Shown here: positions 1 to 10,057 of the stretch, piece after piece
How positions within the stretch are numbered: position 1 is the stretch's first letter
Layout of the letters: every line of letters starts with the position of its first letter
IMG/VR virus record: IMGVR_UViG_2734482778_000005
Coordinates: 1-10,057 of that record
Direction: 5' to 3' (one strand)
Origin: a virus
Lineage: Duplodnaviria; Heunggongvirae; Uroviricota; Caudoviricetes
Length of the DNA: 10,057 nucleotides
Notes under the pieces: generated by a model
What the model was told of the DNA's origin: nothing
Database searches by the model: none
Seen by the model: only the letters and a program-made list of their open reading frames with translations
Translations under genes and position numbers: made by a program

Positions 1-105
1 CCAGAAAATGTTGTCCGGCGTGCGCCACTGATCGCCCACTTCCTTCAGTTCATGGGCTGGTTTGTTCCGCAGTTCCACCAGCGCCTGGCAATATTTATTA
101 CTCAT
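1..105 (-). CDS. N-terminal 35 codons of a gene that continues beyond the window start; possible phage Dam-type DNA N6-adenine methyltransferase
   Basis: Minus-strand ATG at 105-103 overlaps the TAA stop of the upstream gene (TAATG). Reads MSNKYCQALVELRNKPAHELKEVGDQWRTPDNIFW with no stop to the window edge. Codon usage is host-like (CTG, GCG, CCG). The D-x-W-R-T-P motif near the N-terminus resembles phage Dam-family methyltransferases; this is recalled, not searched. Confidence 0.4.
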   Translation of the reverse strand, partial: MSNKYCQALVELRNKPAHELKEVGDQWRTPDNIFW

Positions 106-599
106 TAAGCCCCCACGTAATTCCCTGACAGATACCACTCATCACCCGATACAGCGCGCTTGCTGCTTTTCCGTAAACACTGCTCACGACGCGCCAGAAA
201 ATTGTTTCGTTCTGGCTGGGAGTGGCTTTCACGGAATGCCGCCATCCACACCGTTGCAGCACGACGGTATAAGCCCCTGGACTCCAGTTCTTCCGCCTGG
301 CGGGTCAGGCACAAAATCACCCGGGGATCGTTAGTGCCGACATAGAAATTGCGCACAGGTCTGGTTTCACGAACTGGTTGTGGTTCCGGCTCCTGCGCTC
401 TCTCAGTCAGGCGTGGGAAATGTCTGCGTGTATCTCCTTCACAACGGTGAGCCACACGCCCACTCTGACGTAACTTGCTTGCTGACTGCAGAACGCGCTG
501 CCGTGAGTAACCTGCAAAAGCATCCGCAATGTCTCCGGAAGTACACCCCGGATGGGCTTCAATGAATTTCTGAACGTCATTTAACAGACTCATGATCAC
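105..599 (-). CDS. Hypothetical prophage protein, 164 aa, with a C-terminal PerC-like motif (LESRGLYRRAATVW); possibly YfdN-like
   Basis: Complete ORF on the minus strand. Its ATG at 599-597 overlaps the stop of the O-like gene (ATGA). The C-terminal half carries a motif recalled from the PerC/Pch regulator family. The length equals what I recall for K-12 YfdN, but that is not verified. Confidence 0.65.
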   Translation of the reverse strand: MIMSLLNDVQKFIEAHPGCTSGDIADAFAGYSRQRVLQSASKLRQSGRVAHRCEGDTRRHFPRLTERAQEPEPQPVRETRPVRNFYVGTNDPRVILCLTRQAEELESRGLYRRAATVWMAAFRESHSQPERNNFLARREQCLRKSSKRAVSGDEWYLSGNYVGA

Positions 600-1588
600 C
601 CCCTGAATCCTGCCGGGATCTGGCTGTAGTCCACGTTGTCGTAACTGGCTTTGAAGTACGGGTCTTCACGTTTTTCTGTGTGCGTGCTGACGGACGGCGA
701 TAAGCGCAGGGAAAGCTCATCCCATTTTTCCCGCAACTTCGACGGGCTGAGCACGTTACGGCACCAGAACGGATCGCGGCTGACGCGGCTGTACATCTCG
801 CAGATTTGTTTGTGAGTACGACCATCCTGCACACACATCAGGCGAATTTCGTTTGCCCATGCTGTCCAGTTCGGTTCTTTGGGACGAACCACCTCGCCGT
901 CACATTCGGCGGCCTGCTCGTACAGGGCGATGATTTTTTTCCAGAGCCACTGTGCGCAGGTCAAATCATCCTGCGTTCCCCACTGGCGCTTTTTAGGGCT
1001 GAATACAACCGCATCAGGATGGCGAGTTAAAAACTCCTGTTCAGCCGTTTGCGTGTCCGGTTGCGAAGCGTCCGGACGAGAAGAGGTTTTATTCTCTGTA
1101 GTAATCTCTGTTGTATTCTCTGTAAGATCATTGGGCCATTTTGACCCGATGACAGCGTGTCGTTTTGAACCAATGGATCGTGTCATTTTGCGCCCATCCA
1201 TCAGGTCACTTTGACCCGATGGAGAAGTGCATTTTGACCCGATGGATTCGTTCACTTTGACCTCTTCTAAAAGCTCACTTTCATAGTTGATCGTGTAGAA
1301 GTTGGTCATGTCACGCTTCGATTTATTGAGTTGCTCGCGACGCAAAACCCCAAGTGATTTCAGGCTTGCAAATGTGCGTTTCAGAGTGGACTCTGACCAG
1401 AACGGAAACTGCTCCAGCCACTGTTCTGTCGTGTTATAAACCCAGCGAATTCCGCCATGCTCAGTGCCTGAATTCGTTTCATTCAGCCAGTAATGAAGCT
1501 GCTGCAACACAATTGCCTCATTCAGACCAATACGGCATGCAAGATCACGATTTATCACAATGGGCTGGGATGTCATTAACAGGCTCAT
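596..1588 (-). CDS. Lambdoid replication initiator (O-like), 330 aa, with the replication origin embedded in its coding sequence
   Basis: ATG at 1588 is preceded by GAGGT with a 5-nt spacer. The direct repeats at 1139-1264 fall in the middle of the ORF and encode the repeated SIGSK peptide, as iterons do in lambda O. Downstream gene is coupled by an ATGA overlap. Confidence 0.85.
   Translation of the reverse strand: MSLLMTSQPIVINRDLACRIGLNEAIVLQQLHYWLNETNSGTEHGGIRWVYNTTEQWLEQFPFWSESTLKRTFASLKSLGVLRREQLNKSKRDMTNFYTINYESELLEEVKVNESIGSKCTSPSGQSDLMDGRKMTRSIGSKRHAVIGSKWPNDLTENTTEITTENKTSSRPDASQPDTQTAEQEFLTRHPDAVVFSPKKRQWGTQDDLTCAQWLWKKIIALYEQAAECDGEVVRPKEPNWTAWANEIRLMCVQDGRTHKQICEMYSRVSRDPFWCRNVLSPSKLREKWDELSLRLSPSVSTHTEKREDPYFKASYDNVDYSQIPAGFRG
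1081..1264. repeat. Putative phage origin: six direct iterons at about 23-bp spacing (core TTTTGACCCGATGGA, starting near 1139, 1163, 1186, 1209, 1232, 1255) next to an AT-rich tract (1081-1138) carrying short TTCTCTGT repeats
   Basis: Direct reading of the sequence: four near-identical and two degenerate copies of the TTTTGACC core, phased at 23-24 bp, abutting an AT-rich stretch. This is the classic iteron plus AT-rich lambdoid ori-within-O layout. Confidence 0.65.
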
Positions 1589-1757
1589 GACCGACCTCTA
1601 TTTCCCTGAATTTACGACGAAACTGTTCGAGCGGACTGAAGCATTCATGTTCATAGCCTTCACGGAGGTAGATAACCCGTTGTGTTTCCGGCTCCCAACG
1701 AATGACTCTGACGGGCACTCCGTAGTGATCTTTGAACCAGCGGTTAACTTGTCGCAA
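1545..1757 (-). CDS. Alternative small ORF (70 aa, TTG start); mutually exclusive with most of 1598-1936
   Basis: TTG start is preceded by AAGGAGA with a 7-nt spacer. The product ([40 protein letters not shown]...) has a globular-looking composition. It overlaps the O-like start by 44 nt and overlaps the 112-aa ORF in another frame. Confidence 0.3.
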
Positions 1758-1936
1758 AGGACTGTCTCCTTCTGCCGGTTGAAATCACCCACAGCCCACT
1801 CTGCAAAGCTGTGGGTTACAATTTCCCTGTCACCTGGTACATTCACTGCATAGCAATACTCCACCTTCGCTTTTCCACCCGGTACAGGAAGCGCAATCAG
1901 TTGCGAGCGACGGTAGTGTGTTGTTAAACTGTTCAT
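1598..1936 (-). CDS. Hypothetical protein, 112 aa, between the CII-like and O-like genes
   Basis: ATG at 1936 overlaps the stop of the upstream CII-like gene (ATGA). GGAGA lies 9 nt upstream. The TAG stop at 1600-1598 sits 9 nt before the O-like ATG, inside its ribosome-binding site, which is typical operon spacing. The C-terminal half is S/T/N-rich and less protein-like. Confidence 0.45.
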
Positions 1937-2517
1937 GCGTTAGTTTCTCCACAACCAGAAGCAATCGACGCCACGACGCCCGGAGCTGCACACTCGCGGG
2001 CGTTACTCTTTTCCGGCGCACAAAAAACACGAAATAACAGTGTTAAATGCTCCTGCCACTTCGCCATTACTTGGTAGCTGTTCTCTTCGATTTGCTCACG
2101 CTCAGCCTGGTCAATAACTCCATCAGCAGTTGCCTTGCGTAAGTACTGGGAATGCTTGCCAATCCATTCTATTGACTCCATCAGCCGCTGATTAATGTCA
2201 CCATTGTCAATGTCATCAATGACCACCAGCGGCACAAACACCCCATTACTACGACGGGCTATTGCATCTGTTACATGCCTGGTACCACTGGCATCCTGTA
2301 AAACCATGGCCCACTCAAGTGGAAAAATTTGATCCCCACCGCTACGCAGTCTGTTATGCAATTGATCTTTTGCTGGGGTGATATCATCAGATTTATACAA
2401 ACCAAGAATTTCTGCTGCTTCCTCATAGCCATGAGGTAAATCAGCAATCGTTCTTCGTATTGCTGCCACCAGCCATGCTGGTTGTTTATCAACTTTCCAT
2501 TCAGGTTCTTTACCCAC
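1933..2517 (-). CDS. Phage CII-like regulatory protein (CP76/YdaT-type), 194 aa, GTG start
   Basis: GTG at 2517-2515 is preceded by GAGGA with a 7-nt spacer. It sits immediately downstream of the Cro-like gene (27-nt gap), in the cII position. The central region ([10 protein letters not shown]...[25 protein letters not shown]) resembles CII/CP76-type regulators from memory. Confidence 0.7.
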
Positions 2518-2544
2518 GGTTAATTCCTCATTTCTGTGGTGTTT

Positions 2545-2742
2545 TTATGCCGCAGCACTGTTAGTCTTTTGATATAAAGACACGTCAACTTTCAGTTTCC
2601 CGTTAGTAATTTTTTCTAACTGGTACGCTCGGCCTTCAGGAATAATCTCAGGCCACTCTGAAACAGACGGATGCTTAATACCTAGGGCTTCGGCGGTTTT
2701 ACAAACTCCGCCGAAATAATTAATCACGTCGGATTTCCGCAT
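2545..2742 (-). CDS. Cro-like small HTH regulator (YdaS/Cro family), 65 aa
   Basis: ATG at 2742 is preceded by GGGAGA with a 5-nt spacer. It is the first gene leftward of the operator cluster and divergent from the cI-like gene. The HTH-like segment is GGVCKTAEALGIKHPSVSEW. Confidence 0.8.
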   Translation of the reverse strand: MRKSDVINYFGGVCKTAEALGIKHPSVSEWPEIIPEGRAYQLEKITNGKLKVDVSLYQKTNSAAA

Positions 2743-2773
2743 TTCTGTCTCCCGTTAAATTACGTTAAGCAGA

Positions 2774-2840
2774 AATGTAGGATATCCAACATGCCAATGT
2801 CAAGAATCCTACATGGGCATGTGGTAGGATTGCCTACATG
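2774..2840. promoter_or_regulatory. OR-like operator region: three 18-bp imperfect palindromes (2775-2792, 2797-2814, 2822-2839) overlapping a leftward PR-like promoter (-35 TTGACA at 2803-2798, -10 TACATT at 2779-2774, minus strand) and the cI start
   Basis: Direct reading. The sites are ATGTAGGATATCCAACAT, ATGTCAAGAATCCTACAT and TGGTAGGATTGCCTACAT, sharing the half-site ATGT(A/T)GGAT. The promoter is TTGACA, 18-nt spacer, TACATT, aimed at the cro-like gene. Confidence 0.6.
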
Positions 2841-3491
2841 ATGAACATGAGTGATCGTATTCGCCAAAGGCGAAAAGAACTGAACCTGACACAACAAGCA
2901 CTGGCTGATTTGACTGGTGTGAACCGTGTCACGGTTACTGGATGGGAAAAGGACGACTACCAACCAAATGGAGCCAACCTTCAAGCCCTAGCCAACGCAC
3001 TTAAATGCGATCCTCTGTGGCTTGTTAGCGGAAAAGGCTCGCCTGAACCAAAGATAAATCTAAAACCTGAAATATTCGCAGTTAAAAAAGTCCCCCTCAT
3101 CTCGTGGGTTCAGGCGGGTTCATGGACAATGACGGAGCCTGGTGTCAGGAAAGAAGATGCTGAAGAGTGGGTTTATACTACCGCCCTTGTATCAGAAATG
3201 GCATTTGCACTACGGGTCCGTGGTGATTCAATGACCAATCCCCTCGGCTCACCATCGATACCAGAAGGTTCTATCGTTATCGTAGAGCCAGATATTATTG
3301 ATACAGAGTGTATTAACGGAAAAATCGTTGTTGCCCATATCAATGGTGGGCAAGAAGCGACACTCAAAAAATTTGTTGAGGACTGGCCGAACAGGTATCT
3401 CGTCCCACTAAATCCTAACTATAAAACTATTGAATGCGGTGAGAACTGCAGAATAGTTGGTCTTGTCAAACAAGTAATAATGGATTTTTGA
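2838..3491 (+). CDS. cI: cI-like prophage repressor: N-terminal XRE-type HTH plus C-terminal S24 (LexA-like) autopeptidase domain, 217 aa
   Basis: HTH segment LTQQALADLTGVNRVTVTGWE. A candidate Ala-Gly cleavage site (VQAGSW). The catalytic Ser sits in the GDSM context and a Lys in ATLKKF. The start overlaps the third operator; alternative ATGs lie at 2841 and 2847. Confidence 0.9.
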   Translation: MMNMSDRIRQRRKELNLTQQALADLTGVNRVTVTGWEKDDYQPNGANLQALANALKCDPLWLVSGKGSPEPKINLKPEIFAVKKVPLISWVQAGSWTMTEPGVRKEDAEEWVYTTALVSEMAFALRVRGDSMTNPLGSPSIPEGSIVIVEPDIIDTECINGKIVVAHINGGQEATLKKFVEDWPNRYLVPLNPNYKTIECGENCRIVGLVKQVIMDF

Positions 3492-3511
3492 CACATCTTC
3501 CTCACTATCGC

Positions 3512-3537
3512 AAAACCGGGGTATCCCCGGTTTTTTT
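3512..3537 (+). terminator. Rho-independent terminator after cI (stem AAAACCGGGG / CCCCGGTTTT, 3-nt loop, T7 tail)
   Basis: Perfect 10-bp GC-rich inverted repeat followed by TTTTTTT, 21 nt after the cI stop. The A-tract upstream makes it potentially bidirectional. Confidence 0.7.
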
Positions 3538-3553
3538 ATGAGCCTATCTTTTT

Positions 3554-3607
3554 ATGTAGGATAACCAACATAAACTCTTGACACTCACATGTTGGATATC
3601 CTACATT
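3554..3607 (+). promoter_or_regulatory. OL/PL-like region: two 18-bp operators (3554-3571, 3589-3606) bracketing a rightward promoter (-35 TTGACA at 3578-3583, -10 TACATT at 3602-3607)
   Basis: The operators ATGTAGGATAACCAACAT and ATGTTGGATATCCTACAT share the OR half-site. The promoter has the same TTGACA, 18-nt spacer, TACATT geometry as PR. Confidence 0.6.
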
Positions 3608-3765
3608 TGTTTTTAGAGTTGTGGTGAATGCGCAGGCTGATGCGCGAAAGACATTGCAGCTATTGCGGAAAAGAGCTGTTCGGCGGGGCAATTAAACGCC
3701 CGTGAGAGTCTGAAATAACCGCAAGCCGGAGATCAGCACCGGTCACCACAACAGCCACTGCTTTG

Positions 3766-3813
3766 GCGGTACCAGTTTGTACACTTGCTTCCGGCTGGTA
3801 CCGCTCTTTTTAC
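3766..3813 (+). other. Strong hairpin in the PL leader (10-bp perfect stem GCGGTACCAG / CTGGTACCGC, 19-nt loop, then TCTTTTT); possible attenuator or terminator
   Basis: Perfect inverted repeat read directly, followed by a T-rich run, about 135 nt upstream of the first early-left gene. Function is not established. Confidence 0.3.
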
Positions 3814-3948
3814 AAAACAGAGAAGAGCATCACCGGACGACGGGCTCATAACCCAATCCATCCGGGCGGCTGCCACCGCAGGTGTTCTTCTCTGTTTTGT
3901 GGAGAAACTAACCGACCTTGCAGGGTCGATATGATGAGGAGCAGCAAA

Positions 3949-4311
3949 ATGGCTAGCGAACGCAGTACTGATGTGCAGGCATTTATTGGGGAGCTGGACG
4001 GCGGCGTATTTGAAACCAAAATCGGCGCAGTTCTCAGTGAAGTCGCTTCCGGTGTGATGAACACGAAAACCAAAGGTAAGGTCTCGCTCAACCTGGAAAT
4101 CGAACCGTTTGATGAGAATCGTGTGAAAATCAAACACAAACTCTCGTATGTTCGCCCGACTAACCGCGGGAAAATTTCCGAAGAAGACACCACCGAAACG
4201 CCGATGTATGTCAATCGCGGTGGTCGCCTGACTATTCTGCAGGAAGACCAGGGACAATTACTGACTCTTGCTGGTGAACCTGACGGAAAACTCCGCGCAG
4301 CAGGTCATTAA
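3949..4311 (+). CDS. yfdP: YfdP-like prophage protein, 120 aa
   Basis: ATG at 3949 is preceded by GAGGAG with a 7-nt spacer. The ORF-track start at 3763 is a TTG with an implausible N-terminal extension. Length and position directly upstream of the YfdQ/YfdR-like genes match the CPS-53 yfdP-yfdQ-yfdR order as I recall it. Confidence 0.65.
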   Translation: MASERSTDVQAFIGELDGGVFETKIGAVLSEVASGVMNTKTKGKVSLNLEIEPFDENRVKIKHKLSYVRPTNRGKISEEDTTETPMYVNRGGRLTILQEDQGQLLTLAGEPDGKLRAAGH

Positions 4312-4376
4312 TATCGTTCTTAATTAACTGATTATTTATCTCATCACTGAATATCTTTATATAGTGAGGACTTATT

Positions 4377-5201
4377 ATGTCTCAGAACTTAGACGCAACC
4401 GCAATTAATCAAATCCATGCCCTTATTTCTGCTCAGGGTGTTAATGAAATTATCAGTAAGATTGGTGCCGATGCTGTGGCATTGCCTGAGAATTTCCGCA
4501 TTCATGATCTGGAAAAATTTAATTTAAATCGCTTCCGTTTCCGTGGTGCGCTTTCCACTGCCAGCATCGATGACTTTACCCGTTATTCTAAAGATCTTGC
4601 AGATGAAGGCACCCGCTGCTTTATCGATGCTGATAATATGCGTGCCGTCAGTGTGCTTAACCTGGGTACTATTGATGAACCAGGTCACGCAGATAACACC
4701 GCCACTCTCAAACTGAAAAAGACAGCACCGTTCTCTGCTCTGTTGTCTGTTAATGGCGAGCGTAACTCCCAGAAATCACTGGCAGAATGGATTGAAGACT
4801 GGGCCGACTACCTTGTGGGCTTTGATACTAATGGTGACACCATTCAGGCAACAAAAGCGGCTGCGGCGGTCCGTAAAATCACGATTGAAGCAAACCAGAC
4901 CGCTGATTTTGAGGATAATGACTTCAGCGGCAAACGCTCCCTGATGGAGTCTGTCGAAGCGAAGACCAAAGACATTATGCCAGTGGCATTTGAATTTAAA
5001 TGCGTTCCGTTTGAAGGCCTTAAAGAACGTCCGTTTAAATTACGCCTCAGCATTATCACTGGCGATCGTCCTGTACTGGTTCTGCGCATTATTCAGCTGG
5101 AAGCGGTGCAGGAAGAAATGGCTAACGAATTTCGTGATCTGCTTGTTGAGAAATTCAAAGACAGCAAAGTAGAAACCTTTATTGGTACTTTCACCGCCTG
5201 A
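4377..5201 (+). CDS. yfdQ: YfdQ-like protein (DUF2303 family), 274 aa
   Basis: ATG is preceded by GAGGA with a 6-nt spacer. It is a long clean ORF with host-like codon usage. The sequence and length match my recollection of CPS-53 YfdQ. Confidence 0.8.
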
Positions 5202-5213
5202 TTTCATTACTGC

Positions 5214-5235
5214 AAATGCCCCTGCGGGGGCATTT
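5214..5235 (+). terminator. Terminator-like hairpin after yfdQ (AAATGCCCC, loop TGCG, GGGGCATTT) with a weak U-tail
   Basis: Perfect 9-bp inverted repeat 13 nt after the yfdQ stop. Only three T residues follow, so it is probably a partial terminator or an RNA-stability element. Confidence 0.3.
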
Positions 5236-5329
5236 ATGGAAACGTAATTAACTCAATAATCGCCGGATGGTGAGGGCTTCCTTTTACCCGAATTCAGCGC
5301 GGTGCAGCGCATATAACGTGGAGAACAAA

Positions 5330-5866
5330 ATGTCATTTATTAAAACTTTTTCCGGGAAGCATTTTTATTATGACAGGATAAATAAAGACAACATCGATAT
5401 TAACGATATCGCGGTTTCCCTTTCAAATATCTGTCGCTTTGCCGGTCATCTTTCACACTTCTACAGCGTCGCCCAACATGCGGTGCTTTGCAGCCAGCTG
5501 GTGCCGCAGGAATTTGCTTTTGAAGCGTTAATGCATGATGCAACAGAAGCGTATTGCCAGGACATCCCCGCGCCACTGAAACGCCTTCTTCCTGACTATA
5601 AACGGATGGAAGAAAAAATAGACGCCGTAATCCGTGAGAAATACGGGTTACCCCCGGTTATGAGTACGCCCGTGAAATATGCCGATCTCATCATGCTGGC
5701 AACCGAACGCCGTGATCTCGGGCTTGATGATGGCTCTTTCTGGCCTGTACTGGAAGGCATCCCGGCAACAGAGATGTTCAACGTGATTCCACTGGCACCG
5801 GGCCATGCCTACGGGATGTTTATGGAACGCTTCAACGAGTTATCGGAATTACGCAAATGTGCATAA
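5330..5866 (+). CDS. yfdR: YfdR-like HD-domain phosphohydrolase (5'-deoxynucleotidase-type), 178 aa
   Basis: ATG at 5330 is preceded by GGAG. HD motif (ALMHDATEA) and upstream His residues are present. Length and sequence match my recollection of K-12 YfdR. The ORF-track start at 5267 is an upstream in-frame extension. Confidence 0.8.
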   Translation: MSFIKTFSGKHFYYDRINKDNIDINDIAVSLSNICRFAGHLSHFYSVAQHAVLCSQLVPQEFAFEALMHDATEAYCQDIPAPLKRLLPDYKRMEEKIDAVIREKYGLPPVMSTPVKYADLIMLATERRDLGLDDGSFWPVLEGIPATEMFNVIPLAPGHAYGMFMERFNELSELRKCA

Positions 5867-6735
5867 CTCATGTAGTTAGTTTTTCTGGCGGGAGAACATC
5901 TGCATATCTTGTTCACCTGATGGAAGAACAAAGAAAGGCTGGCAATAACGTCTGCTACATCTTTATGGATACCGGTTGCGAACATCCGCTGACATACCGC
6001 TTTATTCGGGAGGTTGTGAAGTTCTGGGGCATACCGCTAACTGTGTTGCAGGTCGATATAAATCCAGAGCTTGGGCAGCCAAATGGTTATACGGAATGGG
6101 AACCAAAGGATATTCAGACACGAATGCCGGTGCTTAAACCGTTTATGGACATGGTAAAAAAATATGGCACGCCATACATCGGCGGCGCATTCTGCACTGA
6201 CAGATTAAAACTCACCCCCTTCACAAAATACTGCGATGACCATTTCGGACGAGGGAATTACATCACATGGCTGGGTATTCGTGCAGACGAACCTCGTAGG
6301 CTGAAACCGAAATCGGGCGTCCGGTATCTTGCCGAGCTATCTGATTTTGATAAGTCGGATGTTATCCGGTGGTGGCATAAACAACCTTTTGATTTGCAAA
6401 TCCCGGAGCACCTCGGGAACTGTGTTTTCTGCATCAAAAAGTCCACGCAAAAGCTGGGGCTTGCATGTAAAGACGAACCTGGTCTGATGCGAGTTTTTAA
6501 TGAGCTGGTTACAGGTAAACACGTCCGGGATGGTCACCGAAAGACAAATAAAGACGTTATGTACCGTGGTCATCTGAGCCTTGACGGGATTGCCAGAATG
6601 TATGCCGACAGCGACTACAGAAATTTGTATCAGGCGATGGTGCAAGCCAGGCGATTCGATACCGGCTCGTGTTCAGGGTCATGTGAAATCTGGGGTGATC
6701 AATTGGAGTTGAAATTCGAAGAGGTGGTGGCATGA
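5857..6735 (+). CDS. PAPS-reductase-like PP-loop ATP-pyrophosphatase family protein, 292 aa
   Basis: N-terminal PP-loop SFSGGRTS (SGGxxS type). The start overlaps the yfdR stop by 10 nt and the stop overlaps the next start (ATGA). It is a long ORF with several Cys residues near the C-terminus. Confidence 0.8.
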   Translation: MCITHVVSFSGGRTSAYLVHLMEEQRKAGNNVCYIFMDTGCEHPLTYRFIREVVKFWGIPLTVLQVDINPELGQPNGYTEWEPKDIQTRMPVLKPFMDMVKKYGTPYIGGAFCTDRLKLTPFTKYCDDHFGRGNYITWLGIRADEPRRLKPKSGVRYLAELSDFDKSDVIRWWHKQPFDLQIPEHLGNCVFCIKKSTQKLGLACKDEPGLMRVFNELVTGKHVRDGHRKTNKDVMYRGHLSLDGIARMYADSDYRNLYQAMVQARRFDTGSCSGSCEIWGDQLELKFEEVVA

Positions 6736-7205
6736 CAACCAAAATTAACTATCAGGCACTGCGTGAGGCGGCAGAAGCAATAAAAATAGTAGCCACACCA
6801 CAAAAATTGCTGGCATTTCGTATGAAAGTCACACCGCAGGTTGTGCTGGCGCTGCTGGATGAGCTGGAAGCAGCAGAGAAGCGAAACGCTGAATTACAAA
6901 GCGAGAATGCATACATCCGCAACCGGTACAAAGAACTGGACCTATTAATCGGGAAAAACATTCTGGTCATGCAGGCTGCCATTATCGAATGGCAGGCAAC
7001 TGGCGACGCTAAGAGCGGACTGGCATGGATTTATAACACACTGTTTGGCCCTGGCGAATTACCGGACGAATCTGAGAAAGATGCTCAGGCCTACTTTAAT
7101 CGCAAATATGCACCGATTGACGAAAAGCTTATGGCGCTTCACAAGTGGTTTTGGGAACAAAGTGAAGCCGAGCGCGCCGCTGGCATTCGCATCAAAGGAG
7201 AGTGA
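6732..7205 (+). CDS. Ea22-like (ead/Ea22 family) phage early protein, 157 aa
   Basis: ATGA overlap with the upstream gene; GAGGTG ribosome-binding site. The N-terminal YQALREAAEA and coiled-coil-like central region resemble Ea22-family prophage proteins from memory. Confidence 0.6.
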   Translation: MTTKINYQALREAAEAIKIVATPQKLLAFRMKVTPQVVLALLDELEAAEKRNAELQSENAYIRNRYKELDLLIGKNILVMQAAIIEWQATGDAKSGLAWIYNTLFGPGELPDESEKDAQAYFNRKYAPIDEKLMALHKWFWEQSEAERAAGIRIKGE

Positions 7206-7206
7206 T

Positions 7207-7470
7207 ATGGCAACTTTGACAAAAAAGGAACAGGCATGGTTGAGCGAATTACAGAACGTTCTTGATCGCTGCCCGTCACCGAAAAAAATTGGTTTTTACA
7301 CCATTGGCGATAAAAACATTTACCTGTATGACCTACGCCGCATGGATGAAATCATGGAGGCTCTTGATAATCGTTCGTCAATGGATTGGTGTGTTGCTGT
7401 CCATGATATGAATGCCGGATTTGAAGAAAAGATTTTGTTCCCCTCGTCAGTTGAAAGCACAGCGGGTTAA
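7207..7470 (+). CDS. Hypothetical phage protein, 87 aa
   Basis: ATG at 7207 is preceded by AGGAG with an 8-nt spacer and starts 1 nt after the upstream TGA. The ORF-track start at 7045 is an in-frame extension overlapping the upstream gene. Confidence 0.6.
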   Translation: MATLTKKEQAWLSELQNVLDRCPSPKKIGFYTIGDKNIYLYDLRRMDEIMEALDNRSSMDWCVAVHDMNAGFEEKILFPSSVESTAG

Positions 7471-7480
7471 GGACTAACAC

Positions 7481-7945
7481 ATGACAACGTTCACCGACAA
7501 AGAACTGATTAAAGAAATCAAAGAGCGCATAGGCAGCCTGCCAGAATTAATCGAAGGCATGGAAGTTTCCATTGATGTAAGCACTTGTGATGCTGATTTA
7601 GGTAATCGCTATTTCGGCACCGTCACCGAGGCGTTAGAACTTGATACAGCCAAGAATGGTTACATCCTCCTGGTTCAGGACGCAGAGCCAAACTTCGATG
7701 TAAATGGCAACTCTCCGGGAACTCCGGATAGTTGGATAAGCTGTAGTGATCGAATGCCTGAAAAGGGCCAGAACGTGCTTATTTCGGTGAATTTCGATAG
7801 CTCTCTGGTTGAACCGCTAATATGCTCCGCACGCTATACCGGAAGCACCTTTCGGCGCGGAGATGCAACGATTAAGCCGGGTAATGGTATTGAGCAAGCA
7901 ACTCACTGGATGCCGCTACCGGAACCGCCGCAGGAGGTGAAGTGA
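7481..7945 (+). CDS. DUF551-family phage protein, 154 aa
   Basis: AAGGA with a 7-nt spacer. The C-terminal segment (WISCSDRMPEKGQNVLI ... HWMPLPEPP) matches the DUF551 pattern as I recall it. Confidence 0.7.
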   Translation: MTTFTDKELIKEIKERIGSLPELIEGMEVSIDVSTCDADLGNRYFGTVTEALELDTAKNGYILLVQDAEPNFDVNGNSPGTPDSWISCSDRMPEKGQNVLISVNFDSSLVEPLICSARYTGSTFRRGDATIKPGNGIEQATHWMPLPEPPQEVK

Positions 7946-8517
7946 TGAACAACTTAATGATCGACCTTGAGACGATGGGGAAAAATAAGGATGCACCGAT
8001 CGTTTCCATTGGCGCGGTGTTCTTCACTCCAGAAACCGGAGACATCGGACAAGAATTCTATACGGTTGTTAGCCTGGAAAGTGCTATGGGGCAAGGAGCT
8101 ACACCTGACGGCGATACCATCCTGTGGTGGTTGAAACAAAGCCCTGAAGCACGAGCTGCAATCTGTATTGATGATACTTTGTCGATCAGCGATGCTCTCT
8201 CAGAACTAAATCATTTCATTAACCGGCACGCAGCCAATACGAAATATTTAAAAGTCTGGGGTAACGGGGCCACCTTCGACAACGTAATTTTACGTGGAGC
8301 TTATGAGCGAGCAGGACAAATCTGCCCGTGGGCATACTGGAATGACCACGATGTACGCACGATCGTTACGCTTGGGCGTTCCATCGGATTCGACCCCAAA
8401 ATGGACATCCCTTTCGATGGCGAACGGCACAACGCCCTAGCCGATGCCCGTCATCAGGCAAAATATGTTTCCGCTATCTGGCAGAAATTAATTCCTGCCA
8501 CCAGCACAGAATTATGA
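7945..8517 (+). CDS. DEDD-type (DnaQ-like) 3'-5' exonuclease, 190 aa
   Basis: Exo I motif IDLETMG, Exo II region WGNGATFDNVIL and Exo III HNALADARH are in the expected order. ATG at 7945 has AGGAGG with a 7-nt spacer; the GTG at 7942 in the ORF track is too close to that site. It overlaps the upstream stop (TGATG). Confidence 0.8.
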   Translation: MNNLMIDLETMGKNKDAPIVSIGAVFFTPETGDIGQEFYTVVSLESAMGQGATPDGDTILWWLKQSPEARAAICIDDTLSISDALSELNHFINRHAANTKYLKVWGNGATFDNVILRGAYERAGQICPWAYWNDHDVRTIVTLGRSIGFDPKMDIPFDGERHNALADARHQAKYVSAIWQKLIPATSTEL

Positions 8518-8553
8518 TTTTCCCGGGTGCAGCCGGTTTTGATGGAGAAAATT

Positions 8554-8826
8554 ATGAATACCTTGTTTTTACTGATGGCTGAATTCAATACCCCTAACAT
8601 TGAACTCTCAGCAGTTAGCCAAAAGTACTTTGGCATGAGTCCAGCCACGGCAGAAGCAAAAGCAAACGCTTGTAAGTTGCCCGTTCCAACATATCGCATC
8701 GGCACATCACAAAAAGCAAAACGTTGCATCAATATTCAGGATCTTGCGGAATACATAGACAAAAGGCGAGAAGAAGGGCGTGCTGAGTGGGAAAGGGTCA
8801 GAACCCATAAACAAAGGCTCATTTAA
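8554..8826 (+). CDS. PrtN-family / excisionase-like small DNA-binding protein, 90 aa
   Basis: ATG at 8554 is preceded by GGAGA. The product (MNTLFLLMAEFNTPNIELSAVSQKYFGMSPATAEAKANACKLPVPTYR...) resembles PrtN/Xis-like proteins from memory. It is the last gene of the rightward operon. Confidence 0.6.
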   Translation: MNTLFLLMAEFNTPNIELSAVSQKYFGMSPATAEAKANACKLPVPTYRIGTSQKAKRCINIQDLAEYIDKRREEGRAEWERVRTHKQRLI

Positions 8827-8834
8827 ATAGAATA

Positions 8835-8866
8835 TGAATAAACCCATCCAAAGATGGGTTTATTCA
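8835..8866. terminator. Perfect 14-bp inverted repeat (TGAATAAACCCATC, loop CAAA, GATGGGTTTATTCA) between convergent genes; candidate bidirectional terminator
   Basis: Read directly. The right arm contains the stop codon of the minus-strand gene. A T-rich run follows on the minus-strand transcript, so it probably works better for the leftward cassette. Confidence 0.5.
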
Positions 8867-9321
8867 TAATGTTGAAGAGCAGCGAGTATCAGTTTTTTAT
8901 GCCGTTTAACCATAGTTTTAGATATCTCAACTGCACATCGAACTTGTCTCATACAATGATCTGTAATGCGACCTTTTAGCACGTCACCATATTGGATGGC
9001 TATTTTCTCTTTAATAATTTCAAGATCGAAAGCAGCATGAGCCTCAATGCAATTAACAAATGAGTCCCATTTAAGAAAATCATGGTCCTCTCTATTAATT
9101 TCGACCTGACAAGCCATAAGATCATTGTTTCTCTTAATAAATTCATTTATATCTGAATTTATTAGAAGAACTAAAAGAGGTTCACAGCAAACAACCACCA
9201 TATATTTTACTTTAGGTGGGGTCGTAAAATCACAATGAAGATACAATACATCACCGGGTGATATACCTCTTTCACGACTAAAATTAGCCTTAAAATCAGG
9301 AGGGAAACAATCACCCAGCAT
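8860..9321 (-). CDS. Hypothetical protein, 153 aa, no family recognised; candidate toxin or effector partner of the upstream Panacea-domain gene
   Basis: ATG at 9321-9319 lies 5 nt after the TGA of the Panacea-domain gene. The ORF track extends to a TTG at 9330, which would give an ATGA-type overlap. AT-rich codon usage differs from the rest of the window. No known motif identified by eye. Confidence 0.65.
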   Translation of the reverse strand: MLGDCFPPDFKANFSRERGISPGDVLYLHCDFTTPPKVKYMVVVCCEPLLVLLINSDINEFIKRNNDLMACQVEINREDHDFLKWDSFVNCIEAHAAFDLEIIKEKIAIQYGDVLKGRITDHCMRQVRCAVEISKTMVKRHKKLILAALQHYE

Positions 9322-9326
9322 AAGTA

Positions 9327-9908
9327 TCAATATCCGTTCTTCAGATAATCCAGTATTAATTTGCTATTTTTTAGCTGTGCAACTATCGATTCCAAAGACA
9401 TCTCACCATTGTGATCTGCCTGTTCCCATGCCGCGTCATGGCTCATGGTTCTGATAGCTTCAAAGGACATGTTTCCAAGCATCGCGATAGACTTATCAAT
9501 ACACTCTAAATCTGAGTCACTAAAAAAGTCTTCATCAGCTTCACGGCTCGGCACAATCGTCATACCTGATACAGAAAATGCTTTTCGCACAGAATCGACA
9601 TCACAACCATTAGGAATGTAACGTCCATCTCCACGAGCAATTTTTATAATATCGTATGTGTTGCTTGCTACAGGCCCATCCTTCATAGCGTTATAGTGAT
9701 CGCCCGTTATGAGGCGTCCAAAACTTTCAAGGTGAAACCTGTCAGCATAATAAAGAATTTTTCCGACATGATAGATATCTGGGATCGGTGCTTTAGAGGC
9801 GACGTACAGAATGGCCTCTAAAGCCTTTTCTGAATCAAACCTTACATTTAGCATCAATACACCCTTCATCCAAACAACATCGTCAAGCTCTGGCAAATGC
9901 AACCGCAT
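9327..9908 (-). CDS. Panacea (DUF4065) domain protein, SocA/GepA-like, 193 aa (possibly 175 aa from an internal ATG at 9854)
   Basis: N-terminal region (EAILYVASKAP-IPDIYHVGKILYYADRFHLESFGRLITGDHYNAMKDGPV) matches the Panacea/COG3600 signature (KLxKLLYYA ... GPV). The C-terminal part (LSDSDLECIDKSIAMLGNMSFEAIRTMSHDAAWEQA) matches the second conserved block. No ribosome-binding site precedes the ATG at 9908; AAGGG precedes the ATG at 9854. Confidence 0.7.
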   Translation of the reverse strand: MRLHLPELDDVVWMKGVLMLNVRFDSEKALEAILYVASKAPIPDIYHVGKILYYADRFHLESFGRLITGDHYNAMKDGPVASNTYDIIKIARGDGRYIPNGCDVDSVRKAFSVSGMTIVPSREADEDFFSDSDLECIDKSIAMLGNMSFEAIRTMSHDAAWEQADHNGEMSLESIVAQLKNSKLILDYLKNGY

Positions 9909-9920
9909 CCGCCTTCTACA

Positions 9921-9950
9921 ATCTTAAAGTCTTCACCTACGCTAGGTCAA
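9921..9950 (-). promoter_or_regulatory. Candidate sigma70 promoter for the leftward two-gene cassette (-35 TTGACC at 9950-9945, 18-nt spacer, -10 TAAGAT at 9926-9921)
   Basis: Hexamers read on the minus strand upstream of the Panacea-domain gene. The -10 matches the consensus at 4 of 6 positions. Weak call. Confidence 0.25.
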
Positions 9951-10057
9951 TTGAAGTGATGAGCAAATGATGCTTTCTAAGAAGAACAGGTTCCCAATAG
10001 GCTCCCACAAAGTGTATAACTACTTGTTTTTCAAAAACGGTACATCCTATCGAGCAT

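Follow-up and report, generated by a model that had tools for sequence, protein, structure and literature searches.

A probable overprinted gene pair, ymfM (sfiC) and a DUF4222 gene, in the early-right operon of an e14/mEp460-type prophage

Phage genomes are compact, and a short stretch of DNA that is open in two frames raises a simple question: is one of the frames a gene, or are both? Such a stretch lies between a CII-like regulatory gene and an O-like replication gene in the 10,057 nucleotides analysed here (hereafter the window), where a frame of 112 codons and a frame of 70 codons overlap. The first-pass annotation, made from the letters alone, took the two frames to be mutually exclusive, and left the choice between a genuine gene overlap, a frameshifted gene and a spurious frame. 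Its description of the locus is exact in every respect once placed on the minus strand: coordinates, two ribosome-binding sites, the ATGA junction, a stop codon lying inside the ribosome-binding site of the O-like gene, and a 44-nt overlap of the shorter frame with the beginning of that gene. The exclusiveness, however, does not hold. The frames overlap but nothing bars translation of both, and comparative data indicate that both are translated. The best explanation, which we consider likely, is an overprinted, probably translationally coupled dual-coding cassette in the PR operon of an e14/mEp460-type prophage.

The window is a lambdoid prophage of this type, whose early-right operon is read from the minus strand (Table 1). 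The longer frame has the place of ymfM in that operon, between ymfL and the replication gene, with its start coupled to ymfL via ATGA and a GGAGA element 9 nt upstream of its ATG. A search for Rfam families in the whole window returned none, and a consensus scan found no internal promoter for the shorter frame.

Table 1. Position of the features discussed in the text, numbered along the window
Feature	Position	Strand	Remarks
cI-like repressor	2838-3491	+	divergent from cro
PR-like sigma-70 promoter of the early-right operon	2774..2803	-	TTGACA-18-TACATT, 10/12 match (consensus scan); upstream of cro
cro	2742->2545	-	between PR-like promoter and ymfL
YmfL / CII-like regulator	1933..2517	-	NCBIfam phage_reg_YmfL 181 bits; Pfam Phage_CP76; phrog_101
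ATGA junction	1933-1936	-	ymfL TGA (1935-1933) overlaps ymfM ATG (1936-1934)
ORF112, ymfM (sfiC) homologue	1598..1936	-	112 aa, ATG start; phrog_1170 full length (residues 1-112), E=1e-69
YmfM-N conserved domain	1772..1936	-	aa 1-55; part of ORF112 behaving as protein
YmfM C-terminal extension	1598..1771	-	Ser/Thr-rich; overlies DUF4222 (+1 frame) from 1757 on
Shine-Dalgarno element of DUF4222, AAGGAGA	1765..1771	-	inside ymfM codons, 7 nt upstream of TTG
ORF70, DUF4222 (RgdR-family) gene	1545..1757	-	70 aa, TTG start; Pfam PF13973 E=1.5e-18; phrog_1343 E=5e-34
TAGAGG	1595..1600	-	ymfM TAG (1600-1598) fused to O-gene Shine-Dalgarno
O-like replication initiator	596..1588	-	phrog_391 E=8e-102; PGAP CDS with identical start

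The longer frame, ORF112, is about 96% identical over its 112 residues to b1148 of Escherichia coli MG1655, annotated as 'cell division inhibitor YmfM', and proteins of 112-117 aa can still be recognised as its homologues at about 45% identity. The locus of the cryptic K-12 prophage e14, known both as ymfM (b1148) and as sfiC, is the same gene in the same position between ymfL and an O-like gene, with the same internal AAGGAGA-TTG and a nested DUF4222 frame; loci of the e14 kind occur in roughly 2,000 complete E. coli genomes. The e14 DUF4222 protein has 59 aa and overlaps its O gene by 11 nt, whereas that of the window has 70 aa and its longer overlap involves a different O-type gene. Only the first half of ORF112 behaves as a protein. 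Between lineages pN/pS is 0.47 in this half, and among close relatives the third position of ymfM codons takes 13 of 15 polymorphisms; furthermore, the family also occurs as stand-alone proteins of 59-68 aa, tail-less forms being common. To judge from these patterns YmfM-N is a real protein domain. Its predicted model has a pLDDT of 50-65, and at a pLDDT of 49 the model of YmfM is too weak for a fold search. Neither Pfam nor NCBIfam has a model for YmfM, and a PDB sequence search with the YmfM and DUF4222 families gave no usable match. Residues 19-50 of YmfM-N resemble repeats of giant proteins (Listeria-Bacteroides repeat proteins), a likeness that we judged uninformative.

The shorter frame, ORF70, is read in frame -1 with respect to ORF112. 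It had been described as the more protein-like of the two and this is amply borne out: it matches Pfam DUF4222 at 66.5 bits for a cut-off of 27, residues 2-53 of 70 covering positions 3-52 of the 53 in the profile, and the NCBI pipeline PGAP calls a protein at the identical locus (WP_001250270.1). With synonymous sites saturated, pN/pS is 0.45, a protein-like conservation that spans genera, and polymorphisms in the overlap are distributed 10/5/0 over positions 3/1/2 of the DUF4222 codons. At the aligned start, 19 lineages have a GGAGG-like element 5-14 nt upstream, and the start codon is ATG, GTG or TTG only. These features indicate a real protein that would be translated independently, from the internal AAGGAGA-N7-TTG. 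An AF2 model predicts a five-strand beta-barrel (pLDDT about 90 over aa 10-50), for which a fold search returned only generic small-barrel matches of the SH3, KOW, Tudor and KorB-C kinds (E>=0.01), so that the fold gives no clue to function.

A functional relative exists in enterohaemorrhagic E. coli O157:H7, where RgdR (ECs1581, cryptic prophage CP-933C/Sp7) matches PF13973 at 82 bits and shares 41% identity with ORF70 over 49 aa (BLASTP E=3e-11). Like that of ORF70, its gene is small, prophage-encoded, and placed directly upstream of a replication gene that it overlaps, in this case a P4-like primase. RgdR activates LEE1 and the type III secretion system, represses motility and binds DNA non-specifically, and its RGD tripeptide is reported to be functionally important (Flockhart et al. 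2012, PMC3378721). It differs from ORF70 by its length of 99 aa, which includes extensions at both ends, by its P4-like context, and by not being overprinted, the +1 frame of its gene containing stops. The RGD tripeptide (aa 20-22 of RgdR) is absent from ORF70; it lies N-terminal to the aligned block, and bears on activity rather than on domain membership. ORF70 is, by these sequence comparisons, a member of the DUF4222/RgdR domain family.

The second half of ORF112 is of a different nature. As we picture it, ymfM would encode the YmfM-N domain of about 55 aa, then continue for a further 55 codons or so in frame +1 of the DUF4222 gene, which would itself initiate internally and terminate just inside O. 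Read in the ymfM frame this tail has a pN/pS of 1.30, its amino-acid sequence is not conserved, and aa 67-112 are predicted to be disordered (pLDDT <40). Yet the frame is kept open. It is free of stops over at least 49 codons in 17 of the 18 independent lineages in which synonymous sites are saturated (binomial 1e-13), when the +1 frame stays open for about 50 codons in only some 15% of windows taken from neighbouring genes, and synonymous randomisation leaves the tail frame open in 1-21% of cases; chance is thereby excluded. Part of this sample was found via YmfM itself, but the subset selected on DUF4222 only is still open in 9 lineages of 11 (p=1.3e-6). A scan of viral contigs had given near-identical relatives only, and the diverged loci came from look-ups of the encoding contigs and from tblastn of phage records. 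Codon choice tells the same story. Where a Val or Leu codon precedes an A, a purine ending is found at 0 of 49 places in the tail overlap, against 17 of 41 at harmless sites (Fisher 1.6e-7) and 46 of 69 in control genes. In none of the diverged lineages does a premature ymfM-frame stop lie over an intact DUF4222 frame, and those that bear DUF4222 have no stop between YmfM-N and the tail frame. The DUF4222 genes found outside the ymfM context (phiNP, EKP1 and RgdR) do have stops in the +1 frame.

The end of the frame is as regular as its openness. In the window TAGAGG is followed by 6 nt (TCGGTC) and then by the O-like ATG, so that 9 nt separate stop and start; the same 9 nt are found before the replication-gene ATG in 12 loci, while in the others (L094, L096, L097, L100, L101) the gap is of -8 to -11 nt, or of 3-4 nt. 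The stop is made in the window by a rare isoleucine codon of DUF4222, ATA (6.6% usage in neighbouring genes), and across loci by ATA or TTA codons. As an alternative, the A of these codons could be kept for its contribution to the ribosome-binding site. In lineages of the L096 type it is the DUF4222 stop that forms an ATGA overlap with O. Taken together, the tail is apparently selected for its openness and for the position of its stop only, its amino-acid sequence being unconstrained.

Selection has thus left an independent signature in each frame, constraint on the DUF4222 protein in one, stop avoidance and a fixed terminal stop in the other, and of the options offered at the outset it is the genuine overlap that this dual-coding pattern favours. 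The spurious-frame option fails for ORF70, and fails too for the first half of ORF112; in the C-terminal half openness alone is selected, not amino-acid sequence. Homologues keeping only one frame intact had been named as the observation that would tell against the overlap. They do exist, as derived cases only: L010 and L011 have lost DUF4222 by deletion, L088 and L106 carry a nonsense codon in it (in L088 as Q3*, through a GAC->GAT change that leaves the YmfM Asp as it is), and ymfM is frameshifted in rare close variants.

What could an unconstrained tail be for? Selection on openness and stop rather than on sequence points to a translational role, that is to coupling, rather than to a protein role. 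Ribosomes would pass from ymfL to ymfM through ATGA, and the tail would carry them on to the O start, where termination at a TAG placed within the ribosome-binding site might be followed by reinitiation; in passing, they may also modulate initiation at DUF4222. Translationally coupled operons are familiar in which one gene stops within or close to the following ribosome-binding site, as in trpE-trpD, trpB-trpA and overlaps of the ATGA type. The ymfL/ymfM junction and the ymfM stop 9 nt before the ATG of O resemble them, and this closeness of upstream stop and downstream start, a matter of geometry alone, suggests coupling to O. The cassette is unlike the trp cases in that coupling is deduced here from that geometry, and in that two incoming frames meet a single start, which is unusual. 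DUF4222 ribosomes likewise reach the O start, and a second incoming frame might seem unneeded. As for RNA structure, no hairpin masking the O ribosome-binding site was found beyond shuffled expectation (z=-0.01).

Pairs of proteins encoded in different frames of a single stretch of DNA are known from lambda Rz/Rz1 and from the overlapping genes of phiX174. There as here, an older structured frame is combined with a derived disordered frame. The cassette departs from these examples because its derived frame is a C-terminal extension of the upstream gene, with no start of its own, and because apparently only openness and stop position are selected in it, its amino-acid sequence being unconstrained.

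Several other readings have to be weighed against a coupled dual-coding cassette. The most serious, possible but rather unlikely in our opinion, keeps the overprinting and replaces coupling with a function of the YmfM protein, for which the tail would serve as a degradation tag, as a disordered, Ser/Thr-rich spacer, or as an interaction region that needs a given length. Disorder is usual in overprinted extensions, the tail is alike in all lineages (about 50-57 aa, rich in S, T, A and G), and the lack of RNA structure gives no hint of a need for coupling. Yet the conserved DUF4222 codons go far to fix the composition of the tail, YmfM-N does without a tail both in the many short forms and where DUF4222 has been deleted, and the stop follows the O start with single-nucleotide precision instead of keeping to a protein length; in phages SfV and ST64B and in Hafnia, moreover, the tail frame runs on into the next gene. 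We hold it improbable that, as in the PGAP annotation, which omits ymfM, DUF4222 is the sole gene of the overlap, the ORF112 frame being fortuitously open and YmfM either not made at its 112 aa or reduced to a short N-terminal peptide. The unconserved and disordered tail would agree with this, as would the absence of a family model for YmfM, and in Providencia (L115) and Yersinia YeP2 (L117) the +1 frame is open though the YmfM-N-like gene ends upstream of the overlap, leaving no upstream ORF to feed it. Against it stand the openness across lineages, far above the neighbouring-gene expectation, the strictly pyrimidine-ending codons at risk sites, a bias that control genes lack, and the physical continuity of the tail frame with a conserved YmfM-N.

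A single gene split by a frameshift, or a programmed -1 frameshift yielding a fusion of YmfM-N with DUF4222, is very unlikely. ORF70 does lie in the appropriate frame, and databases do hold fusion proteins of 102-119 aa (P0031, P0052, P0059, P0065), but these are rare (1-14 members, compared with 1295 for the standard form) and their junction points differ. A slippery heptamer X_XXY_YYZ is absent in 21 of 23 loci and conserved nowhere, L094, L105, L108 and L109 carry a stop in the DUF4222 frame one codon ahead of the start, and DUF4222 has its own conserved start and ribosome-binding site. YmfM-N and DUF4222 also recombine independently, L094 and L105 having the former in common but not the latter. 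Scarcely credible, finally, is the opposite view, that of EcoCyc and of GenBank phage records, in which ymfM alone is real and the 70-aa frame spurious. Most deposited phage records and MG1655 annotate the 112-aa ORF alone, to be sure; but the Pfam match, the cross-genus conservation, the confident beta-barrel model, the homology to a functional RgdR and substitutions in the overlap that follow the DUF4222 frame all argue against it, and the comparative data already refute it.

The dual-coding reading bears directly on the SfiC phenotype. SOS-inducible, SulA-independent inhibition of the Z ring was shown for the e14 ymfM DNA segment, without frame-specific controls, in a study that treats ymfM as a single-frame gene and whose pBAD24 clone and deletion each take in DUF4222 as well (Ansari et al., bioRxiv 10.1101/2020.11.19.390815). 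All published constructs, indeed, carry both frames, be it the shotgun clone, pBAD24-ymfM or the ymfM deletion, and pBAD24-ymfM retains the internal AAGGAGA-TTG with 53 of the 59 DUF4222 codons, which cover the predicted fold entirely. The genetics behind YmfM function is ambiguous between the frames. A multi-omics study of the SOS response found ymfM at the transcript level only (PMC11002266). In the scenario that we draw from the literature and from the locus, SOS cleavage of the cI-like repressor would derepress the operon, YmfM and the DUF4222 protein would be made, and one of them or both would block formation of the FtsZ ring. Tentatively, we go one step further: the SfiC phenotype might stem wholly or partly from the DUF4222 protein, or need both products, within what would more broadly be a conserved module whose unconstrained tail has no other purpose than to bring ribosomes to the replication gene.

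Annotation has split along the same line, with GenBank phage records and MG1655 having ymfM only and PGAP having DUF4222 only. These were treated as alternatives and both appear to be right. A locus known for 35 years as sfiC, and a named gene of K-12, would then overlap, in its 3' half, a second conserved gene that the reference annotation lacks, and the locus would offer a clear-cut natural case of overprinting in which selection on the extension bears on openness and stop position, not on sequence. In SfV, ST64B and Hafnia phages a DUF4222 gene is likewise hidden, beneath what is annotated as the N-terminus of Ash-family "transcriptional regulators"; these annotations probably need revision.

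Public annotations treat ymfM and the gene for the DUF4222 protein as alternatives. In GenBank phage records and in MG1655 the 112-aa ORF alone is annotated. Genomes annotated by PGAP, among them K-12 NCM3722 and the one identical to the window, show only a "DUF4222 domain-containing protein", leaving ~175 nt after ymfL without annotation. The conflict exists inside E. coli K-12 itself: MG1655 (locus L119, 1203822-1204160) has ymfM and no DUF4222 gene, and NCM3722 (L005), as other PGAP K-12 genomes do, has DUF4222 (WP_001250269.1, 59 aa) and no ymfM. In the window, ORF112 matches phrog_1170 (E=1e-69) and is ~96% identical to b1148 of e14, annotated in MG1655 as "cell division inhibitor YmfM"; it is the homologue of YmfM from that E. 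coli K-12 cryptic prophage. ORF70, matching PF13973 (DUF4222) at E=1.5e-18 and also phrog_1343, is by its profile matches a DUF4222 protein. To judge from gene content, the two lie within a lambdoid immunity-replication region with its early-right operon on the minus strand. An E. coli O177:H21 prophage is 100% identical to the window over the tested segment, and phage mEp460_4F5 has 99.3% identity with the 10-kb window.

Features of the lambdoid region and of the prophage edge
Feature	Position	Strand	Remark
PerC-like gene	599-105	-	
O-like replication initiator	1588-596	-	
Pair of 15-nt repeats	1086-1124		
Five direct repeats	1129-1244		23-24 nt period, core CATTTTGACCCGATG; within O-like gene
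ORF70 (DUF4222)	1757-1545	-	between YmfL/CII-like and O-like genes
ORF112 (ymfM homologue)	1936-1598	-	between YmfL/CII-like and O-like genes
YmfL/CII-like gene	2517-1933	-	
cro	2742-2545	-	
PR-like promoter	2803-2774	-	
cI-like S24 repressor	2838-3491	+	
156-aa ORF	8860-9330	-	no Pfam match; 4-nt overlap with next gene
SocA/Panacea-domain antitoxin gene	9327-9908	-	Pfam E=5e-20

The first-pass annotation had drawn the layout of the two frames correctly. The ATG of ORF112 overlaps the ymfL TGA as ATGA, with GGAGA 9 nt upstream, and its TAG (1600-1598) opens the TAGAGG that serves the O-like gene (ATG at 1588) as ribosome-binding site. ORF70, in the -1 frame relative to ORF112, starts with TTG 7 nt past AAGGAGA (1771-1765) and ends 44 nt within the O-like gene. 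Three readings had been left side by side: a genuine gene overlap, a frameshifted gene, or one spurious frame.

ORF70 is a genuine protein. A well-conserved DUF4222 is found in the -1 frame at every diverged locus with a long YmfM, its pN/pS is 0.45, and synonymous sites are at saturation, with lineages differing by a pS of 0.4-1.0. Among close relatives, polymorphisms in the overlap number 10/5/0 at DUF4222 codon positions 3/1/2, a pattern that fits the DUF4222 frame and is opposite to the YmfM-frame prediction. DUF4222 initiates independently: the aligned start is ATG, GTG or TTG in 19 loci, with a GGAGG-like site 5-14 nt upstream, within ymfM codons. An AlphaFold2 model based on a 22-sequence alignment is a confident five-strand small beta-barrel (pLDDT ~90 over residues 10-50), for which a fold search returned generic KOW/Tudor/SH3/KorB-C resemblance only. 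The one characterised member of the family, RgdR (ECs1581), is encoded by an EHEC prophage and regulates type III secretion and motility (PMC3378721); ORF70 is 41% identical to it but lacks its RGD motif. Taken together, selection, codon-position pattern, start signals, fold model and RgdR homology refute a spurious ORF70. The reading as a frameshifted gene, or a programmed frameshift, fails as well: fused proteins do occur in databases, rare and heterogeneous, but there is no conserved slippery site, and in four lineages a stop stands one codon before the DUF4222 start.

In ORF112, the N-terminal half likewise constitutes a genuine protein domain. Residues 1-55 (YmfM-N) are conserved in homologues down to ~45% identity, with a pN/pS of 0.47 between lineages, and 13 of 15 polymorphic sites in 48 close haplotypes fall at ymfM codon position 3. 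When 1.8 billion representative proteins were searched exhaustively, the family proved to be small, with 56 representatives; many members are free-standing proteins of 59-68 aa that end just past the domain. YmfM-N is retained despite deletion of DUF4222 in an Atlantibacter MAG (L010) and in Entomohabitans (L011), has a second subtype in mEp390 and locus L102 and a third in Flotzy, and is common to lineages L094 and L105, where DUF4222 is very different. On these comparisons the two modules recombine independently, and the reading-through frame is kept in every recombinant. Residues 19-50, the beta-hairpin part, also gave multi-stretch phmmer matches to giant repeat proteins (P0212, P0229, P0234), 13 stretches being matched in P0212, a 1654-aa Listeria-Bacteroides-repeat protein; the resemblance is probably one generic to beta-repeats.

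In the half of ORF112 that overlaps DUF4222, the sequence is unconstrained but the frame is kept open. Its pN/pS in the YmfM frame is 1.30, the DUF4222 synonymous rate is not depressed in the overlap (0.64 vs 0.42 in YmfM-N), and the Ser/Thr-rich tail is modelled as disordered (pLDDT <40 for residues 67-112). Because each YmfM-frame codon is built from DUF4222 positions 2 and 3 and position 1 of the next codon, a stop arises only from NTA or NTG before A, or NTA before G. Among 18 DUF4222 lineages mutually saturated at synonymous sites, some found via YmfM and others via DUF4222 alone (tblastn of phage records), the +1 frame is open over at least 49 codons in 17, against 1-21% per lineage after synonymous randomisation and 15% of fifty-codon +1 windows in neighbouring genes (binomial probability 1e-13; 9/11 in the DUF4222-only-ascertained subset, p = 1.3e-6). 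Purine-ending Val/Leu codons before A are absent from the DUF4222 genes of these lineages (0/49), compared with 17/41 at harmless sites of the same genes (Fisher 1.6e-7) and 46/69 at equivalent sites of control genes; turnover between T and C shows that the risk sites do mutate. DUF4222 genes of other contexts (RgdR in a P4-like element, phiNP after a rha gene, Elizabethkingia EKP1) contain several +1 stops, so that openness is not intrinsic to the coding sequence. A fortuitously open tail is refuted on statistical grounds. This rejection leaves unexplained the open +1 frames that no upstream gene feeds. In Providencia phage PSTCR8lys (L115) and Yersinia phage YeP2 (L117), a separate short ORF of 69 and 53 aa, respectively, makes up the YmfM-N-like gene and reaches no further than the DUF4222 start, yet the +1 frame of DUF4222 has no stops; translation of the Providencia frame would give a hydrophobic, TM-like peptide (MKMLIISIAFIWISGVFAFASYVM...).

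The stop of the YmfM frame is placed, not random. It ends exactly 9 nt upstream of the replication-gene ATG in 12 loci, as TAGAGG or TAAAGG; in the group L096/L097/L100/L101 it falls 8-11 nt past that ATG, and there the DUF4222 stop and replication-gene start overlap as ATGA. Rare DUF4222 codons, ATA (Ile) or TTA (Leu), make this stop. Neighbouring genes use ATA for 6.6% of their Ile codons, and for eight independent lineages taken jointly the probability is ~4e-9. The A of these codons could contribute to the ribosome-binding site as well. Judged from the comparative data, both frames are under selection, as the genuine-overlap option had it, the YmfM tail for openness and termination point. 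The tail would bring ribosomes initiated at ymfL/ymfM to the O start, coupling the replication gene by termination-reinitiation, and the passage of ribosomes over the DUF4222 ribosome-binding site may also tune initiation of DUF4222. Against coupling count the result that no structure masking the ribosome-binding site is predicted (z=-0.01) and the fact that DUF4222's own ribosomes also reach the O start. A protein-level role of the disordered tail is a live rival.

Natural DUF4222 knock-outs with intact YmfM exist: L106 (GCA_965644225.1, contig CBFFRJ010000004.1) has an in-frame stop replacing a conserved Trp at codon 7, and L088, an IMG/VR E. coli prophage, has CAA->TAA at codon 3, synonymous in YmfM. 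In nearly all loci examined, DUF4222 lies directly upstream of a replication-module gene (O-like, HTH_36/Phg_2220_C, P4-like primase or Ash), usually overlapping its start (phiNP is an exception), a position that suggests it is functionally tied to the control of replication. Intact unannotated DUF4222 genes also lie beneath annotated N-termini in phage SfV (orf37, L107), ST64B (sb41, L108) and Hafnia yong2 ('Ash family protein', L114). These 'transcriptional regulator/Ash' ORFs read the DUF4222 +1 frame for ~60-115 aa before a Phage_ASH domain (from aa 117 in SfV, aa 68 in Hafnia); they are either real N-terminally extended isoforms or mis-called starts.

Ansari et al. (bioRxiv 10.1101/2020.11.19.390815) showed that Z-ring formation is blocked when "ymfM" is induced with arabinose, an effect independent of SulA, SlmA and MinC, and that ymfM deletion lowers SOS filamentation in a sulA background; their construct was the whole ymfM ORF in pBAD24. 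The K-12 fragment in that plasmid includes the internal AAGGAGA-TTG and 53/59 DUF4222 codons, that is, the entire predicted fold, and earlier shotgun clones span the whole ymfM/DUF4222 region. Since the constructs carry both frames and no frame-specific control is reported for the ymfM work, assignment of the SfiC phenotype to the YmfM frame over DUF4222 is unproven. That DUF4222 contributes to this phenotype, or is responsible for it, seems to us rather unlikely. Evidence for ymfM expression was found in the literature at transcript level only. Both ymfM/sfiC and the DUF4222/RgdR family are known individually, and so, as kinds of arrangement, are gene overlap and translational coupling. In the literature searched, no paper that mentions DUF4222 concerns the ymfM locus, and none on ymfM discusses overlap with a second gene. 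It appears undescribed that both annotations are right, that a conserved overlap is under "openness-only" selection, and that reading both frames undermines the SfiC frame assignment.

The direct repeats within the O-like gene are iteron-like, placed as the lambda ori iterons are, and are probably the phage replication origin. At the prophage edge, the gene pair at 8860-9908 looks like a PanA-type toxin-antitoxin. In the otherwise identical O177:H21 prophage (L004), rusA, downstream of the window's left end, is annotated as frameshifted, and this copy may be partly decayed.

Follow-up and report, generated by a model that had tools for sequence, protein, structure and literature searches.

The window analysed here, the whole stretch of 10,057 nucleotides, carries on its minus strand a gene for an O-like replication initiator. 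Within this gene lie six iterons, three tandem 12-mers, and an inverted repeat, which are listed below together with the domains of the encoded protein.

596-1588, minus strand: O-like initiator gene of 330 aa, from the ORF list, PHROG 391, and the MSLL N-terminus conserved in homologues
1265-1588, minus strand: N-terminal winged-helix domain, putatively origin-binding, aa 1 to about 108
1250-1262, minus strand: iteron 1, GGTCAAAGTGAAC, the outermost relative to the 12-mers
1227-1239, minus strand: iteron 2, GGTCAAAATGCAC
1204-1216, minus strand: iteron 3, GGTCAAAGTGACC, with perfect 5-bp arms GGTCA/TGACC
1181-1193, minus strand: iteron 4, GCGCAAAATGACA, degenerate
1158-1170, minus strand: iteron 5, GTTCAAAACGACA
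1134-1146, minus strand: iteron 6, GGTCAAAATGGCC, which adjoins the 12-mers and begins 23 bp ahead of the first of them
1088-1123, minus strand: three tandem 12-mers, ACAGAGAATACA, ACAGAGATTACT, and ACAGAGAATAAA, encoding the peptide TENTTEITTENK; candidate unwinding or loading element
1055-1077, minus strand: GC-rich inverted repeat after the 12-mers, with arms GTCCGG (1055-1060) and CCGGAC (1072-1077) and an 11-nt spacer
689-1021, minus strand: C-terminal helical domain, the presumed recruitment module, homologous to the lambda O C-terminal domain

An O-like ORF holding the repeats had been predicted from the sequence alone, and this ORF is real. It starts with an ATG at 1588, with GAGG ahead of it, and its 330-aa product matches PHROG 391 ('replication initiation O-like') at E 8e-102, with aa 1-330 aligned to profile positions 1-298 of 298. 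Both the gene and the origin are read on the minus strand. Searches of the initiator against Pfam and NCBIfam returned no family. No Pfam match, to PF04492 (Phage_rep_O) or any other family, emerged with E values allowed up to 10, in a run where lambda O scored 5.7e-36, and neither PF06970 (RepA_N) nor Rep_3 (PF01051) was matched by Pfam. Sequence and profile searches of the PDB sequences produced chance matches only, with no RepA_N chain among them. BLASTP of the C-terminal domain against the lambda O C-terminus gave 40% identity over 93 aa (E 1e-25), and AF2 places helices at 206-296 in this part. The AlphaFold model is poor overall (mean pLDDT 57) and only the N-domain is reasonably confident, with pLDDT 70-88 over aa 10-105. 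The fold computed for this domain is a predicted winged helix of the RepA_N or DnaD-NTD-like kind. The repeats correspond to aa 110-181, a linker between the two domains that is predicted to be disordered.

The initiator belongs to a lambdoid immunity/replication block, with three genes upstream of it on its own strand (a P22-Cro-type cro at 2545-2742, a cII/YmfL-like gene at 1933-2517, and an ORF of 112 aa) and a divergent cI-like repressor (2838-3491). The stop codon of the initiator overlaps the ATG of the next ORF (105-599), a PerC-like regulator that is translationally coupled to it via this ATGA. After the initiator, the window has no P-, DnaC-, or DnaB-like gene. The closest phage, mEp460_4F5 (98% identity), likewise has no helicase-loader or helicase gene annotated after the initiator up to gene Q, and a lambda-P homologue follows the initiator in only 4 of ~175 related loci.

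The consensus iteron unit, read on the gene (minus) strand, is the 13-bp dyad GGTCAAAATGACC. The original prediction of six phased repeats at 23-24 bp was confirmed, as TTTTGACC-type units start on the plus strand at 1139, 1163, 1186, 1209, 1232, and 1255, with spacings of 24, 23, 23, 23, and 23 bp. The TTTTGACC core that it named is present in the array but makes up only one half of the dyad. Autocorrelation, the check proposed, gave the same picture: period-23 self-similarity at position 1146 reaches 74/115 matches, compared with a mean of 49.1 (sd 1.7) and a maximum of 55 in 200 first-order Markov resamples of the window and a best score of 54 elsewhere in the window. Mismatches to the 13-bp consensus number 1-3 per iteron, with copies 4 and 5 the most degenerate. 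These two copies may bind weakly; in Stx phages, good protection was found at only four of six iterons (PMC7466680). The position of iteron 1 is degenerate in HannyBb-type relatives, where it reads TGGCAAATTGAGC. No second iteron cluster is present in the 10-kb window. The CCATCG part of the repeat was considered as the binding core and rejected, as conservation and covariation reside in the 13-bp dyad and the CCATCG-like sequence is a partly conserved spacer. A partial inverted copy at 1196-1208 overlaps iteron 4.

A period of 23 bp is not divisible by 3, so copies of one and the same DNA repeat fall in different reading frames, with all three frames used, and encode different peptides (SIGSKC, PSGQSD, RKMT, and others). 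A repeat of this kind can therefore be maintained only by selection at the DNA level.

Downstream of the iterons in the gene direction lies the 12-mer tract, which reads CTTACAGAGAATACAACAGAGATTACTACAGAGAATAAAA on the gene strand and has the consensus (A)CAGAGAnTACw. Its three tandem 12-bp units can also be set at 1090-1125 (TATTCTCTGTAG, TAATCTCTGTTG, TATTCTCTGTAA). The region had been described as an AT-rich tract with short repeats. Low GC beside the iterons (0.30-0.375 versus about 0.5 in the surroundings) and the repeats themselves bear this out, but the tract is a specific and widely conserved 12-mer array rather than merely AT-rich, with a moderate AT content of ~68%. Of the 40-mers in the gene, the one that starts at 1088 is the least stable, with a dG of -45.8 compared with a gene mean of -57.2 (sd 3.7), and some other parts of the window fall below the 12-mer tract in stability.

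Codon use in the 12-mers was tested across 69 loci. The Thr at repeat position 1 is encoded by ACA in 198/198 cases, compared with 21% of Thr codons elsewhere in the same genes, and the Glu by GAG in 211/219 cases, compared with 46% elsewhere. When the first residue is instead S, P, or A, the codons are TCA, CCA, and GCA, so that xCA is kept, and when the third residue is N, I, T, or S its codon is always AnT. What is conserved is thus the sequence as DNA (or RNA) and not the peptide. The tract is 96% and 91% identical to those of relatives whose N-domain coding part is 74-76% identical (third positions 50-53%). Its position is also constrained, with the first 12-mer starting 20-23 bp past the start of the last iteron core in 50/64 loci.

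The GC-rich inverted repeat is kept by compensatory change. At the same place, relatives carry GGTTGC/GCAACC, GGTTCC/GGAACC, GGTTTC/GAAACC, or GGCTCA/TGAGCC, so that pairing is retained while the encoded peptide varies. At the corresponding place in lambda stands an imperfect palindrome, ATTCGTCAGAGAATTCTGGCGAAT.

Homologues with the N-domain of the window initiator were collected from phages (12 genes) and from genomes (80 loci, each from a different species). In nearly all loci the N-domain is followed by 2-7 matches to the iteron core at 22-24 bp and then by 2-5 12-mers. This order occurs in Gamma-, Beta-, Epsilon-, and Alphaproteobacteria and in Firmicutes. A few homologues from Bacillaceae have no in-gene repeats, and one locus (L169) has iteron-like and 12-mer-like sequence upstream of the gene, the 12-mer-like array being in non-coding DNA. 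Hence the in-gene position is not obligatory. The N-domain family consists of 2300 clusters without a Pfam model, and a scan of IMG/VR proteins found only close relatives (99% and 75% groups). Across loci the core takes the form xyzCA-AAW-TGz'y'x'. It reads GGTCAAAATGACC in E. coli and others, GGGCAAATTGCCC in Pantoea and Pseudomonas, GTGCAAAATGCAC in Campylobacterales, Comamonas, and Acinetobacter, and GATCAAAATGATC in Limosilactobacillus. The dyad arms covary such that the palindrome is kept (GGTCA/TGACC, GGGCA/TGCCC, GTGCA/TGCAC, GATCA/TGATC).

The base that flanks the CA...TG core is predicted by a single residue of the initiator, position 67 in the motif W-S-E-S67-T-L-K-R, in 74/74 loci with scorable iterons. 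Serine at this position accompanies a flanking T (44/44 loci), D a G (18/18), K or R an A (5/5), N a C (2/2), and A or E a T (5/5). These locus counts are not phylogenetically independent, and the flanking base changes at least nine times on a neighbour-joining tree. Close pairs illustrate such changes: both characters differ in the pair of L125 (K, A) with L134 (D, G), whose N-domains are 90% identical, and in that of the Staphylococcus locus L156 (S, T) with phage 96 (R, A), which are 82% identical. An unbiased scan of all alignment columns ranked residue 67 first, with mutual information of 1.29 bits, equal to the full base entropy. The runner-up column is residue 111, whose own codon lies in the first iteron. 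The AlphaFold model places S67 at the N-terminus of helix 66-79, the third helix of the winged helix-turn-helix and the predicted recognition helix. This covariation argues that the encoded protein reads the iterons, and it is the strongest support, though indirect, for that reading.

Exchange between phages follows the same boundaries. SfII, SfIV, and many other phages have only the C-terminal half in common with the initiator gene (window 596-1098, 97-98% nucleotide identity). The N-domain of SfII and SfIV is a different HTH (PF13730), and their linker repeats are different, with a 15-bp period. Homology to these phages breaks at 1098, inside the last 12-mer and at the edge of the tract, and the N-domain, iterons, and 12-mers therefore travel together as one mosaic unit. 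Joint travel of the N-domain and the repeats is the expectation for a matched domain/repeat pair. The same N-domain is also found with other C-domains, namely Phg_2220_C in Klebsiella and other relatives (by Pfam) and DnaB_2 in Staphylococcus phage 96.

The 12-mers extend beyond this N-domain family. Scanning IMG/VR for two adjacent 12-mer units found at least 120 loci. A window-type N-domain is encoded upstream in 71 of the 120 two-unit matches listed. The other 49 of the matches listed have no window-type N-domain at E 1e-3, about 44 of them with sufficient upstream sequence, and in those of the 49 that were read, the same 12-mers stand in frame behind different direct repeats, and the N-domain of the ORF has diverged. 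Eight of nine diverged N-domains tested match the remote PHROGs of the window protein (9773, 6493, 1347, 270), and the L280-type N-domain has no match to these four. The possibility that the other carriers are unrelated initiator families was rejected, with 9/10 N-domains tested, the window's included, sharing the remote PHROGs. The 12-mer carriers tested thus form one superfamily, the L280 type being without a match. SfII and SfIV lack the 12-mers despite having the same C-domain and closely related enterobacterial hosts. Taken with the single superfamily, this absence means that the 12-mers follow the N-domain superfamily and not the host, the C-domain, or the iteron sequence. The 12-mer is preserved as a nucleotide sequence over a range that runs from Proteobacteria to Firmicutes and includes initiator subfamilies that have diverged. 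It is unlikely to be read by the iteron-recognition helix, since different iterons accompany the same 12-mers.

Window 1055-1262 is very probably the origin from which a lambdoid E. coli prophage begins vegetative replication, situated within the linker-coding part of the prophage's own initiator gene. An in-gene origin is a known and ordinary kind of element. Lambda O and pSK41 Rep both have their origin in the linker-coding part of the initiator gene (PMC7466680, PMC5703833). The claim that the initiator gene embeds an origin with its own initiator-origin specificity is supported computationally by the gene context, the linker position, the module exchange, and the residue 67 covariation.

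A series of events can be inferred from these features. N-terminal winged-helix dimers would bind the six 13-bp dyads (GGTCA-AAA-TGACC type), which are phased at 23 bp, with residue 67 reading the base pair that flanks the CA...TG core. The sites are centred on A-tracts and probably bent, and would assemble into an O-some-like nucleoprotein complex. This complex would then destabilise the adjacent tract of three 12-mers, one iteron period past the last iteron and the least stable part of the gene. Finally, the lambda-O-like C-terminal domain would bring in the host helicase. As no P-like loader gene follows the initiator, it probably acts on host DnaB-DnaC directly or through another partner.

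It is about as likely as not that the 12-mers are a sequence-specific element for opening or loading, of which some conserved feature of these initiators makes use. Such an element would be analogous to the 13-mers of oriC and RK2 (PMC5043065) and to the binding of AT-rich ssDNA by lambda O (PMC7466680). A broader proposal, put forward tentatively and with slightly less than an even chance, is that the CAGAGAnTAC array is a previously undescribed sequence-specific origin element. It would serve the phage and prophage initiators of one very large superfamily, whose N-domains are RepA_N-like winged helices, from Proteobacteria to Firmicutes, with varied iterons and C-terminal recruitment domains. 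A conserved initiator feature may read it, for example as one unwound strand, at an opening or helicase-loading site. Alternatively, the 12-mers may not be an unwinding element but a recombination joint between the N- and C-modules, an RNA signal in the early transcript, or a site for a universal host factor such as primase. The breakpoint with SfII at 1098 inside the last 12-mer, the AT content of the tract, and the occurrence of the same 12-mers with diverged initiator subfamilies and different iterons are consistent with this. Additionally, every 12-mer unit has CTG on the complementary strand, and CTG is the start triplet of E. coli DnaG. However, SfII and SfIV do without the 12-mers in spite of their shared C-domain and related hosts, the carriers tested belong to one remote initiator superfamily, and the spacing to the last iteron is fixed. 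A recombination joint would also not be expected to be under purifying selection in both Firmicutes and Proteobacteria. These alternative roles for the 12-mers are thus considered unlikely.

It is improbable, and more so, that the repeats are initiator-binding sites but not the start site. They would then be autoregulatory operators, or titration, incompatibility, or exclusion sites, such as handcuffing plasmid iterons or 'phage-encoded resistance' origins, and the true origin would lie elsewhere. Covariation with residue 67 shows recognition rather than initiation, and the Bacillaceae without in-gene repeats and the upstream iteron-like and 12-mer-like sequence of L169 also fit this explanation. 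Conversely, the order of iterons, low-stability tract, and inverted repeat in the linker of the initiator gene is that of the lambda and pSK41 origins, which have been defined by experiment (PMC7466680, PMC5703833). The 10-kb window offers no second iteron cluster, and 12-mers placed 20-23 bp from the last iteron fit an opening element better than an operator. A role of the repeats in the protein, as a low-complexity linker born by slippage (SIGSK..., TENTTEITTE) and without function as DNA, agrees with the predicted disorder of the region and with the constant T-E-x-T frame of the 12-mers, but is hardly credible and was rejected given the 23-bp units in three frames with different peptides, the invariant ACA for Thr (198/198), the xCA kept upon residue change and the AnT at position 3, the compensatory changes in the inverted-repeat arms while the peptide changes, the 12-mer-like array of L169 in non-coding DNA, and the covariation of the iteron arms with a residue of the DNA-binding helix.

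As a replication origin, the element resembles that of lambda in several respects. Like the lambda and Stx origins, it is in-gene and linker-coding and has 4-6 A-tract-centred dyad iterons 20-24 bp apart (PMC7466680, PMC5043065). A low-stability tract follows the iterons in the gene direction and is itself followed by an inverted repeat, the C-terminal domains are homologous, and the gene comes after cro and cII, as in lambda. The lambda iterons, TCCCTCAAAACGAGGGA, have the same grammar as those of the window, and the exchange of N-domain and iterons as a unit is shared with lambdoid phages. Lambda O binds AT-rich ssDNA, and two iterons with the AT-rich tract are enough for unwinding (PMC7466680). 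The original prediction had held that the element mirrors lambda ori, with a distinct iteron sequence and a longer period. The iteron sequence does differ, but the period is not longer, as the annotated lambda iterons are spaced at 20, 24, and 23 bp. The likeness itself holds for the in-gene array, the tract, and the C-domain, whereas the DNA-binding domain and the iteron grammar are nearer to RepA_N replicons. Unlike lambda, the window initiator has an N-domain that is not Phage_rep_O and no P gene after it, and in place of the purine-rich AT tract of lambda there is a specific 12-mer conserved across phyla.

Iterons of RepA_N replicons are semi-palindromic, with inverted halves that converge on a poly-A tract (PMC7145576). 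In pSK41, the origin comprises four Rep boxes located centrally in rep, where they encode a dispensable linker, and the NTD of Rep binds DNA while its CTD contacts host primase (PMC5703833). In the pSK41 rep sequence, direct repeats of 15 bp come after the boxes, which read GAAATGTCAAAAGGACACGTCTA and recur every 23 bp. The core of the boxes, TGTCAAAAGGACA, resembles the GGTCAAAATGACC of the window, and the period is the same. The window element is thus like RepA_N replicons (pSK41, pTZ2162, and the PLE RepA of Vibrio cholerae) in having semi-palindromic iterons that converge on an A-tract and lie centrally in the linker-coding part of rep (PMC5703833, PMC7145576). Direct repeats after the boxes, and an NTD that can be swapped with the origin as a unit, as in pPR9, are further shared features. 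In contrast to RepA_N replicons, the window protein shows no membership of the family at the sequence level and belongs to a lambdoid prophage rather than a plasmid. Its C-domain is lambda-O-like and not the DnaG-binding CTD of pSK41, and where pSK41 has 15-bp GATACTGATTTTATT repeats, the window family has the CAGAGAnTAC 12-mers. The DNA-binding domain and iteron grammar therefore resemble plasmid RepA_N replicons more closely than lambda O. Given this RepA_N-like layout and fold together with the lambda-O-like C-domain, the window element would be a natural chimera, linking the lambda paradigm with that of RepA_N plasmids. TP901-1 Rep, whose in-gene origin has been defined by experiment, was considered as a relative and rejected for want of sequence similarity.

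The 13-mers of oriC and RK2 provide a further comparison, as their exact sequence matters and not AT content alone (PMC5043065). Like these, the 12-mers are short tandem repeats beside an initiator-binding array. They differ in being 12 bp long, with another consensus and within a coding region, and opening at the 12-mers is a proposal. If so, the conserved 12-bp element could reveal how DNA is opened and helicase loaded by initiators that have no AAA+ domain, in phages without a loader gene of their own.

Literature searches with the motif strings returned only unrelated primer matches, and keyword searches found no paper on this initiator family. In the literature searched, no description was found of the Pfam-absent N-domain, the predicted RepA_N-like fold with a lambda-O-like tail, the missing loader gene, the one-residue rule, or the cross-phyla 12-mer array. 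The residue 67 rule would provide a simple recognition rule for initiator-origin specificity, with a bearing on phage incompatibility, exclusion, and engineered orthogonal replicons. If both the 12-mer origin element and the rule at position 67 hold (S or A with T, D with G, K or R with A, N with C), origins and their specificity would be predictable from sequence in thousands of prophages. Recognition of the origin would also aid the annotation of many prophage replication modules, including those of Klebsiella, Proteus, Pantoea, Pseudomonas, Staphylococcus, and Bacillus relatives. Of 5426 complete E. coli genomes, 1925 carry the segment made up of N-domain and origin, nearly always in the chromosome, and the gene is annotated there as 'hypothetical protein' only.

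Beyond the 12-mers in the initiator gene, the window carries a GC-rich inverted repeat:

window 1055-1077, and the equivalent position in related loci L100-L149: GC-rich inverted repeat, 3' of the 12-mers

Its arm variants are compensatory, with the encoded peptide varying (GGTTGC/GCAACC, GGTTCC/GGAACC, GGTTTC/GAAACC, GGCTCA/TGAGCC, and GTCCGG/CCGGAC). In lambda, the matching position is taken by an imperfect palindrome that includes one 12-mer-like unit, TCAGAGAATTC. The number of 12-mers differs in whole units, from 2 to 5, between the window and otherwise close relatives (L097, L106, L109), and the iteron count is likewise variable between them. These differences in unit number are consistent with expansion and contraction via slippage or recombination.

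In the Proteus and Scandinavium loci L110, L111, L116, and L145, a lambda-like palindrome, ATTCGTC..GACGAAT, and a lambda-like 'SSENSDES' linker directly adjoin an N-domain, iterons, and 12-mers of the window type. This junction is a further mosaic joint at the origin edge. The initiators of SfII and SfIV (L003/L004) have the same C-domain as that of the window, but their N-domain is HTH_36 and their in-gene repeats differ, with a 15-bp period (GACCCGTCAAAATCT / GACGCATCAAAATCT, gene nt about 300-480) and an A-rich tract without 12-mers. An HTH_36-type N-domain, as in SfII/SfIV, is also reported for the chimeric initiator of plasmid pPR9 (PMC5703833).

Among the IMG/VR matches listed by a scan for two adjacent 12-mer units (L177-L296), tandem CAGAGAnTAC 12-mers in the frame T-E-x-T, directly after direct repeats, also occur in initiator ORFs with N-domains and iterons other than those of the window. 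Example loci are:

L184, 2857: 12-mers with a non-window N-domain
L203, 12438: 12-mers with a non-window N-domain
L255, 3682: 12-mers with a non-window N-domain
L198, minus strand: 12-mers with a non-window N-domain

The remote PHROGs 9773, 6493, 1347, and 270 are common to the window-type N-domain and eight of the nine tested N-domains of such loci. The pSK41 rep gene (L297 13600-13745) has Rep boxes of 23-bp period, whose core TGTCAAAAGGACA is near the GGTCAAAATGACC of the window, and after these boxes come direct repeats of 15 bp, GATACTGATTTTATT.

The homologue in Neobacillus kokaensis (L169) has no repeats within the gene. About 200 bp upstream, at 1220-1330, are an iteron-like TCATCAAAATGATC and 12-mer-like CCAGAGATTAC, ACATAGATTTC, and TTCAGAGATTTAC; no ORF reaching 50 aa was found on the + strand of this interval. 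For the N-domain homologues in other Bacillus and Neobacillus genomes (L159, L160, L175), iterons and 12-mers are absent from the gene and from 1.5 kb on either side; either the origin, if any, is elsewhere or these prophages have decayed.

No helicase-loader or helicase gene was found 3' of the initiator in the window or in mEp460_4F5 (L001), and among the related loci compared a lambda-P homologue occupies this position only in L103, L108, L115, and L129. The next ORF after the initiator is:

window 105-599, minus strand: PerC-like regulator, 164 aa

Its ATG overlaps the initiator stop codon (ATGA at 596-599). The initiator is named 'Primosomal protein I' in the GenBank annotation of mEp460_4F5, where its start comes 12 nt after the conserved MSLL one (window 1577-1588; L001 5981-5993). 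In RefSeq genomes its name is 'hypothetical protein', and 'DUF4222' is given to the 112-aa ORF upstream of it.

Elsewhere in the window lies a pair of ORFs:

window 8860-9908, minus strand: two neighbouring ORFs, 156 and 193 aa

Neither has an assigned PHROG function, and the pair may represent a moron or cargo module. The two lie where the window is richest in AT and lowest in stability (around 9135-9500).

Follow-up and report, generated by a model that had tools for sequence, protein, structure and literature searches.

A lambdoid prophage switch module with a Cro-like repressor and a phage 186 CII-like YmfL regulator, whose tail DNA probably doubles as an antisense RNA gene

Early operon and immunity region

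The window analysed here, a stretch of 10,057 nucleotides from a caudoviral record, contains, from a lambdoid prophage of E. coli, the module for immunity and early regulation, an ordinary prophage switch. Its minus-strand early operon encodes, in order, a Cro-like protein, a YmfL-like protein, a YmfM-like protein, a DUF4222 protein, an O-like replication protein and a PerC-like protein, and diverges from a CI/LexA-like repressor gene, with three palindromic operators in between. The principal genes and the control region are:

2838..3491, plus strand: CI-like repressor gene of the LexA-like self-cleaving type (HTH_3 plus Peptidase_S24)
2774..2840, unstranded: operator/promoter region between the cro-like and cI-like genes (repeat search and promoter scan)
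2545..2742, minus strand: Cro-like repressor gene, 65 aa, ATG start, opening the early operon
1933..2517, minus strand: YmfL-family, phage-186-CII-like regulator gene, 194 aa, GTG start
1598..1936, minus strand: ymfM homologue, 112 aa, 96% identical to K-12 YmfM/SfiC, matching phrog_1170 over its full length
1545..1757, minus strand: DUF4222 gene, 70 aa (PF13973, 66.5 bits)

The CI-like repressor recovered significant matches to PF00717 (88.3 bits) and PF01381 (57.8 bits), falls into phrog_4 and is labelled 'LexA family protein' by PGAP. The three 18-bp operator palindromes (about 2775-2792, 2797-2814 and 2822-2839) share the half-site ATGTAGGAT, and the promoter scan placed the early promoter of the minus strand, TTGACA-18-TACATT, at 2803 to 2774. 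The two open reading frames that an earlier note on this DNA had placed at the head of the operon, separated by a spacer of 27 nt (2518-2544), were confirmed from the ORF list, as was the C-terminal sequence that it quotes for the longer one. Both are real genes rather than chance frames: the shorter product matches P22_Cro (PF14549; 77.3 bits, GA 30.2), the longer one matches the NCBIfam YmfL equivalog model NF041471 (181.2 bits, well beyond the curated cut-off of 90) and phrog_101 over its full length, and PGAP annotates both at the same coordinates in E. coli genomes whose DNA is 100% identical.

The 65-aa protein is, as its profile matches indicate, a Cro-like repressor of the P22_Cro/YdaS type. 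In addition to P22_Cro it scores marginally above the gathering threshold of YdaS_toxin (PF15943; 31.6 bits, GA 30), matches phrog_409 (transcriptional regulator), is called 'Cro/CI family' by PGAP in identical genomes and shows 33% identity to Rac YdaS across 43 aa; its gene is the first of the operon and diverges from the repressor gene across the operators.

Downstream, the start of ymfM overlaps the stop of ymfL as ATGA, and ymfM is left without a PGAP annotation in a genome with identical DNA. In K-12, YmfM/SfiC is an SOS-inducible cell-division inhibitor to which the toxic activity of the operon maps, and overexpression of K-12 ymfL caused no filamentation (10.1101/2020.11.19.390815). 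Within the family about the first 58-66 aa of YmfM alone are conserved. The DUF4222 gene overlaps the 3' half of the ymfM frame in a different reading frame, is conserved in most loci, and stands as a gene of its own, free of overlap, in loci with a short YmfM; over the shared nucleotides the DUF4222 frame is 64% identical, as against 44% for the YmfM frame. The 112-aa K-12 YmfM is probably, by these comparisons, a conserved domain of ~60 aa followed by a tail overprinted on the DUF4222 gene.

The YmfL-family regulator and its conserved palindrome

The alignment of the 194-aa protein to NF041471 pairs residues 17-165 with positions 2-143 of the 143 in the model, the match to phrog_101 ('CII-like transcriptional activator') has an E-value of 3e-62, and the protein is 56% identical to K-12 YmfL. 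The search against Phage_CP76 (PF06892) that the earlier note had proposed returned a marginal and partial match (28.8 bits, GA 26; residues 67-153), with K-12 YmfL itself scoring 48.9 bits over nearly the whole model; the homologues are annotated as YmfL and almost all carry a precomputed PF06892 assignment. An AlphaFold2 model has a confidently predicted core (residues ~10-165, pLDDT 85-97), with residues 169-194 below a pLDDT of 50. The best five PDB matches recovered by Foldseek with this model are all chains of phage 186 CII (6VPE, 6VLI), with a probability of 0.99-1.00, E-values of 7e-4 to 2e-2 and TM-scores (target) of 0.38-0.58 over ~154 columns; later matches are noise. The link is a remote one, with only ~16% identity between the two proteins; a PDB sequence search with the family profile gave no match, and hhalign of that profile against the single 186 CII sequence returned an uninformative probability of 0.7%, although the helix-turn-helix region was in register. 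Taken together, the 194-aa protein is a member of the YmfL family, whose core is related to phage 186 CII by profile and by predicted fold.

Two other identities were considered for this protein and rejected. There is no Pfam match to YdaT_toxin (PF06254) at E<=1, hhalign against K-12 YdaT gives a probability of 0.5%, and the 50 fold matches listed by Foldseek name no YdaT structure. Likewise, no match to Pfam Phage_CII was found at E<=1, nor was lambda CII among the fold matches. The pairing as such is comparable to YdaS-YdaT of Rac and CP-933P, a Cro/CII-equivalent pair formerly annotated as toxin-antitoxin, in that a Cro-like gene precedes a CII-equivalent regulator and the Cro-like proteins are related; however, YdaT, which is a POU-domain protein (PMC9986795), has no profile similarity to the 194-aa protein. 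Of the YdaS/YdaT-type pair suggested in the earlier note the YdaS side stands and the YdaT side does not, and its broader proposal, that a Cro analogue and a CII analogue rather than a toxin-antitoxin system head the early operon, is supported by the P22_Cro and Phage_CP76 matches and the 186 CII fold.

The resemblance to the apl-cII-fil-dhr region of phage 186 extends beyond the profile relation and the best fold match. In both cases the regulator gene comes second in the early operon and is followed by the gene for a small cell-division inhibitor, the protein consists of a core with a C-terminal extension of ~25-30 aa outside the domain, and a palindrome whose half-sites lie ~20 bp apart overlaps the regulator's start codon. 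In contrast, the half-sites themselves differ (ATGTTTG in 186, ACCACAG in the window), and Fil and YmfM, like Dhr and DUF4222, are without sequence similarity; no BLAST alignment was obtained for either pair, so that the parallel there is one of gene order only. Activation, tetramerisation and FtsH/RseP proteolysis have been shown for 186 CII only.

The palindrome at the ymfL start and its second copy lie at:

2514..2539, unstranded: palindrome CCACGG-N14-CTGTGG, spanning the ymfL Shine-Dalgarno sequence and GTG start
1789..1814, unstranded: second copy, CCACAG-N14-CTGTGG, inside ymfM codons 41-50

Both conform to a conserved CCAC-N18-GTGG pattern with the family consensus TAACCACAG-N12-CYGTGGGTA, which is found twice in the window against 0.04 occurrences expected. 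In 59 genome loci there are 54 matches at the ymfL-start position. Among 56 distinct leaders the element AACCACAG is nearly invariant at -24 to -17 (consensus >=80% at every position), with unconserved flanks. The second copy recurs at ymfM nt +113 to +122 in 57 of the 59 loci and fixes the choice of ymfM codons there (AAC, CAC, AGY or AGR, GTG). The palindrome at the ymfL start may be a YmfL operator. No convincing conserved promoter or -10 element for an establishment promoter was found beside the palindromes; two plus-strand candidates, TGtTTTTAT (2540-2548) and TACAAT (1817-1822), were set aside for a geometry unlike that of 186 pE and a -10 that is not clearly conserved.

The antisense RNA opposite the ymfL tail

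The DNA encoding the C-terminal tail of YmfL is also occupied, on the opposite strand, by the following elements:

1936..2022, minus strand: C-terminal tail of YmfL, codons 166-194, predicted disordered, co-encoded with the antisense RNA
about 1934..2012, plus strand: small antisense RNA of the ECS003 type with an OOP-like layout, ~75-79 nt (identity to ECS003; covariance model)
1937..1971, plus strand: 5' stem-loop of the RNA, a GCGN/N'CGC closing helix around the anti-Shine-Dalgarno sequence UUUCUCC
1975..2004, plus strand: terminator hairpin GACGCCCGGAG-CUGCACA-CUC-G-CGGGCGUU, then UACUCUUUU (covariation)
1901..1930, plus strand: sigma-70 promoter of the RNA, within the first 12 ymfM codons (conserved hexamers)

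The RNA is complementary to the last ~25-29 codons of ymfL together with the Shine-Dalgarno sequence and start codon of ymfM. Its first 70 nt (1934-2003) are identical to ECS003 of the K-12 prophage e14, which was observed as an abundant RNA with a 78-nt read block in deep sequencing and a ~70-nt Northern band, and for which masking of the ymfM ribosome-binding site was put forward by Shinhara et al. in 2011 as a proposal only (PMC3175480). These assays were made in K-12; for the window the transcript is predicted from this DNA identity.

The e14 locus (ymfT-ymfL-ymfM/ECS003) has the same gene order and the same ATGA overlap, with YmfL 56% and YmfM 96% identical; at the DNA level, identity is complete or nearly so over the final 66 nt of ymfL, the whole of ymfM and nt 1-70 of the RNA. 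The rest differs: the Cro-like protein of the window is unrelated to YmfT by BLAST, the repressor shows only 35% identity to YmfK, confined to the C-terminal domain, the YmfL core represents a different allele with an insertion of 8-9 aa, and the hairpin is followed by UACUCUUUU in the window and by CAUUACUUUCU in e14.

A covariance model (R1) built from 49 sequences scores 92.9 bits on the RNA of the window. Taken with its mapped ends the RNA adopts a well-defined fold of two stem-loops (z = -3.3; 0/200 shuffles equally stable), a significance confined to these ends, as arbitrary windows of 61-111 nt have unremarkable z-scores. The 5' stem-loop shows 100% pairing by RNAalifold and pair counts, including a covarying pair at alignment columns 7/40 (UA 19, GC 10, AU 9, GU 7, UG 4). 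The terminator hairpin is GC-rich, is kept in 49 distinct loci and has compensatory changes in 7 of its 10 pairs. Across all 14 pairs of the two helices, pairing is kept in 98.4% of cells; the structure has a covariation score of 0.372, compared with 0.164 +/- 0.01 in shuffles (0/500 as high) and <=0.09 in slid controls. The structure is strand-specific: 60 cells hold a G-U pair on the antisense strand and 6 on the sense strand, and since G-U pairs turn into A-C on the sense strand, that strand has 65 unpaired cells to 11 on the antisense one. The U-rich tract 3' of the hairpin (UACUCUUUU) is imperfect, and a bulge in the stem made a simple terminator scan overlook the hairpin. In each of the 80 viral contigs fetched with the exact 24-mer of the hairpin, a YmfL core of 24-100% identity lies just upstream. 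The covariance model did not find an ECS003-type RNA in phage 186 or in YmfL loci with short tails. No Rfam 15 family matches 1934-2012 even at E<=1, the sole Rfam match in the window being a chance-level one (Termite-leu, E 0.55, 3497-3579), and neither of the two RefSeq records examined, MG1655 and VG48B2, has an annotated ncRNA at the ymfL-ymfM junction.

The promoter consists of a -35 TTGCGA (1901-1906), an 18-nt spacer and then TG-n-TAAACT, with the -10 at 1925-1930. All of 45 distinct loci have TAnnnT as the -10 and TTGnnn as the -35 at a constant spacing of 18 nt, over a spacer that is only 48% identical. This invariance fixes codons of ymfM (codon 4 as Leu TTA or Val GTA, and Gln12 as CAA in 45/45) and forces rare codons upon it. 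The transcription start, at about the complement of the ymfM start codon, is uncertain within 1934-1937, because the mapped 5' end at 1934 is only 4 nt from the -10.

With its own promoter just past the ymfL stop and its terminator hairpin inside ymfL, the RNA has an OOP-type layout. As in lambda, there are two stem-loops and the terminator hairpin sits within the last codons of the CII gene, which is why the CII C-terminus is co-encoded with the RNA in both cases. However, lambda CII is unrelated to the 194-aa protein (no Phage_CII match), and homology of the RNAs was rejected, the 49-sequence covariance model giving lambda oop 6.8 bits at E ~10; because the RNAs are not detectably homologous, the analogy to OOP is one of layout alone. 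OOP, further, starts beside the ribosome-binding site of the next gene, O, without covering it, unlike the RNA of the window with respect to ymfM. RNase III-dependent action has been shown for OOP only.

The tail lies outside the NCBIfam YmfL model, the match to which stops at residue 165, and the earlier note had regarded it as unusual and as a possible added extension. Examination of homologues, which that note had advised, instead reveals a family-typical feature: most homologues, from across Enterobacterales, have the tail motif, and most keep DARECAAPG at the amino-acid level. Over its last 22 aa the tail matches e14 exactly, in protein and in DNA. The diversity of synonymous codons falls from ~0.5 in the core to 0.13-0.26 in the tail (0.13 in the hairpin codons); synonymous sites of the tail are about four times less variable. 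Alternative, frame-shifted tails (DAGELQLPAS, NAPGCSPERS, DAPVCGTGAS) still retain the hairpin, and in a Pantoea locus (L067) the ymfL stop precedes the hairpin, with both hairpin and RNA still present in intergenic DNA; homologues with short tails are without the RNA. These comparisons show the antisense RNA gene to be the main target of selection in the tail DNA. Because the antisense RNA occupies the same DNA, it is the U-tract, the hairpin and the Shine-Dalgarno sequence of ymfM that largely set the peculiar tail sequence (...GETNA).

Competing explanations and functional implications

We consider it probable that the locus is a switch module in which a Cro-like repressor and a 186-CII-like YmfL are joined, with the tail DNA of the latter doubling as an antisense RNA gene. 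The most serious rival, though an unlikely one, is that the tail is kept as a protein element, with the hairpin and antisense transcript incidental to it. Such a degron has a precedent in 186 CII, where the C-terminal 24 aa are an instability determinant and truncation at residue 145 stabilises the protein (PMC7708051), and the predicted disorder of the YmfL tail and the amino-acid conservation of DARECAAPG are in keeping with it. Yet a degron by itself does not account for the reduced variability at synonymous sites, for the lineages with other tail peptides that preserve base-pairing through compensatory or frame-shifting changes, for the untranslated hairpin of the Pantoea locus, or for the conserved promoter and the RNA detected in K-12. 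By analogy to 186 CII, the disordered tail may nevertheless serve as a degron in addition to the RNA. Still less probable is a role for the hairpin in the sense mRNA, in processing or stability or in translational coupling of ymfL and ymfM, rather than as an antisense terminator. The hairpin does fold on the sense strand too, ~40 nt upstream of the ymfM ribosome-binding site, but the excess of unpaired cells lies on that strand, which moreover lacks a U-tract, and it is the abundant ~70-nt antisense RNA, from a conserved antisense promoter, that ends just past the hairpin.

That identity to e14 jumps, at a point exactly 66 nt ahead of the ymfL stop, to ~100%, and that the same hairpin 24-mer follows YmfL cores only 24-29% identical, could also be taken to mean that the near-invariant block is a mere recombination linker, a functionless mosaic junction between phage modules. 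We regard this as very improbable, since a passive linker leaves unexplained the compensatory covariation, the strand-specific G-U usage, the conservation of -10 and -35 over a variable spacer and the detected transcript. Least credible of all, to the point of being nearly dismissible, is a YdaS/YdaT-type toxin-antitoxin pair: the small protein does have its marginal YdaS_toxin match, and such pairs have historically been so annotated, but the 194-aa protein has no YdaT match, the K-12 overexpression experiments cited above place the toxicity of the operon in ymfM, with no filamentation from ymfL (10.1101/2020.11.19.390815), and the pair sits in an immunity region of standard design, which has a divergent CI-like repressor and three operators.

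Under the preferred reading, a switch module whose ymfL tail also encodes the antisense RNA, the lysogen would produce the RNA constitutively, as K-12 does ECS003, and the RNA would pair with any early transcript reaching the ymfL-ymfM junction. This pairing could block translation of the division inhibitor YmfM and might also trigger cleavage or decay that lowers YmfL, in a manner reminiscent of lambda OOP acting on cII mRNA. YmfL, in turn, may act like 186 CII as a short-lived activator of repressor establishment, with its disordered tail as a potential instability determinant, and would probably bind the conserved palindrome over its own start codon. A more far-reaching version, which is speculative and less likely than not, would see in the ECS003-type RNA a widespread, uncurated regulator that is an independent OOP-like solution for a non-homologous 186-type CII and at the same time the RNA antitoxin of a type-I-like pair with YmfM, and in both palindromes YmfL operators bracketing the RNA gene. 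If this were true, a lysis-lysogeny regulator, an antisense RNA and a division inhibitor would together make up a single control cassette, self-contained and horizontally mobile.

The Cro/CII pair itself is routine, and the NCBI pipeline already names both genes. The significance of the locus lies in the opposite-strand RNA gene, which explains the 'strange' C-terminus found throughout the family, and in a clean case of dual coding in which an RNA structure, two promoter hexamers and a ribosome-binding site set amino acids and codons in two genes. ECS003, an abundant K-12 sRNA candidate without context since 2011, now takes its place in a conserved family that has a promoter, a structure and a plausible role, one that would be analogous to that of lambda OOP but carried out by a non-homologous RNA for a non-homologous CII. 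Finally, an RNA that covers the ribosome-binding site of ymfM (sfiC) offers a testable mechanism by which ymfM might be kept silent in lysogens.

A Cro and CII-like pair in the immunity region

Both members of the pair described in the earlier note were recovered in their places, 27 nt apart and with the tail of the larger ending as quoted, and they constitute the head of a minus-strand early operon; the region has these features:

105-599, minus strand: gene for a PerC-family (yfdN-like) transcriptional activator, downstream of the replication gene and with a 4-nt overlap with its stop
1933-2517, minus strand: YmfL-family ORF of 194 aa with a GTG start (ORF listing)
2545-2742, minus strand: Cro-like ORF of 65 aa (ORF listing)
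2803 to 2774, minus strand: early promoter TTGACA-18-TACATT (promoter scan)
2775-2840, between the cro-like and cI-like genes: three 18-bp palindromic operators with half-site ATGTAGGAT (repeat search)
2838-3491, plus strand: CI-like S24-peptidase repressor gene, divergent from the pair across the palindromes

The early promoter overlaps the three palindromes, and together they are a classic OR1-OR3-like layout. Chromosomes of E. coli match the window DNA at 100% identity (2-kb stretch tested), and the PGAP order in these identical genomes is LexA-family, Cro/CI-family regulator, 'YmfL family putative regulatory protein', DUF4222, hypothetical (O-like) and PerC-family regulator. Phages with related early regions include mEp460. 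Five tandem ~23-bp repeats with a spacing of 23-24 bp (consensus ...CATTTTGACCCGATG) occur at 1129-1244 within the O-like gene (596-1588, minus strand) and look like origin iterons in a replication-initiator gene, as in lambda; past the repressor, the plus strand carries yfdP-, yfdQ- and yfdR-like genes, as does CPS-53 of K-12. The apl-cII-fil-dhr order of phage 186 is paralleled here by Cro-like, CII-like, division inhibitor and small protein; no sequence similarity was found between 186 Fil and YmfM or between Dhr and DUF4222.

In profile searches the 65-aa protein recovered P22_Cro at 77.3 bits, bearing out its earlier description as Cro-like; it barely clears YdaS_toxin (31.6 bits against a threshold of 30), and Rac YdaS is 33% identical to it over 43 aa. 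The 194-aa protein matched the NCBIfam YmfL equivalog at 181 bits (cut-off 90), is covered over its full length by phrog_101 'CII-like' and shares 56% identity with YmfL of K-12 e14. Its pass of Pfam Phage_CP76 is marginal (28.8 bits); K-12 YmfL passes with a clear margin (48.9 bits, over nearly all of the model), and almost all of the 120 homologues listed have a precomputed PF06892 assignment. An AlphaFold2 model predicts a confident all-helical core at residues ~10-165 (pLDDT 85-97), for which the best five PDB fold matches are phage 186 CII chains (6VPE, 6VLI; probability 0.99-1.00), with noise below. Matches to YdaT_toxin and lambda Phage_CII were absent from the Pfam profile search, and hhalign against K-12 YdaT gave 0.5%. 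Hence, of the label 'CII/CP76-YdaT' given earlier, the CP76 and CII-analogue part stands and the YdaT part is withdrawn. Together, the profile matches and the predicted fold identify the pair, with high confidence, as a Cro and a 186-type CII analogue of the YmfL type, a known and routinely annotated kind of module whose earlier family label needs correcting. A toxin-antitoxin reading of the pair is disfavored by the standard immunity-region setting and by the overexpression of K-12 ymfL without filamentation (preprint 10.1101/2020.11.19.390815), in line with the preference already expressed for Cro/CII analogues.

The YmfL tail and an antisense RNA gene

The C-terminal tail, previously thought unusual, proved to be shared by most homologues (from Escherichia, Klebsiella, Salmonella, Citrobacter, Enterobacter, Kosakonia and others): it ends in (V/A)(V/L)A..., after which the proteins finish ...GETNA, ...CMEK, ...CMEKSA or ...RVEN. 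It falls outside the NCBIfam YmfL model, and residues 169-194 are predicted to be disordered (AlphaFold2 pLDDT <50). The Pfam domain of 186 CII likewise ends at residue 145 of 169. Full-length 186 CII is degraded by FtsH and RseP, while the protein cut at residue 145 is stabilized and keeps its activity (PMC7708051); a possible degron role of the tail thus has a homologous precedent. The tail, flagged as odd in the earlier note, is a real feature and leads to an antisense RNA gene that is OOP-like, conserved and uncurated. Variant tail peptides in some homologues (DAGELQLPASRRV, NAPGCSPERSVA, DAPVCGTGASGA, DASSVQPLASGA) seem to derive from one and the same DNA by frameshifts or compensating changes. 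In the tail itself, PEKS can be read as the complement of the RNA U-tract, a 12-residue stretch as the RNA hairpin, and (G/M)E(T/K) as GGAGAA, the ymfM Shine-Dalgarno sequence. Some database 'YmfL' proteins (homologues P0003, P0022 and P0092; genome locus L036) are longer through a frameshift near the hairpin into an alternative frame, reading ...SVQLRASW...EKLTHEQFN..., which is that of a spurious 66-aa ORF at 1830-2030 (minus strand).

Every tail-bearing locus forms a GC-rich hairpin in the tail DNA. RNAalifold on alignment A3 (49 distinct sequences out of 60-odd genomes) recovered two helices, and 7 of the 10 pairs of the 3' hairpin show compensatory changes, e.g. GCCCG/CGGGC to GCCGG/CCGGC, GCCAG/CTGGC, GGCCCG/CGGGCC or GCCCA/TGGGC. 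The covariation score is 0.372 against 0.164 +/- 0.010 for column shuffles (0/500 reach the observed value) and at most 0.09 in slid controls. The pairing is strand-specific to the plus strand, where 98.4% of the cells in the alignment are paired and 60 are G-U, as against 90.5% and 6 on the ymfL sense strand. Across the ymfL core, synonymous codon diversity stays at ~0.5; it drops to 0.26 in codons 166-172 and 185-194 and to 0.13 in codons 173-184. In Pantoea locus L067 ymfL ends ...FCASEK*, and the hairpin and upstream RNA sequence remain as intergenic DNA; the element is absent where a YmfL homologue has the short end ...APDEVARPPD. At least 120 IMG/VR contigs contain the hairpin core as an exact 24-nt match, and in 80/80 examined a YmfL core of 24-100% identity lies directly upstream. 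A purely protein-level constraint on the tail fits poorly with the ubiquitous hairpin, the variant tails and a jump in identity to e14 described below.

All loci carry plus-strand promoter elements upstream of the hairpin, which in the window are:

1901-1906, plus strand: -35
1925-1930, plus strand: -10, preceded by TG

The -35 is TTGCGG/TTGCGA (/TTGTGG/TTGCCG), followed after 18 nt by a -10 of TAAACT/TAAATT/TACAAT/TACACT, with the complement of the ymfM start codon 4 nt further on. All 45 distinct sequences keep T1, A2 and T6 in the -10 and TTG in the -35; the spacer has only 48% identity. These hexamers force the ymfM codon choice at positions 4 and 12: the fourth codon is without exception TTA, a Leu codon rare in E. 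coli, or GTA, and 45/45 sequences use CAA for Gln12, beside a Leu13 with seven different codons.

The RNA from this promoter corresponds to ECS003, the most abundant cis-antisense sRNA candidate of E. coli K-12, antisense to ymfL and ymfM, with a predicted sigma-70 promoter, a 78-nt dense-read block, a ~70-nt Northern band, and a level that altered neither between the conditions tested nor in an hfq mutant (Shinhara et al. 2011, PMC3175480). The ECS003 sequence as published, CAUGCGUUAGUUUCUCCACAACCAGAAGCAAUCGACGCCACGACGCCCGGAGCUGCACACUCGCGGGCGU..., is identical to window 1934-2003. Taken with these ends, the RNA of the window (1934-2012) adopts two stem-loops as the dominant MFE structure (z = -3.3; 0/200 shuffles as stable), the 5' one displaying UUUCUCC, the complement of the ymfM Shine-Dalgarno GGAGAAA. 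A covariance model from the same alignment scores 92.9 bits in the window and 89.1 bits in e14, and a scan of Rfam 15 found no family for the RNA. Existence and conservation of this RNA gene are held with high confidence. Weak matches to Rfam Termite-leu at 3497-3579 (minus strand; 21.7 bits, E 0.55) and to the ECS003-type model at 7269-7344 (minus strand; 13.8 bits, E 0.14) are probably due to chance.

ymfM, a mobile module and candidate YmfL operators

The YmfM family has a conserved core of ~58-66 aa, where the protein stops in many loci. In forms of 108-114 aa (K-12 and the window among them) a Ser/Thr-rich read-through with poor conservation makes up the C-terminal half and overlaps the DUF4222 gene in another frame. 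Over the same nucleotides identity is 64% in the DUF4222 frame versus 44% in the YmfM frame, and each of the 4 substitutions between window and K-12 in the overlap is silent in DUF4222 but changes a YmfM residue, suggesting that this part of YmfM evolves as an unselected frame. Owing to the overlap, most of DUF4222 is also present in the published ymfM clone; in VG48B2, the identical genome examined, PGAP calls DUF4222 alone and misses ymfM. Identity to e14 (K-12 locus L002, about 7757-8170) rises from ~60% to ~100% at 66 nt before the ymfL stop (junction region 1868-2003), persists through ymfM and stops where the O-like gene starts, at its start codon. The mosaic junction is thus intragenic; this pattern, with very different YmfL cores (identity as low as 24% among viral contigs) ahead of the block, implies that hairpin, RNA and ymfM travel as one module.

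The 27-nt spacer and ymfL start hold a nearly invariant motif (consensus tAACCACAGaA..aaGgggttAaCCGTGGGTAA), with AACCACAG at -24 to -17 nearly invariant in a consensus drawn from 56 distinct leader sequences; the DNA upstream, from many different Cro-type genes, is unconserved. The motif contains a palindrome with two copies in the window, against 0.04 expected for its core:

2514-2539: palindrome TAACCACAG-N12-CYGTGGGTA at the ymfL start, core CCAC-N18-GTGG
1789-1814, inside ymfM: palindrome copy, core CCAC-N18-GTGG

The palindrome is a two-copy feature of loci L003-L067. Across 59 genome loci (380 kb), 54 copies lie at the ymfL start, 57 at ymfM nt +113 to +122 and only 4 elsewhere, the base-composition expectation being 5.8 in all. 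The motif fixes the ymfM codons: Asn AAC, His CAC, Ser AGY in every case (AGR when the residue is Arg instead) and Val GTG. Its inverted half-sites of 7-9 bp, with centers ~21 bp apart and one on the start codon of the regulator, resemble in geometry the annotated 186 pE CII site ATGTTTG-N13-CAAACAT, which starts at the cII ATG, and in placement the lambda TTGC-N6-TTGC in cII codons 3-8. As the invariant helix-turn-helix region of YmfL fits an invariant target, the palindromes are candidate YmfL operators; a conserved promoter next to them was not found, and the operator reading is therefore hypothetical, held with low to moderate confidence.

Parallels with lambda OOP

The oop RNA of lambda lies antisense to the 3' end of cII, folds into two stem-loops and has its t0 hairpin AACGCTCGGTTGCCGCCGGGCGTTTTTT within the last cII codons; Krinke and Wulff (in 1987) reportedly found that OOP lowers cII expression via RNase III. 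In size, position and architecture the RNA of the window matches oop, but homology is undetectable (6.8 bits) and its CII is non-homologous to that of lambda. Unlike OOP, it also spans the start codon and Shine-Dalgarno sequence of the gene that follows, ymfM, whose product shares 96% identity with that of K-12, known as SfiC, an SOS-inducible division inhibitor (10.1101/2020.11.19.390815). In the favored mechanism, the RNA would be constitutive in the lysogen and pair with early transcripts at the ymfL-ymfM junction, which would block ymfM translation and promote decay of the ymfL 3' end; YmfL would be a short-lived activator that, like 186 CII, serves to establish the repressor. Promoter, structure and terminator of the RNA gene are all embedded in the coding sequences of two genes, and an OOP-like or antitoxin-like function of the RNA is proposed with moderate confidence.

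Follow-up and report, generated by a model that had tools for sequence, protein, structure and literature searches.

Around a cI-type repressor gene in a caudoviral sequence (positions 1 to 10,057 of IMG/VR record IMGVR_UViG_2734482778_000005; this whole stretch of 10,057 nt is referred to as the window), the question arises which kind of genetic switch the locus encodes, and whether its operators define an immunity of their own. The original prediction had proposed a complete lambda-like switch with its own immunity group. The repressor gene (2838..3491, plus strand) encodes 217 amino acids with the Pfam domains HTH_3 and Peptidase_S24, and is divergently oriented to a small cro-like gene (2545..2742, minus strand), from which it is separated by a gap of 95 bp. 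The 65-amino acid product of the latter matches Pfam P22_Cro (E 7.6e-22) and shares 49% of its residues with P22-type Cro and 57% with gp38 of coliphage mEp390. On the window's numbering, the minus strand upstream of cro carries a CII-like activator gene in the operon of the promoter PR (1933..2517, minus strand; Pfam Phage_CP76; PHROG 101, CII-like transcriptional activator, E 3e-62), an unknown gene, an O-like replication gene and a transcriptional activator gene. On the other side, the repressor gene is followed by an intrinsic terminator (3512..3537, plus strand), consisting of a hairpin at 3512-3534 (AAAACCGGGG-TAT-CCCCGGTTTT) and a T run (-17 kcal/mol, z -3.5), and by a stretch of 70 bp that ends in a promoter directed away from the repressor gene, PL. 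Genes for a YfdP-like protein, a DUF2303 protein, a phosphatase and a PAPS-reductase-like protein lie 3' of PL, and a tRNA/tmRNA search of the window returned none.

Judging from its predicted genes, the gene order is that of a lambdoid prophage. Several features expected of a lambdoid immunity region come together here: the Pfam-based assignment of divergent HTH/S24 repressor and small Cro genes, several related palindromes in the gap between cI and cro with PR overlapping OR1 and OR2, and a second operator set, OL1 and OL2, at the outward promoter beyond the repressor gene. Very probably, the locus governs immunity, and with it the choice between lysis and lysogeny, in a lambdoid E. coli prophage, and belongs to the type of P22 immC and phage 21.

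Five palindromic sites had been proposed, three upstream of cI and two past its terminator. OR1 (2775..2792, ATGTAGGATATCCAACAT) covers the PR spacer and extends over five bases of the -10 element, with no mismatch to the consensus and a matrix score of 28.05 bits. OR2 (2797..2814, ATGTCAAGAATCCTACAT), a weak candidate with one perfect half-site, overlaps the PR -35 element and scores 8.85 bits; its centre lies 22 bp from that of OR1 and 25 bp from that of OR3. OR3 (2822..2839, TGGTAGGATTGCCTACAT; 4 mismatches, 21.75 bits) overlaps the cI start codon. To the right of the terminator, OL2 (3554..3571, ATGTAGGATAACCAACAT; 1 mismatch, 25.7 bits) is located 6 nt upstream of the PL -35 element, and OL1 (3589..3606, ATGTTGGATATCCTACAT; no mismatch, 28.2 bits) covers the PL spacer and -10 element. 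The motif search with the 18-mer that had been suggested was run on the window: when as many as three mismatches to the consensus ATGTWGGATATCCWACAT are tolerated, matches are confined to 2775-2792, 3554-3571 and 3589-3606, whereas 0.01 matches are expected from shuffled sequence and none of 200 shuffles reaches three. An independent test was provided by a symmetrised position matrix built from 18 sites that were read in related loci only. When the window is scanned with this matrix, the top five positions are exactly the five sites of the original prediction, and the sixth-ranked site (2949-2966) reaches 2.18 bits. The best matrix score in shuffled windows averages only 7.6 bits, which places four of the sites far beyond chance. 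The score of OR2 is insignificant by itself, so that its case rests on rank and position, together with partial conservation.

The two outward promoters turned out to be the twins that had been described, with an operator over spacer and -10 element in each: a promoter scan finds 10 of 12 consensus positions in both. PR (2774..2803, minus strand) combines TTGACA at 2803-2798, an 18-nt spacer and TACATT at 2779-2774, and PL (3578..3607, plus strand) has the same elements at the same distance. Transcription is predicted to start at 2767 (minus strand) from PR and at 3615 (plus strand) from PL. In both promoters, the operator begins 5 nt past the -35 element and terminates within the -10 element.

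Whether the sites are functional can be judged from relatives, provided that these are sufficiently diverged. Of 5426 complete E. coli genomes, 140 carry the module at ≥99% identity, as do six phage records (Stx2c_EH0430, EH0474, JNE082796, Lys8385Vzw, vB_EcoM-720R4 and SKA5), where the repressor is annotated as cI or as LexA family only. Copies of such identity are too similar to be informative for footprinting. Scans of genome and viral collections yielded diverged relatives, ranked here by repressor identity: IMG/VR contig L073 (92%), Erwinia tracheiphila (90%), Enterobacter soli and IMG/VR contigs (83-84%), Pantoea brenneri and others (80% and 75-76%), and coliphage mEp390 (60.5%). The recognition helix GVNRVTVTGWE is identical in all of them. 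OR1, OR3, OL1 and OL2 are retained by relatives with 92, 84, 80, 76 and 60% identical repressors. In their OR regions, cro leader and inter-site spacers are largely different, while OR1 is invariant wherever the repressor is at least 75% identical, with diverging flanks, and OR3 is nearly invariant throughout, including mEp390 with its 60%-identical repressor. On the left side, every relative keeps the arrangement OL2-6 nt-TTGACA-5 nt-OL1, whereas spacers and flanks have diverged (mean conservation 0.93 for OL1 and 0.87 for OL2 vs. 0.62 for the flanks). The -35 element is invariant among relatives in PR and PL alike. A hairpin equivalent to the cI terminator occupies the same position after the repressor gene, immediately upstream of OL2, in all relatives. 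This conservation supports a functional role of the sites at the level of sequence, in particular for the four strong ones.

The same comparison refines the recognition element. The palindromes had been described as built on the half-site ATGT(A/T)GGAT. In OL1 and OL2, the outer 7 bp are kept in all relatives, and the central 4 bp of OL2 are free to change; the information content of the matrix falls to 0.5-0.65 bits over positions 8-11, compared to 0.7-1.8 bits further out. Accordingly, the outer heptamer ATGTWGG represents the real half-site, and the last two letters of the proposed half-site fall into a centre that is not sequence-specific. The 18-bp operators have the form ATGTWGG-N4-CCWACAT, and the consensus in the present module is ATGTAGGATATCCTACAT.

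That the palindromes might be chance or non-regulatory repeats, or might be bound by a protein other than the adjacent repressor, is hardly credible in the light of these data: the number of matches expected by chance is 0.01, the sites are confined to the two regulatory gaps around cI and lie over promoters, they are conserved across genera while their flanks have diverged, and the operator type fits the fold family of the repressor. Residues 4-66 of the repressor, its N-terminal domain, match the P22 c2 structures 1adr, 3jxb and 2r1j (phmmer E 4e-14 to 6e-14), and the C-terminal domain matches lambda cI (3bdn, E 7e-25). Overall, the repressor is 45% identical to P22-type c2. In the alignment with P22 c2, no change is seen at Ala93-Gly94, Ser131 or Lys177/178, and these positions can also be aligned with lambda cI, so that the residues for self-cleavage are intact and cleavage itself is predicted.

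By sequence, the closest model for the region is P22 immC or its near-twin phage 21, rather than lambda. According to PMC5175364 (citing Watkins et al. 2008), P22 has six natural operators with the consensus ATTTAAGATATCTTAAAT, in which a TTAAG core is read by Val33 and a 4-bp centre is not contacted. The layout of P22 and phage 21 was read directly from P22-type and imm21 sequences (in the record of lambda h434 imm21, the imm21 cI gene is interrupted). Like the present locus, these phages have 18-bp operators in which two 7-bp half-sites flank four central base pairs that are open to change. The centre spacings in OR are 22 and 25 bp here and 23 and 25 bp there, and OR3 abuts the repressor start codon in P22/21 and overlaps it here. 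PL likewise consists of a -35 element followed after 4-5 nt by an OL1 that ends in the -10 element, with OL2 centred 35 bp upstream, and both systems combine a c2-like N-terminal repressor domain with a P22-type Cro. Differences are found in the left operators, with an OL3 in P22/21 and two OL sites here, i.e., six operators in total vs. five; in the early left operon, where an N gene is annotated after PL in P22/21 and the present locus is without an N-type antiterminator gene; and in the CII-like gene, which is of the large CP76 type in the present locus.

The most consequential differences concern recognition. The half-site is ATGTWGG here and ATTTAAG in P22/21, with symmetric changes at positions 3 and 6, i.e., in the core, and helix 3 reads NRVTVTG instead of SNVAISQ. 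Ser31-Asn32 are replaced by Asn-Arg and Ser36-Gln37 by Thr-Gly, while the valine is retained. It might be argued that the operator has merely drifted and that immunity is the same as that of P22/21, given that operator length, central spacer and geometry agree, that the P22 consensus and the present one share 14 of 18 positions, and that Val33 is conserved. However, the differences hit the conserved TTAAG core, at positions 3 and 6 of each half-site, in each of the strong sites as well as throughout the relatives. On the present matrix, the natural P22/21 operators score from -3.8 to at most 3.0 bits, vs. 22-28 bits for the four strong sites, and five of the seven compared helix-3 positions differ, among them Asn32, which is now Arg, and Gln37, which is now Gly. 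Such unchanged immunity is therefore very unlikely. Since operator sequence and recognition helix both differ, a specificity distinct from P22/21 is likely, and the prophage would be heteroimmune to these phages. By analogy with the role described for P22 in PMC5175364, Val33 may read the half-site core here as well, and the altered readout could plausibly stem from the arginine, which would face the new G:C pairs.

The weakest element of the proposed switch is OR2. Its right half drifts among relatives, to TCTTACCT, and its invariant part, ATGTCAAGA, contains the -35 element TTGACA. The conserved half thus coincides with the PR -35, and its conservation may come from the promoter alone. Together with a score of 8.85 bits, close to the mean best chance match of 7.6 bits, this opens the alternative that only OR1, OR3, OL1 and OL2 are true operators, that OR2 is the PR -35 element plus a chance half-site, and that OR is effectively bipartite. 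On the other hand, OR2 ranks fifth of about 10,000 positions and is placed right between its neighbours, 22 bp from OR1 and 25 bp from OR3. In P22/21, OR2 sits at 23 and 25 bp and is likewise a poor match, and in the window the right half of the site is a perfect half-site. The four-operator reading deserves to be taken seriously, but is considered unlikely, and a tripartite OR is preferred.

What OR2 might do depends on the maintenance promoter, PRM. A search by eye for -10/-35 pairs upstream of the in-frame ATGs at 2838, 2841 and 2847 gave none that was convincing. TAGGAT at 2825-2830 could produce a leaderless mRNA starting at A2838, but it has no usable -35 element, the position of which OR2 would cover. 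With such a leaderless cI mRNA, OR2 would be centred near -32, which does not fit activation of the lambda style. With TACATG at 2835-2840 and a start near 2847, OR2 would sit at -41.5. The two -10 candidates imply different roles of OR2, and sequence alone favours neither.

With these qualifications, the following mode of action can be proposed. The 217-amino acid repressor would combine a helix-turn-helix domain like that of P22 c2 with a lambda-like S24 self-cleavage domain, and its dimer would bind the 18-bp ATGTWGG-N4-CCWACAT operators. As OR1 and OL1 fill the spacer and most of the -10 element of two identical strong promoters, repressor bound there would block RNA polymerase at PR, and thereby expression of cro, the CII-like gene and the replication genes, as well as at PL, and thereby the early left operon. 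OR2, the weak site over the PR -35 element, would probably be occupied through cooperativity with OR1. Extending over the cI start codon and the expected location of the maintenance promoter, OR3 probably turns off cI at high repressor level or upon Cro binding; the small P22-type Cro would be expected at the same sites. For the left operators, side-by-side cooperativity is uncertain, since the OL1-OL2 distance of 35 bp does not correspond to whole helical turns. Prophage induction would proceed via RecA-stimulated self-cleavage at Ala93-Gly94. The sites with their statistics, the promoter matches, the protein domains and the conservation are what the sequences show; in this scheme, binding of cI to the sites, its cooperative character, the parts played by OR2 and OR3, and heteroimmunity are what we infer.

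How far such a switch is lambda-like can be seen by direct comparison. Lambda has 17-bp operators, three OL sites, rexAB, and N with its nut sites. The order PL-OL, cI, OR (PRM/PR), cro, cII is common to lambda and the present locus, as are the tripartite OR and the position of OR1 and OL1 within spacer and -10 element of strong outward promoters. The C-terminal repressor domain is homologous to the cleavage and oligomerisation domain of lambda cI. The N-terminal domain, in contrast, belongs to a different family, and lambda operators, which are unrelated in sequence, score -38 bits on the present matrix. A third OL site was found neither in the window nor in any relative, and no candidate exists upstream of OL2, the place of OL3 being occupied by the cI terminator. 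The complete lambda-like switch of the original prediction consequently holds for gene content, site layout and promoter geometry, but the switch is of the P22/21 type, without an OL3, an N gene or a recognisable nut site, and with a PRM that was not located.

Three OR and two OL sites are nevertheless a known arrangement, since OL3 is also absent from phage 933W (PMC3317979). 933W resembles the present locus in these numbers and differs in repressor and operator sequences, its type of cI proteins being about 34-36% identical to the present repressor. Some carriers of the present module are Stx-converting phages. Among named phages, mEp390 has the closest repressor (60.5%), and shares helix 3 and OR3 in identical form, the geometry of PR and PL, and the presence of two OL sites; it differs at outer operator positions (TAGTAGG, AAGTAAG), and its C-terminal repressor domain and neighbouring genes have diverged. 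In the paper collection that was searched, neither the operator strings nor mEp390 regulation led to a relevant paper.

These comparisons also bear on the claim of an own specificity and immunity group. Its first part agrees with the differences from P22/21 in operator and helix sequence. As to the second, the group extends beyond this element: prophages of Enterobacter, Pantoea and Erwinia, and probably mEp390, have almost the same operators together with an identical recognition helix, which points to a shared immunity group. As far as their sequences indicate, these relatives may be homoimmune with the present prophage. The predicted immunity specificity is of a known kind, and the region is common in E. 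coli prophages.

The left arm of the switch remains to be considered, in which P22/21 and lambda employ N. The N antiterminator and nut are features of the early operon of lambda and P22, and not of the switch as such. Here, the 340 nt after PL contain no ORF of at least 40 amino acids that starts before the YfdP-like gene, i.e., no candidate N-type gene, and the YfdP-like gene, the first after PL, has neither a Pfam match nor a match to an antiterminator PHROG. The immunity module ends at a mosaic boundary at 3617/3618, just past the predicted PL start, and the sequence beyond is common to phages of other immunities (e.g., mEp460, cdtI, SfV and Stx2a phages). The 340-nt PL leader folds very stably (z -5.75). 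At its 5' end, some 3 nt past the predicted start of PL transcription, it carries a structured RNA element of 135 nt (3618..3752, plus strand), which has a closed multi-branch fold and belongs to a family with strong covariation. In the predicted fold, a terminator-like hairpin follows directly at 3766..3811 (plus strand; GCGGTACCAG-19 nt-CTGGTACCGC, then TCTTTTT).

The element is widespread. Positions 3618-3752 occur at 98.5% identity in unrelated phages, namely the P1-like RCS47 and vB_EcoM-813R1 as well as Klebsiella phage IME207, and the element is found, unannotated, in 845 of 5426 E. coli genomes. Exact searches with either of its conserved ends retrieve at least 120 IMG/VR loci each. 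Its members are distributed over lambdoid phages, P1-like phages and virulent phages of Klebsiella and Escherichia, where they frequently neighbour tRNA genes. A distance of no more than 600 nt separates 14 tRNA genes from a member, and each of these genes is on the same strand as the element; for 40 of 89 members, a ribosome-binding site with an ORF comes within the next 150 nt. The common scaffold consists of a closing stem, P1, that ends in UG:CA, followed by AAU and the hairpin GCGCA-GGCUGA-UGCGC, a variable insert of about 30-200 nt, and the hairpin GCCGG-AGAUCAGCA-CCGGC, which abuts the 3' strand of P1. The pairing of P1 was assessed after fixing the 3' end by the motif only: the five pairs next to UG:CA form in 95-99% of 86 distinct members, with 3-4 pair types each, whereas shuffled partners pair in 52-55% at three of the positions and in 79% and 89% at the two nearest UG:CA. 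P2 shows compensatory changes at five of five pairs in a trimmed alignment of 69 members. The covariation score of these 69 diverse members is 0.288, compared to 0.090 for shuffles (none of 500 reaches the observed value) and at most 0.11 with slid partners. Two loops are complementary (GCUGA/UCAGC), but this loop-loop pairing is invariant, so that covariation neither supports nor refutes it. Rfam 15 gave no match over the operators or the leader element, whether the whole window was searched at gathering thresholds, the region 3480-4000 at E ≤10, or 13 related loci, and the RNA motif strings had no match in the paper collection searched. The existence of this apparently undescribed RNA family, with its covarying helices and its absence from Rfam, is well supported.

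The function of the element is a matter of speculation. A cis effect on RNA polymerase or the transcript itself is conceivable, by antitermination similar to that of HK022 put or by tRNA-like processing, which would let the early left operon be expressed. An HK022 put-type antiterminator in the PL leader was examined and rejected, as blastn finds no similarity to the HK022 PL-nun region. A promoter directly upstream was also dismissed as a family-wide feature: it is present in one of 127 members, the one with the context of the present window, and the element is therefore not generally located at a transcript 5' end. That the left arm of the switch is controlled by RNA instead of an N protein is offered as a long shot.

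For the biology of these prophages, this work provides the operator code for an immunity group that is present in about 2.6% of complete E. coli genomes, with carriers that include Stx2c-converting prophages and prophages of O103/O111 STEC, and homoimmunity and heteroimmunity among such prophages become predictable. The switch also represents a natural specificity variant of the P22 c2 fold, in which TTAAG has become GTAGG while Val33 is kept and Asn32 and Gln37 are replaced by Arg and Gly, and which could be used for studying how repressor-operator pairs diverge. The operator finding leaves the concepts of the field unchanged; the adjacent leader RNA family, a conserved scaffold with a variable insert and no family assignment, may matter more than the operators themselves.

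The leader transcribed from PL, the predicted outward promoter past the cI terminator, begins almost directly with a structured RNA element of 135 nt (3618-3752, + strand), which starts about 3 nt past the predicted PL start. The same position marks a mosaic joint, at 3617/3618, where the immunity module gives way to the shared leader. Between PL and its first gene, a YfdP-like gene at 3949-4311, neither an N-like antiterminator gene nor an HK022-type put sequence was found when the interval 3608-3949 was searched for them. Two short reading frames overlap the RNA element, one encoding 24 aa from a GTG at 3621 (arginine-rich) and one encoding 25 aa from an ATG at 3628 (with a CxxC motif), but both are probably not real genes.

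Further along the leader, a terminator-like hairpin (3766-3811, + strand) consists of a GC-rich 10-bp stem followed by TCTTTTT; it also carries a boxA-like tail, CGCTCTTTTTACAA. A long, nearly perfect hairpin (3812-3900, + strand) follows just 5' of the first PL gene, and the stretch that includes it (3806-3912) is 83-85% identical to the Salmonella phages ST64B, F1055, As1, and 118970_sal3.

The phages vB_EcoM-720R4 and SKA5 have the window's immunity module, and their alignment with 2540-3960 falls into two pieces whose total span is about 650 bp longer, which indicates that extra DNA has been inserted in their PL leader. In Erwinia tracheiphila, a repressor ORF 90% identical to that of the window is cut to 167 aa (1501-2004 of locus L010), and the rest of the coding sequence runs on out of frame; this locus is probably a prophage in decay.

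The RNA element belongs to a large family in phages (2501-2635 in each of the loci L093, L094, and L004; also L095-L099 and L100-L300), with conserved ends, UGAAUGCGCAGGCUGAUGCGC ... GCCGGAGAUCAGCACCGGCCA, and a variable insert of 30-200 nt. The closing stem and the 5' hairpin covary, and the hairpin loops are complementary to each other. On one IMG/VR contig (L129), a member lies about 120 nt downstream of a Proteo-phage-1 RNA on the same strand (Rfam RF03044; 3205-3282, - strand, 76.8 bits). In Klebsiella phage 6991 (299-399 and 401-512), the flanks of the element are inverted repeats, GTGCTCTTTCC ... GGTAAGAGCAC, with further copies upstream; about 30 nt downstream lies a stretch similar to the 3' end of a tRNA, at which ARAGORN called no tRNA. 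Members are often found beside tRNA genes that share their strand, or 20-40 nt ahead of an ORF. Rfam 15 holds no entry for this family, and the element is present without annotation in 845 of 5426 E. coli genomes.

Follow-up and report, generated by a model that had tools for sequence, protein, structure and literature searches.

Among lambdoid phages without N, HK022 carries a structured early-leader RNA, put, whose sites putL and putR, about 70 nt each, lie one after PL and one after PR; put consists of two stem-loops with essential unpaired bases (PMC9378689). Phage LLS is likewise stated by specialists to have no N (PMC12315714), and how the early-left operon of N-less phages is read is a question that they ask. 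In lambda, N and nutL occupy the first region transcribed after PL, and the late leader is read from PR' under Q control, through the terminator tR'. Constitutive PR' also gives rise to the 6S RNA of lambda and to StxS of the Stx phages, the latter a short RNA formed by termination in the Stx-phage leader (PMC7547250).

The locus described here lies in a stretch of 10,057 nt of Caudoviricetes DNA (the window). The original prediction of a PL-like promoter followed by a leader of about 340 nt was borne out, with the promoter at 3578-3607, a leader of approximately 335 nt and the yfdP ATG at 3949. The region contains the following features.

3512..3537, + strand: intrinsic terminator of the cI-like repressor transcript, AAAACCGGGG-TAT-CCCCGGTTTT and then a T run, read from the sequence.
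3554..3607, + strand: PL-like promoter, -35 at 3578-3583 and -10 at 3602-3607, with two operator palindromes (3554-3571 and 3589-3606).
3618..3752, + strand: leader domain 1, closed in minimum free energy folds by a long-range helix of GUUGUGGUG (3618-3626) with CACCACAAC (3744-3752).
3628..3705, + strand: 25-codon ORF encoding MRRLMRERHCSYCGKELFGGAIKRP, overlapping domain 1 and judged non-coding.
3765..3811, + strand: terminator-like hairpin of the tR' type with a large loop, arms 3766-3775 and 3795-3804, UCUUUUU at 3805-3811.
3807..3905, + strand: three-way-junction RNA, P1 3812-3831 with 3881-3900 (extendable to 3807 with 3905), P2 3833-3865, P3 3866-3879.
3842..3854, + strand: P2 apex GGG-CUCAUAA-CCC, with CAU at 3847-3849, in the near-invariant core CGACGGGCUCAUAAYCCAAUCC (3838-3859).
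3913..3928, + strand: small hairpin CGACC-UUGCAG-GGUCG in the predicted folds, between the junction and the yfdP ribosome-binding site.
3936..3951, + strand: yfdP Shine-Dalgarno sequence GAGGAG (3936-3941) and start codon (3949-3951), the end of the leader, from the RefSeq annotation of an identical sequence.

A promoter scan described 3578-3607 as sigma-70-like (TTGACA-18-TACATT, 10/12 matches), overlapped by an 18-bp operator palindrome which recurs at the divergent PR-like promoter (2803-2774, minus strand), where the scan found the same hexamers and operator. The predicted transcription start, at about 3615, is the exact point at which homology to phages with other immunity regions begins. 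Upstream of it the terminator at 3512..3537, an equivalent of which is annotated in SfV, insulates the leader against repressor transcription, and beyond the leader residues 1-119 of YfdP are covered by PHROG 204. The leader as a whole folds at -140.9 kcal/mol (z = -6.1), far better than chance, and its modules run from a multi-hairpin 5' domain through a GC-rich hairpin with a U tract, a scaffold helix with a three-way junction and a hairpin with a UUGCAG loop to the yfdP ribosome-binding site. As had been claimed, no independent ORF of 60 codons or more was found in the leader; a 182-aa frame with a TTG start (3763-4311) is merely the upstream reading of the yfdP frame. The claim that no N-like gene is present agrees with profile scans against Pfam and PHROGs, in which the leader ORFs, YfdP, YfdQ and SfV orf33 gave no N-like match, and in the early-left operons of the relatives SfV, mEp460 and Stx2a_WGPS2 no N gene is annotated. 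The leader is a non-coding, modular RNA which holds neither a hidden N gene nor a leader peptide.

The perfect 10-bp hairpin with a T-rich tail reported in the original prediction was recovered with its arms at 3766-3775 and 3795-3804; the stem amounts to 13 pairs when wobbles are included and closes a loop of about 13-19 nt. It folds at -21.2 kcal/mol (z = -4.3), and none of 200 shuffled sequences was as stable. On the transcribed strand, 3766-3811 shows a GC-rich stem with a U tract immediately after it, as in intrinsic terminators. A consensus terminator scan did not call this hairpin because its loop is longer than 8 nt; the U tract holds only five consecutive U. By its sequence the hairpin resembles the intrinsic terminators of which lambda tR' is an example. 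Its conservation in homologues, which had been proposed as a check, was evident in about nine out of ten related leaders, with covarying stems: hairpins of dG -17 to -33 ending at a run of four to seven T stand directly upstream of the junction helix in some 32 of 36 non-redundant related leaders, built on at least six different covarying stems. Termination here, so close to the promoter, would give a leader RNA of about 195 nt, reminiscent of lambda 6S RNA and StxS; those RNAs, however, come from the constitutive PR', whereas this leader stands behind a repressed PL-like promoter.

Two protein-recognition motifs were considered at the hairpin and rejected. The string CGCTCTT (3801-3807) in its 3' arm resembles boxA, and the leader shares with lambda N/nutL its position as the first region transcribed after PL; in contrast to lambda, N is absent here and the boxA-like string is unconserved, relatives having GACCTTTTT, CGCCCTTTTT or GCATTTTTTT instead. 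No boxB-type pentaloop hairpin was found after CGCTCTT, and the hairpin at 3630-3645, whose loop is the 6-nt GGCUGA, is not preceded by a boxA. Similarly, GGCGGTAC at the base of the hairpin resembles the ops/RfaH sequence GGCGGTAG, but only GGCGG is conserved, and this is the paired base of the stem.

The three-way junction at 3807-3905, overlooked in the original prediction, is the largest structure of the leader and the best conserved. It folds at -51.2 kcal/mol (z = -8.1). P1 is a near-perfect duplex of 20-25 bp in the class to which this window belongs and of 5-10 bp in other classes; in the predicted fold it provides the approximately two turns of near-perfect duplex expected of an RNase III site. 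A model of the element (R1) scored 111.9 bits on the + strand against 38.4 bits on the - strand, and the G-U pairs of the junction occur in the + sense only. Across the alignment 96.2% of cells were paired and 41 were double-change cells, a result equalled by none of 500 shuffles, while slid controls gave 41-55% pairing. In the lower stem of P2 covariation extends over seven versions of the helix (95.8% paired, 0/500 shuffles), and compensatory base changes are present in all three helices. Structure prediction and covariation, suggested along with the original prediction as the way to examine the leader, thus gave a folded RNA in which the stems of both junction and hairpin covary: the leader forms real structures, which are conserved and belong to the + strand.

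The junction is absent from Rfam. The window and three related loci gave no match at the gathering threshold, and hits with E values up to 10 were irrelevant weak matches only; likewise no sRNA family in Rfam matches the leader. No account of the element came to light in a literature search that covered yfdP, antitermination in SfV and ST64B, the prophage sRNAs AgvB, AsxR and Pas, and the sequence of the motif. Two further ideas about the junction were discarded. The hammerhead-like CUGAUGA of the Klebsiella class is nothing other than the covarying P2 stem and does not occur in this window, and a pseudoknot of the CAU loop, or its kissing with the start codon, is not indicated, complements of the loop within 350 nt being no commoner than in shuffled sequences; UAUGAGC at the start codon is confined to an sb37-type clade.

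The nearest counterpart of this arrangement is found in the lambda late leader downstream of tR' (44779-44950), which is not annotated as an RNA structure. Its modules come in the same order, a large-loop terminator with a U tract being followed by a long helix CACAACAGG...CCGUUGUG and then by a domain closed by GUUGUGSUG with CASCACAAC and enclosing a CCGG hairpin, so that tR' and the CACAACAGG helix are arranged as are the hairpin and P1 here. Lambda 44779-44874 scores 20.5 bits against model R1, and its flanks align as well. The lambda helix nevertheless bears another apical insert, without the initiator-tRNA-like arm described below, and the lambda leader is read from PR' under Q control, whereas the modules here stand behind a repressor-controlled PL-like promoter. 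Judged from sequence, the whole of the present leader is put together from modules that also follow tR' in the late leader of lambda. Since an early-left leader shares RNA modules with a late leader, leaders are themselves mosaic units of phage evolution, and one of the shared modules is a helix in lambda itself that is backed by a compensatory change.

The element is common. It was found in 2488 of 5426 complete E. coli genomes (approximately 46%), in up to five copies each, and it is never annotated as RNA; a structured RNA of this frequency without an Rfam entry has thus been recorded either as nothing or as a hypothetical protein. It extends across the Enterobacterales and occurs in one Acidobacteria prophage, and its carriers include Shigella serotype-converting phages, Salmonella ST64B, the N-less Stx2 phages of O157:H7 and phage LLS (hit H110). 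It is located in the leaders of early-left and late operons, in some cases with a tRNA gene just ahead of it, and the first gene downstream may be yfdP-like, yfdR-like, RdgC-like or Xis-like or encode a holin, at a distance of 10 to more than 200 nt. In Pantoea PA-1 it lies in the late leader, flanked by a Q-like gene and a gene for a holin; among phages of Klebsiella and Raoultella it is found directly 3' of tRNA-Asn, tRNA-Arg or tRNA-Phe; in three loci (L193, L225 and L229) it follows a canonical terminator. In the Acidobacteria prophage (L161) it adjoins genes for a Dam methylase and a glucosaminidase (Pfam PF01832), which is probably an endolysin. Model R1 found a single copy in each of the SfV genome, the Pantoea PA-1 genome and this window, and neither a copy nor a related helix was found in the late leader of SfV. 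Searches with an 18-mer gave matches in other phyla which were mostly chance occurrences inside genes, the meaningful ones being L161 and a truncated tRNA-fMet (L179). The CPS-53 prophage of E. coli K-12 has lost the leader, and K-12 data are therefore of no help. The core is kept where P1 measures only 5-6 bp, and from its presence in such differing contexts the junction core is an autonomous module.

What is most constant in this module is the apex of P2. Compared with CGTCGGGCTCATAACCC of E. coli metY, 16 of 17 bases agree, among them the three G-C pairs and the CUCAUAA loop that are the hallmark of the initiator-tRNA anticodon stem-loop. Throughout 37 aligned sequences (alignments A1 and A2) the apex is invariant except in ST64B (CUCAUUA) and in a G-U variant of the Klebsiella-type class (class B). 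The likeness to initiator tRNA (metY/metZWV) is confined to the anticodon arm: the element has neither D arm nor T loop, conserved bases leave its stem mismatched beneath the G-C pairs and, in contrast to initiator tRNA and viral tRNA-like structures, most versions are embedded in an mRNA leader. The versions in Klebsiella phages are more tRNA-like in that they stand in a tRNA array and are followed by A/G-CCA, which comes after P1 in 14/14 distinct class B copies and is absent from this window and from the other classes; an RCCA 3' end as a general tRNA-like feature was accordingly rejected. ARAGORN called no tRNA gene in the window and, in two loci (L004 and L005), called the neighbouring tRNAs and not the element. 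In the same way the Rfam tRNA model accepted the neighbouring tRNAs and rejected the element.

The reading that we favour, tentatively and at somewhat less than an even chance, is that the leader comprises a terminator checkpoint followed by a scaffold helix which carries an autonomous RNA mimic of initiator tRNA. Of the RNA-based control originally envisaged, this retains an RNA-level leader with a conserved hairpin, and drops attenuation by a leader peptide and membership of the put family. The hairpin would act as an intrinsic terminator that halts most PL transcripts, a checkpoint like tR'. Transcripts that read through would carry the long helix, which would probably protect the downstream mRNA or be processed from it. 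The junction would work as an RNA through its invariant loop, most likely by mimicking the initiator-tRNA anticodon arm, and would be bound by a conserved host factor that normally recognises this arm. Against the checkpoint, the terminator, if strong, would leave the passage of the polymerase in an N-less phage unexplained.

The initiator-tRNA hallmark is conserved both in Enterobacterales and in a prophage of Acidobacteria, which suggests a partner of universal occurrence; the target of such an RNA mimic might be translation initiation, or defence toxins that cleave tRNA. Toxins of the VapC type, present in Shigella, Salmonella and many other bacteria, cut initiator tRNA within its anticodon loop. 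In its specific form the proposal is that the phage makes the mimic either as a decoy against host nucleases or so as to capture the initiation machinery (the 30S P site with IF3, or MetRS); so specified it is speculative and, in our estimation, distinctly improbable. The decoy would be a pseudo-substrate that shields translation initiation from nucleases cutting initiator tRNA in its anticodon loop, and in either form the mimic would be made in bulk because the early and late operons whose leaders carry it are those transcribed most strongly. If true, the mimic would represent a type of RNA-based anti-defence or takeover device that has yet to be described in temperate phages.

The strongest competitor of the mimic reading is a put-like cis antiterminator, in which the nascent junction would bind its own RNA polymerase and make it resistant to pausing and to intrinsic and Rho-dependent terminators, so substituting for N. 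The element lies in the leader of long operons whichever gene comes first; by annotation its carriers SfV, mEp460 and Stx2a_WGPS2 are without N; and a put-like mechanism has been proposed by specialists for another carrier, the N-less LLS (PMC12315714), so that the element is an obvious candidate for the RNA through which such early-left operons are read. Like put, it has two stem-loops with invariant unpaired bases and a size of about 70 nt (PMC9378689). Its conservation in Acidobacteria speaks neither for nor against this mechanism, RNA polymerase being a partner no less universal than any other. The original prediction had offered put-like antitermination as an option; membership of the put family is nevertheless contradicted by several observations. 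Comparison of putL and putR with the leader by blastn-short gave only chance matches of 7-8 nt (E above 0.3), and model R1 finds nothing in the HK022 immunity region. The element has a closing helix, which put has not; it occurs in one copy per genome, with none in the PR operon, in contrast to the paired sites of HK022; and it is also found beside tRNA genes and in Q-controlled late leaders, coexisting with Q there and with an N-like gene in Pantoea PA-1. In this window, moreover, it lies after rather than before the nearest terminator, and the 6 kb that follow yielded no strong intrinsic terminator on the + strand. A put-like mechanism is therefore doubtful, though it is the alternative that we would take most seriously.

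A second alternative reduces the structure to mRNA processing or stability, the long helix being an RNase III substrate, or a 5' protective stem left after an RNase E cut in the U-rich linker, and the junction a passenger without a specific ligand. The 20-25 bp of P1 would suit such a role, as would its position immediately after the single-stranded CUUUUUAC linker. Moreover the homologous helix in lambda, L059, L176 and L186 bears quite different apical inserts, which indicates that the helix itself is a conserved scaffold. A passenger, however, would not be expected to retain invariant unpaired bases and a covarying P2, and the near-invariant core of about 22 nt is kept both in Acidobacteria and where P1 is reduced to 5-6 bp (class B, L192, L193 and L200). 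Processing or stability alone is thus improbable, somewhat more so than the put-like mechanism.

A riboswitch-like sensor of the first gene, or an operator for a phage or host RNA-binding protein, might be suspected from the conserved unpaired nucleotides of the three-way junction and from the conserved small hairpin between it and the ribosome-binding site; in relatives this hairpin carries a UUGCAG or UGGCAG loop on other stems (GGCGG/CCGCC, GCCC/GGGC and GCGCC/GGCGC). In the present class, however, P1 is far too stable for switching (-51 kcal/mol for the junction), no conserved alternative pairing was found with the terminator or with the ribosome-binding site, and complements of the loop are not enriched nearby. 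The element is also followed by different genes at widely different distances, and control of this kind is in our view quite unlikely.

Least credible are the readings that depend on coding. The 25-codon ORF reported in the original prediction does exist at 3628-3705, and its ribosome-binding site is as poor as was stated; it begins 13 nt past the predicted transcription start. It was offered as a Cys-containing micropeptide, or as a leader peptide whose translation controls the hairpin by attenuation. Pfam gave sub-threshold zinc-ribbon matches only, weakly in its favour, and the PHROGs scan gave no match. The only copies that exist are 98-100% identical, and the six substitutions seen among them are all non-synonymous (6/6), one abolishing the start codon. 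In distant relatives the first 28 nt of the ORF, which form a hairpin, and a downstream block of 32 nt persist, but other sequence takes the place of the middle and the frame meets a stop after six codons. The ORF also ends 60 nt short of the terminator hairpin, and no alternative, antiterminator pairing was found in the folds. Since the frame is not conserved, both the micropeptide and the classical leader peptide fail, and we consider either very improbable. Equally slight is the chance that the element is without RNA function, its anticodon arm a relic of a phage tRNA-Met gene or the whole a small protein gene, as could be read from a 49-aa ORF (3785-3934) that matches phrog_33599, from mEp460 gp36 on the minus strand and from the hypothetical proteins annotated over the element in several phage records, given the compensatory changes in all three helices, a core invariant across orders and phyla, and element lengths (105, 106, 107, 108, 124, 128, 131 and 132 nt) that differ by non-multiples of three; PHROG 33599 most likely collects mis-called ORFs lying over RNA.

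The long-range helix that closes domain 1 (3618-3626 with 3744-3752) had also been overlooked. Inside it a variable middle separates two conserved hairpins, GCGCA-GGCUGA-UGCGC (3630-3645) and CCGG-AGAUCAGCA-CCGG (3726-3742). The end blocks of the domain are kept in L059, L176, L186 and L134, in which the middle differs, and the counterpart of the closing helix in lambda is formed by GUUGUGCUG with CAGCACAAC, with a compensatory change.

The window covers a lambdoid prophage's immunity region, in which the same 18-bp operator palindrome is present at both divergent promoters.

2838-3491, + strand: LexA/S24-type cI-like repressor gene
3512-3537: clean terminator ending the repressor gene
3578-3607, + strand: PL-equivalent promoter, TTGACA-18-TACATT
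2803-2774, - strand: divergent promoter, hexamers identical to those of the PL equivalent

The palindromes (ATGTTGGATATCCTACAT and ATGTAGGATAACCAACAT) overlap the promoters at 3554-3571 and 3589-3606 and, on the minus side, at 2774-2830. The PL equivalent transcribes yfdP (ATG at 3949), yfdQ (DUF2303), yfdR and more early-left genes on the + strand; GAGGAG lies 7 nt upstream of the yfdP start, and two in-frame ATGs situated 18 and 15 nt 5' of it (3931-3936) lack a good Shine-Dalgarno sequence. The hexamer TAGAGT (3614-3619), falling near +1 to +6 of the predicted transcript, resembles a -10 element with A2 and T6 retained and, by analogy with lambda PR' and putL, could specify a sigma-dependent promoter-proximal pause. 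Identical DNA was found in E. coli chromosomes and Stx2c phages, in whose records the interval between the repressor gene and yfdP is without any annotation.

The leader, spanning about 3615 to 3948, had originally been predicted to carry a 10-bp hairpin and a 25-codon ORF in place of an N gene, and all of these features were present in the window. This observation was confirmed, while its interpretation as RNA-based control or a micropeptide was supported in part, and the focus of interest shifts from the small ORF to a three-way junction at 3807-3905. RNA folding showed the whole leader to be far more stable than shuffled sequence (z = -6.1). Profile searches with Pfam and PHROGs were negative for an N-like gene in every leader ORF, YfdP, YfdQ and SfV orf33, which occupies the N position, and N is unannotated in the related phages SfV, mEp460 and Stx2a_WGPS2. 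A 2025 paper on LLS, another related phage, reports no N homologue and suggests a put-like mechanism (PMC12315714). The leader is non-coding and modular, and mosaic breakpoints with other phages coincide with module borders at three sites.

3615, mEp460-type breakpoint: transcription start
3744, cdtI- and Stx2c-type breakpoint: 3' strand of the helix closing domain 1, the 5' part of the leader (3618-3752)
3764, SfV-type breakpoint: hairpin base

The predicted transcription start at 3615 is the exact point where homology to other immunity types breaks. Certain leaders of the family are near 900 nt long, and in Pseudescherichia vulneris (L176, 1640-2100; L-numbers denote related loci fetched for comparison) the repressor gene is separated from the first leader helix by some 460 nt that are GC-rich and hold no convincing ORF.

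The 25-codon ORF (3628-3705) did not hold up as a gene. Among all loci fetched it was found only as 98-100% identical copies, and all six substitutions observed were non-synonymous, one of them abolishing the start codon. Distant leaders (L059, L134, L176 and L186) keep only GTTGTGGTGAATGCGCAGGCTGATGCGC (3618-3645) and GCAAGCCGGAGATCAGCACCGGYCACCACAAC (3721-3752); the stretch between is swapped out, and the ORF frame ends after six codons. The two kept blocks are RNA elements. On folding, GUUGUGGUG base-pairs with CACCACAAC, enclosing a domain with two conserved hairpins, and the lambda late leader has the same domain with GUUGUGCUG paired to CAGCACAAC, a compensatory change. Judged from sequence, the ORF is not a gene and should be dropped.

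The hairpin, with arms at 3766-3775 and 3795-3804 followed by TCTTTTT, was borne out (dG -21.2 kcal/mol, z = -4.3, 0/200 shuffles as stable). A simple terminator scan made no call on it, the loop being longer than 8 nt; lambda tR' likewise has a large or branched loop, as do several related leader hairpins. Since a strong hairpin (dG -17 to -33) abuts a run of 4-7 T in about 32 of the 36 non-redundant leaders compared, with stems that vary (GGCGGTACCAG, GGCGGCGTC, GGCGGCATC, GGGCGGTAAC, CTGGCGG, GGCGGTTATCC, TGCCCA) at a constant position, the feature is conserved and is built like an intrinsic terminator, and it is to be kept as a probable terminator.

Overlooked by the original prediction, the junction begins directly 3' of the U tract, where its closing helix P1 pairs ACAAAACAGAGAAGAGCAUC (3812-3831) with GGUGUUCUUCUCUGUUUUGU (3881-3900), extendable to 3807 with 3905, and encloses the arms P2 (3833-3865) and P3 (3866-3879; overall dG -51.2 kcal/mol, z = -8.1). 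Scanning IMG/VR, GTDB genomes and metagenomes for its pattern, together with BLAST of phage records, recovered well over 100 copies of this element. In 22 non-redundant sequences of the window's class 96.2% of cells were paired, with nine pairs changed in both partners (41 cells); shuffles never equalled this value, and slid registers were 41-55% paired. The P2 lower stem exists across classes in seven distinct versions, each complementary (CCGGA/UCCGG, CCGGG/CCCGG, CCAGG/CCUGG, CCUGAU/AUCAGG, CUGUCU/GGGCAG, CAGGGC/GGCCUG and CUCCAAUC/GAUUGGAG; 95.8% of cells paired, 0/500 shuffles equal), and P3 covaries at lengths of 12 to about 40 nt. The junction is thus conserved and covarying, and it is so on the + strand, on which the covariance model scored 111.9 bits versus 38.4 on the - strand and with which alone its G-U pairs are consistent. 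Because element lengths differ by non-multiples of three and changes are compensatory, an overlapping 49-aa ORF matching PHROG 33599 was ruled out. Phage records place hypothetical proteins over the RNA, among them PHROG 33599 (3785-3934, +) and, on the opposite strand, mEp460 gp36 (L001 3119-3262, -); these ORF calls are probably spurious. Between junction and first gene, covarying stems repeatedly carry a UUGCAG or UGGCAG hairpin loop (3913-3928 in the window), and the same loop is that of P3 in variants L104, L087, L107 and L128; a second recurring P3 loop is (C/A)UUCCUAAC. These loops may be protein-binding sites.

The invariant core, CGAC-GGG-CUCAUAA-YCC-AAUCC, copies in its apical 13 nt the initiator tRNA anticodon stem-loop, with 16 of 17 bases as in E. 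coli metY (CGTCGGGCTCATAACCC versus CGACGGGCTCATAACCC). The likeness is confined to the anticodon arm, and tRNA identity was rejected, there being conserved mismatches under the three G-C pairs and neither a D arm nor a T loop; the element is passed over by ARAGORN and by the Rfam tRNA model, both of which call neighbouring tRNAs. Rfam 15 is without a family for it, and literature searches, including for the core sequence itself, returned no description. We regard it as a structured leader RNA of phages, belonging to a family new to description.

Together with its flanks, the long P1 helix is homologous to the part of the lambda late leader immediately past tR', which reads GGGAUUUUUUAUAUCUG-CACAACAGGUAAGAGCA...UGCUCUUUCCGUUGUG-CUGAAU, then a CCGG hairpin and CAGCACAAC. 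The covariance model matches lambda 44779-44874 at 20.5 bits, and L059, L176, L186 and Pantoea phage PA-1 link the two leaders by alignment. In the window the PL-like promoter stands in place of the first helix copy, and the transcript starts within the module after that copy. Because lambda and several relatives carry unrelated apical inserts, the long helix is a scaffold and the tRNA-like junction an autonomous insert. The modules shared with lambda have no described function there. In lambda (L218) the long helix (987-1066 = lambda 44786-44865; dG -33, z -3.5) and the domain closed by GUUGUGCUG with CAGCACAAC (1058-1142 = lambda 44857-44941; z -3.8) both use a GUUGUG segment and are in part mutually exclusive; neither appears to have been annotated or described.

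Genomic contexts of the element
Context 1: early-left leaders of lambdoid phages that lack N, with the element atop the long helix; Escherichia, Shigella, Salmonella (ST64B), Citrobacter (phiNP) and many other Enterobacterales
Context 2: Pantoea PA-1 late leader, on the same long helix and behind a canonical terminator; flanked by a Q-like gene (PHROG 753) and the holin gene
Context 3: Klebsiella and Raoultella phage late leaders, with a short 5-6 bp P1, directly 3' of tRNA-Asn, tRNA-Arg or tRNA-Phe
Context 4: other short P1 helices (GGCCC/GGGCC, GGACUC/GAGUCC), some behind a terminator
Context 5: Acidobacteria prophage, without P3, adjoining a glucosaminidase (Pfam PF01832), probably an endolysin, and a Dam methylase

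The first downstream gene in context 1 is variable (yfdP-like, yfdR-like, RdgC-like or Xis-like). In the Klebsiella and Raoultella copies (L004 3003-3078, L005, L023, L025, L046, L055, L059, L067, L084, L129 and L178) a conserved AGAUAAU spacer separates the tRNA gene from the element, and each has A/G-CCA directly 3' of P1 (GGCCUG/CAGGCC), like a tRNA acceptor end, which is absent in other classes. Of 5426 complete E. coli genomes, 2488 carry the element, in up to five copies, and it is annotated as RNA in none of them. E. coli K-12 lost it by deletion in CPS-53 (L130 3230-3620), where yfdP and its Shine-Dalgarno sequence are retained, promoter, leader and element are gone, and a run of GACGGGTCAGATTTT-like repeats adjoining yfdO lies upstream of yfdP.

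We tentatively propose a composite function, in which the hairpin would terminate some or most transcripts from PL, the long helix, a two-turn duplex adjoining U-rich single strand, would serve stability or processing of read-through RNA, and the junction would act through its invariant loop, which would mimic the anticodon arm of initiator tRNA and be recognized by a conserved partner. The main rival, a put-like cis antiterminator, fits the location of the junction and the absence of N, but seems unlikely, as the junction follows the terminator, SfV and PA-1 each have a single copy, PA-1 has an annotated N-like gene besides its Q-like gene, and no strong + strand intrinsic terminator was found in the 6 kb downstream. 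The element shares the genomic place of nutL/N and putL but belongs to neither: it has no similarity to HK022 put and no second copy behind PR, and searches revealed neither an N-family protein nor a conserved boxA followed by a boxB hairpin. A purely processing or stabilizing role is more doubtful still, leaving unaccounted for an invariant core that is retained even with a short P1. About as doubtful is the more unusual possibility that such an initiator-tRNA mimic deflects tRNA-fMet-cleaving toxins as a decoy or captures initiation factors. Riboswitch or operator, leader-peptide attenuation, and coding or pseudogene readings are weaker.

Complementarity of start codons to the CAU loop is not general and not above chance across the whole family; in the sb37-type clade (L008, L030, L098, L146, L153, L159 and L180) the first-gene start context CUAUGAGC, about 110-133 nt past the core, is complementary to seven loop bases (GCUCAUA). 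A truncated tRNA-fMet in a Gammaproteobacteria MAG (L179 3650-3745), its 5' part through the anticodon arm joined to the acceptor 3' end, is probably an integration-site remnant unrelated to the element. The Stx2a-converting O157:H7 phage Stx2a_WGPS2 (L233 4556-5335) shares with the window both the early-left layout without N and the leader, and this leader presumably governs the phage's early-left operon, xis and int included.

Follow-up and report, generated by a model that had tools for sequence, protein, structure and literature searches.

The window, the whole stretch of DNA analysed here (10,057 nucleotides from a virus of the Caudoviricetes, IMG/VR record IMGVR_UViG_2734482778_000005), carries three genes and one hairpin between positions 3949 and 5866.

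3949-4311, plus strand: yfdP, 120 aa, 99% identical to K-12 YfdP, phrog_204 (function unknown)
4377-5201, plus strand: yfdQ, 274 aa, 99% identical to K-12 YfdQ, DUF2303
5214-5235, plus strand: GC-rich hairpin between yfdQ and yfdR (AAATGCCCC-TGCG-GGGGCATTT), read from the sequence, without a long T run after it
5330-5866, plus strand: yfdR, 178 aa, HD-domain 5'-deoxynucleotidase family, 98% identical to K-12 YfdR, phrog_318 (9e-110)

Protein alignment with the K-12 MG1655 counterparts gave 119 of 120 identical residues for YfdP, 270 of 274 for YfdQ and 174 of 178 for YfdR; all three genes were full-length, with no frameshift relative to K-12. Window 3930-5864 and NC_000913 2473585-2475518 formed a single blastn block of 1935 bp (97.5% identity), in which synteny and gene order were kept. 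The original prediction had placed an intact yfdP-yfdQ-yfdR-like cluster at 3949-5866 and had named alignment to the K-12 proteins as its check; identity was high, not low, and the cluster is intact. Gene identity and order were thus observed directly, and near-identical prophages carry the RefSeq labels yfdP, YfdQ family, and yfdR 5'-deoxynucleotidase. Each gene is preceded by a Shine-Dalgarno sequence (GAGGAG at 3936-3941 for yfdP, GAGG about 9 nt before 4377 for yfdQ, and GGAG about 9 nt before 5330 for yfdR). The yfdR start was assigned to 5330 because of this GGAG and conservation; the ATG at 5267, which opens a longer reading frame, was disfavoured and is probably not the true start, and its extension is not conserved in relatives.

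Homologues of yfdP have a precomputed Pfam assignment (PF27127), and the AF2 model of YfdP consists of one helix and three long strands, for which the fold search gave no informative match. YfdQ matched Pfam DUF2303 (PF10065, E=3.7e-92) across its full length. It also matched PDB 9o7m, entitled "YfdQ Protein" (E=1.7e-44); this homologue was deposited as an entry of 36 chains, which suggests a large oligomer, and no mention of the code was found in the literature. The fold searches with YfdQ, in libraries without the 9o7m entry, gave no informative match.

The following features lie upstream of the cluster.

1933-2517: cII-like gene
2545-2742: cro, with a P22_Cro domain
2838-3491, plus strand: cI-type repressor (Pfam Peptidase_S24, 3.7e-25, the S24 LexA-like autocleavage domain; HTH_3, 1.1e-15)
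3516-3537, plus strand: intrinsic terminator after cI, CCGGGG-TAT-CCCCGG followed by seven T residues, read directly from the sequence
3555-3607, plus strand: PL region (operators 3555-3570 and 3590-3605; -35 TTGACA, 3578-3583; -10 TACATT, 3602-3607)

The cI, cro and cII-like genes make up a complete CI/Cro immunity region, and the repressor and the prophage H1 "LexA family protein" are 100% identical. PL (TTGACA-18 nt-TACATT, 3578-3607) scored 10/12 in the promoter scan, and the same hexamer pair precedes cro on the minus strand (PR, 2803-2774). The two promoters are mirror images within a 40-nt inverted repeat (2766-2805 and 3576-3615, 85%). The 16-nt operator TGTWGGATAWCCWACA occurs at 2776, 2823, 3555 and 3590 (8 pattern matches at 4 sites, compared with 0.45 expected by chance). 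The CI gene therefore lies between outward-facing promoters with shared operators, the arrangement of a lambdoid PL operon; this promoter and operator architecture is again a direct observation. Both the complete-looking immunity region with a PL-like promoter and the position of yfdP, yfdQ and yfdR as the first genes of the early-left operon, as originally predicted, were borne out. No N-type open reading frame was found between 3607 and 3949, and LLS is likewise reported to be without N (PMC12315714).

The interval between PL and yfdP is a structured leader of 335 nt with the following parts.

3618-3753, plus strand: leader part 1, a structured segment of 136 nt from the predicted transcript start, closing stem GUUGUGGUG/CACCACAAC
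3765-3811, plus strand: intrinsic-terminator-like hairpin, GGCGGTACCAG...CTGGTACCGC and then TCTTTTT
3807-3905, plus strand: Y-shaped hairpin, conserved, with a basal stem of about 25 bp and two inner hairpins
3913-3941, plus strand: small hairpin (3913-3928) and the yfdP Shine-Dalgarno sequence

Leader part 1 had no Rfam match; it is also present at 98.5% identity in unrelated phages (RCS47, the P1-like JL22, and IME207). The terminator-like hairpin was overlooked by the built-in scan because its loop is 19 nt. In eight phages the stem sequence at this position is entirely different, yet all retain a GC-rich hairpin with C(C)TTTTT(T)ACA after it. The Y-shaped hairpin (fold z-score, -5.1) has its core in at least 119 viral contigs, and RNAalifold with 25 distinct sequences gave 32 pairs, of which seven had compensatory changes; this covariation was seen directly in the alignment. 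The hairpin is conserved far more strongly than the Yfd proteins downstream, with 84-90% DNA identity in ST64B, phiNP and LLS, compared with just 56-68% for the Yfd proteins of these phages. Relatives also carry an equivalent of the hairpin at 3913-3928 with a different sequence. Two other readings were considered for parts of the leader. A coding function (open reading frames 3763-4311 and 3785-3934) was rejected because the insertions in relatives are not multiples of three and the variation preserves base pairing. A boxA (nutL) reading of CGCTCTTT at 3803-3810 was rejected because the motif, which is the tail of the terminator, is not conserved in relatives. A search of the whole window against Rfam at E<=1 gave a single hit (E=0.55) to an unrelated family and no put-type match. 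The conserved leader RNA is a new point and a side observation of this analysis. It also qualifies the view that the cluster sits directly under PL, which is correct for position, but a structured leader with a terminator-like hairpin intervenes. Expression immediately on induction, which had been expected, is not assured, because this conserved hairpin lies between PL and yfdP.

Downstream of yfdR, homology to K-12 stops at 5864, at the gene boundary, and two features are relevant.

5857-6735, plus strand: PP-loop gene (PAPS-reductase/SspD/DndC-like; Pfam PAPS_reduct, 4.3e-09; PADLOC SspD, 1.5e-15)
7481-7945, plus strand: chimeric DUF551 protein, 154 aa (DUF551, 5.9e-22), with a YfdT-like N-terminus

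The PP-loop gene occupies the place of K-12 yfdS; that it is a diverged or longer yfdS was rejected (BLASTP against YfdS, E=3.1). No orthologue of yfdS or yfdT was found in the window, where tblastn gave no match to YfdS and only 20 aa of YfdT. Residues 1-20 of the DUF551 protein are 90% identical to YfdT, and K-12 YfdS is a DUF551 protein as well. The window protein shares phrog_924 and phrog_7704 with YfdS, and phrog_5117 and phrog_60 with YfdT; direct BLASTP against YfdS was insignificant. As judged from these matches, it is the sole candidate stand-in for YfdS or YfdT and is not an orthologue. A Panacea-domain toxin-antitoxin-like pair was also observed at 8860-9908.

More than half of complete E. 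coli genomes contain the yfdP-yfdQ-yfdR arrangement, as do SfV, SfIV, mEp460, cdtI, ST64B and LLS; it was described in 2025 for these lambda-like phages (PMC12315714). The order cI, gap, yfdP-yfdQ-yfdR was found in LLS, ST64B, phiNP, mEp460, cdtI, Stx2a_WGPS2 and SfIV. Phages of this type have a single O-like replication gene and many Chi sites, and they lack a helicase loader, a recombination module and an N homologue. Of 55 contigs, 50 had this O-only replication module, as did four named phages. yfdP and yfdQ occurred together in all 48 contigs (48/48), and yfdR in 55 of the 57 contigs with the leader. In several contigs the leader is followed by an RdgC-family gene exactly in the place of yfdP-yfdQ and then by yfdR; two distinct kinds of RdgC gene (Pfam RdgC, 1.5e-115 and 2e-33) make this replacement. 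The exchange of yfdP-yfdQ for RdgC genes and the link to loader-less O-only modules are further new side observations.

The original prediction had referred to published replication inhibition on overexpression of the CPS-53 cluster, with YfdR binding DnaA. The study in question exists (Noguchi and Katayama 2016, PMC4776307). Purified K-12 YfdR, a 5'-deoxynucleotidase of the HD-domain type with weak substrate affinity, bound domain I of DnaA in a Phe46-dependent manner and competed moderately with DiaA and DnaB (PMC4776307). YfdR and YfdQ together with one of YfdS and YfdT, at multicopy, lowered initiation at oriC; yfdP was dispensable, and a plasmid with yfdQR only gave no suppression, so that the minimal inhibitory set is yfdQ, yfdR, and yfdS or yfdT (PMC4776307). 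Inhibition was confined to multicopy conditions and could, by the authors' own account, be an artefact of overexpression; the K-12 deletion had no replication phenotype, and deletion of yfdQ gave weak sensitivity to MMS and H2O2 (the latter as cited in PMC4776307).

With these data, the explanation that we favour, tentatively and at a little short of an even chance, is that the window carries the intact phage-borne form of the CPS-53 yfdP-yfdQ-yfdR genes, a conserved accessory module with which the leftward early operon begins, and that YfdR acts on host DNA and nucleotide metabolism. In the lysogen, CI would close PL through two operators. On induction, RNA polymerase would start near 3614, traverse the leader, have to read through the intrinsic terminator at 3765-3811, and then transcribe the Y-shaped hairpin, yfdP, yfdQ and yfdR. 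YfdR may then act on host DNA and nucleotide metabolism by dampening oriC initiation, by which DnaB would be freed for the loader-less phage, by dephosphorylating dNMPs, or by both, and YfdP and YfdQ would work as an inseparable pair. Several points stand against this explanation. yfdQ and yfdR are present and intact in the window, but the published inhibitory set also needs YfdS or YfdT, for which the window has no orthologue and which were found in only 24 of the 48 natural contigs with yfdQ and yfdR. Other points against it are the missing deletion phenotype and the acknowledged possibility of an artefact (PMC4776307), the presence of YfdR relatives in phages whose hosts have divergent DnaA, and the fold searches, which returned no function for YfdP or YfdQ. 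The host-takeover role that had been proposed is thus partly retained: the identity, intactness and operon position of the genes were as predicted, but the missing yfdS and yfdT, the multicopy-only effect, the leader terminator and the wide host range of YfdR weaken it. That the genes of the window serve to block host DNA replication is plausible but unproven.

It is possible, if somewhat unlikely, that YfdR works mainly on the nucleotide pool, as a dNMP phosphatase by which deoxynucleotides are removed or rebalanced early in infection, and that its binding to DnaA is incidental. Early disposal or rebalancing of deoxynucleotides is the role traditionally ascribed to the pre-early 5'-deoxyribonucleotidase of phage T5. 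YfdR aligned with Agrobacterium Atu1052 (PDB 2gz4, E=1e-13), including the metal-binding residues of the QH, HD and AD motifs, and the H...HD...D motif was kept in all relatives examined. It belongs to a separate phage clade (phrog_318), labelled deoxyribonucleoside 5' monophosphate phosphatase in PHROG, and the RefSeq name also points to a phosphatase of this kind. Homologues were found in 333 phage records, some of them from virulent or jumbo phages, with hosts such as Bacillus, Caulobacter, Pseudomonas and Vibrio; because they reach such distant hosts, a conserved enzymatic core role fits better than specific binding of E. coli DnaA. Further, yfdR is retained where yfdP and yfdQ are lost or replaced, and the artefact caution comes from the DnaA paper itself (PMC4776307). 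Against this, purified YfdR did bind DnaA through a specific residue (PMC4776307), and the Pfam YfbR-like score was below threshold (24.0 bits, gathering cut-off 25.9). The NCBIfam YfbR equivalog PRK03826 scored 19.9, with a cut-off of 122.

We regard as improbable a second alternative, that YfdP and YfdQ, as a counterpart of RdgC, together bind DNA or modulate recombination and so tune host RecA and RecBCD for Chi-reliant phages without a recombination module. The RdgC genes found between the leader and yfdR, the constant pairing of yfdP with yfdQ, the four Chi sites of the window (all on the minus strand, 0.24 expected), the weak MMS and H2O2 sensitivity of the yfdQ deletion (cited in PMC4776307) and the possible large oligomer of the YfdQ homologue are all consistent with it. 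A bolder version of the replication role, which we consider distinctly improbable, is that YfdR, helped by YfdQ, supplies the helicase-capture or host-shut-off function that O-only lambdoid phages otherwise lack. YfdR would occupy DnaA domain I at the contact for DnaB and DiaA and release DnaB-DnaC from oriC to the phage origin, and a cis-regulatory leader not described before (the covarying terminator and the Y-shaped hairpin) would gate its expression. Temperate-phage early-left operons are known to gather genes of the anti-defence and superinfection type, and placement in such an operon, next to the SspD/DndC-like gene and with the Panacea-domain pair nearby, would suit an anti-defence or superinfection accessory set without a replication role, but PADLOC gave no match for YfdP, YfdQ or YfdR, no literature link was found, and this is very unlikely.

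Returning to the favoured explanation, an intact early-left module with YfdR acting on host DNA and nucleotide metabolism, the genes, their K-12 identity, the early-left position and the DnaA story are already known from databases and two papers. The useful result is the context, namely what CPS-53 lost (immunity region, PL and leader), together with the incompleteness of the published inhibitory gene set in the window. If the side observations hold, they would give a testable account of how loader-less lambdoid phages get DnaB, the acquisition of which has been called not yet understood (PMC12315714), and a new conserved leader RNA for phages without the N antiterminator.

Among known systems, K-12 CPS-53 (KpLE1) agrees in the genes themselves, with 98-99% identity and equal order and spacing for yfdP-yfdQ-yfdR and with yfdO, yfdN and yfdM homologues at window 1-1092. 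It differs in being without window 1093-3929, which holds cII, cro, cI, PL and the complete leader as well as the N-terminal part of the O-like gene, and in having yfdS and yfdT after yfdR, in the place of which the window has the PP-loop gene, Ead/Ea22, phrog_1714 and the DUF551 chimera. K-12 CPS-53 is a deletion derivative, and since K-12 is without 1093-3929, the window shows the ancestral context. LLS (gp39-37), ST64B (sb37-35), phiNP, SfV/SfIV, mEp460 and cdtI share cI, the long non-coding gap and yfdP-yfdQ-yfdR, with an exonuclease and an excisionase farther downstream, O-only replication, and no N homologue. They differ in immunity specificity and downstream cargo, and in LLS and ST64B also in the more distant Yfd proteins. 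Like the HK022 put antiterminator RNA, and like the hairpin of the lambda N leader, the leader is a structured RNA that separates PL from the first gene, in a phage without N; a put-like mechanism has been suggested for LLS (PMC12315714). However, put is about 73 nt in two stem-loops, compared with 100-130 nt for the Y-shaped hairpin, which in the window is downstream of the terminator, not upstream, and comparison of the leader with the putL-containing PL-nun interval of HK022 gave nothing beyond random 8-11-mers. YfdR has the HD fold and the metal-binding residues of the HD-domain 5'-deoxynucleotidases (E. coli YfbR and Atu1052), but scores below the YfbR family and has a low reported substrate affinity. 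In the analogy drawn by the DnaA study (PMC4776307), lambda P and B. subtilis SirA, the latter acting on domain I, likewise bind the host initiator DnaA and keep the chromosomal origin from initiating. Lambda P, however, is a helicase loader and acts on DnaA domain III, whereas YfdR is an HD-domain hydrolase that acts on domain I and inhibits only moderately and with the help of partner proteins.

The 10-kb window comprises the immunity and early regions of a lambda-like prophage, in which the yfdP-yfdQ-yfdR cluster (yfdPQR) opens the leftward operon.

Features of the window (the minus-strand genes listed belong to the rightward operon)
Window end past the PerC-like gene, minus: methyltransferase gene, start only
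105-599, minus: PerC-like gene
596-1588, minus: O-like replication gene (phrog_391, E=8e-102)
1545-1757, minus: DUF4222 gene
1933-2517, minus: cII-like gene
2545-2742, minus: cro (Pfam P22_Cro)
2838-3491, plus: cI (HTH and S24)
3516-3537: terminator directly after cI
3949-4311, plus: yfdP
4377-5201, plus: yfdQ
5330-5866, plus: yfdR
5857-6735, plus: PP-loop gene
6732-7205, plus: Ead/Ea22
7207-7470, plus: phrog_1714
7481-7945, plus: DUF551 gene
7942-8517, plus: 3'-5' exonuclease gene
8527-8826, plus: excisionase-like gene

Past the cI terminator, the predicted leftward promoter PL has the hexamers TTGACA-18 nt-TACATT at 3578-3607, which mirror the same pair in front of cro, within a 40-nt inverted repeat of 85% complementarity. 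A 16-nt quasi-palindromic operator occurs in four copies (2776, 2823, 3555 and 3590; 0.45 expected by chance), and each -10 hexamer (PL and the cro promoter) is overlain by one of them. The CI/Cro switch is thus complete and PL credible; the paired hexamers, the repeat and the four shared operators bear out the PL-like promoter within a complete immunity region. Four Chi sites (GCTGGTGG; 0.24 expected) were all on the minus strand (75-82, 2223-2230, 2466-2473 and 8498-8505), which fits the Chi-rich lambdoid class without a recombination module, as described for phage LLS. At the prophage end, a Panacea (SocA-like antitoxin) domain gene and an overlapping gene for a 156-aa protein, which had no family match (8860-9330 and 9327-9908, minus strand), look like a candidate toxin-antitoxin pair; in H1, a prophage near-identical to the window, this end adjoins zur, and no integrase is annotated there.

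Alignment with K-12 gave full-length identities of 99% for YfdP, 99% for YfdQ and 98% for YfdR (ORFs 3949-4311, 4377-5201 and 5330-5866), so that low identity was not seen; at the DNA level, 97.5% was obtained over 3930-5864. Window 1-1092 likewise matched the K-12 yfdM-yfdN-yfdO segment at 97.3%, and K-12 lacks 1093-3929, a stretch that runs from the O-like gene (of which the 5' two-thirds are lost) through DUF4222, cII, cro and cI to PL and the leader between PL and yfdP. Because the flanks match at 97.3-97.5% and the middle is absent, K-12 CPS-53 derives by deletion from a phage of this kind, and it was right to describe the window's cluster as intact. The cluster is found very widely: matches to parts of 3400-6800 occur in 3206 of the 5426 complete E. 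coli genomes and in 125 phage records. The observation of yfdPQR is correct, far beyond chance. Note that the 128-nt yfdQ-yfdR gap contains a 9-bp GC-rich hairpin (5214-5235) with no long T run, a possible attenuator or RNA-stability element.

Compared with shuffled sequence, the 335-nt leader shows far more structure (z = -4.7). Its first part (3618-3753, 136 nt, structured) begins at the predicted PL transcript start. Unrelated phages have it at 98.5% identity as intergenic DNA: the P1-like RCS47 and JL22, where it lies beside tRNA-Asn and tRNA-Thr, and IME207 (Salmonella/Klebsiella); its first ~35 nt are also found in many Klebsiella phages. The second part is a hairpin (3765-3805) with TCTTTTT after it. 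Across eight phages none of the stem sequence is retained, but each has a GC-rich hairpin and then C(C)TTTTT(T)ACA at this position, the pattern expected at 3765-3811 of a functional intrinsic terminator. Directly downstream of this covarying stem lies the third part, a Y-shaped hairpin (3807-3905), and just past it a small hairpin (3913-3928). The Y-shaped hairpin has 84-90% DNA identity in ST64B, phiNP and LLS, where the downstream proteins are only 56-68% identical; RNAalifold on 25 distinct versions gave 32 pairs, 7 of them with compensatory double changes, and at least 119 viral contigs contain the core. No Rfam family matched any part of the leader, which also showed no resemblance to the putL interval of HK022. 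The original prediction placed yfdPQR as the first genes after PL, expressed immediately on induction. The placement holds by position, but the leader with its conserved terminator intervenes; immediate expression is an assumption that cannot be read from the sequence, since transcription must cross this terminator before yfdPQR. The leader RNA is one of three parts that might repay further work.

The work cited for replication inhibition exists (Noguchi and Katayama 2016, PMC4776307) and reports YfdR-DnaA binding. In its K-12 deletion analysis, yfdP was dispensable for inhibition and yfdQ and yfdR were both needed; yfdQR alone was inactive unless yfdS or yfdT was added. Purified YfdR bound DnaA in a Phe46-dependent manner and competed moderately with DiaA and DnaB; gene deletion gave no phenotype, and the authors concede a possible artefact of overexpression. 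This set is incomplete in the window, where K-12 homology ends at 5864, the boundary of yfdR and the next gene. The place of yfdS is taken by a PAPS-reductase/SspD/DndC-like PP-loop gene (5857-6735) unrelated to YfdS. Its product matched PADLOC SspD (1.5e-15) and, weakly, DndC and BrxP, and may be a DNA-modification enzyme in the early-left operon. The nearest candidate substitute for YfdS/YfdT is the 154-aa protein of 7481-7945. Its DUF551 domain scores strongly (that of K-12 YfdS weakly), it matches YfdT at 90% over its first 20 residues and it shares PHROG families with both; BLASTP against YfdS was insignificant. YfdS or YfdT was present in 24 of the 48 non-redundant viral contigs that have yfdQ and yfdR and extend far enough downstream (28 when the DUF551 chimera was counted), and these partners are therefore frequent, not obligatory.

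Of 57 non-redundant contigs that carry the core of the leader, 55 have yfdR; yfdP and yfdQ occurred together in 48 of 48 cases. Five relatives have yfdR directly after the leader, so YfdR is independent of YfdP/YfdQ. In eight others an RdgC-family gene, of two divergent kinds, replaces yfdP-yfdQ as the first gene, with yfdR next where present; a few have an excisionase and integrase there. YfdP and YfdQ behave as a single unit, and the gene that can take their position encodes an RdgC-family protein, a DNA-binding modulator of recombination; this exchange might also repay further work. AlphaFold models of YfdQ (pLDDT 77) and YfdP (pLDDT 75) gave no informative match against PDB. A homologue of YfdQ (E=1.7e-44 against the window protein) has been deposited as PDB 9o7m, for which no publication was found; its 36 chains imply a large homo-oligomer. 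YfdR homologues turned up in 333 records of phages that infect, among others, Bacillus, Caulobacter, Rhizobium, Vibrio and Pseudomonas; this wide range and the conserved HD residues argue for an enzymatic core role of the family. The proposed host-takeover role was a reasonable hypothesis from the literature, but it is only partly supported, because the YfdS/YfdT orthologues are missing, the phenotype is a multicopy effect, a terminator guards the genes and the YfdR family is widely spread.

The replication module is a single O-like gene (596-1588, minus) with the PerC-like gene (105-599) directly next, and it encodes neither a helicase nor a helicase loader. Of 55 related viral contigs that extend 6.5 kb or more upstream of the leader, 50 have an O-like gene immediately followed by a PerC-like or methyltransferase gene, and no ORF of at least 150 aa with a Walker A motif was found within 8 kb. 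The presence of a DnaA-domain-I binder that competes with DnaB in phages with no loader of their own is suggestive, and the association is worth testing and might repay further work; since these contigs are interrelated and were gathered via a single sequence pattern, though, it could be due to linkage alone. The same layout occurs in mEp460, cdtI, Stx2a_WGPS2 and SfIV; a 2025 paper on lambdoid phages (PMC12315714) assigns just 34 of 314 to the loader-less type, whose replication it describes as "not yet understood". That paper names LLS, ST64B, phiNP and ArgO145, and describes LLS as lacking an N homologue and having only an O-like replication gene. It covers the yfdPQR arrangement, so the finding, as first stated, was already in the literature.

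Follow-up and report, generated by a model that had tools for sequence, protein, structure and literature searches.

The gene analysed here lies in a stretch of Caudoviricetes DNA of 10,057 nucleotides (the window; IMG/VR record IMGVR_UViG_2734482778_000005) and is, as judged from its sequence, an E. coli prophage orthologue of lambda ninC, an identity that the earlier note on this DNA had missed. Its product is 78% identical to lambda NinC over 290 residues, the full length, and matches PHROG 424 from residue 5 to residue 291 (E 4.5e-93). Its motifs and predicted structure place it as a stand-alone enzyme in the PAPS-reductase-like branch of the PP-loop ATP pyrophosphatases. NinC is among the last lambda genes without a function. 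We tentatively propose, with slightly less than even confidence, that window NinC is an IscS-fed, ATP-dependent sulfurtransferase that would act on phage DNA and serve its escape from host restriction.

Proteins 99% identical to window NinC over their full length were found in clusters of hundreds of members (E 3e-203), and the gene was present at 80% nucleotide identity or more in 430 of 5,426 complete E. coli genomes (about 8%). On both counts the open reading frame is real rather than a chance one. Similar copies occur in Stx2 phages as well. The NinC family is already known, and the window gene is an ordinary, intact member of it. The gene and its surroundings are as follows.

2838-3491, same strand as the NinC gene: cI-like S24/HTH repressor
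3578..3607, + strand: promoter-like site TTGACA-18-TACATT, a consensus match only, lying 3' of the cI-like repressor gene, where the left early operon with NinC might start
5267..5866, probable start 5330, + strand: yfdR-like HD-domain 5'-deoxynucleotidase; a neighbour of NinC
5857..6735, + strand: NinC-family gene, 292 aa, PP-loop PAPS-reductase-like enzyme (ORF from ATG; orthologue of lambda NinC; PHROG 424; AlphaFold2 model)
6732..7205, + strand: Ead/Ea22-like gene; its ATG and the NinC TGA overlap as ATGA
8833..8868, no strand assigned: strong hairpin of 16 pairs, scored as a - strand terminator; palindromic stem where the + strand early-left genes end

Both gene overlaps described in the earlier note were seen in the sequence. 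The NinC gene starts (ATG, 5857) within the terminal part of the yfdR-like gene, whose TAA is at 5864-5866 (overlap of 10 nt), and the NinC TGA at 6733-6735 overlaps the Ea22-like ATG at 6732 (ATGA, 4 nt). These overlaps suggest that the NinC gene is translationally coupled to its neighbours. A Shine-Dalgarno-like run, GAGGTGG, is found 5' of the Ea22-like ATG, and only a weak GGA 5' of that of NinC. The Ea22-like ORF matches Pfam Ead_Ea22 (E 1.4e-10). No strong + strand terminator was detected ahead of the hairpin, and the placement of NinC in an early operon fits this layout.

The ORF ahead of NinC gave a match with PHROG 318, 'deoxyribonucleoside 5' monophosphate phosphatase' (E 1.9e-111), and reaches E 3.4e-5 with Pfam YfbR-like, below the family threshold; in near-identical prophages RefSeq names it yfdR, 5'-deoxynucleotidase. 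The earlier note had taken the adjacency of this HD-domain nucleotidase as a hint of a common pathway, a reading that does not hold across the family. YfdR adjoins NinC in only 2 of 49 loci, the window and one other (L118). In the Stx2-type phage Ss-VASD, NinC is preceded by a 147-aa ORF with no YfdR similarity detectable by all-against-all BLASTP, and lambda NinC, located between ninB and ninD, has no YfdR neighbour. In the CPS-53 prophage of E. coli K-12, yfdS is found behind this same ATG, which there too overlaps yfdR at its 3' end; considered as a decayed ninC, yfdS proved unrelated. Alignment of the window DNA with that of K-12 revealed a shared yfdR junction with swapped cargo. Because K-12 carries the unrelated yfdS there, the junction is a mosaic cargo slot, with no sign of a shared pathway. 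Functional pairing of YfdR with NinC was rejected on account of the rare adjacency and the swapped cargo. A nucleotide-pool pathway, in which free nucleotides would be processed by YfdR and then by NinC so that a modified precursor is made or removed, is highly improbable, in spite of the 10-nt overlap and of the annotation of YfdR as a 5'-deoxynucleotidase.

In viromes, relatives of NinC are routinely called 'PAPS reductase' and taken for auxiliary metabolic genes of sulfur assimilation (e.g. bioRxiv 10.64898/2026.02.18.706556). Window NinC scored 20.3 bits against the NCBIfam CysH equivalog NF002537, whose cut-off is 154, and only its residues 5-145 could be aligned with E. coli CysH by hhalign. 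The ECG[LI]H catalytic motif is absent from window NinC, the tail of which reads C-S-G-S-C-E instead. Ordinary CysH is ruled out by these three observations. The Pfam PAPS_reduct model did match, with 37.1 bits (cut-off 22.5), but over residues 5-72 only, corresponding to profile positions 2-66 of 175. The earlier note had offered a closest structural match to ordinary CysH with intact catalytic residues as grounds for dropping its proposal; as window NinC differs from ordinary CysH, those grounds do not arise. That the protein truly reduces PAPS or APS and augments sulfate assimilation in the infected host, as the database name implies, is very hard to reconcile with these data and with the predicted location of the gene in a phage early operon without cys genes beside it. 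In addition, E. coli already possesses cysH, and the fusions of NinC to DNA methyltransferases described below would be metabolically senseless. Altogether, this argues that the 'PAPS reductase' sulfur-assimilation label is wrong for the NinC family.

Conserved residues were sought in an alignment of 50 NinC homologues with 28-78% identity. S10, S15, C113, K118, R142, D144, E145, R148, G187, N188, C189, C192, K195, C272 and C276 are invariant, as is G140. All family-invariant residues are found in the window protein, whose one deviation from the family is G274, a position occupied by E in 41 of the 50 sequences. The conserved motifs are listed below; the first of them, reported in the earlier note, is indeed present in the 292-aa ORF.

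5878..5901, + strand: PP-loop SFSGGRTS, aa 8-15, ATP pyrophosphatase/adenylation motif; S10 and S15 invariant, G11/G12 in 47-49 of 50 homologues
6190..6210, + strand: FCTDRLK, aa 112-118; C113 and K118 invariant
6274..6300, + strand: GIRADEPRR, aa 140-148, which includes G140; counterpart of the CysH 'GLRREQ' substrate loop
6415..6441, + strand: GNCVFCIKK, aa 187-195, with invariant G-N-C189-x-x-C192 and K195
6670..6687, + strand: CSGSCE, aa 272-277, C-terminal; C272 and C276 invariant, on a tail predicted to be disordered

In the alignment with CysH, K118 falls opposite the Lys of the motif 'NKVEP'. C113 may be an Fe-S or persulfide cysteine, and the tail that carries C272 and C276 might be a persulfide carrier, as is suggested by the (P)APS reductases, in which the C-terminal Cys is mobile. 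Fe-S-containing APS reductases carry a C-x-x-C motif, as NinC does. The AlphaFold2 model of window NinC has a mean pLDDT of 85.9, with values below 50 at residues 273-292, indicating a disordered tail. Window NinC has an SGGxxS/T loop after the first beta strand, typical of the PP-loop superfamily (adenine nucleotide alpha-hydrolases), and a Rossmann-like alpha/beta/alpha core.

The best defence-system model for window NinC was SspD (E 1.5e-15), with BrxP and DndC ranking behind and an E value of 9e-4 for DndC. The SspD match covers residues 5-152 and profile positions 2-125 of 277, i.e., the N-terminal half only. In kind, window NinC is nearest to SspD and DndC, two enzymes of DNA phosphorothioation. 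The latter, homologous to PAPS reductase, has an SGGKDS loop, contains a [4Fe-4S] cluster, shows ATP pyrophosphatase activity and forms a complex with IscS (PMC6435447). No gene for DndD/DndE, SspB/SspC or a desulfurase was found near NinC in the 49 loci, where the recurrent flanking clusters and several single neighbours were scanned. To our knowledge, a DNA-scanning partner is required by all known phosphorothioation systems.

To find partner genes, all ORFs within approximately 4 kb of NinC were clustered at these 49 loci. The loci were taken from a scan of genome contigs, used in place of a viral contig scan that was uninformative on context diversity because all the relatives it yielded were at least 93% identical. 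The only recurrent associate of NinC was a Dam-type methyltransferase. In 18 of the 49 loci a Dam-family gene is either fused to NinC or encoded on the same strand no more than 4 kb away; one of these loci belongs to an archaeal MAG, with a NinC that is 32% identical. Flanking genes otherwise code for SSB, NinG, DnaB, O/P-like proteins, DUF968, DUF1367 or DUF3268 proteins, methyltransferases, or products with no Pfam match. As lambdoid nin regions often carry Dam genes, proximity to Dam, as opposed to fusion, is weak evidence. NinC domains have been fused repeatedly, and in both orders, to Dam, D12 and C5 DNA methyltransferases. The fused forms include Dcm-NinC-D12 (1099 aa), Dcm-NinC-Dam (1031 aa), NinC-Dam, Dam-NinC and NinC-D12, and they come from Mixta, Sodalis, Providencia, an Erwiniaceae genome, Vibrio phages and metagenomes. 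All second domains that Pfam could name are DNA methyltransferases; two longer NinC forms (P0124 and P0129) have extensions without a Pfam match.

One homologue, p0018 of Vibrio phage 44E38.1, shares 55% identity with window NinC across 96% of the query. This PAPS-Dam protein is encoded in a two-gene block whose transfer enabled a Dnd-sensitive phage to plate on a Dnd+ host (Piel et al., Nat Microbiol 2022; bioRxiv 10.1101/2021.05.05.442762). This result does not isolate the NinC domain, since two genes were moved and p0018 also has a Dam domain. The known anti-Dnd protein JSS1_004 was considered too; it is a kinase unrelated to NinC. Of the nucleic acid modification or anti-restriction role suggested in the earlier note, the general idea thus gains from the methyltransferase fusions and from the NinC-Dam protein of the anti-Dnd block, while the argument drawn from the adjacent HD nucleotidase falls. 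The same data bear on whether NinC might instead be a tRNA or RNA thiolase or modifier like TtuA, NcsA, MnmA, ThiI or TilS, altering host or phage tRNAs, e.g., for resistance to anticodon nucleases or for translation tuning. This appears distinctly unlikely. With those enzymes only the PP-loop core of approximately 155-165 residues aligns, and APS reductase scores equally. A Pfam scan of window NinC revealed no tRNA-binding domain (THUMP, PUA or TilS C-terminal), and both the nature of the Pfam-named fusion partners and the presence of a homologue within an anti-Dnd block point away from RNA.

A possible source of sulfur is indicated by the PptA family. The NinC profile could be aligned over its full length with that of the PptA family (hhalign probability 99.2%, E 3e-19, 236 columns), with all shared cysteines in register: C113 with C92, C189-C192 with C173-C176, and C272-C276 with C237-C241. 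C92 and an NNC-x-x-C-x-K motif are invariant in the PptA family, and an ECSxxC motif aligns with the NinC tail. As identity is about 20%, PptA is a sister family and not a member of the NinC family. PDB entry 21fy holds PptA of Vibrio phage vB_VhaP_VH-5 together with the exact sequence of E. coli IscS; PptA was identified there using HMMER sequence fragments, and IscS by querying the PDB with the E. coli protein. A search of the literature on PptA or PDB 21fy found nothing relevant. The earlier note had considered that the substrate could not be inferred from sequence; the conserved cysteine signature and the IscS complex of the sister family narrow the choice.

The PptA-IscS complex could equally mean inhibition of IscS rather than sulfur uptake. 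NinC might mainly bind IscS and divert or block host sulfur flow without modifying phage DNA. Less sulfur would then reach host DndC/SspD-type modification, tRNA thiolation or Fe-S assembly, or the tRNA-thiolation-dependent frameshifting used by lambdoid phages would be retuned. The solved complex is in keeping with such a modulator, as is the lack of a DNA-recognition partner gene nearby in the 49 loci. Competition among IscS partners is known to influence how lambda grows, by way of tRNA thiolation and the gpG/gpGT frameshift, which also counts in its favour. However, homologues of as little as 28% identity retain the PP-loop, the K118 and R142-R148 loops and five cysteines unchanged, all of which a pure binder could do without, and the repeated fusions to DNA methyltransferases suggest a DNA target. 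We regard a modulator of this kind as unlikely.

We thus favor sulfur transfer to phage DNA, on account of the 78% identity with lambda NinC, the SspD match, the invariant residues, the methyltransferase fusions, the anti-Dnd homologue, the PptA-IscS entry and the precedent of DndC. The NinC gene would be expressed from the early-left operon during phage genome replication, and its product would dock on the host cysteine desulfurase IscS and pick up sulfane sulfur. The invariant cysteines are the likely acceptors, with C113 and C189-x-x-C192 forming a probable Fe-S or sulfur-binding site and C272-x3-C276 located on the mobile C-terminal tail. The SGGRTS loop would use ATP to adenylate a site on phage DNA, and the AMP leaving group would then be swapped for sulfur to yield a phosphorothioate-like or thio-base mark. 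Alone or with phage adenine or cytosine methylation, this mark might shield the phage genome from host restriction, including by phosphorothioate-dependent Dnd-type systems. Orthology, fold class, motifs, the distinction from CysH, the methyltransferase fusions and the solved IscS complex of the sister family are observations, whereas we infer that window NinC itself binds IscS, that it has an Fe-S cluster, that DNA is its substrate, that the chemistry is as outlined and that the phage gains protection from restriction.

Several observations count against sulfur transfer to DNA, namely the lack of DndD/DndE, SspB/SspC and desulfurase partners, the half-length matches to SspD and CysH, the use of two genes in the anti-Dnd test and the low identity with PptA. 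Furthermore, lambda ninC is dispensable in the laboratory; literature searches on lambda NinC returned essentiality and interaction screens only, none of which reports a function. We also know of no report of sulfur modification of lambda DNA. It may be that NinC-type proteins are minimal, single-polypeptide DNA sulfur writers for which host IscS suffices, with no need for DndDE or SspBC scanning machinery, although we consider this rather unlikely. If so, lambda and many lambdoid or Stx prophages would sulfur-mark their own DNA, a property overlooked in sixty years of work.

The sulfur-assimilation label can thus be replaced by a testable hypothesis, IscS-fed and ATP-dependent sulfur modification of phage DNA that would counter restriction, notably phosphorothioate-based Dnd defence. 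If true, it would correct a widespread annotation, reveal a compact counter-defence enzyme in Shiga-toxin phages and provide a one-gene tool for DNA sulfur modification.

Compared with known systems, window NinC is nearest to lambda NinC (orf-290, lambdap64), with which it has all invariant motifs in common. Both are products of delayed-early phage genes, and both are annotated 'PAPS reductase'. Lambda ninC belongs to the pR-side nin region, whereas in the window and in Stx2 phages the gene is part of a predicted pL-side operon, after yfdQ and yfdR; unlike in lambda, its first four codons in the window derive from the yfdR junction. NinC and CysH (APS/PAPS reductases) have the same core fold, the substrate loops with Lys and Arg can be recognized in NinC, and in both proteins a flexible C-terminal tail bears a cysteine, but the C-terminal half of NinC does not align and the NinC gene has no cys context. 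SspD and DndC have in common with NinC a PAPS-reductase-like PP-loop, SGGxxS, and conserved cysteines, DndC models being about 470-480 aa long compared with 292 aa for NinC. Like NinC, PptA is encoded by a phage early or DNA-metabolism gene, but it is shorter (approximately 250 aa) and differs by a degenerate P-loop, SCGAPS, and by an additional invariant cysteine, C149. Lastly, p0018 of Vibrio phage 44E38.1 has the same motifs as window NinC followed by a C-terminal Dam domain, while the window protein is a bare NinC domain; in the closest matching prophage, that of E. coli S115, a separate Dam gene is found in the other early arm, just outside the window.

The gene under study belongs to the phage family of lambda NinC, which is known but still unsolved in its biochemistry. 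The window, a lambdoid prophage of E. coli with yfdP-yfdQ-yfdR, encodes an ortholog 78% identical to phage lambda NinC across 290 residues that matches PHROG 424 (E 4.5e-93), and several Stx2 phage records annotate the same gene as NinC at ~91% nucleotide identity. Copies at at least 80% nucleotide identity were found in 430 of 5426 complete E. coli genomes, and the NinC profile retrieved 370 clusters at E <=1e-30 and 3108 at E <=1e-3 from 1.84 billion cluster representatives. The family is large and mostly phage-borne, and the window copy is intact and typical.

Plasmids carried 72 of the 462 ninC-matching places in the E. coli genome collection, suggesting carriage by phage-plasmids. In many homologs of 330-360 aa (P0125, P0128, P0132, P0139 and other representatives) the profile match breaks into two segments near position 150, which implies a putative lineage-specific insertion of ~50-60 aa that separates the Arg loop from the GNCxxC motif. 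The genome contig scan also detected lambda DNA at 99.6-100% identity, often as ~48.4-kb contigs, in GTDB representative assemblies of unrelated organisms, including Pseudomonas, Kitasatospora, Oceanobacillus, Bradyrhizobium, Shewanella, Enterococcus and a Segatella MAG (loci L084-L094, L098, L109, L110, L130, L145, L146 and L150). This is almost certainly laboratory contamination.

The database name of the gene is misleading. The Pfam PAPS_reduct match is confined to residues 5-72, the NCBIfam CysH equivalog scored 20 bits where its cut-off is 154, and the family profile aligned with E. coli CysH by hhalign over residues 5-145 only (88% probability). ECGLH, the C-terminal catalytic motif of CysH, has no counterpart in the window protein. 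CysH identity was rejected on the low score, the partial alignment and the missing motif, contrary to one of the outcomes that the earlier note had named as refuting its proposal, a closest structural match to ordinary CysH with intact catalytic residues. A true sulfate-assimilation enzyme, as the database name implies, is very improbable. The best defence-system model was SspD (E 1.5e-15, N-terminal half), followed by BrxP and then DndC. The AlphaFold2 model has a confident pLDDT of 85.9, and residues 273-292 come out as disordered.

The gene and its surroundings comprise the following features.

2838-3491, same strand as the NinC gene: cI-like repressor with HTH and S24 peptidase domains
3578-3607, 3' of the cI-like repressor: promoter-like site
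5857..6735, + strand: NinC-family ORF of 292 aa, from the ORF listing
Residues 8-15 of that ORF, + strand: PP-loop SFSGGRTS, read from the sequence
5857-5866: mosaic junction at the yfdR 3' end (compare L155:11512-11521, the yfdR/yfdS junction of E. coli K-12 CPS-53)

The earlier note had described this PP-loop and overlaps with both neighbors, and all three were confirmed. The ATG at 5857 lies within the last codons of a yfdR-like ORF (TAA 5864-5866), a 10-nt overlap, and the TGA at 6733-6735 forms an ATGA overlap with the start of the downstream ORF (ATG at 6732), which matches Pfam Ead_Ea22 (E 1.4e-10). Because the cI-like repressor is followed by the promoter-like site, and no convincing + strand terminator was found between the latter and a strong hairpin at 8833-8868, the gene may reasonably be placed in the early-left operon. 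This hairpin (16 pairs, near-perfectly palindromic, with a terminator score on the - strand) separates the + strand early-left genes from a convergent pair at 8860-9908 (- strand). That pair, a 193-aa SocA/Panacea-domain antitoxin (Pfam E 5e-20) and a 156-aa partner overlapping it by 4 nt and lacking Pfam or PADLOC matches, probably forms a toxin-antitoxin system of the PanA type at the end of the prophage; in a related genome it adjoins a dusA-type remnant. The operon also encodes, at 7481-8517, a DUF551 protein and an Rv2179c-like 3'-5' exoribonuclease (Pfam E 2.5e-75), both of which, with YfdQ (DUF2303), recur alongside ninC in Stx2 phages.

The yfdR-like ORF matches PHROG 318 (E 1.9e-111) and, below threshold, Pfam YfbR-like (E 3.4e-5), and RefSeq labels it a 5'-deoxynucleotidase. 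YfdR precedes NinC in only 2 of 49 compared loci, the window and L118, and phage lambda carries NinC but no YfdR. The yfdQ-gene-NinC layout of the window recurs in Stx2 phages; in Ss-VASD the intervening gene encodes a 147-aa hypothetical protein that does not cluster with YfdR. In K-12 CPS-53, yfdP-yfdQ-yfdR is followed by yfdS, which has no similarity to NinC (E 3.1), and the conserved yfdR 3' end, AAATGYGCATRA, embeds the start ATG of both ninC in the window and yfdS in K-12. The overlap comes with the recombination junction, which can take up one cargo gene or another. A functional pairing was rejected on the rare adjacency, on lambda and on yfdS behind the same junction, and a nucleotide-pool pathway formed by NinC and YfdR, suggested by the overlap and the 5'-deoxynucleotidase annotation, is highly unlikely. 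The HD-nucleotidase neighbor that the earlier note took as the sign of a pathway thus loses its weight; the broader idea of nucleic-acid modification and anti-restriction holds up in the main, on other grounds, namely the fusions and the Vibrio block described below.

No constant neighbor was found across the 49 non-redundant loci, where NinC is flanked by lambdoid early genes (SSB, NinG, DnaB, O/P-like, DUF968, DUF1367, DUF3268). What does recur is fusion of the NinC domain with DNA methyltransferase domains, in the following forms.

C5-MTase-NinC-D12 MTase, 1099 aa: Mixta
C5-MTase-NinC-Dam, 1031 aa: Sodalis
NinC-Dam: Providencia, an Erwiniaceae genome and Vibrio phages
Dam-NinC and NinC-D12: metagenomic representatives

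At the Erwiniaceae locus, a C5 methylase gene directly follows the fusion. A Dam-family gene is fused to NinC or lies <=4 kb away on the same strand in 18 of the 49 loci; one of these is in an archaeal MAG, with a NinC of just 32% identity. Independent fusions, in both orders and with three methyltransferase families, give the strongest indication from computation that NinC acts on DNA as part of phage self-modification. A PAPS-Dam fusion, p0018 of Vibrio phage 44E38.1 (P0096), is 55% identical across 96% of the window protein. A Dnd-sensitive sister phage given p0018 and p0019 together reached 1e11 PFU/ml on the Dnd+ host (Piel et al., bioRxiv 10.1101/2021.05.05.442762); the effect of the NinC domain is not separable from the rest of the block. 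Both the fusions and this experiment support a DNA substrate, and an RNA or tRNA thiolase appears improbable beside them.

An alignment of 50 homologs, with identity as low as 28%, gave the invariant residues of the family.

S10, S15: PP-loop
E42, F49
C113, K118
G140, R142, D144, E145, R148
L180
G187, N188, C189, C192, K195
C272, C276

C126 is kept in enterobacterial members only (10/50). Three core cysteines and a CxxxC on a mobile tail are what a sulfur-handling PP-loop enzyme should show, and these cysteines may have Fe-S and persulfide roles. K118 aligns with the 'NKVEP' substrate loop of CysH, and the R142-R148 loop with its 'GLRREQ' substrate loop.

The top PDB sequence match of the broad NinC profile was 21fy chain C, 'PptA' (E 2e-6), which shares the motifs C-T-x-x-L-K, G-x-x-x-E-E-x-R and N-C-x-x-C-x-K. 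A search with PptA fragments recovered a 250-aa hypothetical protein of Vibrio phage vB_VhaP_VH-5 (Autographiviridae), whose gene directly follows that of the RNA polymerase. C92 and C173-x-x-C176 are invariant among 27 PptA members and C237-x3-C241 is near-invariant; hhalign aligned the two profiles end-to-end (99.2%, E 3e-19, 236 columns) with all these cysteines in register with those of NinC. As 21fy contains the exact E. coli IscS sequence, found in only one other PDB entry (1p3w), it holds phage PptA in complex with the host cysteine desulfurase, two chains each, and is the closest structural lead on the NinC family. Our literature search found no paper describing it. By analogy, this sister-family complex lends good support to a probable sulfur-relay role of NinC. 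A binder that diverts IscS would account for the complex as well and is unlikely, though the least so of the alternatives.

We propose that NinC, made early in infection, would take sulfur from IscS, adenylate a site on replicating phage DNA through its PP-loop and substitute sulfur there, and that the mark would blunt host restriction, Dnd-type systems included. Taken as a whole, this chain has somewhat less than an even chance of being correct. The mark would be a backbone phosphorothioate or a thio-base, and its sites would have to be chosen without a DndDE or SspBC partner. The gene is common and already catalogued, but it matters for a long-standing question and for virome annotation, and a specific, testable mechanism can be proposed for it. 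DndC, a PAPS-reductase homolog with an SGGKDS loop, has an ATP pyrophosphatase activity that depends on [4Fe-4S]; an IscS-DndC-DndD-DndE complex is established, IscS replacing DndA in E. coli (PMC6435447). The association of DndC with IscS matches the IscS-PptA pairing seen in 21fy.

Follow-up and report, generated by a model that had tools for sequence, protein, structure and literature searches.

We consider it likely that positions 8805-9988 of the analysed stretch of DNA (10,057 nt; hereafter the window) represent a horizontally exchanged two-gene PanAT module, housed in the accessory slot that separates the xis-like gene from attP in an mEp460-like dusA prophage and operating along the lines proposed below. 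Judged by its toxin homologs in the covered parts of the published catalogue, the module adds a further example to a system type that is already known, PanAT cluster T5. The assignment draws on domain identity, a predicted fold, the conserved pairing of the two genes, homology breakpoints, alternative cargos in related phages, the geometry of the attachment site and base composition.

Prophage context and the attachment site

The window spans the immunity and early-left part of a lambdoid prophage (Table 1). Following the repressor, a plus-strand operon encodes DUF2303/YfdQ, a YfbR-like nucleotidase, PAPS reductase, Ea22, DUF551, the exonuclease and a PrtN-family protein, the counterpart of which in phage mEp460, gp25, is annotated 'excisionase'. 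This xis-like gene has an alternative GTG start at 8527, and PGAP calls it at 273 nt in the chromosome of E. coli LH85-a, which matches 7539-10057 at 99.9% identity. In LH85-a the cassette is followed by a 105-nt dusA 5' pseudogene fragment, starting at the equivalent of window position 10049, and then by the gene of a DUF2713 protein, zur, yjbJ, dinF and lexA, while an intact dusA and int are located at the far prophage end, about 56 kb away.

Table 1. Features of the window discussed in the text.
Feature	Position	Strand	Basis or remark
CII	1933-2517	-	Immunity and early-left region
Cro	2545-2742	-	Immunity and early-left region
S24/HTH repressor	2838-3491	+	Immunity and early-left region
Rv2179c-like 3'-5' exonuclease	7942-8517	+	In the plus-strand operon
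PrtN-family (PF11112) xis-like gene	8554-8826	+	Pfam 3.9e-23; last gene of the early-left operon
Replaceable segment, about 1.18 kb	8805-9988		blastn breakpoints 8804 and 9987/9989; GC 0.384 vs 0.479
Perfect 16-bp inverted repeat, candidate bidirectional terminator, left slot boundary	8833-8868		Arms 8833-8848 and 8853-8868, 4-nt loop
Putative toxin	8860-9321	-	153 aa from ATG; 156 aa from TTG at 9330
PanA antitoxin (Panacea/DUF4065), no extra N-terminal domain	9327-9908	-	PF13274, E 5.2e-20
Sigma-70-like promoter candidate of the panA-toxin operon (TTGACC, 18 nt, TAAGAT)	9921-9950	-	9 of 12 consensus matches
Invariant phage attP arm, 61 nt	9989-10049		Columns from GGTTCCCAATAGG onward (near-)invariant in six sequences; matches mEp460 attP
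Tail of truncated host dusA' frame (...MLDRMYRF, stop)	10031-10057	-	Translation; LH85-a dusA fragment on the same strand
att crossover core TCGAGCAT, prophage/host junction at the dusA 5' end	10050-10057		attR/attP/attL alignment

Alignment of attR, attP and attL resolves the junction: attR is phage-like as far as TCGAGCAT and host-like beyond it, attL shows the opposite, and the crossover core coincides with the last eight bases of the window, which stops exactly there. A dusA 5' homology of about 108 nt (83% identical) is duplicated at both prophage ends. The prophage is lambda-like and integrated in the 5' end of E. coli dusA. The gene order in mEp460 is xis, cargo, attP and int, and the integrase of the integrated form is therefore found at the far end, next to the intact dusA. 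The original prediction had placed both the integrase and the attachment end beyond the right edge; the former instead lies at the opposite prophage end, and the latter is within the window, the claim being wrong by a few bases.

This arrangement resembles the dusA-associated integrase elements, for which the integrase is the only universal feature and the cargo is highly mosaic (Farrugia et al. 2015, NAR, PMC4482086): insertion in the dusA 5' end, an integrase adjoining the restored dusA, imperfect direct end repeats and, at the far junction, a remnant of the dusA 5' end are common to both. Beyond that description, we add a fixed slot between xis-hairpin and att arm that holds alternative toxin-antitoxin cargos in E. 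coli lambdoid phages. An Rfam scan at gathering thresholds detected no RNA family in the window. A published small RNA of mEp460-like prophages, sRNA-17, was considered as a slot occupant and rejected, as the slot sequences are absent from its supplement and the sRNA matches 3784-3804.

An exchangeable cargo slot

Comparison with related phages that lack the cassette, mEp460 and PhiR40_1, defines its boundaries. In blastn alignments homology to both stops at 8804, 22 nt ahead of the xis-like stop codon, and picks up at 9987-9989; the last 22 nt of the xis-like gene (8805-8826) already differ between cargo types. On the right side, six contexts converge on an invariant stretch of 69 nt, 9989-10057.

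Between the same flanks we observed five cargo types, every one on the minus strand. The first is the PanA and 153-aa toxin of the window. The second, in E. coli 2014C-4135 (locus L016), combines a 157-aa PanA, WP_000287252.1, with a 182-aa protein having C-terminal transmembrane segments, and the third (L017, disrupted by IS903B in L018) joins a 190-aa PanA to genes of 128 and 57 aa. The fourth, in mEp460 and O157:H7 EC4115, consists of hypothetical genes of 177 and 57 aa, and the fifth, in PhiR40_1, of a 179-aa hypothetical gene and a YafO toxin. Three of the five cargos are thus Panacea-based, one of them experimentally validated. The three PanA proteins are about 30% identical to each other, over part of their length only, and the upstream proteins of the fourth and fifth types are unrelated to the PanAs and to one another. 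That these two upstream genes are cryptic Panacea members was rejected at this sensitivity, with no Pfam match and no pairwise similarity.

Parts of the slot are shared across otherwise different cargos. The 57-aa gene is 98% identical between the third and fourth types, and 9945-9988, including the -35 element of the promoter candidate, is common to the window and the unrelated cassette of L017 and L018; this sharing of sub-modules indicates recombinational mosaicism of the slot, as read from the alignments.

A match to the region is present in 742 E. coli genomes. The cassette is carried by 46 of them, a count identical to that of genomes having the slot context in full; each carrier has one chromosomal copy, at 97.8% identity or above, and none has it on a plasmid, nor does it occur in the phage records of the searched collection. 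Such a distribution is not that of conserved core genes, congruent with the proposal of a separately acquired block. The acquired nature of the cargo, supported by the shared breakpoints, the alternative cargos and the limited distribution, thereby stands, and what needs amending is the term insertion. When 5,426 genomes were searched with a synthetic junction of xis-hairpin and att arm, no empty slot was found, none of the 30 best records spanning the junction (the inspection being confined to these, with 12 further records at 80% coverage or above outside it). Because no empty slot was found and the hairpin described below is kept with every cargo, the comparison identifies the event as cassette replacement within an occupied slot. 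New cargo would enter through recombination in the conserved flanks, with xis and the hairpin on the left and the 69-nt att arm on the right.

Hotspots for accessory genes ('morons') and defence systems exist in P2-like phages and P4-like satellites. The slot is similar to these in having conserved flanks and a variable, AT-rich, independently transcribed cargo beside the attachment site, and different in phage family and position.

A conserved hairpin at the left slot boundary

The 33-nt gap between the plus-strand xis-like stop (8826) and the minus-strand toxin stop (8860-8862) is filled by a hairpin, the right arm of which contains the toxin stop; the two genes are therefore convergent, as originally proposed. 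The inverted repeat is perfect, as had been stated, with a length of 16 rather than 14 bp. As RNA, it folds with -24.4 kcal/mol on the plus strand and -23.0 on the minus strand (z = -7.3 and -5.9, respectively), a stability matched by none of 200 shuffles.

The hairpin occupies the same aligned position past xis in all five cargo types. Its outer AACCC...GGGTT is kept across them, and the inner stem varies yet still pairs. In an alignment of five sequences, two of which are nearly identical, 92.7% of the cells are paired and 5 of 11 pairs show changes on both sides, equalled by none of 500 shuffles; slid controls reach at most 51% paired, with zero compensatory changes. Being kept with every cargo type, the hairpin is, on this comparative evidence, a conserved element of the slot and no by-product of this particular insertion. 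A simple terminator scan flagged the minus-strand side as terminator-like and left the plus-strand side unflagged; on the latter, AAUGUUGAAG directly follows the stem, and the lower stem is itself U-rich (UUUAUUCAUA). We suggest that the hairpin could serve as a conserved bidirectional terminator, keeping the early-left/xis transcript, which runs rightward, apart from the leftward transcript of the cargo, and that the lysogen may thereby be able to express the cargo whatever the state of the lytic operon.

The antitoxin and toxin genes

PanA, annotated as 193 aa, matches PF13274 with 72.9 bits against a cut-off of 25.7, residues 50-161 covering profile positions 3-112 of 113. Met19, encoded at 9854, has AAGGG 7 nt in front of its codon, and its position is where each of the orthologs from Klebsiella (81% identity), Photorhabdus (61%) and Morganella (56%) starts; translation therefore probably begins here, yielding a protein of 175 aa. 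The panA stop is located 5 nt ahead of the toxin ATG, or overlaps the alternative TTG start by 4 nt. For neither cassette protein did NCBIfam provide a usable match or PADLOC a matching model, and a defence role is therefore unsupported by the PADLOC library.

The toxin returned zero matches in Pfam, PADLOC and NCBIfam. Its predicted fold is an SH3-like barrel of the MazF/Kid/CcdB type with a C-terminal helical extension, and because no sequence model ties the toxin to MazF/PemK or CcdB, this call rests on the predicted structure and on published HHpred results. Among 99 diverse members of the toxin family, none matches PF02452 (at E <= 1) or PF01845, and profiles built from two family alignments, one of them deep, found nothing among PDB sequences. 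With hhalign, the family aligns to single MazF/EndoA sequences at a probability below 1%, and to a MazF alignment at a probability of 30% (E 5.4e-4).

The MazF proteins of B. subtilis and S. aureus have a catalytic Arg in the beta1-beta2 loop and a Thr/Ser at the end of beta3. In the hhalign alignment of 30% probability, the near-invariant N55 of the toxin family falls at the Thr position, and by eye the invariant K39 occupies the would-be Arg position; relative to MazF these are conservative-looking substitutions and not identities. The toxin further differs from MazF/PemK/Kid (PF02452) in lacking a significant sequence-model match, in having a Panacea partner instead of MazE/PemI, and in being about 40 residues longer, with additional C-terminal helices.

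In AST20, a +1 frameshift shortens the toxin to 112 aa and leaves PanA intact. An E. coli member of exactly this length in the toxin's 90% cluster is present on 82 contigs. On sequence grounds, this type of truncation is the decay expected of a toxin gene.

Relation to the PanAT family

Panacea antitoxins (PanA) are paired with many unrelated toxins (PanT), and two experimentally validated pairs have toxins that are MazF-like by HHpred only (Kurata et al. 2022, PNAS, PMC8832971). WP_065390163.1, WP_036849733.1 and WP_046973966.1 are 53-56% identical members of the toxin family studied here, and the covered part of the supplement of that work lists them as cluster T5, the partners of which are PanAs without N-terminal domain in antitoxin-toxin order. 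The window pair agrees with T5 as far as the source was covered: PF13274 is present in the antitoxin, the antitoxin gene comes first with near-zero spacing, the toxin falls in a catalogued cluster through its T5 homologs, and the fold call is MazF/CcdB-like. HHpred on a T5 representative gave EndoA/MazF at about 99.5% and CcdB at about 98.5% (PMC8832971, in the part covered), in independent agreement with the MazF/CcdB-type fold predicted by our own search. The prophage-slot context is new relative to the description in PMC8832971.

In the covered portion of the table in PMC8832971, 'Toxic' is the score of one T5 member (Chryseobacterium bovis), and a validated toxin-antitoxin system is recorded for none of the T5 pairs. 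That score and the toxin-only frameshift allele of AST20 lend indirect support to a growth-inhibitory toxin neutralised by its PanA. The accessions of the window proteins themselves are absent from the searched table, the two entries it has for E. coli fall in clusters T1 and T3, and its covered parts hold no T5 member from E. coli or a prophage. Cluster T6, which includes the validated P. moraviensis toxin, was initially suspected as it lists Photorhabdus and other Enterobacterales, and was rejected, since the accessions in the covered part of the source place the family in T5.

The PanA of the second cargo type, WP_000287252.1, is the experimentally validated PanA(Esc. col.) from STEC O31 (Table 1 of PMC8832971), and the pair it belongs to is a validated membrane-depolarising PanAT (PMC8832971). 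In strain 2014C-4135 it resides in the same PrtN/xis-dusA att slot, in the same prophage family and orientation as the window module. The two antitoxins share only a short stretch of about 30% identity, and PanT(Esc. col.), the 182-aa protein with C-terminal transmembrane segments, belongs to cluster T3, unlike the window toxin with its predicted MazF fold.

The same adjacency of panA and toxin was found in Photorhabdus, a Klebsiella phage, Morganella and a compost metagenome, and a search with the toxin-family alignment recovered 14 related loci, mostly from Photorhabdus. The Photorhabdus pair lies beside cueO/speE and an IS element, and the Klebsiella pair follows the tape-measure gene within a phage tail module. 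The Morganella pair has dinI on one side and, on the other, an integrase adjacent to dus; judged by this gene order, it sits on the opposite side of attP in another dusA-targeting element. The GC content of the pair is below that of its surroundings in the Klebsiella phage (0.438/0.543), Morganella (0.388/0.495) and the compost contig (0.433/0.533), and matches them in Photorhabdus (0.390 vs 0.382). As suggested by these contexts, the PanA-toxin pair is a mobile unit.

Proposed mechanism and alternative explanations

From these features we infer how toxicity, neutralisation, RNase activity, promoter and terminator function and biological role may be connected. The minus-strand operon would be transcribed from the sigma-70-like site at 9950-9921, with a start near 9914 and a leader of roughly 60 nt ahead of the probable panA start; the match to this site is weak, in a promoter scan that overall was not enriched over shuffles. 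Translation of the toxin could be coupled to that of panA. By analogy to other standalone-Panacea antitoxins, which neutralise their toxins by direct binding (PMC10440598), PanA, itself a protein of this type, would do the same to the toxin of the module. The freed toxin would, by analogy, most likely halt growth through MazF-like RNA cleavage, and the role would most likely be abortive-infection phage defence, prophage stabilisation or both.

Among the alternatives, it is possible, well short of probable, that the cassette is primarily an anti-phage sensor-effector, as opposed to a classical addiction or stress toxin-antitoxin system, in which an infection cue sensed by Panacea would lead to release or activation of the toxin and so to abortive infection. 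Such a function would suit the accessory position in the prophage, antisense to the lytic operon, and a slot that is a hotspot also for other cargo of toxin-antitoxin type; moreover, Ernits et al. 2023 suggest that Panacea may be a sensor and not merely a neutraliser, and link toxin-antitoxin systems to defence (PMC10440598). The missing PADLOC match speaks against it. This reading overlaps with the PanAT mechanism proposed above rather than competing with it exclusively.

The main alternative to MazF-like RNA cleavage is CcdB-like gyrase action, that is, a PanAT pair with a DNA gyrase poison instead of a MazF-like endoribonuclease as toxin. We regard this as unlikely. Neither a match to the CcdB sequence model (PF01845) nor a CcdB-type C-terminal GyrA-binding end was detected in the toxin.

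It is very improbable that the pair acts like Caulobacter SocAB (type VI), with the Panacea protein as an adaptor handing the toxin to ClpXP rather than as a stoichiometric inhibitor. The Panacea domain was first seen in SocA, as reflected in the Pfam name SocA_Panacea, and some sources call members of the cluster 'SocA family protein'. Against this, the NCBIfam SocA equivalog model NF047745 scores 17.4 bits with a cut-off of 190, the partner has a predicted MazF fold and nothing ties it to the replication inhibitor SocB, and stable PanA:PanT complexes were obtained for five pairs, PanAT being classed as type II (Kurata et al. 2022, PMC8832971).

Composition of the right end

The computed GC profile is not uniform and drops clearly at the right end, in line with the claim of AT-richer sequence from about 8830 onward. 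Sliding windows give 0.33-0.34 at 8801-9400 against about 0.46-0.51 at 7600-8800, and the GC content is 0.384 between the homology breakpoints (8805-9986), compared to 0.479 for 1-8804, where windows of 1182 nt average 0.474 (sd 0.018) and never fall below 0.436. Each of the five cargos has a lower GC content than the phage DNA beside it (0.389-0.430 vs 0.452-0.480), the window's cassette being the most extreme.

The drop is uneven between the two genes of the block. The toxin gene is a true compositional outlier, with a GC content of 0.348 and a GC3 of 0.227, while panA (0.418 and 0.387) is only at the bottom edge of the range of the window, the eleven remaining genes of which have GC3 values of 0.39-0.565. 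The codon usage shift proposed together with the compositional break hence clearly holds for one of the two genes, that of the toxin.

That the break represents ordinary mosaic variation in a conserved phage backbone, with both genes core rather than acquired, is scarcely credible: the low-ish GC3 of the repressor (0.394), CII (0.400) and the xis-like gene (0.418), as well as the fact that panA alone is no outlier, would fit such a view, but the breakpoints are sharp and common to relatives, identical flanks enclose different cargos, few of the genomes with the flanks carry the cassette, other genera have the same pair in unrelated contexts, and no window of equal length elsewhere is as AT-rich, so that the comparative sequence data already refute it.

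Possible promoter capture at dusA and significance of the slot

Upon integration, the native dusA promoter and 35 codons come to lie directly upstream of the cargo and point the same way. The truncated dusA' frame runs from the host-promoter side into the prophage, in the orientation of the cassette, and stops at about 10033; all five cargo types read in the direction of this host fragment. As the frame is co-oriented with the cargo and a simple scan detected no terminator-like site between the dusA' end in the window and panA, read-through from the host dusA promoter into the cargo is possible. A bolder version, that the xis-attP interval is a dedicated, always-occupied toxin-antitoxin/defence hotspot with the cargo driven by the dusA promoter only when integrated, we consider doubtful. 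If true, integration itself would turn the module on, a lysogeny-specific promoter capture, and the conserved hairpin would shield xis from read-through.

The analysis converts a 'hypothetical protein' found on at least 1,000 Enterobacteriaceae contigs into a predicted MazF-fold toxin with a Panacea antitoxin, and assigns the pair to a defined exchangeable slot in a common E. coli prophage family that includes O157:H7 relatives. With three unrelated Panacea pairs, a YafO pair and a fifth cargo between identical flanks, the slot offers a natural series for studying Panacea-toxin pairing, and one equally suited to asking whether prophage cargo defends against other phages. This slot-level picture is a useful addition that leaves the concepts of the field unchanged. 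The validated E. coli PanAT, labelled 'NotPhage' in the covered part of the table in PMC8832971, occupies the same prophage slot in another strain.

Cargo exchange at the att-proximal positions

The xis-att slot is mosaic in its own right, with a left and a right sub-module, as indicated by the 57-aa gene adjoining the hairpin, which shares 98% identity between the mEp460-type cargo (locus L002, 4345-4518) and the PanA190 cargo (locus L017, 3584-3757). An orthologous PanA-toxin pair was also recovered from a different dusA-targeting element in Morganella morganii (locus L013, 1431-3536), where it resides between dinI and the integrase, that is on the int rather than the xis side of attP. PanA-toxin cargo is therefore accepted at both att-proximal positions. 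In a dusA prophage of E. coli 2014C-4135 (NZ_CP027310.1), the slot between xis and att that holds the window's cassette is occupied by WP_000287252.1 (locus L016, 4132-4605), the experimentally validated E. coli PanA antitoxin, which carries the label 'NotPhage' in the supplementary table of Kurata 2022. As a separate observation, the portal gene of the reference prophage in E. coli LH85-a (NZ_CP100486.1; locus L014) is interrupted by a second small element at 12232-22266. Encoding an integrase, a primase, an Icd-like protein, capsid and decoration proteins and a small terminase, this element resembles a phage satellite in gene content.

Start codon and allelic variation of the panA-toxin cassette

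The annotated PanA start at 9908, yielding 193 aa, is probably placed 18 codons too far upstream, judging from the orthologs in three other genera, whose first residue corresponds to Met19 (9854), and from a Shine-Dalgarno sequence that is better at this position than at the annotated one. In E. coli AST20, PanA is intact, and a 1-nt insertion in an A-run, at the equivalent of window positions ~8999-9005, shifts the toxin frame after residue 107, giving a product of 112 aa. The 90% cluster of the toxin includes an E. coli member of the same length, present on 82 contigs. Judged by this shared length, the AST20 allele is probably genuine variation within a lineage and not a sequencing artefact. 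Besides the hairpin, each of the two cassette genes harbors one internal inverted repeat (see table).

Elsewhere in the window, 21 nt are identical to the start of the published sRNA-17, where zero matches are expected by chance. This 193-nt, ArcA-modulated sRNA was described from an mEp460-like prophage of E. coli K1 RS218 (PMC7719688). The plus-strand ORF of the surrounding region is without a Pfam match.

Features of the window
Feature	Positions	Strand	Details
ORF region	3733-4311		a long ORF on each strand, the two overlapping
Plus-strand ORF	3763-4311	+	
sRNA-17 match	3784-3804	-	inside the ORF region
Inverted repeat	9129-9170		within toxin gene; 17 nt, 88% complementarity
Inverted repeat	9790-9824		within panA; 11 nt, perfect, 13-nt loop

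Follow-up and report, generated by a model that had tools for sequence, protein, structure and literature searches.

At the right-hand end of the window (the whole stretch of 10,057 nt that was analysed), two small genes run on the minus strand. A first-pass annotation of this DNA described them as a Panacea gene tightly coupled to a gene for a 153-aa protein of no recognisable family, possibly a new Panacea-associated toxin. The locus raises the question of what this second protein is, whether the two genes belong together, and what such a pair would do in a prophage. The analysis identified the pair, here named panA and panT, as a two-gene cassette of toxin-antitoxin type at one end of a prophage in E. 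coli (Table 1).

Table 1. Features of the panA-panT cassette and its immediate surroundings in the window.
Feature	Position	Strand	Description and basis
panA	9327..9854 (ORF to 9908)	-	Stand-alone Panacea/DUF4065 antitoxin-type gene, 175 aa; Pfam PF13274, probable start from homologue starts
panT	8860..9321	-	Cryptic toxin-type gene, 153 aa, predicted MazF/PemK fold; member of Kurata et al. cluster T5 as judged from sequence
Candidate sigma-70-like promoter of panAT operon	9921..9950	-	TTGACC, 18 nt, TAAGAT; consensus scan
16-bp-stem hairpin over panT stop codon	8833..8868		Terminator scan and sequence
PrtN-family small DNA-binding protein gene (neighbour, outside cassette)	8527..8826	+	PF11112, E=3.9e-23; RefSeq annotation
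Start of displaced dusA 5' fragment, runs off window	10049..10057	-	Match to ACN002 region; prophage-chromosome junction

Cassette layout and prophage setting

The panA gene lies upstream, and its TGA codon (9329-9327) is separated by 5 nt from the ATG of panT at 9321. The panT stop lies at 8860, and the mechanical ORF (8860..9330) opens with a TTG at 9330. Both genes are convergent with the plus-strand early operon, and the region is AT-rich, with a GC content of 0.33-0.40 (8801-9600) compared with 0.46-0.51 in the preceding stretch (7601-8800). The hairpin has a perfect-looking stem and sits between panT and the PrtN-family gene, which converge, and it is probably a bidirectional terminator common to the two. 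The count of promoter-like matches obtained in this region by the consensus scan was no higher than expected from shuffled sequence, and the promoter in table 1 is therefore regarded as a candidate only. No operator-like inverted or direct repeats were found upstream of panA, and the window contained no Rfam families.

E. coli chromosomes, for example that of strain ACN002, match the window at 100% identity. In the left part of the window lies an immunity and early region of lambdoid type with PerC-like, CII-like, P22-type Cro and S24/HTH CI-like repressor genes, and the plus-strand early operon carries DUF2303/YfdQ, YfdR-like, PAPS-reductase-like, Ead/Ea22, DUF551 and Rv2179c-like 3'-5' exonuclease genes. 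The PrtN-family gene closes the early-left operon of the prophage, and the cassette lies between it and the displaced 5' fragment of dusA. In ACN002 this fragment is annotated as a partial tRNA-dihydrouridine synthase CDS (locus positions 13270-13374, corresponding to window 10049 onward; 105 nt, "missing C-terminus") and is followed by the chromosomal DUF2713, zur, dinF and lexA genes. A tyrosine integrase adjoins an intact dusA about 44 kb away, at the other end of the ACN002 prophage. This arrangement of dusA and integrase is reportedly the one that Farrugia and colleagues described in 2015 for dusA-specific integrases. In the circular phage form the cassette would adjoin attP, flanked by the PrtN-family gene and int, a typical cargo position. 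The initial observations that the pair runs opposite to the phage operon, is AT-richer than its surroundings and occupies a prophage cargo location thus agree with the layout found here, in which the cassette stands next to the attachment site.

Two other regions of the window may be mentioned. Window positions 5857-7470 hold an Ead/Ea22-like gene and a PP-loop gene that is PAPS-reductase-like (PF01507, E=4e-9). The otherwise matching ACN002 prophage has a different layout at this place, with two CDSs (363 and 810 nt) that bear the annotations 'phage protein' and 'hypothetical protein'. Such a difference suggests mosaic variation of the early-left operon between the window and ACN002. Just downstream of the CI-like repressor gene, two long ORFs overlap nearly along their whole length on opposite strands (3763..4311, plus strand, 182 aa; 3733..4257, minus strand, 174 aa), neither of which had a match in Pfam.

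Identification of panA

The assignment of the upstream gene to Panacea was upheld by profile searches. PanA matched the Pfam family SocA_Panacea (PF13274) over model positions 3-112 of 113 with an E-value of 5.2e-20 (72.9 bits, cut-off 25.7), and phrog_1281 of PHROGs with an E-value of 1e-20. The protein also contains the GPV motif (AMKDGPVASN), which lies in strand beta-2 and was found to be functionally important (Kurata et al. 2022, PMC8832971). A closer identity as a SocA equivalog was considered and rejected, the NCBIfam model NF047745 giving 17.8 bits against a cut-off of 190.

The start of panA is ambiguous: the ORF is open to an ATG at 9908 (193 aa), and PGAP picks a TTG at 9896 (189 aa). 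Judged from homologues and the ribosome-binding site, the true start is probably the ATG at 9854, which gives a protein of 175 aa. A GAAGGG ribosome-binding site precedes this ATG, and the Photorhabdus RefSeq orthologue WP_065390172.1 (179 aa) begins at the equivalent MLNARF; an exact-sequence look-up found no longer-start form of this orthologue in the protein collection. Between the ATG at 9908 and the end of the promoter-like -10 element, at 9921, there are only about 13 nt.

Sequence family of PanT

The first-pass annotation found the 153-aa protein unrecognisable, and at the level of sequence models this stands. PanT gave no significant match in Pfam, NCBIfam, PHROGs or PADLOC, and family profiles built from 21 and from 65 sequences found no PDB sequence. 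The Pfam model PemK_toxin (PF02452) matched neither PanT nor 64 diverse relatives at E<=1. In PADLOC-DB 2.0 there was no match for PanA, and PanT matched only PDC-M02B, at noise level (E=0.017, 12 bits).

Close relatives of PanT formed 41 clusters at 90% identity, drawn from Enterobacterales and Idiomarina. An exhaustive profile search extended the family to 1247 clusters at 50% identity (E<=1e-3; 626 of them at E<=1e-10), and nearly all of these relatives are about 150 aa long and were matched end to end. Homologue clusters in such numbers mean that panA and panT are not chance ORFs. The family is of the T5 type discussed below, and with its more than 1200 clusters at 50% identity it is without a Pfam, NCBIfam or PADLOC model, its members being annotated as 'hypothetical protein'.

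Three residues, K39, N55 and S87, were invariant across 65 diverse members, and G23, F32, K37, S56, Q72, F82, L83, C91 and I145 were nearly invariant in the same set. Since the three invariant positions are retained in very divergent members, a conserved active surface is indicated.

Predicted fold of PanT

The AlphaFold2 model of PanT, computed with the family alignment, was confident (mean pLDDT 90.1, pTM 0.83) and shows the SH3-like barrel of MazF and Kid. When the model was searched with Foldseek, MazF-mt3 with RNA was the top match (E=8.8e-4, probability 1.00). Further matches in the fold search were CcdB (7.6), followed by the type III RNase toxins CptN (7.0), AbiQ (5.0) and ToxN (4.6), while the best matches in a viral structure library were a "PemK-like protein" and an "Endoribonuclease". 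According to this model, PanT is a divergent protein of the MazF/PemK/Kid fold. The claim that the protein matches no toxin fold is wrong at the structural level, because the model matches MazF-mt3, PemK-like and endoribonuclease structures.

At the sequence level the relationship to MazF was faint. Alignment of the PanT family profile with five MazF/Kid sequences by hhalign was collinear over the whole domain and weak (pairwise E=0.0056, probability 6.6%), and its N-terminal part was of low confidence. Of these five sequences only that of EndoA was verified, as identical to 4ME7. With EndoA as the single target the probability was 2.4%, giving no link. In the five-sequence alignment K39 stood opposite EndoA R25, N55/S56 opposite T48/A49, and S87 opposite S73. 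The catalytic pair we take to be R25/T48 in EndoA and R29/T52 in E. coli MazF. A mapping of catalytic residues in which PanT has Lys for Arg and Asn/Ser for Thr is tentative and suggestive only, because of the weak hhalign score.

Membership of PanT in a published Panacea cluster

Genes adjacent to Panacea genes have been surveyed, and their products, as putative toxins, sorted into clusters (Kurata et al. 2022, PNAS, PMC8832971). A tblastn search showed PanT to be 56% identical, over residues 2-152, to an orthologue in Photorhabdus namnaonensis PB45.5. Exact-sequence look-up identified this orthologue as WP_065390163.1 and its PanA partner as WP_065390172.1. Among the rows listed in Dataset S1 of the survey (PMC8832971), these two accessions appear in cluster T5, in the order antitoxin-then-toxin, with a 3-nt gap and the entry "noNTD"; the gap agrees exactly with the PB45.5 locus. 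As judged from this sequence relationship, PanT belongs to cluster T5.

Membership in cluster T6 was also considered, PB45.5 being in the T6 list as well, and was dropped; the T6 gap of -1 misfits the locus and the accessions fall under T5. According to the rows listed, PB45.5 carries two Panacea pairs with MazF-like toxins, one in T5 (WP_065390172/WP_065390163) and one in T6 (WP_065389114/WP_065389115). T5 and T6 are therefore distinct lineages, as the strain has one pair of each. An occasional 'terminase' annotation is seen among neighbouring T6 rows of the listed part of the dataset.

Cluster T5 comprises at least about 65 rows in the listed part of Dataset S1 (PMC8832971), from Bacteroidetes, Proteobacteria, Cyanobacteria, Chlorobi and Fibrobacteres, with no Escherichia among the rows listed. 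There HHpred gives its Steroidobacter cummioxidans representative a probability of 99.5% for both EndoA and MazF6, and of 98.3-98.6% for CcdB. The single T5 pair tested, that of Chryseobacterium bovis, is entered there as "Toxic", a score meaning that the protein is toxic in E. coli and that the cognate PanA gives no rescue (Kurata et al. 2022, PMC8832971). Within the listed part of that dataset no T5 pair shows neutralisation by PanA, the C. bovis toxin being unrescued. Rescue by PanA is on record for two MazF-like Panacea toxins of other clusters, from P. moraviensis (T6) and B. ruminantium (T25). Both are selective inhibitors of protein synthesis, and the toxin from P. moraviensis co-purifies with its PanA (Kurata et al. 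2022, PMC8832971).

The proposal of a new Panacea-associated toxin does not hold, because the 2022 catalogue already contains the family and describes it as Panacea-associated and MazF-like, the listed T5 rows including both the 99.5% EndoA/MazF call and one toxic member. The cassette is a prophage-borne, uncharacterised E. coli member of the catalogued T5 family.

Linkage, decay and distribution of the pair

Related loci, gathered in part with a 21-sequence PanT alignment, numbered 32. In 31 of them the toxin gene directly follows a PanA homologue in the same orientation; the one exception is cut by a contig end, so that the sequence begins 8 nt before the toxin gene. Together with the 5-nt spacing in the window, this supports the tight coupling that had been noted, and conservation of the pair as a unit, which had been put forward as a check, is seen in these loci. 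The loci span Gammaproteobacteria, Acidobacteriota and Chloroflexi, and include an integrase-linked island with a ParE/HTH pair, an Idiomarina chromosome, Pseudomonas mandelii, and Acidobacteriota and Chloroflexi MAGs. The similarities of PanA and PanT to the window proteins fall together across these loci, and the pair therefore moves and diverges as a unit.

Loss of the toxin gene with retention of its partner was found in several lineages. In E. coli AST240 (NZ_AP043633.1) one extra nucleotide in a run of A residues around window position 9002 shifts the panT frame after about residue 107 and leaves panA intact; RefSeq annotates only panA at this locus. Among species representatives of Photorhabdus, panT is split or truncated beside a full or nearly full-length panA in P. 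australis, P. tasmaniensis, P. viridis and P. luminescens. A harmful gene held in check by an antidote would be expected to decay in just this way, on its own and with panA retained. The O166:H15 strain JNE21-003 has the same 1050-nt match as AST240 and the same missing panT annotation; JNE21-009 also has a 1050-nt match, but there a hypothetical protein is still annotated.

The cassette occurs in 46 of 5426 complete E. coli genomes, with all copies chromosomal and at least 98% identical, and no copies were found in the PLSDB plasmids. One phage record out of 50,697, Serratia phage vB_SspS_OS31 (MT843276.1; PanT identity 46%), carries the pair. It lies there at 3444-4474, in a moron slot between the Q antiterminator and methyltransferase/lysis genes, with both genes annotated as hypothetical.

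Proposed function and alternative explanations

The toxin-antitoxin interpretation offered at the outset is the best one. The reading we consider fairly probable is that panA and panT constitute a PanA-PanT module of toxin-antitoxin type with a MazF-fold, RNase-type toxin, carried as cargo by a dusA-integrating lambdoid prophage of E. coli. It is based on the domain identity of PanA, the fold of PanT, cluster membership, linkage and the pattern of decay. The two genes would be co-transcribed from the candidate promoter just inside the prophage end, and transcription would stop at the hairpin after panT. Free PanT is predicted to be toxic as a sequence-specific endoribonuclease, leading to arrest of translation and growth; we infer this action from its fold, the toxicity of one T5 member and the inhibition of translation by a MazF-like Panacea toxin of another cluster. 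Stand-alone PanA would bind PanT directly and keep it inactive, as suggested by the validated PanAT pairs and by the strict gene linkage. In its biological role the module could stabilise the prophage, or its toxin could be set off when other phages infect the cell.

The second of these roles leads to the view that the cassette is primarily an anti-phage system of the prophage, acting by abortive infection or superinfection exclusion, in which Panacea senses a phage cue and frees the MazF-like toxin. A sensor role for Panacea has been favoured, and toxin-antitoxin modules linked to phage defence, by Ernits et al. 2023. The attP-proximal cargo position, the moron slot of the copy in vB_SspS_OS31, the AT-richness relative to the prophage and the patchy occurrence in E. 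coli all fit this view, and a T5 toxin unrescued by simple co-expression, as in the listed C. bovis entry, would fit non-canonical control. However, no PADLOC defence model was matched above noise, no publication was found that assays T5 or T6 pairs for defence, many members of the family lie on chromosomes or islands and are not phage-borne, and only one of the phage records has the pair. We give the anti-phage function a rather low probability, and it is compatible with the toxin-antitoxin reading rather than an alternative to it. A stronger version, in which T5 PanA-PanT pairs are phage-borne abortive-infection switches with Panacea sensing a phage cue and not simple type II systems, is considered unlikely; if it were true, the failed rescue of the only T5 toxin tested among the rows listed, on co-expression of PanA, would be explained.

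The remaining explanations concern PanT itself. The pair might not act as a toxin-antitoxin system in E. coli at all, with PanT non-toxic or inactivated, or with both proteins serving a joint phage regulatory function. Eight of the 25 Panacea-associated toxin candidates tested were non-toxic in E. coli (Kurata et al. 2022, PMC8832971), the listed part of Dataset S1 contains no case of neutralisation for T5, and no autoregulatory operator was detected. Set against these points are the toxicity in E. coli of one listed T5 member, the invariance of K39, N55 and S87 in very divergent members, the strict linkage to PanA, and the repeated pseudogenisation of the toxin alone with panA kept, and we regard this explanation as quite improbable. 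Action of PanT as a CcdB-like gyrase poison, or on some other target than RNA, would require that it has only the MazF/CcdB superfamily fold in common with the RNases, and is judged highly improbable.

In 46 complete E. coli genomes RefSeq calls the panT product a "hypothetical protein", and for this gene the toxin-antitoxin reading provides a functional prediction, that of a MazF-fold toxin of cluster T5. The cluster, for which the listed part of Dataset S1 records toxicity and no antitoxin rescue, thereby gains a member native to E. coli. Should the switch version be true, this prophage copy would be, with respect to the rows listed, the first of the T5 systems that is testable in its native host.

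Comparison with known systems

The closest known relatives of the cassette are the T5 pairs. As in these, the window cassette has a stand-alone Panacea protein without an N-terminal domain, the order antitoxin-then-toxin and a small spacing. The Photorhabdus T5 toxins are 52-56% identical to window PanT over the full length, and the EndoA/MazF call by HHpred in the listed rows agrees with the fold search on window PanT. Unlike the T5 rows listed, the window copy is carried by a prophage and sits at a dusA attachment site. With the T6 pair of P. moraviensis and the T25 pair of B. ruminantium it shares a Panacea antitoxin together with an EndoA/PemK/MazF-like toxin of no or weak family annotation, but PanT falls in a separate sequence cluster.

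The differences from the classical MazEF, PemIK (Kid-Kis) and EndoAI systems are greater. PanT has no PF02452 match and is about 40 residues longer than MazF, its model having one further helix at each terminus and two inserted ones, and its putative catalytic positions appear to be Lys and Asn/Ser instead of Arg and Thr. The partner is a Panacea protein and not an antitoxin of the MazE/AbrB, RHH or PemI/Kis type. SocAB is a type VI toxin-antitoxin system of Caulobacter, and SocA is the founding Panacea protein. PanA has the same Pfam domain as SocA (SocA_Panacea), whereas PanT has a predicted MazF fold and is not of the SocB type, and nothing points to a ClpXP-adaptor mechanism in the window cassette.
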